DNA of 35,354 nucleotides from a virus: UHGV virus genome UHGV-0125936. One strand, given 5' to 3'. The notes beneath the pieces are model-generated. The model saw nothing but the letters and a program-made list of their open reading frames with translations, was not told the DNA's origin and ran no database searches. The position numbers and the translations under genes were made by a program. Below, piece after piece: positions 1 to 35,354 of this stretch. Numbering within the stretch: the stretch's first letter is position 1; the number at the start of each line of letters is the position of its first letter.

Positions 1-3000
1 AACCGTAGTTCTCAAACGTACCGCCCTTATCCAGCCTCCACCCGACTGAGCCAGCGACATAGTTATTGGACTGGATGTAGTTGCCGATCTTGGCGTTGCT
101 GATGGTGCCATCACCTATCAGCGCGTCTCTGATGAACACCTGCCCGTTCTGAATAACGAAAGGAAGGGTCACCGTGGCTCCGGCCTGGTGCGTTACGGCG
201 AAGCGGTCAGCCAGGAAGATGACCTGTGACTGCATGCCGGATGGCGTGTTCTCGACGCCGATCCCCATCCCTGCGGCGTAATACTGTCCATTGCTGGCGA
301 CGCCAACCTTGATGTTATACATCGCTTTCAGATCACCATTAACGTTCGCTATGGCCTGAGCGTTGGTTGTGATGGCTGATGTGTGTCCGTTGACGGTCGC
401 CGTGATACCGTTTATCTGCGTGGCCGTGGCCTGCTGATAATCGGAGAACGTCTGGTTCAGGCTGTTGATGGATGCCTTGTTGCCGTTCACGTCAGTCTGC
501 AAACTCAGTAGCGAACGCGCCGTTGCCTCCTTCTCGTTGACGATCACCTCATCAATGCGGTCCAGCTGCGCGCTGTTACCGGCGACGGATGCAGACAGCG
601 TTTTGCGCGCGGCCACCTGCGCCAGGTTGCCCTGAATAATCGCGATAGCGGAGTTCTTCACTCCCCCCGTCATGCCGTCCACAGACACGCTGATATTATC
701 GATACGCTGACCCAGTGCGGTATCAGCAGTCGCCACTGTCTGCTCAAGTTCGTTCAGAGAAGAAGACACATCTCCGACCGTGCTCGACAGGTTTGTAACG
801 CTGGTCTGAACCTTCCCGATATCCTGGGCGTTTTTGGCGATTTCCTGCGCCTGTTGCGCCAGTTCGTCGTTGGCCTGTTTGATGTCGTCAGCCATGCCAG
901 CAATTTTTTCATTGCTGTCTACCGCGTTCTCGATCAGGTCTTTGAACGTATCGGAGCCTTTCATGTCCTCCAGGATTGCATCGGTGATGTCGGATACATC
1001 GATGCTGGCCTGCCCGCGCACAAAGTCTGTATACCCTGACTCGTTTCCGCTGCGGTCCACCAGCTGCGCGCGGTACCAGAAAATTTGCCCTGCCTTAAGG
1101 CCCATCTGCTGATACTTGCGCTGCGGATAGGGTACGTCTGCCAGCAGCATCGCATCGTCTTCCGTCCCGGTCAGGCTGTACTGAATTTCCGTCTTCAGCG
1201 TGTCGTCGGTGTTCGCCGGGAATCCCCAGCTCAGCTCGATACCGAAAACCACATTATCAGAAGCGATGAAGCCGACCGGTTTCGGCGGATTGCCCACTTT
1301 ACCCGTAAGATTTACTTCTGATGATGTCGCCCATACTGATGAAACGTCGCTGGCGTTCACCGCCCTGACACGGACCAGATAGCGACCCGAGTAGATGCCC
1401 TGCACTTCAAAGCCGAGAGAAGACGTTCGGGGCACACTAATCCAGTTGCCGCTGTCACGCCGCCATTCCGCCTCGTAAGCAACTGCACCCTGAACAGAAT
1501 CCCAGGCAACGCGCATAGTGGTAATCGCAATGTTCTGGTTAACCGTAGAGTAACTGTCTACGACAATATTTCCTGGGGGAGCCTGAACCCCTGGCGGAAT
1601 GACACTGACTGGCCGCTCGTCCAGTCTTGCGCCGGTATCAACAGCGGAATAGATATCAGGGTTGTAAGTCGTCCCGGTGACCTCGAAAGTACCGTCGTTG
1701 TTGTCCCGCGTTCCCGTAACACGGAAAAGCGCTATAAACAGATCGTCAGAGTCCACACCCCAGTTACATTCAGCCTCCGGCGTTTCGCTGTAGGGTGTGG
1801 TGACAGTGACTGTGTTTCCGTTAACGGCCTGGACCGTTCTGGCCTGAGCTGTGCCTGACGGAAGATTCAAAAACAGCCGGTTCCCGGCCTTCACATCAGC
1901 GGCTCGATCGAGGGTTATGTTGCGGCCGTTAACCGCACTCACCCTGCCACCGATAGTTCTTCCGGCCAGCTCGTTAGCTGCCACGCCGATCACCTCACCA
2001 ACGGGGGGAACGTCCATGCCCGTGCTGAAGGTCACCACCTCGCCGATACCGTTAGTGAGCAGCGCCCAGCGCCCCCGCCGGTTTGCCTCTGACTGCCTGG
2101 TGCAGCCGATCGCAGTCATTTCGAGCTGACGATAATCGAAGCGCATGGCCAGATCGTTATCGTAAACAGGCTCAGGCGTGTCTTTATAGTGGTTGGCTGG
2201 GTCTGACCAGTTCACCAGCGCGGCAGTGTTTCGGGTGGTTTCACTCGGATCCGCAAAGGTAAATTTTCCTTCAACAACGCTGGCGTGGTTATAGATGTGC
2301 CACACATCCCGTGGCATATCAGCCAGGACATACATCTTATTGTCGCCCCAGTACGTCATGCCGCGAAATATACCCGCCAGGTCACGAAGTACGGTCCAGG
2401 CGTCATTACGGTCCTGGATATAAACGTTGCAACGAAAACGAGGCTCCGTCCCGCTGCCGCCCTTGCCGTCTGGTACCAGTTGATCGCAATACTGGGCGAT
2501 GCGATAAAGTTCCCATTTGTCTATCTGAGTCGCATCGATTCTTTGACCCAGCCCGAAGCGCTCGTTCAGAATGATGTCGTAATAAATCCAGGCAGGGTTA
2601 TCCGTCCACGCCCATTTAAATACGCCCTCCCATGTACCAGAATAAGTGCGGGTTTCGGGATCATAAGTATCAGGTACACGGATGATTCGCCCTTTCGGAT
2701 TGCACACAACCTGAGGAATGCCATTAGGGAACTGCTTTGCGTCAAACTCTACATACAGCAGCGCTGTGTTAACGTAGCGAAGTTTGGCGTCAATAATTTC
2801 AGTAACGGCCACAACGCGCATGGTGTCGACGATATTCACGCTCGTGGAATCCGGCGTGATTCTGCGAACCCGCAACTGCCATCCAGTCGAGGCTTTCGGA
2901 AGATTGACGCGGTGACTGCGCTCATAAAGCGACGTGGTTTTGTCATCAACAGCACCGTTAACCACCGTTTCATACGGCCCGCCATCGACCGACAGATCGA

Positions 3001-3451
3001 TAGCATACTCGACGCGGGTGCCGACTTTATCACCGTTGTTTTTCTGGAGTAAAAGAGTTGGCCATCCCAGGCGAATTCGCAGCGCAGAGAGCTGCGTGTT
3101 GGATACCGCCCGAACATACGGCACAGCCTGTTTCAGCTCGTATGAAACCTGAAGTTCGTTTTCAATGCCGGGGAAGCCCTGAATGTAGTCCTGGTCCTGA
3201 GTACCGGAACGGAACTCATATTTCACATTATTGAAGTTATAACTTCCGTCGGCGTTCTGAAGAGGCGTGTACGAAGATGAGTCACCAAGAAAAATGTTTT
3301 TACCATCAAGCCCGCCAGCGAACTCACCCTCTCCAAGCGCAATCAGCACCTTTGCCCTTGCAATGGACTGAATGCTGTCCGGTGCTTCAACGGGTGTTCG
3401 GGTCTGATTGCTGCCACCTTTACCGCGGCCTTTGATGATCGTCGTCGTCAT
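1..3451 (-). CDS. J: Host specificity / central tail fibre protein J (partial; C-terminus beyond window)
   Basis: Open frame from ATG at 3451 to window edge (MTTTIIKGRG...); segments such as GTWEGVFKWAWTDNPAWIYYDI...YRIAQYCDQLVPDGKGGSGTEPRF resemble lambda J as recalled; follows I/K/L/M homologs. Confidence 0.85.
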   Translation of the reverse strand, partial: MTTTIIKGRGKGGSNQTRTPVEAPDSIQSIARAKVLIALGEGEFAGGLDGKNIFLGDSSSYTPLQNADGSYNFNNVKYEFRSGTQDQDYIQGFPGIENELQVSYELKQAVPYVRAVSNTQLSALRIRLGWPTLLLQKNNGDKVGTRVEYAIDLSVDGGPYETVVNGAVDDKTTSLYERSHRVNLPKASTGWQLRVRRITPDSTSVNIVDTMRVVAVTEIIDAKLRYVNTALLYVEFDAKQFPNGIPQVVCNPKGRIIRVPDTYDPETRTYSGTWEGVFKWAWTDNPAWIYYDIILNERFGLGQRIDATQIDKWELYRIAQYCDQLVPDGKGGSGTEPRFRCNVYIQDRNDAWTVLRDLAGIFRGMTYWGDNKMYVLADMPRDVWHIYNHASVVEGKFTFADPSETTRNTAALVNWSDPANHYKDTPEPVYDNDLAMRFDYRQLEMTAIGCTRQSEANRRGRWALLTNGIGEVVTFSTGMDVPPVGEVIGVAANELAGRTIGGRVSAVNGRNITLDRAADVKAGNRLFLNLPSGTAQARTVQAVNGNTVTVTTPYSETPEAECNWGVDSDDLFIALFRVTGTRDNNDGTFEVTGTTYNPDIYSAVDTGARLDERPVSVIPPGVQAPPGNIVVDSYSTVNQNIAITTMRVAWDSVQGAVAYEAEWRRDSGNWISVPRTSSLGFEVQGIYSGRYLVRVRAVNASDVSSVWATSSEVNLTGKVGNPPKPVGFIASDNVVFGIELSWGFPANTDDTLKTEIQYSLTGTEDDAMLLADVPYPQRKYQQMGLKAGQIFWYRAQLVDRSGNESGYTDFVRGQASIDVSDITDAILEDMKGSDTFKDLIENAVDSNEKIAGMADDIKQANDELAQQAQEIAKNAQDIGKVQTSVTNLSSTVGDVSSSLNELEQTVATADTALGQRIDNISVSVDGMTGGVKNSAIAIIQGNLAQVAARKTLSASVAGNSAQLDRIDEVIVNEKEATARSLLSLQTDVNGNKASINSLNQTFSDYQQATATQINGITATVNGHTSAITTNAQAIANVNGDLKAMYNIKVGVASNGQYYAAGMGIGVENTPSGMQSQVIFLADRFAVTHQAGATVTLPFVIQNGQVFIRDALIGDGTISNAKIGNYIQSNNYVAGSVGWRLDKGGTFENYG

Positions 3452-3467
3452 ATCGCGTCCATAAAAG

Positions 3468-3487
3468 AAGCCACCGTCAGGTGGCTT
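3468..3487 (-). terminator. Terminator-like 8-bp hairpin (aagccacc/ggtggctt) followed by U-rich tract, between I and J
   Basis: Inverted repeat read directly; on - strand followed by CUUUUA. Confidence 0.35.
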
Positions 3488-3504
3488 GAAATGGGTAGTT
3501 TGGT

Positions 3505-4092
3505 TTATTGCTGATCTTCTGCATAAATCCCGGCTGAGATAATCGCACCGCCTATTTCCCTCTGTCCGTAAAGCAAAGGAACGGGGTTACCGGATGCCGT
3601 AGTATTGACGGGTCCGCCAAACGCATAGGAAGGCTTATTATCTGGGTCCTGTCGCATCCTCAGACCAGCAACCTGAGGGGAAAGCATTTGCACTACACCA
3701 CCCACAGCCATAGAACCAGCTGCGGCATATAGCGCCATTTGTGTACCTGCTGCCCATCCTATTGGGTTCCACCAGGTAAAAGCCGCAATTGCGGCGGCAG
3801 TAACAATTTGAAAGAGGCCAGCCCTTTTACTGCCGCGTATTACAGGGATAATGCGAAGTTCATCGCCAGGTCCAAGAAGATCAAACTCTTCCTTTCCTAT
3901 GTTTATTTGGTTTCGGAAGATGACAAAGTCCAGCCCCTTCGCTCTGGTCTCACGCAGGTAGGCATCAAATCCATCAATTGTGTTAGATAGCGCCCTGAAT
4001 ACCTCACTGGCAGACGTTAACGCGCGGCGGTGGGTCCTGCCAAATCGCTGAGCCATTGAACCACTGAGTTTAATGACGGTTTTTCTTTCCAT
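3505..4092 (-). CDS. I: Tail assembly protein I-like
   Basis: 195 aa; position between K and J; hydrophobic Gly/Ala-rich C-terminal half typical of gpI. Confidence 0.7.
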   Translation of the reverse strand: MERKTVIKLSGSMAQRFGRTHRRALTSASEVFRALSNTIDGFDAYLRETRAKGLDFVIFRNQINIGKEEFDLLGPGDELRIIPVIRGSKRAGLFQIVTAAAIAAFTWWNPIGWAAGTQMALYAAAGSMAVGGVVQMLSPQVAGLRMRQDPDNKPSYAFGGPVNTTASGNPVPLLYGQREIGGAIISAGIYAEDQQ

Positions 4093-4802
4093 TACATCAA
4101 ATCCTTATAGCGCAGAATTTTGATGGTACGGTCACGATAATAGCCACCGTATGGAATGCGCTGACTTAGCTGGCCATACATGTGGTGAAGGAGCACATTA
4201 CCCTCAAGCAAAATACCCGCGTGGTTTGGGACTGCGGACTGTACCTGCATGATCACCATGTCACCTGGCTGGGAAGGCCCGTCGAACTCCCTGAATCCAC
4301 ACTCATACCAGTTGTCCATGTAGAGGTTTTCGCCCTGCTCCCACCAGTGACGATCCACGCTGTAATTCGGTAACGTAATACCGTGCTCAGTACGGAAGTA
4401 ATCCATGATGAGAGACCAGCAGTCGGCGTGACCGAGCACAAACTGGCGACCAGTTAACGGGCGATCACCACGAGGCATGACGGTACGAATATCCCCTTCA
4501 GGCCAGGATGCAATTACCCAGGGCAATTCAGTGGCATCGCACATCAGCATGTCGAGTTCACTGGGCTGGGTTGTCGCGCCGTCACCAGGATGGCTGTGCA
4601 CGATAGCAACTACTGTGCCCTGCTCTTCAGCCGCTGCATAATCTTCAGGAGACAATTCAAACTGCTCAGTCGGGGATTCAGCCTGATTTCTGCAAGGGAT
4701 GTATTTCTCTACTCGCCCCTTCTGTATGACAACGCCACAGCATTCGTCTGGACACGATGCGGCCGCGTGCGCCAGTATGGCGCTGACTGTTTTGTCGCGC
4801 AT
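4092..4802 (-). CDS. K: Tail assembly protein K-like (JAMM/MPN + NlpC/P60 domains)
   Basis: VVAIVHSHPG...SELD JAMM-like motif; C-terminal NlpC/P60-like region with Cys/His; start overlaps L stop. Confidence 0.8.
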   Translation of the reverse strand: MRDKTVSAILAHAAASCPDECCGVVIQKGRVEKYIPCRNQAESPTEQFELSPEDYAAAEEQGTVVAIVHSHPGDGATTQPSELDMLMCDATELPWVIASWPEGDIRTVMPRGDRPLTGRQFVLGHADCWSLIMDYFRTEHGITLPNYSVDRHWWEQGENLYMDNWYECGFREFDGPSQPGDMVIMQVQSAVPNHAGILLEGNVLLHHMYGQLSQRIPYGGYYRDRTIKILRYKDLM

Positions 4803-4804
4803 GA

Positions 4805-5563
4805 TTATCCTCTCAGAAGTGAAGCGCCGGGGAACCCGCCATAATCCAGCTGTTCATTCTCTCCGAAGCGAGGTTTACAGCCCGTTGACAGCAATCCGGA
4901 GCAAACATCCTGTGAAGGATCGTCCACCCGATTGCCGTCTTTATCGAACCAGCCGTTTTGCCCGGCGTAGGTGCAGCCGTTCCCCGTTTTGTACCAGCCC
5001 CGCATGCACCACGTGCACATTGGCTGAATTTGCCGGGTCGGAATGAGTTGCCCGCGCAAATCGGCTGGACTGGAAAGCTCAAACTCTACGGTTTCATCGT
5101 CTGATCCTGATTTACGGTCGATGTAATAAACCTGTTTGCGCTCCTCGTTGGGATTTGCAGTCGGATTCCCGTCAGGAAAATTTCTTGCGTCCAGATAGTG
5201 GGCGAAAGTGTCATGGATGATCACCTTTGCTTTAGCCATCCCCTGAAATCTTCGGCACAGTGCGCCAATCGTGCCGCTGATGTTTGCCACGGTGAGAGAC
5301 GGCCGTGAACTCTGCCCGTCACTGCTGACAGATATGCCGGTCAGTTCATACGGCCACGCGCCATACTCCTGCCCCTGCCACCACACCGACTTCGGCTCAA
5401 GTTTTGACTCGTCGCCGCCTGCGGCGATGATTTCCGCCTCGGTATGCGGGATTGTCTCGTTGTGAAAGCGAAGAATACCGGCACCGAAAGCTGAGCCGTC
5501 CACCTCGATCAGGCGGACGCGCTTACCCGGCTCCAGTTTCTGGACATCAGATGAAATGCTCAT
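4805..5563 (-). CDS. L: Tail tip protein L-like
   Basis: C-terminal Cys cluster (CTWCMRGW...CTYAG...CSGLLSTGC); start chosen at MSISSDV (ATG 5563), overlapping M stop as ATGA; ORF track start 5647 has no better support. Confidence 0.75.
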   Translation of the reverse strand: MSISSDVQKLEPGKRVRLIEVDGSAFGAGILRFHNETIPHTEAEIIAAGGDESKLEPKSVWWQGQEYGAWPYELTGISVSSDGQSSRPSLTVANISGTIGALCRRFQGMAKAKVIIHDTFAHYLDARNFPDGNPTANPNEERKQVYYIDRKSGSDDETVEFELSSPADLRGQLIPTRQIQPMCTWCMRGWYKTGNGCTYAGQNGWFDKDGNRVDDPSQDVCSGLLSTGCKPRFGENEQLDYGGFPGASLLRG

Positions 5564-5898
5564 GGATGGTATGCCTGTATGAATGTGCTGCTGAGGGTGT
5601 ATTTTTTGTTGCCGTGGGTAGATATCTGGAAGGATTCCGCGCGCCATAAACCTGAAGGCTCAAGCGGCGGCTTCCAGATAAATGACTTCCACCCGGCATT
5701 TCTGTTCAGAAAGTTTTTAATGGCCTGAATGTAAGCCTCGTCGCCGGTAAAGCTCACGCTCCACTGAGGTGTTACCGGGTTGATGCCGTCCCCGGCCACC
5801 TGTGTATAGCCATCGCCAAACTGCGCCTTTCGGGTACGAAAACTTGTATCAACCTGAGAGGCAACCTTTGGGCACCAGCTGAAGGTTTCGACTGCCAT
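5560..5898 (-). CDS. M: Tail tip protein M-like
   Basis: RFGDGY and GWKSF motifs as in lambda gpM; RBS AAGGGAG 7 nt upstream of ATG 5898. Confidence 0.75.
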   Translation of the reverse strand: MAVETFSWCPKVASQVDTSFRTRKAQFGDGYTQVAGDGINPVTPQWSVSFTGDEAYIQAIKNFLNRNAGWKSFIWKPPLEPSGLWRAESFQISTHGNKKYTLSSTFIQAYHP

Positions 5899-5900
5899 GG

Positions 5901-8900
5901 TTAAACTCCCTTGATTAATCGCCACAGAGGCGAGCCCGGCATGCTGGCCTGTTCGTTAATGACGCCAGTGATGGCATCTTTCAGTTGTCTGCCAGCGGCG
6001 CCGGCGGTTCCCTGACTTGCTGCCTGTGGTGATCCACCCTGAATATTGATATCGCCGAAGTTAACTGAAGGCACACCGCCGGAGACCTGCGGAGTACCAA
6101 CTGCCCGAACGCCCAGCGAACCATCAGCGGCGCGCGTAAGCGGCATAATGGCTTCCGGACCAGCCTCGGCAAAAACGCCTGCGCCTTTGGCAAAAGCAAA
6201 CAGCTGAGGCGTCTGAAAAACGCCATTGCTGTAAGCGCTCAGGGACGGAGAGTCGTAAACATTACCCTTCGCATTAAAGGTAAAGTTCGCGCCGGCATTC
6301 TGAATAGCGGTACCGCTGCTGGCGGTTGCGGCTGACGAGGCGCCAAAACTGAACAGTGATCCAATTGAGCTGACGCCATTAGCAACAGCCATATTCACCA
6401 GGACGTTCTGGATAATCTTCAGTACGCTGACGCCCCAGTCCTTCCAGCTGTCAACGTTGCCATTGAGCATGTCGGTGATCGTGGTGACCGCGCCACCCAT
6501 GGCCTGCTTCATGCCGTCAGCGGCCATGGAAGAATAATCAGTAGCTTCGTCCACCCAGTTCGCATAACCCTCAGACAGTCCCGTCATCCAGTCGTCACGC
6601 TGCGCATCAGAAGCTGCGTAATATCCCTCCTGGTCGAGCAGGCGCTCTTCGAGGTAGCGCTTATTAAGTGCCAGCCCCTGCTGATAGAACGTCTCGTCGA
6701 TTTCACCAGCCTGACGCTGGCGGAGAAGATCGGTATTCTTCTGCTCAAACTCCTTACGCAGATTGAACTGCTCCTGAAGTCTTTCACGGAACCTGGTTCC
6801 CTGCCCGTATCCCAGCAGTTGCGCTTCATTGGCTGCGCGGGCGCTGGCGTTACTGTCGGCAAGGTTGGCTTCGTAATTTCGCAGTTGCTCACGTAATTTA
6901 ACCTGGTCAATCAGCGTAGCATTCTGCAATACCGTCTTTTTCTGGGCTTCTGTCAGAGAAGCAAGTTCGCCCTGGCTGACCTGGTATTTAACCTTCGCCA
7001 GTTCAGTATTCTGGCCTTGCAGGGCAATCTGCTCTTTTTGCTGTTTGATCAGCTTGTCATAGGCATCAGCTGTTTTTTCCGCCTCGGATTTCCCGCCCTT
7101 ATGGCGGCTTGAGTCACGAATAGCTTGCAACTGCCTGGCTGACTCAACTTCCATGCTGACATACTTCTCACGCCAACCAGCAGGGAGATTAAGGTCAGAT
7201 GCATCGAATTCCGCCTGCTTGCGGGTTTTGTCCAATCCCTTAAGACCGGACAACTCAAGCTGTCGCTGCGCCTTGTCTATAGCTTGCTGCTGCTTATTAT
7301 CAAGTGCAGGAAGTACAGGCCCTGCATATTTTGGTGGGGACACTGCTGTAGACTGTCTGGAAACCTTGTTCAGACGGTCATACATCTCTGTAAGAGAACT
7401 TACGGCGCCAGCCATTTCTACTGTTTTATTTATAGCCTGATCAGTTATGTCGTTTATTAACTGTTGTGTTTGCTTTCTTTTATTGAGCATTTGCTCAAGT
7501 CGGCCTTCTTCAACCGCAAGTTCTGAAGCAAACTCTGCTGCTTTCTCAACCGCATCGTTATACAGCCATGTTCCCTCTGAAGCAGAATTGGCTGCTAATT
7601 TTGCGTTATAAAGTTGATTGGATAATTCAGCAACTTTCTGCTTCTGCTGTTCAATCGCACTATTTTGAGCATCCAGTGAAATATTCGCCTGTCCAAGGTT
7701 GGCGGATATCTGCGTCTGAGACATTGATTTCAGATTATCTCGTACCTGCTCGATTGTGTCCGCATATTGGATTGCAGATTCCCTGGCTTGTTCTTGGCGT
7801 TGATACATCATGTACCACGCCCCAGCACCCAACATTAAAATTCCTGGCAAACCACCAACTAACGACAAAAGCCCCGTAGCGCCAGACTTGAATAAATTCA
7901 TTACCGATGTTGATCGGTTGAGTGCTTCTTGCGACGCTGATACTGCTTTATTTGACTGAACGAGAGTGGCATTGGCGGCTATCATTTCGCGCCGTTTGGC
8001 AATAGAATTTTGTGTAGCTGTCGCTTCTGCATTTGTGTTTTTTGCAAGTTCCAACTCGGATAGCGAGAGCTGATAAGCACGCTCGGCAGCAATCGCATCT
8101 GCTGCCGCCTTTCGTTGTGATTGGGTAGCAGATTCAGCCCTTGCAGATGCGAGCGCAATTTCGTTCTTTCTGGCATCTATTAATTGCGCCGTTTGGTTCC
8201 CAAGATCGCCAAACATCCCTCCAAGATAGCGAGCTCCACCTATTGCAGCCAAAGCTCCGGCAGCCGTAGCCACAGTGTCGATATTGTCAGAAACTGTATT
8301 CAATACAGCAACAAGAGCACTTGTCGCACCAGTAGCTTCATTAGCTCCACCTACCCATGCCATGAAAGCATTTTCGACTTTCGTCGTGGCAGCAGAAACG
8401 GTCTGCGGCATTGCCTCAAATTCACCACGCATAGTGCCAAGTTGACTTATCAGGGCCGGGACAACTTTATCTGCGGTTAGCATCCCCTGATCGGCCATTG
8501 CCTTCAGATCTTTACGAGCTACACCCATCCCAGCGGCCAGCGCACGGATAACTCGATCACCGTTTTCGTTAACAGAGTTGAATTCCTCGCCCCGCAGAAC
8601 GCCCTGAGCTAATGCCTGACTAAACTGGGTGATAACAGAACTTGCCTCTGCCGTGCTGGCGCCGGATAGCTTTAGTCCAGTAGAAATGGCCTCGGTTACA
8701 TCCAGAACTTGCTGCGAACTGTATCCGTATTCACGCATTGATGCGGCGGAACGCGCAAAAAGACTCGCATTATCAGAGAAGGCGGTTCCGGTTCGTTGGC
8801 TAATATCCATCAGCGCCCGCTGAGACTCCGTGAAATCATCAGACGATTGGGAAGCCTGCTTTAGCCTGGCATTAACAGAGCTCCATTCATCGGCCAGCGA

Positions 8901-9167
8901 TATAAGATGACCAGTCGCAAATGCTCCAGCAAATGCACCTGCCATTCCCAGCGCTGAGGCCTTCGCGGTGTTTATTTGACTAGTTACCTCAGCTAAGGCA
9001 CGCTGAGTTTCACGCGAAGCTGCGGCCGCTTGGCGTCCTCCAGTCTGCATTACCCGGTAATAGTCATTCCCCATTCTTGAAGCACGAGAAATTTCAGACT
9101 GAAATGACTGAGAGTTTGCAGATATTTTGATGATCAGTTCGCGCAACGTAGCCATATTTTCACCCAT
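5901..9167 (-). CDS. H: Tail tape measure protein
   Basis: 1088 aa, Ala/Gln-rich coiled-coil-like sequence, located between chaperone G/T and M; alternative start at 9155 (MATLREL). Confidence 0.9.
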   Translation of the reverse strand: MGENMATLRELIIKISANSQSFQSEISRASRMGNDYYRVMQTGGRQAAAASRETQRALAEVTSQINTAKASALGMAGAFAGAFATGHLISLADEWSSVNARLKQASQSSDDFTESQRALMDISQRTGTAFSDNASLFARSAASMREYGYSSQQVLDVTEAISTGLKLSGASTAEASSVITQFSQALAQGVLRGEEFNSVNENGDRVIRALAAGMGVARKDLKAMADQGMLTADKVVPALISQLGTMRGEFEAMPQTVSAATTKVENAFMAWVGGANEATGATSALVAVLNTVSDNIDTVATAAGALAAIGGARYLGGMFGDLGNQTAQLIDARKNEIALASARAESATQSQRKAAADAIAAERAYQLSLSELELAKNTNAEATATQNSIAKRREMIAANATLVQSNKAVSASQEALNRSTSVMNLFKSGATGLLSLVGGLPGILMLGAGAWYMMYQRQEQARESAIQYADTIEQVRDNLKSMSQTQISANLGQANISLDAQNSAIEQQKQKVAELSNQLYNAKLAANSASEGTWLYNDAVEKAAEFASELAVEEGRLEQMLNKRKQTQQLINDITDQAINKTVEMAGAVSSLTEMYDRLNKVSRQSTAVSPPKYAGPVLPALDNKQQQAIDKAQRQLELSGLKGLDKTRKQAEFDASDLNLPAGWREKYVSMEVESARQLQAIRDSSRHKGGKSEAEKTADAYDKLIKQQKEQIALQGQNTELAKVKYQVSQGELASLTEAQKKTVLQNATLIDQVKLREQLRNYEANLADSNASARAANEAQLLGYGQGTRFRERLQEQFNLRKEFEQKNTDLLRQRQAGEIDETFYQQGLALNKRYLEERLLDQEGYYAASDAQRDDWMTGLSEGYANWVDEATDYSSMAADGMKQAMGGAVTTITDMLNGNVDSWKDWGVSVLKIIQNVLVNMAVANGVSSIGSLFSFGASSAATASSGTAIQNAGANFTFNAKGNVYDSPSLSAYSNGVFQTPQLFAFAKGAGVFAEAGPEAIMPLTRAADGSLGVRAVGTPQVSGGVPSVNFGDINIQGGSPQAASQGTAGAAGRQLKDAITGVINEQASMPGSPLWRLIKGV

Positions 9168-9192
9168 AAAAAAAACCCGCTTGATAGCGGGT
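9168..9192 (-). terminator. Rho-independent terminator downstream of the small moron gene, immediately upstream of tape measure start
   Basis: 6-bp perfect stem acccgc/gcgggt with 6-nt loop, followed on - strand by an 8-U tract. Confidence 0.6.
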
Positions 9193-9198
9193 CGTGAG

Positions 9199-9387
9199 TT
9201 ATAAACTGTCTTTTCTTTTGTGAGCGACTTGTATTAATAAATCTATTTGCGCATCTTGTTTTTTATTTATCTCTTTAAGGGCTTCAACTTGTTCATTTGC
9301 CCTTGTGCTAAACCGTATTACATAAAAAATCACAATTAGATTTATCAACCAGCCGAATATTCCAAACACTACTACCAGTGGTTCCAT
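9199..9387 (-). CDS. Small single-pass membrane protein, YebO / HK97 gp15-like moron (candidate superinfection exclusion)
   Basis: 62 aa from ATG 9387 with RBS AAGGAGG; N-terminal hydrophobic helix (VVVFGIFGWLINLIVIFYVI) then RANEQVEALKE...; AT-rich; sits between G/T and tape measure where HK97 gene 15 lies. Confidence 0.55.
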   Translation of the reverse strand: MEPLVVVFGIFGWLINLIVIFYVIRFSTRANEQVEALKEINKKQDAQIDLLIQVAHKRKDSL

Positions 9388-9444
9388 AACGCCTCCTTTT
9401 CTTAAGGAAAGAGCGTATCGCCACATTGATGACATGTGAAGCAA

Positions 9445-9723
9445 TTATTGTGTCGCAGCTGTTAGCGCCGCTTCAAGCCCTGCAAACGGGTCATTCGGTT
9501 CTGATTGCTCCTCACCACCCCAGCGCAGGATCGCATCGTCCAGCGGTACTTTTGCCCCCTGCGAACCGTAGATGGCAGAGACGATCTGGGCGGCCTGAAT
9601 GTCACCGCGAATATCGCCAACCGGACTTTGCCTGTCGTACTCAATCCACATCAGAAGCTCGCTTGCCGTCATATTCTGCCGAAGCTCTGAGAGCGTGCGC
9701 CCCATCCGGAGCGCAAGCGACAT
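9445..9723 (-). CDS. T: T segment of the G-T tail assembly chaperone (expressed by -1 frameshift from G; no independent start assumed)
   Basis: ORF open in -1 frame relative to G from about 22 codons upstream of G stop; GGGAAAAG heptamer-like motif 18 nt before G stop. Confidence 0.55.
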   Translation of the reverse strand: MSLALRMGRTLSELRQNMTASELLMWIEYDRQSPVGDIRGDIQAAQIVSAIYGSQGAKVPLDDAILRWGGEEQSEPNDPFAGLEAALTAATQ

Positions 9724-9731
9724 CAGAAACT

Positions 9732-10115
9732 TTACGCCGGGGGTTGAGACTTTTCCCGCGCTTCGTCCGCGTTGTTGATCAGGTCAAGCGCCTGTTTGAG
9801 CAGGCGTGAATGGACGGGGCCGTAGATTTCACGCACCTGCTCTTCTTCGTCTACGCTGAATACCGGTTGCTTATCGGTGTCGCACAGGACGTCAATGAAG
9901 AGCACCACGTCAGCGCAAAGATTACGGTGTGCCTTTTCCGATACCGACACATTTTCATCATCAGCACCCGCTTTCACCACCTCCTGCCAGCGCAGCCAGG
10001 CTTCTCCAGACGGCTCACGGAGAACCACTTTGACGCCTTCCCACTCAGGAACGGCGACCATCTTATGACGAAATCCCGACATCTTAGCCAGGGCGAGATT
10101 TTTAATATTCTTCAT
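9732..10115 (-). CDS. G: Tail assembly chaperone G
   Basis: 127 aa acidic protein directly downstream of major tail gene and upstream of overlapping T frame. Confidence 0.7.
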   Translation of the reverse strand: MKNIKNLALAKMSGFRHKMVAVPEWEGVKVVLREPSGEAWLRWQEVVKAGADDENVSVSEKAHRNLCADVVLFIDVLCDTDKQPVFSVDEEEQVREIYGPVHSRLLKQALDLINNADEAREKSQPPA

Positions 10116-10123
10116 GCGACCTC

Positions 10124-10567
10124 TCAGGAGCCAGACTCGATGTTTTCAGGCTTACCTTTCAGGCGCAGGGAGAACGTTGCCGCCACTACGCCGTTGGTAC
10201 CTGAAGACCAGGTGTGCTGGCGGATTTCAGCCAGGAACTTAAAGCCCTTGCCGGACGGGAAGATAACCTGGAAAGCGTAGGTCGTATCGTTGTCATAGGC
10301 CTCACGCAAGGCGTCCTGCGCCGGATTCTTGTAGAAGTTGCCGGACAGAGAGATTTCTGACGGAGAAGGCAGGCCGTTGATGTTCTCCTGCTCGGTAGAG
10401 CAAAGTGTTGTTACGTCGATATCCTGCTTCTGACCACCGGTGAACTGAATTTCTTTGATGGTGCAACTCAGATCGAGGAAGGTTGCGGAATCCATCGTTT
10501 CTTTGGTGGCTGGCAGGGAGGAAATAAGGATCTTCGTCAGCTGCGATTTTTCATAAAGTGCAGACAT
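10124..10567 (-). CDS. Major tail protein
   Basis: 147 aa; RBS AGGAGA; position immediately upstream of G/T chaperone. Confidence 0.65.
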   Translation of the reverse strand: MSALYEKSQLTKILISSLPATKETMDSATFLDLSCTIKEIQFTGGQKQDIDVTTLCSTEQENINGLPSPSEISLSGNFYKNPAQDALREAYDNDTTYAFQVIFPSGKGFKFLAEIRQHTWSSGTNGVVAATFSLRLKGKPENIESGS

Positions 10568-10580
10568 AGCTGTCTCCTGG

Positions 10581-10608
10581 AAAAAGAAAACCCGCCATCA
10601 GGCGGGTT
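10581..10608 (-). terminator. Terminator-like hairpin upstream of the major tail gene
   Basis: 8-bp stem aacccgcc/ggcgggtt, loop atca, followed on - strand by UUCUUUUU. Confidence 0.4.
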
Positions 10609-10626
10609 CGTTGGGTGAATTAATTG

Positions 10627-10974
10627 TCAGGGGGTAACTTTAAAATCCAGGGTGGCACGGTAGAGCCGATAATCTGGCTCGTAACCGGGGATTTTTACCA
10701 CCTCTGTAGGGTTTAAGGGCTTCAGCGAAGCGAGCGCCAAATCTCTCAGGGTGCGTGATTCAGTGATCGTAGTGGAATACACATCTACCTGAATGGAAAC
10801 CCTGCTCTCTGCCTGGCCGCACAGCACGTCAGCGGAAACATCATCGACGATGGAAAAAATAATCCAGGGCGGAGAGACTGAAGGCTTTCCGTCACTGCCG
10901 AGAGGCGCAACGTAGGGATAAACCTGCCCTCCGGCCAGCGGCGCCAGCAGAGGATAGAGATCGTCTTCCGTCAT
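10627..10974 (-). CDS. Tail completion / tail terminator-like protein
   Basis: 115 aa; synteny between head-tail joining genes and major tail gene. Confidence 0.5.
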   Translation of the reverse strand: MTEDDLYPLLAPLAGGQVYPYVAPLGSDGKPSVSPPWIIFSIVDDVSADVLCGQAESRVSIQVDVYSTTITESRTLRDLALASLKPLNPTEVVKIPGYEPDYRLYRATLDFKVTP

Positions 10975-11420
10975 TTGCTTAATGCCTCGTCAATGGCCTG
11001 GTTCATGCGCCTGATTGCGACCTCCGTCGCCTGCTCCTGGCGTACATCGAACGCGGGACGAATGAACGGGTGCGGCGGCATGTTGGCAGTTCCCATTTCA
11101 ACGAATCGCCAGTAAAAGGCGTTTCTCGGGTTATTCGCCTTCATCGTGTTATCGCTGTTACCGGTGCGCGGATTAACGCCACGAATATGGACGCCGGAAG
11201 AAACCTCCCCGCGGCGGCGGCTTTTTTGGGTCACCACCACCACGTTTTTTTTCAGTTTTCCGGTGCGTACCGGTGCACGTGCGATCACTTCTTCCTTAAG
11301 CACTTCCGCGCCGGCGCGCGTGGCATCACGAAGAACCTTATTGTTTTCAGCGCGGCTAAGGGACTCCAGATCCTTTGCGATGTCATTTAACCCGGAAAAA
11401 TCGAGGCTCGTGTCTATCAT
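10971..11420 (-). CDS. Head-tail joining (neck) protein, HK97 gp10-like
   Basis: 149 aa; synteny; start overlaps upstream gene. Confidence 0.5.
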   Translation of the reverse strand: MIDTSLDFSGLNDIAKDLESLSRAENNKVLRDATRAGAEVLKEEVIARAPVRTGKLKKNVVVVTQKSRRRGEVSSGVHIRGVNPRTGNSDNTMKANNPRNAFYWRFVEMGTANMPPHPFIRPAFDVRQEQATEVAIRRMNQAIDEALSK

Positions 11421-11755
11421 TTTTCAGCTCCCGTTTTGCAAAGGATTTCCAGACGAGTGCCGGTCGAATTTGCTACCGGAGGACCGATGATATTTAGCAC
11501 CTGGCCTTTATACGGCCCGCTTAGCACTTCCAGACGAGAAGAGGCGTTCAGGTCAGCCCTGAAGCGCATCCAGACGCGAATAGTTGCCTGCGCCGTCTCC
11601 GCGCCGCCTGACAGCTGCTCTCTGCCGCTGATCCCCTTCACCTCGGCAGAAATCGAGCTGCCACCTTTCCACGATTCAACCGGCTGGCCAGATGGATCAC
11701 GCGAGGTTGTGAAGGTGAGAATTTTTACCCGGTGCCTGAATCGTCCCGGTTCCAT
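11417..11755 (-). CDS. Head closure / head-tail adaptor protein
   Basis: 112 aa; synteny; overlapping stop/start with neighbours. Confidence 0.5.
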   Translation of the reverse strand: MEPGRFRHRVKILTFTTSRDPSGQPVESWKGGSSISAEVKGISGREQLSGGAETAQATIRVWMRFRADLNASSRLEVLSGPYKGQVLNIIGPPVANSTGTRLEILCKTGAEK

Positions 11756-12081
11756 CAGGAGCCCTCCTCTGATTCGGCTTTACCGCGCCAGTTGCGATGA
11801 ATGAACATCATGCGTTCGGCGGCTGCATTCTCATAAAGCTGCACTTCGCTTTGTGCCGTCCGGTGTTCAAACATGTCTGCAAAGACAAGCAGAACGGCGC
11901 CCTTAACGGCGGCAGGAATATCAGCCGCAACCTTCCATGCTGGTTCATCGCACCAGCGTATGCAGTAGTCAAAAGCGGCCTGGGCGTACAGCGTGATCAG
12001 CTCGTCCCTGTCGTCTTCCTCAAACTCAATCTGCTGCTTAAACAGACTGAGGGAAATTACATCCAGAACATCTATCGCCAT
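11755..12081 (-). CDS. Head-tail connector protein (gp6-like)
   Basis: 108 aa acidic protein immediately downstream of major capsid gene. Confidence 0.5.
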   Translation of the reverse strand: MAIDVLDVISLSLFKQQIEFEEDDRDELITLYAQAAFDYCIRWCDEPAWKVAADIPAAVKGAVLLVFADMFEHRTAQSEVQLYENAAAERMMFIHRNWRGKAESEEGS

Positions 12082-12114
12082 AAGTTAAAAGGGCGGGTCA
12101 CCCCGCCCCCTCCA

Positions 12115-13272
12115 TCATGAGCCAGAAGAGAAGCTGCCCTTGATGATTGCCGTCGGGCGATAGTGCGCCAGCGCCAGGCGTTCTTCGCACAGGATGGTCA
12201 GCATGTTTTTCACGAAGTTATCGCGGTCTTCACGGCTGACTTCCACGGTGGCATCCATGCGATCCCACACCTGTGAGGCCATATCAAAACCGCCTACGGT
12301 AAAGGTACCGGCGGCCTGCGCCTTAGTCGGAACCACTGGCAGGCCCCACATGATGTTGCTGGTAAACGCCTGAGGACCACCGAAGAGGTAACGACCTTCG
12401 TTGTCTTTCAGCAGCGCGATGTTGTGCCAGTCGCGCGGGTTCAGGACGATACCGGAAGCGCTAAACTCAGACTCGGTCACCTGGTAAATAGCATGAGCGA
12501 TGATGTCAGCGCGGGTGTCACCGGAAACGTTCAGCGAGGTGTCGTAGGCGGTAGCCACTTTGTTCAGCCCCTCCAGGTTATCCCCGGTGCCGTCGCCATT
12601 CAGCAGCTGGTTTTCCTCCTTCAGTGCCAGACCATACATCAGACGGCCGTTGACGTATGACTGCAACATTGGTGCATCGTCCATAACCTGACGTGACGCC
12701 TGTACCCAGTGCGCGATGGTTTTCACGTTCGCGGTCTGCTTGCTGAAGGTGATATCCGATTCTGGCTTAAGCGCTTTCTCAGCCACCACATCGGCGTTAT
12801 TGGTAAACACCTCTTCACGCACATATTCCAGAGCGTTGCTGGAAATGCGGCCCTGAGCCAGCAGGTCACGGATGGTCAGACGGCGCAGGCCAGGCATGAT
12901 GATGCCAGGCATCTGCATAGGTTGGATCAGTGATCCAGCAGAATCAGCGTCACTGCCGAGAGACTTGTTAAACGTCTTCGCGTCGAAGGTGCCCTGTTTA
13001 CCGTCCCATGACTTAATAAGCTCTTCAGCAGCCCGTTCAGAGAAGGATTTCTTCTCACCAGGATTCTCAGCGCCGGATGCCAGTTTCTGCTCCAGATCGA
13101 AGAGACGAGTGCCGGATTTGGTCAGCTCTTCCTGTACTTTCATCAGATCGGACTGCAACTGTTTGGAAACCTGGCCCGTGCTTTCGATTTCTGCTTTCTG
13201 CGCATCGAAAAGCTGGGTCATTTTCTGCTGGGATTCTTCGATAGCTTTTTGAATGAGAGCGAGTTCAGACAT
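12115..13272 (-). CDS. Major capsid protein, HK97 fold
   Basis: 385 aa; N-terminal coiled-coil delta-like region then capsid domain; follows prohead protease. Confidence 0.85.
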   Translation of the reverse strand: MSELALIQKAIEESQQKMTQLFDAQKAEIESTGQVSKQLQSDLMKVQEELTKSGTRLFDLEQKLASGAENPGEKKSFSERAAEELIKSWDGKQGTFDAKTFNKSLGSDADSAGSLIQPMQMPGIIMPGLRRLTIRDLLAQGRISSNALEYVREEVFTNNADVVAEKALKPESDITFSKQTANVKTIAHWVQASRQVMDDAPMLQSYVNGRLMYGLALKEENQLLNGDGTGDNLEGLNKVATAYDTSLNVSGDTRADIIAHAIYQVTESEFSASGIVLNPRDWHNIALLKDNEGRYLFGGPQAFTSNIMWGLPVVPTKAQAAGTFTVGGFDMASQVWDRMDATVEVSREDRDNFVKNMLTILCEERLALAHYRPTAIIKGSFSSGS

Positions 13273-13274
13273 AA

Positions 13275-13964
13275 TTATTTACCTAAGTTAGAAGGGAAAG
13301 ATTGGATGCTCTGAAGCAGAGCTTTGATTTGTGCTTCGTTTCCGTCGCCCTCGGACTCGCTCCGAATCGCTGACTTAAACCGGGCAATTAGCCCAACTGC
13401 CTGTGATTTGGTGAGGCCGACTGAATCCCTCAGCCAGTTCTCCACATCACGGATCGTTTCAATGCCGTCGACACTTTTCATGGCTGCAATGCCAGCCTGT
13501 TCGTTGGCCGGGAAGGTGCAGACGCTTATTTCGCGCAGTGCCTGGACATTCTTGAAAATTCGACCGGTGGGAATGGTGGTGTAATCATCTTTTGCAACGG
13601 AAAAGCCAACCGACATGCCCTCAACCGTACCGTGCTGCATTGCAGCTTTCAGATCAGTGGCCCCGCTGTGCCCTGGCGTTAGCTGTCCGCGCACATACAG
13701 CCCTTTTTGGTCTTCTTCCAGGTTGTCCCATTTTCCAACCGGCAATTCCCAAGTCCTGTGGTTGAAAAACATCGCCACTTTTCGGGTCTGGTTTGCCAGT
13801 GCGTTTTTAAACGCCCCGGGAAGAATGATGTCGCCATCGGAATCAGTGTTATTAAAGACAGAGGCATATCCTTCAAAGATCCCCTGCTTTCCGTCACCAG
13901 TGAATTTGATTTCTGTCTCGTCGAAAGAGAGCGTTTTTACAATTTCAGGCATTACGGCCCCCAT
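13275..13964 (-). CDS. Prohead protease, HK97 family
   Basis: GYASVFNNTDSDGDIILPGAF motif; 229 aa; between portal and capsid; start 13964 or 13952 unresolved. Confidence 0.8.
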   Translation of the reverse strand: MGAVMPEIVKTLSFDETEIKFTGDGKQGIFEGYASVFNNTDSDGDIILPGAFKNALANQTRKVAMFFNHRTWELPVGKWDNLEEDQKGLYVRGQLTPGHSGATDLKAAMQHGTVEGMSVGFSVAKDDYTTIPTGRIFKNVQALREISVCTFPANEQAGIAAMKSVDGIETIRDVENWLRDSVGLTKSQAVGLIARFKSAIRSESEGDGNEAQIKALLQSIQSFPSNLGK

Positions 13965-13969
13965 AAAAA

Positions 13970-15247
13970 TTAAGCCCCGTCATTACGGGGCTCTTTGTTG
14001 GTTCCTAAGTCGGTGATCGGCACGTATTGCGCCTGTCGCATTGCCACATCGCCACCAGGTAATGGAGGCATGTTGTCAGTGCGGCGCATCTCGTTAATGG
14101 TGCGGAGCCCAGATTCGCCCATTGCCTTCATAAAGGCTGCGCGGGATGCAGAATCGCCCCTTAACAGACCATCAAGATTATGCTCAGCGTGAATCCGGCC
14201 AACATCCTTAGCCGGGATAAGCCAACGCTGAATGCTGTTTTCCCACCGGGAGATATAGGGCTGTAGGGTGTACTGTAGAAACCCGAGATTTTGCTGCTCG
14301 ATGCCTGAGCCCCAGCTCGTTGACTTCTCAACATCGCCGACAAGGTGAGGCGGTACGCCAAAGAATCGCGCCAGTTCGCTAACCTGGAATTTTCGGGACG
14401 CCATCATCTCGGCATCCTGTGGCGTTACGCCGATAGGTGAGGTGGTAAATCCCGCTTCCAGAATCCAGAGGCGTTTTTTTACAGGCCCGCCGGCGATCTC
14501 TTTAAAGTTCTCTTCAAGCTGGTTTCGCTGTGGTTCGGTTAGAACTCTGTCTCCGGTCATGAGAATTTGCGGAGACTTGGCGCCATTAGCAAAGAAATCA
14601 CGTTGCTGATCCTCCATCGCCACCGCCACCCCTGCCGATTTACAGGCAAAAGCAATTGGTGACAGGCCGACCAGCCCCGTGAATCCGAAGCCTTTAAGGT
14701 GAAAAATCTCTCTCTGCGAAAAGTCGGCGTATTCGCTGTCTCGCTGATAGCGATAAACCACTTTTTTTCCGACAAGTTTCACATCCATACTGGCTGACTG
14801 AAGCGGGAGAAGGCTGATCACGTCACCCGCGCTGTTGCGGTCAATCAGTGCATACGCGTTACCGAAGAAACAGAGCTGCATTGTCATGGCCTCCCTGAAT
14901 TCCTGGGCGGTCATGTACTGATTCGGTGAGTAGCGCAGCAGTCGTGCCAGCGGATTGCTCAAATCCACTTTTTTACGGTTGTCATTCTGATCTGTTTCGA
15001 AGACATCAAGCGGTAAGCATGCCGTGAGCGTTGAAATCAGGCTCACGCAGCGCCACACAGTCGAAATTTGCAGTATCCGTTCATCGTTAATGGATGAATC
15101 GCCCAGGTGTCCGTGGGCCGAAACAGGCCCCGTCTGTGAGCCCTGATTTGGGGTCACTAAACGCCCGCCGACAAACCAGGACTGAAGCTTTGCCCACCAG
15201 CCGTTATTGGTTCGAAGGTCAATTGTGTATTTAGGTTCTTCCATCAC
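13970..15247 (-). CDS. Portal protein
   Basis: 425 aa; between TerL and protease; start overlaps TerL stop. Confidence 0.85.
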   Translation of the reverse strand: MMEEPKYTIDLRTNNGWWAKLQSWFVGGRLVTPNQGSQTGPVSAHGHLGDSSINDERILQISTVWRCVSLISTLTACLPLDVFETDQNDNRKKVDLSNPLARLLRYSPNQYMTAQEFREAMTMQLCFFGNAYALIDRNSAGDVISLLPLQSASMDVKLVGKKVVYRYQRDSEYADFSQREIFHLKGFGFTGLVGLSPIAFACKSAGVAVAMEDQQRDFFANGAKSPQILMTGDRVLTEPQRNQLEENFKEIAGGPVKKRLWILEAGFTTSPIGVTPQDAEMMASRKFQVSELARFFGVPPHLVGDVEKSTSWGSGIEQQNLGFLQYTLQPYISRWENSIQRWLIPAKDVGRIHAEHNLDGLLRGDSASRAAFMKAMGESGLRTINEMRRTDNMPPLPGGDVAMRQAQYVPITDLGTNKEPRNDGA

Positions 15248-16758
15248 ATGCTCAGCGGTCGGAAAATGAAGTCATCGAAGTCACCACCTTGTTCGGTAAC
15301 TTCCCCATTAGCAGCACCAACGGACATCGTCATTGCGACCATGCCATCAATACGGCCCGTTGCTTTGGATTTATCCAGCTTACGGTTGCCGGCAGCATCT
15401 TTAACGATCACCGCGTTCCCGGCGCACATGGTTAATACCGGGTGCATGCCGTGCCTTACCCGCCCGTTAAGCATCAGCGATTCAAGGGTGTCCACTGCCG
15501 GGCCCATATCCTTGAAGCCCTGGCCGAACTCAACCAAAGGAAGGCTCAGGCCTATGTCATCAGCCTCTTTCCTGAACTGGTCAATGCGCCACCGGTCGAA
15601 CGCCATTGAGGTAAGATCGAAATCACCGATTATTTCGGCAATATCGGCAACCACGAATGAGTAATCGACCGATGCGCCGGGCGTGGTGCGCAAAAGCCCC
15701 TCTCTGGCCCATACGTCATATGGCGCTCGGTCTGTTTTGGACCGTGCCTCCAGCGTTTTTTGAGGCGTCCAGAAGAACGGGAAGATATCCCAGACGCCAT
15801 CCTCTGCTTCACCAGCGATAACCAGCGCCGTTAAGTCATTCCTGGCTGACAGGTCCAGCCCTGCATACCACTTCCTCGGCGTATTAACCGGCATGTCGCC
15901 GCACAGCTCCCACACGCTACGTGAGATAAACGGGGATACGGTGGAAACGCGCTGGTTCAGGTTGAGGTTGCGGAAGGTGTTCTCGAAGCTCGGCATTCGC
16001 GCGGCCATTTCTGCCTGGCGCGCCATGTCTTTTTCGGATCTGAAGGTTCCTAACGCCGGGTTCGCGGCAAGCCAGGATTCCCGCTTACCGATATCAGCGT
16101 CTTTTGGCGCTTCGTAAACGTGGCAGACAATGTGCGGATCTTTCGATTTGACCGCATCATCAATCCAGATGCTTAACAGATCGGCATCATTCGCCGCCTG
16201 AGTGCTGATAACTATCAGCAGCGGATTTTCATGCGCGCCCTGGGCTGTGGTGATCGCATCGATAAAATCATCCTGCGGCCCCCTTACCTGCCCGGTTTCG
16301 TCCAGAATCGCCAGAACAGGCGACAGTCCGTGTGTGGTTTTACCCTCAGCAGATAACGCCTTATATTCGACATTACACGGCAGCCCGATCAGCTTTTTGC
16401 CGCTGGGCGTGATGTGCACAATCTCCTGCAATTTTGGGTTCAGGTTGACCATCTTCACCGCGAGGTTGAAAACGATAGATGCCTGCTCCCGGCTCAGAGC
16501 ACCGCTGACGATCTGGGTATTCTGTACCGCTTCTGGCCCCACCAGGTGCGCCAGCAGGATGCCGGCTATCAGCCCCGTCTTGCCGTTTTTGCGGGCGATG
16601 CTCAGTATCGCTTTATCGGTACCGACTGGATTGTCGTAAACCGCCAGGATGAACTCTTTCTGAAATGGGTCAAGCCGCATGGCCTTACCGAGAAGCTTGC
16701 CTTCCGGCACAATGCAAAAGCGCTCAATGAACGCTATTACACGCTCACCTCGCGTCAT
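15244..16758 (-). CDS. Terminase large subunit
   Basis: 504 aa; ATPase-like N-terminal region (GKTGLIAGIL Walker A-like) and nuclease C-terminal region; synteny. Confidence 0.9.
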   Translation of the reverse strand: MTRGERVIAFIERFCIVPEGKLLGKAMRLDPFQKEFILAVYDNPVGTDKAILSIARKNGKTGLIAGILLAHLVGPEAVQNTQIVSGALSREQASIVFNLAVKMVNLNPKLQEIVHITPSGKKLIGLPCNVEYKALSAEGKTTHGLSPVLAILDETGQVRGPQDDFIDAITTAQGAHENPLLIVISTQAANDADLLSIWIDDAVKSKDPHIVCHVYEAPKDADIGKRESWLAANPALGTFRSEKDMARQAEMAARMPSFENTFRNLNLNQRVSTVSPFISRSVWELCGDMPVNTPRKWYAGLDLSARNDLTALVIAGEAEDGVWDIFPFFWTPQKTLEARSKTDRAPYDVWAREGLLRTTPGASVDYSFVVADIAEIIGDFDLTSMAFDRWRIDQFRKEADDIGLSLPLVEFGQGFKDMGPAVDTLESLMLNGRVRHGMHPVLTMCAGNAVIVKDAAGNRKLDKSKATGRIDGMVAMTMSVGAANGEVTEQGGDFDDFIFRPLSM

Positions 16759-16764
16759 AGTCGT

Positions 16765-17250
16765 TTATCCGTGTTTGGGAAAGGCGATCAGGTTGTCGTC
16801 CTGGTCCTGATGTCCGTTTTTGGTATTCCGTGCATCACGATCGTTCTGATTACGTTTCTTCTGGTCGCGACTTTCGCCGTTGGTTGCGTGTGAATGGATC
16901 TGGAGGTCGCGGCGCTGAGCCAGGATAGTTCGTTGTAGCTCAACAATTTGCTTGCGGAGGTCTTTGATAAGGCCTTCGTCTCGCTCCTCCCCGCGTATAC
17001 GCTCTTCTTTGCGTAAATCCTTGCGTAAAACGGTGATATAGAGCTGATTATTTGCCAGTTCTACGGCGGCCAGCAGGTCGGCAGGCGTCCAGCTGTCCAG
17101 AGCTTTCGATCTGATATTGTCATGCCAGAATGGTTCGGCTTTTTTCTCCAAACCTGCATGGGACGGCGGATCGATGGTGTCCACAGCTGCATTTTTCATG
17201 GCCTGAACCGCTGCCGCCGAACTGTCGGAACGGGTTCGTTTATCTGCCAT
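16765..17250 (-). CDS. Terminase small subunit
   Basis: 161 aa charged protein immediately upstream of TerL; RBS AAGGTG. Confidence 0.6.
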   Translation of the reverse strand: MADKRTRSDSSAAAVQAMKNAAVDTIDPPSHAGLEKKAEPFWHDNIRSKALDSWTPADLLAAVELANNQLYITVLRKDLRKEERIRGEERDEGLIKDLRKQIVELQRTILAQRRDLQIHSHATNGESRDQKKRNQNDRDARNTKNGHQDQDDNLIAFPKHG

Positions 17251-17433
17251 ATGTCAACACCTTAAAACTAAAAAAATCGGGTTAGCGTTAAAATCAAACT
17301 TTGGCGGCGGTCATTTGGGGCAAAGGTTTTGAAGATTTGATCCCCCCCCTGCCCTGATGCGATTCATTCTCATTTGATATCGTTGCATTTGAAATGATTT
17401 CACATGATAGGTAATCGACTTGCCGCCGCCGCG
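17251..17433. other. Candidate cos / terminase recognition region
   Basis: Non-coding gap between HNH-linked small ORF and TerS; GGCGGCGG at 17303-17310 with its inverse at 17423-17432; C8 run at 17342-17349. Confidence 0.35.
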
Positions 17434-17637
17434 CTATGCCGAATGTTTGTCTACCTGTTCGAGTTTCTGATCGCCTTTCCGATGCCCGGAGACAACATGA
17501 CCTGAAATGGTCACCGTCGGCATCTCCTGCCCTACAGCGTGCGAGAACTGAATGGATGTCACGTCCTTCATCTCCACGCCATCAATCACCAGGCGAACGA
17601 ATTTTCCATTGCGGTATTCAATGCTGAGGTCTTTCAT
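17434..17637 (-). CDS. Hypothetical small protein translationally coupled to HNH gene
   Basis: 67-aa ORF whose start overlaps the HNH stop. Confidence 0.3.
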   Translation of the reverse strand: MKDLSIEYRNGKFVRLVIDGVEMKDVTSIQFSHAVGQEMPTVTISGHVVSGHRKGDQKLEQVDKHSA

Positions 17638-17990
17638 TACGTGCTCCAGTGAGACGCAGGATCGAGCGGGTAGCCATTGGCATCACAGCCTATTACCGCG
17701 CCGCTCTTCTCCATCCTCTGTTTCGTTGAGTCATGATGCGCTTTACACAGTGGCTGCCAGTTCTCTTTACTCCAGAACAGGAGCTGTGCTTTCGATATGG
17801 CCAGCGGGTTACCTGACTTAAGCGCATCTTTGAGTTTGTGGGGCTCGATATGGTCAACCACCGTTGCTGGGGTAATCCGCCCCTGCTGCTCGCACATCAC
17901 ACATAGTGGGTGCTGCTGCAGGAAACGCAGACGGGCCTTATCCCATCGGCTGCCATATACGCGGGGCTCTTTGTTCATGACAGTCTCCAT
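17637..17990 (-). CDS. HNH endonuclease (terminase-associated)
   Basis: CVMCEQQGR...VDHIEPH...CKAHHDSTKQ HNH zinc-finger motif; located just upstream of cos/TerS as in HK97 gp74. Confidence 0.85.
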   Translation of the reverse strand: METVMNKEPRVYGSRWDKARLRFLQQHPLCVMCEQQGRITPATVVDHIEPHKLKDALKSGNPLAISKAQLLFWSKENWQPLCKAHHDSTKQRMEKSGAVIGCDANGYPLDPASHWST

Positions 17991-18034
17991 GCGTAACGGT
18001 GCTCAAAGTGAGGAAGGATGGGATAAACAACAGC

Positions 18035-18615
18035 TTATGCCAGCCTCCATGCGCGGCGGCGTTCTGTCCTCGGCTCGTTGTCAGGGTGACGCTCAACCGT
18101 CTGGAGGTCAGCGTGATCCACCAGCGAGTAACACGGATAAATCACCCGACCACCGAATGCCTCACCGACAGCGTAATCAGCTGCCAGCGTTTTGTTCCAT
18201 GTACTGAGCATGCGCGCCAAACTTCCCCGAGGAGGGCTATAACATACGCCGTGAATCAGTTTGCTTAATACGATGTGGTCACCACAGACGCGATCCGCAT
18301 CCACCAGCATTCCGGCAATCTCTTTCTGATACTGCGGCGGTCGGCCGGTACCGAGATAAAAGCTCAGCATGTCGTCAGGGAAGCGCACCAGCCATTCAGT
18401 TACCTTATCGGTGAAGCCCTGCACAGGAAGCGCGTCTTCTTCCAACACCACTACCCGGCAAGGTTGCTCAGCAGCCCATTCGATAGCGCGACGATGATTC
18501 CAGTTCGCGCCGCGGTTACCGTCATCAATAAGCAGATGAGCATCCAGCAGCGCGGCAAGTCGTTGCGCATGACCTATGCGAGAGTGATGGCCAACCACAA
18601 CAAACTTAATCTCTG
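18035..18615 (-). CDS. Putative nucleotide-sugar transferase-like (GT-A-like) protein
   Basis: 193 aa from ATGATG at 18615 (RBS GAGG upstream); KFVVVGHHSRIGHAQRLAALLDAHLLIDDG...VVVLEEDALP resembles GT-A/GT25-type N-terminus by eye only. Confidence 0.35.
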
Positions 18616-19115
18616 TCTGCATCATTATGGGTAAACACCTCATTACGGGCTCGTCGTGCAACCTCAGCAGCTTCATGCTTACAGTCAAAGTAACCAAGGT
18701 GATGCCGGGTACCATGCTCTTTATAATGAGCACACCATTTCTTCATATCCCGATTCCAAGTAACTCCACGAAATCCTGACGCAGAGGAGTGACGTTGCCT
18801 GTTTTCAGCGTTTTGTTTTGGTGTTGCTATTCGAAGATGTTTTGGGTTGACGCAAAGAGTGTTATGGCAGGTATGGTCAATCAAATATCCGTCTGGGATA
18901 GGTCCGTTGCTAAGTTCCCATGAAGCTCTGTGTGCAAGAATCATTTTTCCAGGCCCGCCAGCAGTAACTCCAGCTTTCAAATGCCCGTAAAATAAATACC
19001 TCCCACCGCCTATAGGACTCTTTCTCTTAGCCGCATTCCAGATCCAGCATTCATCTGGAGAAGCAACAACGACCTTTTCCCAGAATCTTTCACTGAAAGT
19101 TCTGGTCTTTTTCAT
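18606..19115 (-). CDS. HNH homing endonuclease with AP2 DNA-binding domain
   Basis: LIDHTCHNTLCVNPKHL HNH_3-like motif; C-terminal SGFRGVTWNRDMKKWCAHY...GYFDCKHEAA AP2-like. Confidence 0.75.
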   Translation of the reverse strand: MKKTRTFSERFWEKVVVASPDECWIWNAAKRKSPIGGGRYLFYGHLKAGVTAGGPGKMILAHRASWELSNGPIPDGYLIDHTCHNTLCVNPKHLRIATPKQNAENRQRHSSASGFRGVTWNRDMKKWCAHYKEHGTRHHLGYFDCKHEAAEVARRARNEVFTHNDADRD

Positions 19116-19121
19116 ATCAGC

Positions 19122-20579
19122 CTATTTGTGTTTAAACCAGGCGCATTCTTTGCCAATACCATCAGTCTTAAAAACTGTGTGGATACGCGGGCCGGTGACA
19201 ATGCGATCGCCAAGCGATTTAGCAACAATGCCAAAAGCGATCATATCCCCCACCGCGGCGCCAGCCTGTTCTTTCTTCCAGAATCGATAACTTTCGATCC
19301 GGTAGTAAAGACGGATGATGCCGTGAGCGAACGCCATTACATCAGCGCGGGTGCCACCCAGCAGGCCAGCGTTAAGCATCACATCGCCGCGGTGCGCTTC
19401 AATGAATTCCTGATAGATACGCTCAGGATGATTCTGTTTCGCCCAGGTGTCGGCGTATGTCTTCGGTTCAGAACCGACGTAAACATTCCCGGGCTGCATT
19501 TCTTCCCACGGTGCGCGGAGCATTTCGACATCGGTACCATCAGTACACCAGACGAACCGGTATTCAGGGTGATCTCGCAGGTGCTGCCAGATATGCAGCC
19601 AGCGCCGGAAGTAGACATTCATCTTCACCTCAGGAACGCGGTACAACTCAACATCTGCCGGTGGCGTCTGCAGTTCATCCACCAGCGCGATACGTCCACA
19701 CTGCCGGAGTGATGCGGCCCATTTAGCCAGCATCTCAGGCGAGGCCGCCATTTTCGTACCGCGCTGCGGGTCAGGCTGGCTGGTGAGCAACGTTGTGATT
19801 ACCACGTCGCGCTGCTTCCGGTATTCAACGTAACCGGTAAAGCCGGTATCACGTCGTTCGTTGTGGATCTTCACGTTACGTTCCACCAGCGCCTGGCGGT
19901 CGGGCCTCGGCACTGAACGCTCTACGGCCTCATGCTCATCGAGAGAATGGATCAGCTTTTCTGAACCGACGACATCAGCGTACGCCCACGTAGTCAGTCC
20001 TGCGTTATGGATGCGCAAGGCGAGGTCGCTGTGCTCGTACATGCCGCGACCATAAACCGGATCGAATCCGCCTACCTTCTCGATGGCGCTGCGGTGGTAA
20101 TAAAGCATCACGCCGCGCTGCCCGGTGTACGCCACATGCTGATCGTCACGGTAAAGCACCGAAAGGTCATTCAGCTTGTTCGTGCCAGCAAGATCGAGAA
20201 ACTGGTAAGCCAGGTGCGGCTCTGGTGATTCGATGTAAGGGAGGTGCCAGTTATCAGCGATAGGCCAGGCGTCATCATCCCATAAAAACAGATGCTCACA
20301 CCCGGCATCCATCAGGGCTGTCAGGCTGGCGTTCTTCGACGCAACAATGCCGAGTGATGTTTCATGGCGAAGCAGCTGCACGCCGTGTGGAACTACCGCT
20401 GCAGGTTTTGAACCATCATCGACTACCACCACCAGCGCACCGGCGGGAAGATGCTTCATGTGCTGTTCGAGTGCTCGCTTTAAAACGTCTGCGCGCTGAT
20501 GCGTCGAAATGGCAATGCCGATCCGTGATGAAACGACGCTGGCGGGAGCGTATGGGACACCATCAATAGTGACCTGCAT
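19122..20579 (-). CDS. Two-domain glycosyltransferase (N-terminal family-2-like GT-A domain; C-terminal second transferase-like domain)
   Basis: VVVVDDGS and LWDDDAW (DXD) motifs in N-terminal half; C-terminal half has CTDGTDV and NAGLLGG; RBS GGGAGG. Confidence 0.6.
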   Translation of the reverse strand: MQVTIDGVPYAPASVVSSRIGIAISTHQRADVLKRALEQHMKHLPAGALVVVVDDGSKPAAVVPHGVQLLRHETSLGIVASKNASLTALMDAGCEHLFLWDDDAWPIADNWHLPYIESPEPHLAYQFLDLAGTNKLNDLSVLYRDDQHVAYTGQRGVMLYYHRSAIEKVGGFDPVYGRGMYEHSDLALRIHNAGLTTWAYADVVGSEKLIHSLDEHEAVERSVPRPDRQALVERNVKIHNERRDTGFTGYVEYRKQRDVVITTLLTSQPDPQRGTKMAASPEMLAKWAASLRQCGRIALVDELQTPPADVELYRVPEVKMNVYFRRWLHIWQHLRDHPEYRFVWCTDGTDVEMLRAPWEEMQPGNVYVGSEPKTYADTWAKQNHPERIYQEFIEAHRGDVMLNAGLLGGTRADVMAFAHGIIRLYYRIESYRFWKKEQAGAAVGDMIAFGIVAKSLGDRIVTGPRIHTVFKTDGIGKECAWFKHK

Positions 20580-20590
20580 AAAACCTCCCG

Positions 20591-21469
20591 TCAGATTCCT
20601 CGCGACCGTGTATTCCAGAGGATGCCGCCTGGCTTGAGCGCATTGCGAAGAGCATCGTTCACCGCTTCGTGCATCGCCTGTTGCAAGCCAACTACTGAAG
20701 CTGTTTGCGCATCAATCTTTGCCTGGAGGGCTGCGAACAAATCGCTTTCGCGTACGGCGGAGATAATGGCTTCGCACATCTCATCATTGAGGCTGGTTTT
20801 GGTGGCATTATTACCATCAGCGGGATTAGCCTTATCATGACTAATTGCTCCAGGGAAGCCACCAAAAGACAAACCAACATTGAATGTCGTCTTTTCATTA
20901 TTGCTGGCTGATTGAGCGGCTTCATGCACCTTATAGCGATCAGCCATAAACTCAACGTTGCTCTGGCCATCTTCAACTCCGATGGTCATGCCAGCTGCGT
21001 ACCGTTTGCCACCATAATCCACGTTCATCTTCACGCTGTAGTTCGTAGACAATGTGCCATTGCCGATCAGCGCCTCGTGGATGTAAGCCTTGCCGGTTTT
21101 ATCAACAAACCAGCCACCTTTAAGGCCATGAAGTGCGCAGCTGTTACGGATCTCTTCGTCCAGCGCCTCAATAATCTCTTCGGTATCGACAGAAGAAACC
21201 CCTTCGATCCAGTCACCGGCTCGCCAATCTCGTGCTGAGCCATCTTCTGCAATTGGACGCAGGCGCACCTGCAATCTCTCACCAGCTTTGAGGCCGGAAA
21301 TAAGGCATACGGTAGCTGGCCAGAAGATGCGTTTTTTCATAAGTCGGCCATCTTCATGAAGGCATTGCAGTTCTAGCACCGCGCAGCCACCCGGCCATTT
21401 CCATTCGACGTCCACACCAAAAGGTTTGGGAGTGGTTTTTACGTAAGGGACGATTGAAGGTTCTGACAT
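20591..21469 (-). CDS. FN3-like + J-fibre-motif protein (paralog of a distal segment of the tail-tip J protein)
   Basis: 293 aa from MSEPSIV (RBS AAGGAAAA); KRYAAGMTIGVEDGQSNVEFMADRYKV and IHEALIGNGTLS match J in this window (QYYAAGMGIGVEN...FLADRFAV; IRDALIGDGTIS); N-terminal beta-rich FN3-like region. Confidence 0.5.
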   Translation of the reverse strand: MSEPSIVPYVKTTPKPFGVDVEWKWPGGCAVLELQCLHEDGRLMKKRIFWPATVCLISGLKAGERLQVRLRPIAEDGSARDWRAGDWIEGVSSVDTEEIIEALDEEIRNSCALHGLKGGWFVDKTGKAYIHEALIGNGTLSTNYSVKMNVDYGGKRYAAGMTIGVEDGQSNVEFMADRYKVHEAAQSASNNEKTTFNVGLSFGGFPGAISHDKANPADGNNATKTSLNDEMCEAIISAVRESDLFAALQAKIDAQTASVVGLQQAMHEAVNDALRNALKPGGILWNTRSRGI

Positions 21470-21729
21470 TTTAATTTTCCTTTTAGACGTGAGCCTGTCG
21501 CACGGCAAAGCCGCCGAAAGTAATCGGTTTGCCCAGGCTCACAGCTGAAAGACTTTCTTTGATGTGCGCGTGCGATGCGCATAAATGCCGCGCTATGCGG
21601 TTACTGTCTGAATATCAGGGTATTACTTCGTTCTAACCCCGGGTAAGGTAAGCATTCAGCCCGTCAGTGGTGGGACACTGATTCACGCAAAGAGGAGGAA
21701 TGGCTGAATAACTCTTCGAAGGAAAAAGG

Positions 21730-22194
21730 ATGATCACCAAAGTAAAAATCAAGTTTATTTCCCCTATTGATGGATCGGTATCAGATACCCCCACGGAGCA
21801 TGCAATTCCCGTAGTTCCATTGACAGTATGGCCAAGTAGCTCAAAAGATATAAACGTTTATAAACCAAATGGATTGAAGGCTGGTGCCTACGCACTTATA
21901 GATACCGGAGCAGATATTTGCTATGTGGATTCAGACTTTGCTGACGATTTAAAACTCCCAATCGCGGAAAAAACAACTGTGAGCGGAGCCACCTCAACAA
22001 TAGAAACTACAGTTCGGCATGCGGTAATATCGTTCACTGAGGACGAAAGAGTTTTTTCAACAGAATTGACTTCAGTGCCATTGGTAAGTAACGGGAGAAA
22101 ATTCCAGGTCGTTTTCGGAATGCAACTAATTAAAATGGGCGCCCTTACGATGGATTTTTCCAATCAAGTATTTGAGTTAACATTTTTTAACTAA
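21730..22194 (+). CDS. Retropepsin-like (clan AA) aspartic protease, moron on opposite strand
   Basis: ALIDTGAD active-site motif and downstream VVFGMQLIKMGALTMDF flap-like motif; RBS AAGGA; AT-rich relative to flanks. Confidence 0.65.
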   Translation: MITKVKIKFISPIDGSVSDTPTEHAIPVVPLTVWPSSSKDINVYKPNGLKAGAYALIDTGADICYVDSDFADDLKLPIAEKTTVSGATSTIETTVRHAVISFTEDERVFSTELTSVPLVSNGRKFQVVFGMQLIKMGALTMDFSNQVFELTFFN

Positions 22195-22338
22195 CCCCCC
22201 AGGGATACCTCCCTCTTTTGCAAGACTGGATAAGGGCATTGCTTTTGCTGTTTTCCTAAAATCGGTACCAGAATTGAGTTGCGATTTAATATCTTTTAAT
22301 TCGCTCTCAATTCTCTTTACACGTTCAGCTAAAGTCAT
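22177..22338 (-). CDS. Hypothetical 53-aa protein, convergent with and overlapping the 3' end of the protease gene
   Basis: ATG 22338 with RBS AAGAGG; MTLAERVKRIESELKDIKSQL...; below ORF-track size cutoff. Confidence 0.25.
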   Translation of the reverse strand: MTLAERVKRIESELKDIKSQLNSGTDFRKTAKAMPLSSLAKEGGIPGGLVKKC

Positions 22339-22432
22339 GATTGCCTCTTAATAATCGCTTAACATCTACAAAGCCTGCCCGAAGACAATACATACCATTA
22401 TCAAGCCCACCAGCAGGTGAGCTTTGTAATGG

Positions 22433-22690
22433 CTAACAGTCGTCATCTGGACGTGCTACAGCTCGACATGCGGCCATGCATGCGCGCTTCATATCGAGCT
22501 CTGCCTGGCGTATCCACTCAACAGCTTCCCAGTCGTGAGGAGTGCGTTGTACATCACCTACATGCTCACGCAGCAACTTAATAAACTGGCGGCTGAGATC
22601 CTTAAACTGGTTCATCTTGCCGATTTCACCGTAAGAGAGTTCGCGGTAGCCCTTAACGGTGCTTCCGTCCTGTGGTTTAGCTTCGCTCAT
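22433..22690 (-). CDS. Hypothetical protein downstream of spanins
   Basis: 85 aa from MSEAKPQ; no recognisable motif. Confidence 0.35.
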   Translation of the reverse strand: MSEAKPQDGSTVKGYRELSYGEIGKMNQFKDLSRQFIKLLREHVGDVQRTPHDWEAVEWIRQAELDMKRACMAACRAVARPDDDC

Positions 22691-22756
22691 CGGATTCTCT
22701 ATTTTTGGTGGGTATGGAAACTTACCCGCGATTGAATGTGAACACAGCAGCATGCT

Positions 22757-22972
22757 TCACTCCTGTTTCTGGCAGTTCGCCTGCCACGCTTTGTTATGCG
22801 CCAGGATGTCTTTCTTCGTCTGGCGGTCCAGAACGTCAATATCGTGGTTTGTCAGATAGATAATCCGGCTCCACAGGCAGCCCGTATCAATCACCACCGG
22901 GGCGGGTGAAGTTTTCGCGCAGCTCGCGATCAACATCGTCATCAGGCATGTGATTAACAGTCTGCTGGACAT
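22757..22972 (-). CDS. Rz1: Outer-membrane spanin Rz1 (lipoprotein), embedded/overlapping with Rz
   Basis: MSSRLLITCLMTMLIASC lipobox-like signal in alternative frame overlapping Rz 3' region. Confidence 0.55.
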   Translation of the reverse strand: MSSRLLITCLMTMLIASCAKTSPAPVVIDTGCLWSRIIYLTNHDIDVLDRQTKKDILAHNKAWQANCQKQE

Positions 22973-23162
22973 TACTGGCCTCTTTAGTGACTTCCGCTTT
23001 ACGTTCTGCCGCCGCAACGGTCGCCGCTGCATTCTCTTCGGTGCGCTGCTGGTTGGCTTTAGCCTCTGCTTTACTGGTGCCGCGAATATGGCCCAGGCCG
23101 AAAGCGCCAGCGATGGCGGCAATGACTGCTGCAGCAATACCAAATAAAGTTTCAAACCCCAT
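22887..23162 (-). CDS. Rz: Inner-membrane spanin Rz
   Basis: MGFETLFGIAAAVIAAIAGAFGL N-terminal TM then charged coiled-coil; immediately downstream of endolysin. Confidence 0.6.
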   Translation of the reverse strand: MGFETLFGIAAAVIAAIAGAFGLGHIRGTSKAEAKANQQRTEENAAATVAAAERKAEVTKEASNVQQTVNHMPDDDVDRELRENFTRPGGD

Positions 23163-23169
23163 AGTGACC

Positions 23170-23799
23170 TCACACCAGGACAGATTTCGCCAGGTTAAAC
23201 AGCGCGCGGCGTTTATCCAGCCCGTTACGTCCGCCATTGATAAGCAGCGTGACGCGCTCCACGTCGCCGGAATGGAGCAGGCATCCGTGCGAGACATAGA
23301 ACCATGCAGCTGAGCGAGCAGCATATTCATCCTGTTCCAGCAATTCAGGCTGGGTTACAAGGTCCAACTTCAGCGCGTGGCCACAGTTGCGGTAATTGCT
23401 GAGCCCGGTGATTTGCTTCAGGCCGCGACCGCGATATTTCCAGCCATCACCAGAAACCTGGTTGCCCAGGTTCTTTTTGCCCCACTCACCGCCGTAAACC
23501 AGATTGGCAATCGCTTTCTGATTTGCCGGCTGTGTTGCCGTTCTGCCAAGCGCGGCGGCCTGCTGTGCAGTAATGCGATGCTTGCCGAACGTAGGTACCA
23601 GGTTTTCTGCCGCATAGTTCAGGTTTTCCACCAGCCGGGTGAAACCGCCGGACTCATGGCCCATCTGCGCGATAAACATGGCCTGATCGAGCGGCGCGGT
23701 TATGCCGAATTCCTTCATTGCAGCATCGATATAGTGAAACCAGCGCACGGCTAGACCGGCGCTTATACCTGCCGCCTTTTCAAATTGTGTTTGGTTCAT
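23170..23799 (-). CDS. Endolysin, glycoside hydrolase family 19-like
   Basis: 209 aa; FIAQMGHESGGF...YGGEWGKKNLGNQ...GRGLKQITG motifs typical of GH19-type phage lysozymes. Confidence 0.8.
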   Translation of the reverse strand: MNQTQFEKAAGISAGLAVRWFHYIDAAMKEFGITAPLDQAMFIAQMGHESGGFTRLVENLNYAAENLVPTFGKHRITAQQAAALGRTATQPANQKAIANLVYGGEWGKKNLGNQVSGDGWKYRGRGLKQITGLSNYRNCGHALKLDLVTQPELLEQDEYAARSAAWFYVSHGCLLHSGDVERVTLLINGGRNGLDKRRALFNLAKSVLV

Positions 23800-24077
23800 T
23801 AGTGCCTCAGATGATCTACCAGACGTGCCAGATTTCCCCGGGCCCTCATAACGGCGGCGCAGATAAGGAGGTTTGCCACCACCACCAGCCAGCTGGAGTC
23901 ACGATAGAGACCGAAGATAAACTGCAACGGGATAACGGCATAAACCAGTACGGTTACATACGCCATGATAGAGATGAAAGGACGATGCCGGGCGCCATGT
24001 CGCTGGTAGAACATCAGAACGACAACAATTACCGCGCAGATAAATGCATTAAAGAATGCAGTCAGCTCACCTGCCAT
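23799..24077 (-). CDS. Holin-like membrane protein
   Basis: 92 aa with about 3 hydrophobic segments and basic C-terminus; immediately upstream of endolysin. Confidence 0.55.
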   Translation of the reverse strand: MAGELTAFFNAFICAVIVVVLMFYQRHGARHRPFISIMAYVTVLVYAVIPLQFIFGLYRDSSWLVVVANLLICAAVMRARGNLARLVDHLRH

Positions 24078-24456
24078 TTCCCCCTCCTCCGCGTAAACGC
24101 GAGAAAAAGCTGAACAGGCTGTTCAGATCCTGGTTATTAAGATAAGTTAGGATTTTGATACACAGGGCAGACAGAATCACTGCTCCGAGTGCATCCAACG
24201 GTTTTTCATATCGCGATGCGGCATTTAGCAGTGAGCCAACAAATCCAGCCCCAAGCACCCCAACGATAAACGACGTCAGAAAATACCCAGCCAGTCGTGC
24301 ACGAGACAGGTTCGTTGCTGTTGCGACGTAGAACACCGCACCACCAAACGCCCCAAACACCACACCGAAATCTGTATGAGTAAAGACGCCGTACAGGACT
24401 GAACCCAGCAGGCCGCCGCCGAGAACTGCGCCGGTGCCGGTTAATGGATCGGACAT
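24067..24456 (-). CDS. Putative holin / lysis-associated multi-pass membrane protein
   Basis: 129 aa from MSDPLTG (RBS AAGAGGGGG), Gly-rich TM segments; ORF-track start 24507 would lie inside a terminator hairpin. Confidence 0.45.
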   Translation of the reverse strand: MSDPLTGTGAVLGGGLLGSVLYGVFTHTDFGVVFGAFGGAVFYVATATNLSRARLAGYFLTSFIVGVLGAGFVGSLLNAASRYEKPLDALGAVILSALCIKILTYLNNQDLNSLFSFFSRLRGGGGNGR

Positions 24457-24502
24457 TTTGCCCCCTCTTATTGCTGTTGATCCTCTCAGAAGGTTGAGGG
24501 GA

Positions 24503-24530
24503 AACAAAAAAGGCCACCGTGAGGTGGCCT
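24503..24530 (-). terminator. Rho-independent terminator downstream of small moron gene
   Basis: 8-bp perfect stem aggccacc/ggtggcct, loop gtga, then U-run on - strand. Confidence 0.55.
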
Positions 24531-24566
24531 ATATATGATTGAAATTTTTGATTTGGTAAGGCTTGA

Positions 24567-24761
24567 TCAGACCGGCAATGCCTTCGGCTTGCCCATGTGA
24601 TATGTAACAAGGCTGCTTTTGCTGCCATCTTCCCAGACTGTAGAGCTCTCGGTGATCATCAAAATCACCCAGCCTTTAGAAAGGCCCAAATTGACTTGCT
24701 CCACATCCTCTACCGTCCGTACTTCCTGAATTTTACTCAACAAGTTTTCATCTGCGCTCAT
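24567..24761 (-). CDS. Hypothetical small protein (moron between tR' and lysis genes)
   Basis: 64 aa from MSADENLL; AT-rich; bracketed by two terminators. Confidence 0.4.
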   Translation of the reverse strand: MSADENLLSKIQEVRTVEDVEQVNLGLSKGWVILMITESSTVWEDGSKSSLVTYHMGKPKALPV

Positions 24762-24823
24762 CAACTGACCCTCAGTTAAAAAACACAACATAACAAACGC
24801 AATGAAGAAAAACCTTGCTGGAA

Positions 24824-24848
24824 ATAAAAAAACCCGCAACGTGGCGGG
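24824..24848 (-). terminator. tR'-like terminator downstream of pR'
   Basis: Stem cccgc/gcggg with 6-nt loop followed by 7-U tract on - strand, about 45-70 nt downstream of candidate pR'. Confidence 0.55.
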
Positions 24849-24892
24849 CTTTTAGAGGTTAATTATCTACAGGCGTTATACTCCATAATCAG

Positions 24893-24922
24893 AAGCATAC
24901 AGGACAGTTTTATGCAAAGTCA
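24893..24922 (-). promoter_or_regulatory. Candidate late promoter pR' (-35 TTGACT, 18-nt spacer, -10 TATGCT) with qut-type region
   Basis: Hexamers read on - strand immediately downstream of Q stop. Confidence 0.4.
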
Positions 24923-24964
24923 ACACTAACGTGCAAAAAAGTGTCGCCATTTGCTCCGATCATA

Positions 24965-25747
24965 TTAATAAGTTGTCGCCTTCTCAAACTCTACTGCCGC
25001 GTGACGCTCCCCCTGGCGCAGCGTGTCCACCAGCATTTCATAAAAGGGTTTCCAGTTGCGTGACCATGAGGACTGATGGAGGTCCGGGAGACGCTTCAGA
25101 ATGGCACGGTGTACCGTCGCCGAGGAGATTGCAGAGAAGCCATTACCAGAGCAACGTTCACACGTTTTGAAAACCGGTGCGCCGCGGTCTTTAGTCGCTT
25201 TGCGGTCCAACACTTCTCCTTTACCGCCACACCTGCACCGGGCAAGGATCACTTTCTTTCCTCCGCATGTTTCGCAAACTCTTTTCACCAGCTCATTTTT
25301 AATCTTTGGGGCCACTACTTCGGCACCGTCGGCGTCGAAAATACCAGGATGTTTAACCACATCCTCATTCCCGGAGATAAACCCGGTACCGCTGCAACTG
25401 TGGCATGTCACGCTGGTAGCCGCCGAACGGGAGTAATCAGCAAAGGCAAATTGCGCCAACATCTGCATGCACCATCCAAAATGCCCACCAGCTGCTTTGC
25501 GAACATTCTTTGGTGCCGTTTCCATCGCGTAACGAGCCAGCGCCTGAACTGCGAGCTGTTCATCTGTTTTGCTGATGCCGGCCTTGCCAAAGAAAGCAGC
25601 CAGGCCGAAGCGCGCACGGCTGCTGGTGGTGCCAATCGCCGCCATTACATCTGTTCCTGTAAGGCGGTCCGGAGAAGTTCCCTTCACGTCATCGCTGATG
25701 TGCATTCCCTGAGGACTAAAATGTTTGAGTGACGCTTCCAGTTTCAT
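24965..25747 (-). CDS. Q: Late antiterminator Q (phage 82/933W-like Q family)
   Basis: LTGTDVMAAIG, LAQFAFADYSRSAAT, multiple CxxCxGxG zinc-finger motifs, SWSRNWKPFYEMLV, matching recalled Q-family pattern; position between replication and lysis. Confidence 0.7.
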   Translation of the reverse strand: MKLEASLKHFSPQGMHISDDVKGTSPDRLTGTDVMAAIGTTSSRARFGLAAFFGKAGISKTDEQLAVQALARYAMETAPKNVRKAAGGHFGWCMQMLAQFAFADYSRSAATSVTCHSCSGTGFISGNEDVVKHPGIFDADGAEVVAPKIKNELVKRVCETCGGKKVILARCRCGGKGEVLDRKATKDRGAPVFKTCERCSGNGFSAISSATVHRAILKRLPDLHQSSWSRNWKPFYEMLVDTLRQGERHAAVEFEKATTY

Positions 25748-25774
25748 GCGCTTGCCCCCGCTGTTTTAATGGTT

Positions 25775-27154
25775 TTAATAGTCTGCATTGCTGGATTGCC
25801 TATCTTTTGCGTATCGTCTGGTTTGAGTTTTCTGCTGTGGCGCCGAACGCTGCTTTGCTAACTCCTGGTCAATTGGCAGGAAGTGCCCGTTATAGAATCG
25901 ACGGTAAATCGTGCCTAGTTCACCGTTTCGCTGTTTGGTCACGTTAATTTCCGCGATCCCTTTCGCTGGAGACTCAGGGTTATAAACTTCGTCGCGGTAA
26001 AGCATCATGATCAGATCAGCATCTGCCTCGATCTCACCCGAGTTTTTGAGGTCTGAGTTCATCGGTCGCTTATTGGGCCGCGACTCAACGCCACGAGAAA
26101 GCTGGCTCAGGGCAAGCACTGGCGTTTTATTAGATTTAGCCAGACGTTTTAGTCCTTTTGACACCTCGCCGACGGCAAGGTCATATCGTGCAGTGCTTTC
26201 GATTTTGATGAGTGCCAGATAATCCACCACCACCAGCGCTATTTCCGGATGCGCCAGTTGCAGGCGGGTAGCTATCTGTTGAATCTGATCTACTGTCAGA
26301 TCGGTGGAATCAACCATCCAGATGCTACGACCAGTCAGCCGTTCTACACCGTTTGTCAGCCTGGCCCAGTCCTCATTCTCAAAATCAGCAGCCTTTTTCA
26401 GGCGTGAAACAGACATACCACCCGCAGCAGATACCATTCGCTCACCGATCTGGATATTTGGCATTTCCATGCTGAAGAACAGCACACCGCGGCCCTGCTC
26501 AGAAACTTTGTCGATGATATCCAGCGCCAATTCAGTTTTACCCACCGACGGCCGCGCAGCGATAAACACCAGGTCTGTTGGTTCAATGCCTCCAGTCTTT
26601 GCATCAAGCTCTTCAATGCCCGTCATGAGGCTTCTGGCTTCTTCGAGGCCGCGGTTGCGTGCATCTACCCGATCCACTACAGCAGGAAGAATGTCGTCGA
26701 TATGAACTGGCTGAACGGTCTTTTCTTCGAGAGAAATTGCGGCAATGCTGTTCTGTGCAGCCCTGAATGCCGATAAAGCCGCATCACCATTGTGAGCACT
26801 CCGGAGATCAGCCAGCGCCCTTTCAATCACAGCTTCGGCATCACGAACAGCTGCATTACGCTCAAGCGTGGCAACGTATGACACAAGCGCCGACTTGGCC
26901 CATGCGATACGGCTCGAATCCATAATGATTGCGCTGTGCTTTGGCATGTTTTCGCAGAGCAGTACAGGGTCAATAACGCCAGCTCCACGCGCCTGACGGC
27001 AGATCCCAGTATATATTTCCCGATACTGCGGTACCGAGAAAGCGGTGGCCGGCACCCTGGAAAGAATATCCAGTACCTCAGGGTCGGCTCCACGCAGAAA
27101 AATTGCGCCGATCACCGCACCTTCCAGATCTTCATTTTTCCAGACAGGAGTCAT
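25775..27154 (-). CDS. Replicative DNA helicase, DnaB-like
   Basis: 459 aa; Walker A IAARPSVGKT; N-terminal DnaB-like helical domain. Confidence 0.9.
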   Translation of the reverse strand: MTPVWKNEDLEGAVIGAIFLRGADPEVLDILSRVPATAFSVPQYREIYTGICRQARGAGVIDPVLLCENMPKHSAIIMDSSRIAWAKSALVSYVATLERNAAVRDAEAVIERALADLRSAHNGDAALSAFRAAQNSIAAISLEEKTVQPVHIDDILPAVVDRVDARNRGLEEARSLMTGIEELDAKTGGIEPTDLVFIAARPSVGKTELALDIIDKVSEQGRGVLFFSMEMPNIQIGERMVSAAGGMSVSRLKKAADFENEDWARLTNGVERLTGRSIWMVDSTDLTVDQIQQIATRLQLAHPEIALVVVDYLALIKIESTARYDLAVGEVSKGLKRLAKSNKTPVLALSQLSRGVESRPNKRPMNSDLKNSGEIEADADLIMMLYRDEVYNPESPAKGIAEINVTKQRNGELGTIYRRFYNGHFLPIDQELAKQRSAPQQKTQTRRYAKDRQSSNADY

Positions 27155-28032
27155 GCTACAACTCCTGACGCGATGGCACGGAAACTTCCCCAGCCAAATG
27201 CCAGACGGTTGCGGCCACCATCTGTAACCCGGTCCACGATTCGCTCACCAATAGTCTCTTTCAGCTGGTCAAATGTGAGATTGCTGATCAGGATGGTTGG
27301 CAAAATGCTTTCGTACCGAGCATTGATAATTTCCTGCAGGATGGTCATTTCAGTCGGGCTGCCGAACTGAACACCAACTTCGTCGATAATCAGCAGATCC
27401 AGTGAAGCAAAGCGTTCAATGACGTCTTCCTCGGTCATTTCGGCATTGTGGCGCCATGTGCTTTTTACCGCTCGGGTGAGGCGCATGACATCGGTGATTT
27501 CCACATTCGCAAGGTGATCGCGGATGATGCTCTTTGCCATAGCCACTGCCAGGTGGTTTTTGCCGGTGCCGCAATTGCCGGTCATAACAAGCCCGGTACC
27601 GGCATTAAGTCGCTCAGGCCAGCTGCTGGCATAACGCTGACAAGCCGCGAGATTTTTGGCGGCATCCTGATTGATGGCCTGGTAGTTATCGAATTCACAT
27701 GCTTCGAACCGTCGTGCAATCCCGGCATTGTCTATCAGGTCGGCTACTCGTAATGCGCGCAGACTGGCTTCAATGTCAGCAAGTTCCGCTTTCACACACT
27801 CCGGGCACTGGGAGTGCTTAACATTTTCAACGCCACGATACGCTTTTCCAATGAGGGTAATACGCTCAAAATCGCCATGCTTCTCGCAGGTGGAGGTGCT
27901 GACTTCGCCTGACTCCCAGCTTCCCCATTGCCACGGTTTTTTATGCTCTACAGCGAAAGCCAGTTCTTCACTAAGCCCTTCACGTTTCGCCACCAGAGCT
28001 TCCCTTTCTTCACGTTGTTTGATACTCAGCAT
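27151..28032 (-). CDS. Helicase loader, DnaC/IstB-like AAA+ ATPase
   Basis: Walker A GNCGTGKNH and Walker B LLIIDEVG; overlaps DnaB-like start. Confidence 0.85.
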   Translation of the reverse strand: MLSIKQREEREALVAKREGLSEELAFAVEHKKPWQWGSWESGEVSTSTCEKHGDFERITLIGKAYRGVENVKHSQCPECVKAELADIEASLRALRVADLIDNAGIARRFEACEFDNYQAINQDAAKNLAACQRYASSWPERLNAGTGLVMTGNCGTGKNHLAVAMAKSIIRDHLANVEITDVMRLTRAVKSTWRHNAEMTEEDVIERFASLDLLIIDEVGVQFGSPTEMTILQEIINARYESILPTILISNLTFDQLKETIGERIVDRVTDGGRNRLAFGWGSFRAIASGVVA

Positions 28033-28047
28033 TGTGATTTCTCCTGC

Positions 28048-28857
28048 TTACCAGTTGCAGTCTGACTGGCCATAATCTTGCTCACTGAACCCGGACACCG
28101 GCAAACCTCCAGACCTTCCGTTTGTTGGGCCAGACGGTGCCTGCCATGCCTCTTCGAAATGCCGATCGGGACCAAAGAAAGTCGCCGCCTGTTTCACGTA
28201 CTGTGTTCCAGCACTACCTGTAGCACGGACATAACCGGCATAACGGTTTACGCCAGCCAGCATTGCCTCAGTGGTAACACCGTCTTTAATTCGAGCTTTC
28301 CAGGCTTTCCAGGCAGCGGCCTTGGAATTACCACCAGCACGTTTTGGGTATGCCTGCCATGCCTGCTCGAACTCGTTGGAATAGTTTCCCTTGGAAGAGC
28401 GATTTTCAGAATCGTTGTCAGATGAACCGTTATATTTAGGTTCTATGACTGATTCATTGACTGGTTCAAAAGAGTGACTGATTCTGGGTGCAGCTCCTGC
28501 ACTACCCCCTAGTGAATCTCCTGCACTATGGGGTGAATCTCCTGCACCAGGTAGTGAACTATTTGCACTACCCCCTAGTGAATCTCCTGCACTACTGAAA
28601 TCAAGGCGATAAACATTACTTGAGTTACCTTTTGGCCCCGGGCGAAGTTCTTTTTTTACCAAGCCGCATTCACACAAAGCATCAATGTGATTCATCACAG
28701 ATCGCTTACTGATTTCACACTGATCCGCTATGTGTTGATAGCTCGGCCAGCACTCACCGCGATCACTTGCGTTATCGGCCAACTTCAGGAGGACGAGCTT
28801 ACGAAGTGGATTACCTACCCTTACCTTCATTGCCTTAACCATCAATTCCATGCTCAT
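28048..28857 (-). CDS. Replication initiator (lambda O-like function) with internal ori iterons
   Basis: N-terminal winged-helix-like region (IADQCEISKRSVMNHIDAL); central repeated SAGDSLGGSA peptide encoded by DNA iterons; Trp/Lys-rich C-terminal domain. Confidence 0.65.
   Translation of the reverse strand: MSMELMVKAMKVRVGNPLRKLVLLKLADNASDRGECWPSYQHIADQCEISKRSVMNHIDALCECGLVKKELRPGPKGNSSNVYRLDFSSAGDSLGGSANSSLPGAGDSPHSAGDSLGGSAGAAPRISHSFEPVNESVIEPKYNGSSDNDSENRSSKGNYSNEFEQAWQAYPKRAGGNSKAAAWKAWKARIKDGVTTEAMLAGVNRYAGYVRATGSAGTQYVKQAATFFGPDRHFEEAWQAPSGPTNGRSGGLPVSGFSEQDYGQSDCNW
28498..28593. repeat. Origin iterons: 30-bp perfect direct repeat at 28498-28527 and 28564-28593 with a third 15-bp core copy between
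   Basis: Direct repeats read in sequence inside the initiator gene, as lambda ori lies within O. Confidence 0.6.
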
Positions 28858-28935
28858 GCGACACCCGCCAACACATTTTCGTTACTGAATTCAGCAAACA
28901 GCAAAGGCTCGCTGACGCAATAATGCCGTGACATG

Positions 28936-29148
28936 TCACACTCCTGAGGATGGGGGGAAAATATCCTCGATAGATAAGTTCTTACCGTTTTTTCTCAATA
29001 CTTCTACCAACTGATGGCATGTTTTAATATCAGGAGTTCGCCTTCCTGATTCGTAATGGCCAATAGAACTAATAGTCTGACCAATTTCCTCAGCCAGACC
29101 ACGCTGGGTAAGGTGAAGCGATAGTCTTAATTTTCTAAGATTGTTCAT
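28936..29148 (-). CDS. cro: Cro-like HTH repressor
   Basis: 70 aa; HTH LTQRGLAEEIGQTISSIGHYESG; divergent from cI; RBS GAGGAGG. Confidence 0.75.
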   Translation of the reverse strand: MNNLRKLRLSLHLTQRGLAEEIGQTISSIGHYESGRRTPDIKTCHQLVEVLRKNGKNLSIEDIFPPSSGV

Positions 29149-29256
29149 GGGTCCTCCTCATAGGAGAATCAAATGTACATTATGTAGTTTACATAATCAA
29201 ACAAATTGTACATATTGTGCATTGAGGAAAACTACACAAGGTGTATCATTTAGACC
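29149..29256. promoter_or_regulatory. OR-like region: divergent pR/pRM with TGTAC-core operators
   Basis: Palindromes aatgtacatt (29172-29181), tatgta-gtt-tacata (29181-29195), aattgtacat (29204-29213); candidate pR TTGATT/TACATT on - strand; candidate pRM TTGAGG/TATCAT ending about 7 nt before cI ATG. Confidence 0.55.
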
Positions 29257-29922
29257 ATGAAAAAACACTGGAACGAACTGGCTAAAACCAGACTGGCTGC
29301 GCTTGGAATGACCCAAGCAGAACTCTCTGAGAAGATGGGTGTAACTCAGGGTGCAATGGGCCATTGGCTTAACGGGCGAAGAAGTCCATCGCTAGCAGAC
29401 GTTGGCTCTATATTCCAGATCCTTGGAATATCTGGGGCTTCCATAAATCCAGACGGGACTTTCACTGTCTCGGAGGATCTAACCCTACCCCCTGTTAAAC
29501 AGCAGTATGAGTACCCCCTATTTACAACAGTGCAAGCTGGTCAGTTTGCTGATGTTGGAACGTTTACTGAGCGTGATGCTCTCCAGTGGATTCCTACAAC
29601 CAGAAAAGCTGGGCCGGACTCGTTTTGGCTTGAGGTAAGCGGGCATTCAATGACAGCCCCGCCAGGAACAAGACCAAGCTTCCCAGAAGGTATGTTGATT
29701 TTAGTTGATCCATCTGAGGATGTTGAACCAGGGGATTTTTGTGTTGCCGGCATACACAACGATTCAGAGGTTACTTTTAAGCGTTTCGTTCGAGAAGATG
29801 GTCAACCATGGCTGGAACCGCTAAACCCAAACCCTCGCTACCAAAGCATACCCTGTAATGAAAACTGCAGGATCATAGGCAAAGTAGTAAAAGCCCAATG
29901 GCCAGAAGATACTTTTGATTAA
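29257..29922 (+). CDS. cI: CI repressor (HTH + S24 LexA-like autopeptidase)
   Basis: N-terminal HTH ([23 protein letters not shown]); QAG candidate cleavage site; C-terminal GHSM...FKRF Ser-Lys dyad. Confidence 0.9.
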
Positions 29923-29939
29923 CCCTACCCACCCTTGAA

Positions 29940-29966
29940 GGCCGCAAATTATGCGGCCTTTTTTTT
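29940..29966 (+). terminator. Intrinsic terminator after cI
   Basis: 7-bp stem ggccgca/tgcggcc, loop aatta, followed by 8 T. Confidence 0.7.
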
Positions 29967-29982
29967 ATCTAGTGGTTACTAA

Positions 29983-30117
29983 AATTACATGATGTAATTT
30001 ATTTCCTCTTAATATTCATACACTTTGTACAAAAAGATGAAAATAATGTACGTTGCGTATAGACACAGGCATGTACGTTTTGTAGTATTCATTCATCGGC
30101 AAATAACGGAGCCTAAA
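29983..30117 (+). promoter_or_regulatory. OL/pL-like operator-promoter region
   Basis: 17-bp palindrome aattacat-g-atgtaatt (29983-29999), 10-bp palindrome tttgtacaaa (30024-30033), direct repeats atgtacgtt at 30046-30054 and 30071-30079; exact promoter hexamers not resolved. Confidence 0.5.
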
Positions 30118-30333
30118 ATGAATACTGAAACACTTAAATCAGAAAACGGTACGATTCATCAATTAGCTATGGATATTGATCGCGTCATTAACGCGCTTGA
30201 ATATGCTGAGTCAGATCCTGAGGTAGCATACAAACCCGCAGCACTCATTAAAATCTGTATCAATCAGCTCAAAAAAAATCTATCAGTTTTAAATAACGAT
30301 CTTGGGCACGATTGGCCGGAGAATAAGTCATGA
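30118..30333 (+). CDS. Hypothetical early protein
   Basis: 71 aa from MNTETLK with RBS GGAG; AT-rich. Confidence 0.45.
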   Translation: MNTETLKSENGTIHQLAMDIDRVINALEYAESDPEVAYKPAALIKICINQLKKNLSVLNNDLGHDWPENKS

Positions 30334-30548
30334 ATAATGAAATGGTTACTTTGAATAAAGAAGAAACTAGCAGAACAATTCTCGACTGGTCACATGATTT
30401 GCGTTGCTGCTCATGTTCATTATGGCTTCTTCTTGAGAATATGACGAGTATTGAAGAAGAACGAGAGCACGCACTTATTACTCTAGTAGTTCAAACACTA
30501 GATAAATTGAATAAAAGTGTCTCTGACTTCGACCCATATAAACTTTAA
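30330..30548 (+). CDS. Hypothetical early protein
   Basis: 72 aa; ATGA-overlap coupling with upstream gene. Confidence 0.45.
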   Translation: MNNEMVTLNKEETSRTILDWSHDLRCCSCSLWLLLENMTSIEEEREHALITLVVQTLDKLNKSVSDFDPYKL

Positions 30549-30619
30549 ACACTTAAGAATTTAATTAACGCCTTCACTTGTGTGGCTTCCTGCAACCTGA
30601 AAACAGGGTTAGGTTAAAA

Positions 30620-30736
30620 ATGACTTTCATCAAAGATAAAGCGGCATACAAAACAGCATGTCTTTTCTTTATGGTCTATGGCGACGAGTACCGCCATATA
30701 TCTGACCTTTTCATGCGTAAAGCTTACGGAGTCTGA
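30620..30736 (+). CDS. Hypothetical 38-aa micro-protein
   Basis: Short ORF MTFIKDKAAYKTACLFFMVYGDEYRHISDLFMRKAYGV ending 2 nt before next gene; weak RBS. Confidence 0.2.
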   Translation: MTFIKDKAAYKTACLFFMVYGDEYRHISDLFMRKAYGV

Positions 30737-30738
30737 AT

Positions 30739-30942
30739 ATGCTCAGTAGAGACAGTTCTCTAGAAACCGCAAAAAATACAGCAGATAACCTTTATCAATT
30801 AATGGAGTTAATCAACTCCAATATTATTGATATGGATATCGAGCAAATAATTTCCCTGTCTGGCCTCTGCCTTGACTTGTCGGCTCAGGTCTCAATGTGG
30901 ATGGATTCGGAGTTTGAACGTCGTGAAAAACAACGTAATTGA
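30739..30942 (+). CDS. Hypothetical early protein
   Basis: 67 aa; RBS GGAG. Confidence 0.4.
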   Translation: MLSRDSSLETAKNTADNLYQLMELINSNIIDMDIEQIISLSGLCLDLSAQVSMWMDSEFERREKQRN

Positions 30943-31333
30943 AACCTACCGCCGCCGAATTTTAAAGGCAGCGTTATTACGCCACCAGCGTAAAACGGGC
31001 AGTAACTGCCTTGTTATTAAGCTCAATAAAGGCGGTATTAACACGGTCGAGTTAACAGAGATTCTTCTCGATGGATTATTGAGAAAATTCGAAAGGCTTG
31101 CGATCAGTGAGTACGGGAATGTCGAAGGCGTAAAAGCTATCAAGGGAATTTACAGCAGCGCTGTTGATGTTAATGGCAGCGGTGAATTCCTTACGGATTG
31201 CGGGAAGGAATTAATCGACGAGCTCATTTCTGAGCTGGTTGAGTTCGTCAAAAAACAAAAAGTAGAGGCTCCGAAAACGGAGGGTCATGAAATGGGGGGA
31301 TCTGATGGCACTGACAGCGATACGAATTCCTGA
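30923..31333 (+). CDS. Hypothetical early protein (start uncertain: GTG 30923 or ATG 30872)
   Basis: 136-153 aa ORF; acidic C-terminus. Confidence 0.4.
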   Translation: MKNNVIETYRRRILKAALLRHQRKTGSNCLVIKLNKGGINTVELTEILLDGLLRKFERLAISEYGNVEGVKAIKGIYSSAVDVNGSGEFLTDCGKELIDELISELVEFVKKQKVEAPKTEGHEMGGSDGTDSDTNS

Positions 31334-31526
31334 GTGGGTTCACCTCAAAGCAGCACACGTTTTAAGCCAGTTCAGAGCAAGGCGCATTCACCCCTGCCGT
31401 ATGCACGGCTCCGGTAATTTGAGCCTCAAGGTTAACCACCGCTGGCGGCTACTCTCCCGCGATGGCGGCAAGAACTGGGAAGTAATGTCCCATGAGCGTT
31501 ATTCAAAAGTTAAGGATCGGAAATGA
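31305..31526 (+). CDS. Putative HigB/RelE-like toxin-fold protein
   Basis: 73 aa from MALTAIR (RBS GGGGGGA); C-terminal SGNLSLKVNHRWRLLSRDGGKNWEVMSHERY resembles recalled HigB core; stop overlaps next ATG. Confidence 0.35.
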   Translation: MALTAIRIPEWVHLKAAHVLSQFRARRIHPCRMHGSGNLSLKVNHRWRLLSRDGGKNWEVMSHERYSKVKDRK

Positions 31527-31936
31527 ACGATAAACGCACCGTAAGCACAATTGATCTGGCATTGCAGAAACACGATACGCCAGTTGGCCCGCTTTTCGTG
31601 GCAGTACGCCACGGACGCATTAAAAAATGCTTCACTCGAGACACAGCGATCCGCTATCTGGCGTTCTTCATGACCACCGAGGCTTTTGAGCGTTCAGGTT
31701 TTCCACAGCGTCACCCGCGGGTGCGTATTGATCGCGATGATATGGAGGTATGGCGAGACGGGGAAACAAAGGCGGAGTATCTGGCCGCCCACCAGCGTTG
31801 TATTCGCCGTCTGCGTCGTATCCTGGCGCGCAAGCGAGAAATGGAGAAATGGTGTGAAAAATGGGACGCAATGCACGAGCGCTACGTCAAAGAGGTGGAT
31901 GCATTGCAAGCCATCAAACCAGCAGGAGTGTATTGA
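31523..31936 (+). CDS. Hypothetical protein, translationally coupled to upstream toxin-like gene
   Basis: 137 aa basic protein; ATGA overlap with upstream gene. Confidence 0.45.
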   Translation: MNDKRTVSTIDLALQKHDTPVGPLFVAVRHGRIKKCFTRDTAIRYLAFFMTTEAFERSGFPQRHPRVRIDRDDMEVWRDGETKAEYLAAHQRCIRRLRRILARKREMEKWCEKWDAMHERYVKEVDALQAIKPAGVY

Positions 31937-32514
31937 TGGTTGATTCAACGTTTAACCCAGAGCCGACATCAACCGGCATCCGTTTTGGTAACCGCGTTAT
32001 TGGCTATTCCGTTGCGGTTCGCCAGCTCGACAACGGTAATTATGACAAACGAATTCCGGATGGATTAGATCTGCTGGCTTGCATCATGGAAGCGATTGAA
32101 AGCGGCTGGTTTACCCCGGGCATCGAGAAAGAAATCATCATTTGGCGCTGGATGCTGGTTGCCGTCTTCATTGCCGAGGAGCAGGAAAAGAACGGCACGG
32201 TTGAGGTTGCCAACGATTCTGGAGGGTTTGACACCGCAGTTATCTACTCCGGACAGCACGGTTCAATCAGTGTTTATCCTGCGCCAGAGCGGTTCGCACT
32301 CGCAAGCCATGTGGAAGGGTTAGCCATTGAGAAATACGGTCAGGAACTCGGCCAGCAGATGGCGCTGCGCATGTACCGGGACATGTTAGATACGGACGCT
32401 GAGAACGGGCTTCAACTCTCAAAAATGGGCCGGGAAGGTTTTAATCTCCTTCATGACAGCTTCATTGAACAGATTCAGAAAGAAGGTATGCCTGACAAGC
32501 CGGTTATGCACTGA
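31936..32514 (+). CDS. Hypothetical protein
   Basis: 192 aa from MVDSTFN (RBS AGGAG; 1-nt overlap with upstream stop). Confidence 0.45.
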   Translation: MVDSTFNPEPTSTGIRFGNRVIGYSVAVRQLDNGNYDKRIPDGLDLLACIMEAIESGWFTPGIEKEIIIWRWMLVAVFIAEEQEKNGTVEVANDSGGFDTAVIYSGQHGSISVYPAPERFALASHVEGLAIEKYGQELGQQMALRMYRDMLDTDAENGLQLSKMGREGFNLLHDSFIEQIQKEGMPDKPVMH

Positions 32515-32525
32515 GGAGGACGAAA

Positions 32526-33269
32526 ATGAACACAGTAACGATCAATAACAAACAGCTGCCGGCAGTCGAATATCGCGGTCAGCGCGTTGTGACATTCGCA
32601 ATGATTGACGAAGCTCACCAACGACCAGATGGAACAGCAGGACGTAATTTTCGTGAAAACAGGAACTACTTTGTCGAGGGGGTAGATTACGTTGAATTAG
32701 GTTCCGACGCTATACGCCGGGACCTTCCGGAAGGTGTGTTTTCTAAGTTTGCGCCCTCTGGAATTGTGCTTTTCGAATCTGGATATCTGATGGTGGCGAA
32801 GTCACTCACGGACGATCTGGCCTGGCAGGTTCAGCGTGAGCTGGTTAACAGCTATTTTCGCACTCGCGCACCGCTGACGGAAATCGAGATGATCGCCGTA
32901 ATGGCCGCCGATGCCGTTCGCCAGCAGAAGCGCCTGAATCATGTTGAAGAGCAGATCGAAACAGTCACAGAAGCTGTGGAGAACATCAAACGCGGGACCA
33001 TGCGCGCCGGATATGTTGGTTACCGCCAGGTGGTAGCTAAAAGCGGAATGAGTGACGCCAAGTGCCGGAATTTGGTCAATGCCTACCGCATCCCGACAGA
33101 CACGCACGAATTTATGACTCCAGACGGGCTTTTGTCACGTAGGGCCATCGTCGAACTGGAGCCGTTTATGGCCGCGTTTCGCCAGATGATGTCAGAAGCT
33201 GAGCCGCGCGGCACCCGCTGGTATCACCCTAAAATGGGCTTGTTCCAAGCGATCGGCTGGGAGGGGTAA
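32526..33269 (+). CDS. ORF6N-domain protein (antirepressor-like / DNA-binding)
   Basis: N-terminal VVTFAMIDEAHQRPDGTAGRNFRENRNYFVEGVDY resembles ORF6N/KilA-N-type domain by eye. Confidence 0.5.
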   Translation: MNTVTINNKQLPAVEYRGQRVVTFAMIDEAHQRPDGTAGRNFRENRNYFVEGVDYVELGSDAIRRDLPEGVFSKFAPSGIVLFESGYLMVAKSLTDDLAWQVQRELVNSYFRTRAPLTEIEMIAVMAADAVRQQKRLNHVEEQIETVTEAVENIKRGTMRAGYVGYRQVVAKSGMSDAKCRNLVNAYRIPTDTHEFMTPDGLLSRRAIVELEPFMAAFRQMMSEAEPRGTRWYHPKMGLFQAIGWEG

Positions 33270-33271
33270 CG

Positions 33272-33697
33272 GTGAAAAATAATGAAATATGGAATCCGGC
33301 TGGCTCTGTTGAGCTGGCCCACCAGCAAGCTCTGACATGGGTATCTGATGCCTACTTATTCCATCTGGTGAGTCTGCATCGTCGCCCGGTGTACCGCCAC
33401 CAGTACGGCGACATTTCGCTTAATCAGCCAGCATTGCAGGCATTCATCGATTCGTATCTGGAAGACAAGGGCTGGGATATGGAAAAACGCCGTGCCCATT
33501 ACATCAACATTCTGGACCTCATCAAATATATGCATCGCAGCAATTCGGACTTCATCGACTGGGGAACCGTGCCATCACTAACGCCCCGCGGGTTGCGCTG
33601 GATGAACGCCTGTTTCTCTAGGTTGGGAGACATGGTCAACAGCTGCGGTGGTTGGGAAAACTGCGTCGAGAAAAAAATGGAGGGTACTAATGCGTGA
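33272..33697 (+). CDS. Hypothetical protein
   Basis: 141 aa ORF upstream of excisionase. Confidence 0.45.
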   Translation: MKNNEIWNPAGSVELAHQQALTWVSDAYLFHLVSLHRRPVYRHQYGDISLNQPALQAFIDSYLEDKGWDMEKRRAHYINILDLIKYMHRSNSDFIDWGTVPSLTPRGLRWMNACFSRLGDMVNSCGGWENCVEKKMEGTNA

Positions 33698-33935
33698 TAC
33701 TGCCGATGTCGTTTTGCTGGTACCGAATGACTGGGTTAGCGAAAAGGTTCTGATTGCGGTTACCGGGCTCAAGCCCGGAACCATCCTCCGGGCCAGAAAA
33801 GAATGCTGGCTGGTTGGGCGGGAATATGTGCATGTTTCACCTGACGGAAATCCGAAACCTTCCAGCGAGTGCATGTATAACCGTAAAGCGGTCGATGCGT
33901 GGGTGGCCTCAATGAAAAACAAACAGCCTGGGTGA
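33690..33935 (+). CDS. xis: Putative excisionase
   Basis: 81 aa small basic protein immediately upstream of integrase; RBS GGAGGG; start at MRDTADV rather than ORF-track 33648. Confidence 0.5.
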   Translation: MRDTADVVLLVPNDWVSEKVLIAVTGLKPGTILRARKECWLVGREYVHVSPDGNPKPSSECMYNRKAVDAWVASMKNKQPG

Positions 33936-33990
33936 TCTGAGGCCATGAAAAAGGTAATCTCATATCGCTCTTGGGCGTCTGGAGGAATCA

Positions 33991-35304
33991 ATGGATAAAG
34001 TTACATATCCAACAGGCGTCGAAAACCACGGTGGCACATTGCGCATCTGGTTTAATTTCAAAGGTAAGCGTGTCAGGGAGAGCCTCGGTGTCCCTGACAC
34101 CGCTAAGAACAGGAAGATCGCCGGGGAACTGCGGACATCGGTATGCTTTGCCATCAGAACAGGCACATTTGAGTACGCGGCACAGTTTCCGGACTCCCCT
34201 AACCTCAAGACTTTTGGGGTGGGTAAGAAAGAAATTACAGTGTCAGAGCTTGCCGAAAAGTGGCTGGATCTGAAGAGAATGGAAATCTGCGCGAACGCAC
34301 TCAACCGTTATGAGTCGGTCACAAGGAATATGGTGCCAAGGATCGGGGGGAATCGGCTGGTATCGGCGGTGACTAAAGAGGAATTACTGTATATCAGGAA
34401 AGATTTACTGATCGGTCACCAGATGCCAATGAAGGGGAAGGTCCCGGCAAAAGGACGAAGTGTTGTCACCGTAAATTATTACATGACAACTATTGCCGGA
34501 ATGTTTCAGTTTGCCGCAGATCACGGTTATTTAGAGGTGAACCCATTCGACGGGATAAAGCCTCTTAAAAAAGCCAGGGCAGAGCCAGATCCGCTAACTC
34601 GTGACGAATTTATTCGCCTGATTGATGCATGCCGGCATCAGCAGACGAAAAACCTGTGGTCACTCGCATTATACACAGGGGTCCGTCATGGGGAGCTGAC
34701 CTCCCTGGCCTGGGAGGATATCGATCTTGAAGCTGGAACAATAACAATCAGGCGTAATTATACAAAACTGGGTGAATTCACTCTACCGAAAACTGAGGCC
34801 AGTACCAACAGAGTGATACACCTCATTCAGCCTGCGATCAGCGTCCTGAGGAATCAGGCGGAAATGACCAGGCTTGGAAAAAAGCATCAGATCGATGTTC
34901 AGCTGCGCGAATACGGCAGAACTGAGAGCCACGAGTGTACATTTGTTTTCAACCCTCAACTGGTCAGAAGATGTCAGCAGGTGGGGATCATCTACAAAGT
35001 CGACTCGATAGGTGATTTATGGGACGCAGCGATGAAGCGAGCAGGGATAAGGCACAGGAAAGCATATCAGTCGCGTCACACGTATGCATGCTGGTCACTG
35101 TCAGCTGGCGCTAACCCCAGCTTCATTGCCAGTCAGATGGGCCATGCGAGCGCCCAGATGGTCTTCAACGTATATGGTGCGTGGATGGCAGACAGCAGTA
35201 GTGAGCAGATCGCAATGCTGAATCAGAGGCTCGCGGATTTTGCCCCACAGATGCCCCAAAGCATACCTAGCGGCACCAGAGCATTATTGAAATCAGTAAG
35301 TTAG
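33991..35304 (+). CDS. int: Tyrosine integrase
   Basis: 437 aa; C-terminal catalytic region with R...HxxR...Y pattern (RHTYACWSL, GHASAQMVFNVYGAW); terminal position. Confidence 0.9.
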   Translation: MDKVTYPTGVENHGGTLRIWFNFKGKRVRESLGVPDTAKNRKIAGELRTSVCFAIRTGTFEYAAQFPDSPNLKTFGVGKKEITVSELAEKWLDLKRMEICANALNRYESVTRNMVPRIGGNRLVSAVTKEELLYIRKDLLIGHQMPMKGKVPAKGRSVVTVNYYMTTIAGMFQFAADHGYLEVNPFDGIKPLKKARAEPDPLTRDEFIRLIDACRHQQTKNLWSLALYTGVRHGELTSLAWEDIDLEAGTITIRRNYTKLGEFTLPKTEASTNRVIHLIQPAISVLRNQAEMTRLGKKHQIDVQLREYGRTESHECTFVFNPQLVRRCQQVGIIYKVDSIGDLWDAAMKRAGIRHRKAYQSRHTYACWSLSAGANPSFIASQMGHASAQMVFNVYGAWMADSSSEQIAMLNQRLADFAPQMPQSIPSGTRALLKSVS

Positions 35305-35354
35305 TTAATAACGCCCGACATGTTAACTGCGTGGAGGGCAATACCACGCTGTAC

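Follow-up and report, generated by a model that had tools for sequence, protein, structure and literature searches.

The 35,354-nucleotide stretch of viral DNA analyzed here (UHGV virus genome UHGV-0125936, hereafter the window) encodes a 73-amino-acid (aa) protein that we interpret, with moderate confidence, as an orphan, repressor-gated mini-toxin cassette of the RelE/HigB type with lytic-phase action; an RNase mechanism is suggested by its conserved Arg, His, and Tyr residues. The data show (i) the family and fold of the protein, (ii) its independence from both neighboring genes, (iii) purifying selection on it, and (iv) the location of its gene behind a promoter-like site overlapped by motifs that recur in the cI/cro region. 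An earlier note on this DNA had suggested that the gene could form a toxin-antitoxin or abortive-infection pair with the adjoining 137-aa gene (D137). This pairing did not withstand the comparison of loci: D137 is absent from 19 of 35 genomes and is common in Salmonella without the toxin-like gene.

Genomic context of the toxin-like gene

The window represents a temperate phage or prophage of the lambdoid, HK97-like kind. Its minus strand carries genes for a Cro-like HTH protein, for DnaD-like, DnaC-like, and DnaB replication proteins, for a Q antiterminator, and for an HK97-type capsid protein. On the plus strand, a series of small genes comes after the gene of a CI-like repressor, the last of them encoding an Arm-type tyrosine integrase at positions 33991 to 35304 (Table 1). 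Across the loci compared, the cassettes follow the order phrog_1737, U (an acidic open reading frame [ORF] described below), toxin-like gene, D137, phrog_1515, and ORF6N antirepressor. Starts and stops overlap along the operon (30330/30333, 31305/31333, 31523/31526, and 31936). The ATGA overlap reported earlier, in which the ATG of the 137-aa ORF overlaps the TGA of the 73-aa ORF, is indeed present; since such overlaps are the norm in this operon, it is uninformative on partnership. Median dN/dS values of 0.107 and 0.124 for the 73-aa and 137-aa ORFs, respectively, reveal strong purifying selection on both, which are thus real genes. A longer version of the former (79 aa, in-frame ATG at 31287) was rejected, since the homologues keep the start at 31305. 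The early-left operon also contains an ORF6N-domain antirepressor-like gene (phrog_1726; 32526 to 33269), followed by a 141-aa ORF (33272 to 33697) with a sub-threshold match to a PriA-like winged helix (22.3 bits versus a cutoff of 27).

Table 1. Features of the early-left region of the window, and sites of the U ORF family in related loci
Feature	Position	Strand	Basis or remark
Operator-like motif ATGTACRTTNNGTA	29173-29186 (cI/cro intergenic), 30046-30059, 30071-30084		
CI-like repressor (HTH_3 + Peptidase_S24)	29257..29922	+	Pfam
Intrinsic terminator after cI, strong	29937-29961		10-bp stem and T-run
Putative early-left (pL-like) promoter, TAGACA-17-TAGTAT	30060-30088 (within element 30046..30088)	+	Promoter scan; ~100 bp past the terminator
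phrog_1737-family ORF, probable GTG start near 30923	30923..31333	+	phrog_1737, E value of 2.5e-53; 3' end 29 nt inside toxin-like gene
Junction, site of the acidic U ORF (65-90 aa) in relatives	31258..31304	+	Shine-Dalgarno-like G-run of toxin-like gene kept
73-aa RelE/HigB/ParE-superfamily mini-toxin-like protein	31305..31526	+	PF24732; phrog_1525; pI 11.5
D137, 137-aa basic protein, adjoining independent cassette	31523..31936	+	phrog_1886
192-aa phrog_1515 protein, next variable cassette of the operon	31936..32514	+	Presence varies independently between loci
U ORF-family sites	L001 3326-3595; L002 2817-3029; L040 2807-3004		Absent from the window (31258-31304)

Family and fold of the 73-aa protein

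The 73-aa protein matches the Pfam family PF24732 ("ParE-like toxin domain") over the full profile (positions 1 to 67 of 67), with 72.5 bits at a cutoff of 24.4 and an E value of 2.9e-20, and all 46 homologues inspected match this family as well. It also belongs to phrog_1525, a family of unassigned function. The AF2 model computed with the 46 homologues is confident (pLDDT, 89.7; pTM, 0.76) and comprises a strand (residues 2 to 5), a helix (10 to 24), three strands (39 to 42, 47 to 51, and 57 to 62), and a C-terminal helix (63 to 71). This is the arrangement of the RelE/ParE fold, in which a sheet of three or four antiparallel strands is packed against an N-terminal strand and helix, with one N-terminal helix in the 73-aa protein versus two in canonical toxins. 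The model retrieved YafQ, YoeB, GraT, RelK, and HigB as top Foldseek matches in the PDB, all of them weak (E values of 0.055 and above; TM scores of about 0.5 to 0.58). The family is small and compact: when 1.84 billion representative proteins were searched exhaustively with its profile, only 114 clusters were recovered, nearly all with members of 60 to 100 aa.

The earlier note had likened the protein to the HigB toxin core and had named a profile search against RelE/HigB families as a check. The fold and the superfamily that it proposed were recovered through PF24732 and the AF2 model, whereas the Pfam profiles of HigB (PF05015), ParE (PF05016), and RelE matched none of the 46 members, even at an E value of 10. 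The pairwise alignment with HigB contains 9 identities in 41 positions, which is not significant by itself and was reached by 28 of 300 shuffles. The peptide on which the resemblance was based is part of the protein (residues 36 to 66), but it is not its end, as seven further residues follow. Searches of PDB sequences with the single protein and with the family profile found no related entry; the matches returned were discarded as BNR/Asp-box-like noise caused by the pattern SxDxGxxW. No NCBIfam model was matched by the 73-aa or the 137-aa protein, and the PADLOC-DB defense models gave no match to the former. Taken together, membership in the RelE/HigB/YoeB/ParE superfamily is supported, and an assignment to HigB or ParE proper is unsupported.

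The gene is already catalogued in Pfam and PGAP, and RefSeq contains named proteins that are near-identical; the homologues are called there "ParE family toxin-like protein." A truncated version in a Klebsiella phage record is annotated as "mRNA interferase HigB," and homologues in two Serratia phages are annotated as "HigB-like," the Serratia phage paper giving merely the label. Our literature searches found no paper naming PF24732 or "ParE family toxin-like protein," and those on orphan toxins returned only reviews.

Conserved residues and their equivalents in HigB

Conservation was assessed in 56 diverse PF24732 members with a mean identity of 29%. The most constant positions were A16 and R48 (56/56 each), Y66 (52/56, plus 3 members with Phe), H63 (51/56), P9 (50/56), and W58 (49/56). 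The numbering of HigB agrees with that in PMC5027501. When the family was aligned by hhalign with single sequences of the toxins, probabilities of 16%, 5.5%, and 1.2% were obtained for HigB, YoeB, and RelE, respectively; the alignments were topologically consistent and were used for residue mapping only. With gapless extension to the C termini, R48, E64, and Y66 correspond to R73, E89, and Y91 of Proteus vulgaris HigB. PMC5027501 describes Arg73 of HigB as a contact of the scissile phosphate and Tyr91 as the residue closest to the leaving group. Of the HigB catalytic set His54, Arg73, Asp90, Tyr91, and His92, only the equivalents of Arg73 and Tyr91 are conserved; those of His54, Asp90, and His92 are variable, so that catalysis by the 73-aa protein is putative. 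His63 is family specific and lies three residues ahead of Tyr66, and the two resemble the His83/Tyr84 pair of YoeB. The same YoeB pair is also cited in PMC5027501. The pI of 11.5 is typical of ribosome-dependent toxins. Because of the conserved Arg, His, and Tyr residues and this pI, the protein would seem closer to a ribosome-dependent RNase than to a ParE-type gyrase poison.

Putative regulatory signals upstream of the toxin-like gene

The operator-like motif ATGTACRTTNNGTA is present three times in the 35-kb window, compared to 0.19 expected copies, and none of 100 shuffles reached three. Two of the copies overlap the -35 and -10 elements of the pL-like site, and the third lies between cI and cro. 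The copies in the window have the same arrangement as classical OR and OL operators, and the phage's repressor probably uses these sites as such. Promoter-like sites as such are not in excess in this region (7 found versus 7.8 expected from shuffles). A consensus scan, which cannot prove absence, detected no convincing promoter or terminator between the pL-like site and the toxin-like gene; the sole upstream promoter-like match near the gene is weak (9/12; 31052 to 31079), and the closest promoter in a suitable location is the pL-like site. The motif positions suggest that the toxin-like gene is part of a CI-repressed early-left operon that would be silent in the lysogen and switched on at induction or infection, a location that would explain the occurrence of a toxin fold without a dedicated antitoxin. 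An Rfam scan of positions 28000 to 35354 found no RNA family, and an RNA antitoxin from known families is thus unsupported.

Distribution of the neighboring genes

To map the neighbors, tblastn was applied to 35 genomes (one per species), 80 IMG/VR loci, four annotated records, and four Salmonella loci. In 16 of the 35 species-representative genomes, the next gene after the toxin-like one is D137, which the other 19 lack. U, an acidic ORF of 65 to 90 aa with a pI of 4.5 to 4.8, is directly upstream in 21 of the 35 and absent in 14, and it overlaps the start of the toxin-like gene by 29 nt or 4 nt. The following arrangements were observed: (i) U, toxin-like gene, and D137 together, e.g., in phage CharmingMan and Klebsiella phages; (ii) U and toxin-like gene without D137, in Escherichia coli M8 and DX6 and in L009 to L015; (iii) toxin-like gene and D137 without U, in the window, in L005, L006, L016, L017, and L020, and in 73 of 80 IMG/VR loci, making the U-less arrangement the commonest among close relatives; (iv) neither neighbor, in 9 of 35 genomes (L023, L025, and the seven distant loci L033 to L039), with every conserved residue intact in L023 and L025; and (v) U with D137 immediately behind it, the toxin-like gene being absent, in Salmonella prophages. 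Among phage records, 65 contain the toxin-like gene, 20 contain D137, and at least 13 contain both. A co-conserved adjacent pair, as in type II toxin-antitoxin systems, was found neither with D137 nor with U. D137 is the next independent cassette of the operon, and a role as dedicated antitoxin is unsupported, a matter settled by comparative genomics.

In agreement with its earlier description as a basic protein without an obvious HTH, D137 has a pI of 9.8, and neither Pfam, which detected no other domain either, nor the AF2 model revealed an HTH. Its only match in PADLOC-DB was to Cas5a at chance level (E value of 0.038). Residues 11 to 76 of D137, an N-terminal sheet plus helix, have ~40% identical matches in the Salmonella phages S107, S135, S137, and SPN3UB; the matching records (MH370364, MH370382, MH370383, and JQ288021) contain features annotated as Rha, antirepressor, or transcriptional regulator. 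There are hints that this N-terminal part is a regulatory or DNA-binding module.

On the upstream side, alignment with phage CharmingMan showed that ~205 bp encoding U is missing from the window between "GTCAAAAAACAAAAA" and the ribosome-binding site of the toxin-like gene, and the phrog_1737 ORF extends into the 29-nt overlap, replacing the missing cassette. By its size, charge, and position, U looks like a better antitoxin candidate than D137; it is dispensable in other loci. phrog_1737 is the most regular upstream neighbor among the close loci and, like U, matches no antitoxin family. It was rejected as a constant partner, being present also in Salmonella loci that lack the toxin-like gene, separated from it in L026, and absent from the distant contexts. 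The G-run before the toxin-like start (31286 to 31297) is one residue longer in the window (6 G) than in the otherwise near-identical Pseudocitrobacter locus L005 (5 G); this difference shifts the frame of the upstream ORF tail, which is thus probably functionally unimportant.

PF24732 members in other elements

In Serratia and Brenneria phages, distant PF24732 members come after ParB-like genes. Others occur in phages of the Sortsnevirus type and in further phages, and still others come after DUF2857 genes in islands that resemble integrative conjugative elements (ICEs), carried by Pectobacterium, Brenneria, Proteus, and Providencia. In the last group, the members are 90 to 105 aa long, and their genes are flanked by the DUF2857 gene on one side and by a large, conserved ORF (~430 aa) on the other (L036, 3905 to 4177; L037, 3830 to 4147; L038 and L039, 3821 to 4105). 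The backbones of L036 to L039 look like an integrative conjugative element or genomic island, and the family is thus not confined to phages. In the Serratia/Brenneria prophages (L033, 3165 to 4219; L034, 1842 to 2943; L125, 1686 to 2719), an HTH_ParB gene lies upstream in translational coupling with the toxin-like gene, and the ORFs after the latter are unrelated to each other's context, with 291 aa (uncharacterized) in L033 and 168 aa in L034. In Sortsnevirus-type phages (L124, 2737 to 3033; L035, 1362 to 1649), a conserved acidic protein of ~95 to 98 aa, 50% identical between the two loci, is encoded after the toxin-like gene; it could be a lineage-specific partner or merely reflect a shared gene order.

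DNA up to ~89 to 95% identical to the region is also deposited under nonenterobacterial hosts, as in L031 (Chryseobacterium sp. 18061) and L035 (a Cereibacter sphaeroides metagenome-assembled genome), in Aeromonas phage AsXd-1 (MH178096; 88.8% over 83% of the query), and in Elizabethkingia phage EKP1 (OM284015; 95.5% over a short stretch). These entries probably represent contamination or host misassignment and not the true host range.

Alternative explanations

Two of the alternatives to an orphan cassette assign the toxin-like gene a partner. A type II toxin-antitoxin or abortive-infection pair in HigBA order, with the coupled 137-aa protein as a noncanonical antitoxin devoid of an HTH, is very improbable: of the 65 phage records that contain the toxin-like gene, at least 45 are devoid of D137, as are the 19 genomes already mentioned, and D137 is common where the toxin-like gene is absent, with homologues on >1,000 Salmonella contigs and 280 clusters compared to 83 for the toxin-like gene. 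Moreover, both proteins are basic, no antitoxin match to D137 was found in PADLOC or Pfam, start/stop overlaps are general in the operon, and the two genes lie inside a lytic operon, probably repressor controlled, in which the consensus scan detected no promoter of their own. U has more of the features of a classical antitoxin, namely, its size, charge, position immediately upstream, and overlap, and the window and its close relatives lack ~205 bp at exactly its site. U and the toxin-like gene might therefore represent an ancestral module in ParD-ParE order, of which the window would retain a toxin-only remnant tolerated under repression. We consider this unlikely, since U-less loci are common and conserved, with the residues intact and a low dN/dS, U occurs in Salmonella without the toxin-like gene and matches no Pfam or antitoxin family, and distant members have other upstream genes (ParB-like, DUF2857, and others). 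In addition, the presence of U and D137 fits an independent assortment, from which ~2 close loci with neither gene are expected and 2 were seen.

The other two alternatives concern the activity of the protein. It is improbable that it is a true ParE-type DNA gyrase poison without RNase role; the Pfam label "ParE-like," taken literally, would point to the poisoning of gyrase instead of the cleavage of RNA, but the conserved residues of the family look RNase-like. A protein with a RelE/ParE fold that does not inhibit growth, serving either as a ribosome- or RNA-binding regulator of phage genes or as an antidefense decoy against host toxin-antitoxin systems, is rather unlikely. Such a role would agree with the lack of a constant partner, the spread over diverse phages and ICE-like islands, the reduction of the fold to a single N-terminal helix, and the nonconserved position of the HigB general base, whereas the strict retention of Arg48, His63, and Tyr66 at positions matching the HigB/YoeB RNase active site and the pI shared with ribosome-dependent toxins argue against it.

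Proposed mode of action and comparison with known systems

In the orphan-cassette reading that we favor, the toxin-like gene would be a stand-alone, miniaturized member of the superfamily among the independently shuffled early-left cassettes of an HK97-like Enterobacteriaceae phage. The window phage would have no dedicated antitoxin, D137 being merely the next cassette and U being missing, and repression of the early-left promoter by CI in the lysogen would stand in for it. Upon induction or infection, the basic protein may bind to the ribosomal A site and cleave mRNA there, as HigB and YoeB do, by means of Arg48, which is invariant, and of His63 and Tyr66, which are nearly so. The outcome would be a contribution to host shutoff or an interference with the gene expression of the host or of a competitor. 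More tentatively, PF24732 as a whole might comprise antitoxin-free, ribosome-dependent RNases of the RelE/HigB type that serve offensive purposes of phages and integrative elements, with repression of early operons replacing the antitoxin; such proteins would appear only once the element is induced, infects, or is transferred, and would then block host translation or disable host defenses. This extension to the family is possible, and we hold it with less confidence than the reading of the window itself.

The gene differs from the known systems compared. HigB from the P. vulgaris plasmid Rts1, a ribosome-dependent mRNA endonuclease (PDB 4px8 and 4mct), has 92 aa and two N-terminal helices; the 73-aa protein gave no match to PF05015, and the equivalents of the HigB residues His54, Asp90, and His92 are not conserved in its family. 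Its gene belongs to an autonomous system and is followed by that of the XRE-HTH antitoxin HigA, whereas the 73-aa gene is embedded in a phage early operon, and no such antitoxin lies behind it. YoeB, YafQ, and RelE (of YefM-YoeB, DinJ-YafQ, and RelBE) share no significant profile similarity with the 73-aa family (probability of 16% or less) and are larger than the 73-aa protein, and the upstream Phd/YefM- or RelB-type antitoxin of these systems is missing at the 73-aa gene. Compared with ParE, including the prophage-borne PaaA2-ParE2 of E. coli O157:H7 (PDB 5czf), the 73-aa gene lacks the PF05016 domain and a ParD- or PaaA2-like antitoxin. The 73-aa gene has no fixed partners, unlike PaaR2-PaaA2-ParE2, which Hallez and colleagues are said to have described in 2010 as an autonomous three-gene module. 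An analogy exists with toxic accessory genes in the pL operon of lambdoid phages, such as kil of lambda: like these, the 73-aa gene is small and located in the early-left operon, and it would be repressor controlled and potentially harmful to the host, with no need for an antitoxin under CI. Kil acts on FtsZ, and its fold and target are unrelated to the RelE/ParE fold of the 73-aa protein.

Implications

Since the gene is already catalogued and its toxin role predicted, the interest of the finding is modest. It carries a warning for the annotation of phage genomes: an ATGA overlap next to a toxin-like motif is insufficient to call a toxin-antitoxin system, as tightly packed phage operons overlap routinely, and it is the comparison of multiple loci that shows whether two genes really travel together. 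Should the 73-aa protein prove to be an active RNase that lacks a cognate antitoxin, it would represent a clean case of a toxin controlled purely by repressor-gated transcription in a mobile element and, with ~70 aa, a very small RelE-type scaffold on which the minimal needs of ribosome-dependent mRNA cleavage could be studied. If the reading as an offensive RNase is true, a toxin fold would have been turned from an addiction module into a weapon of the lytic phase.
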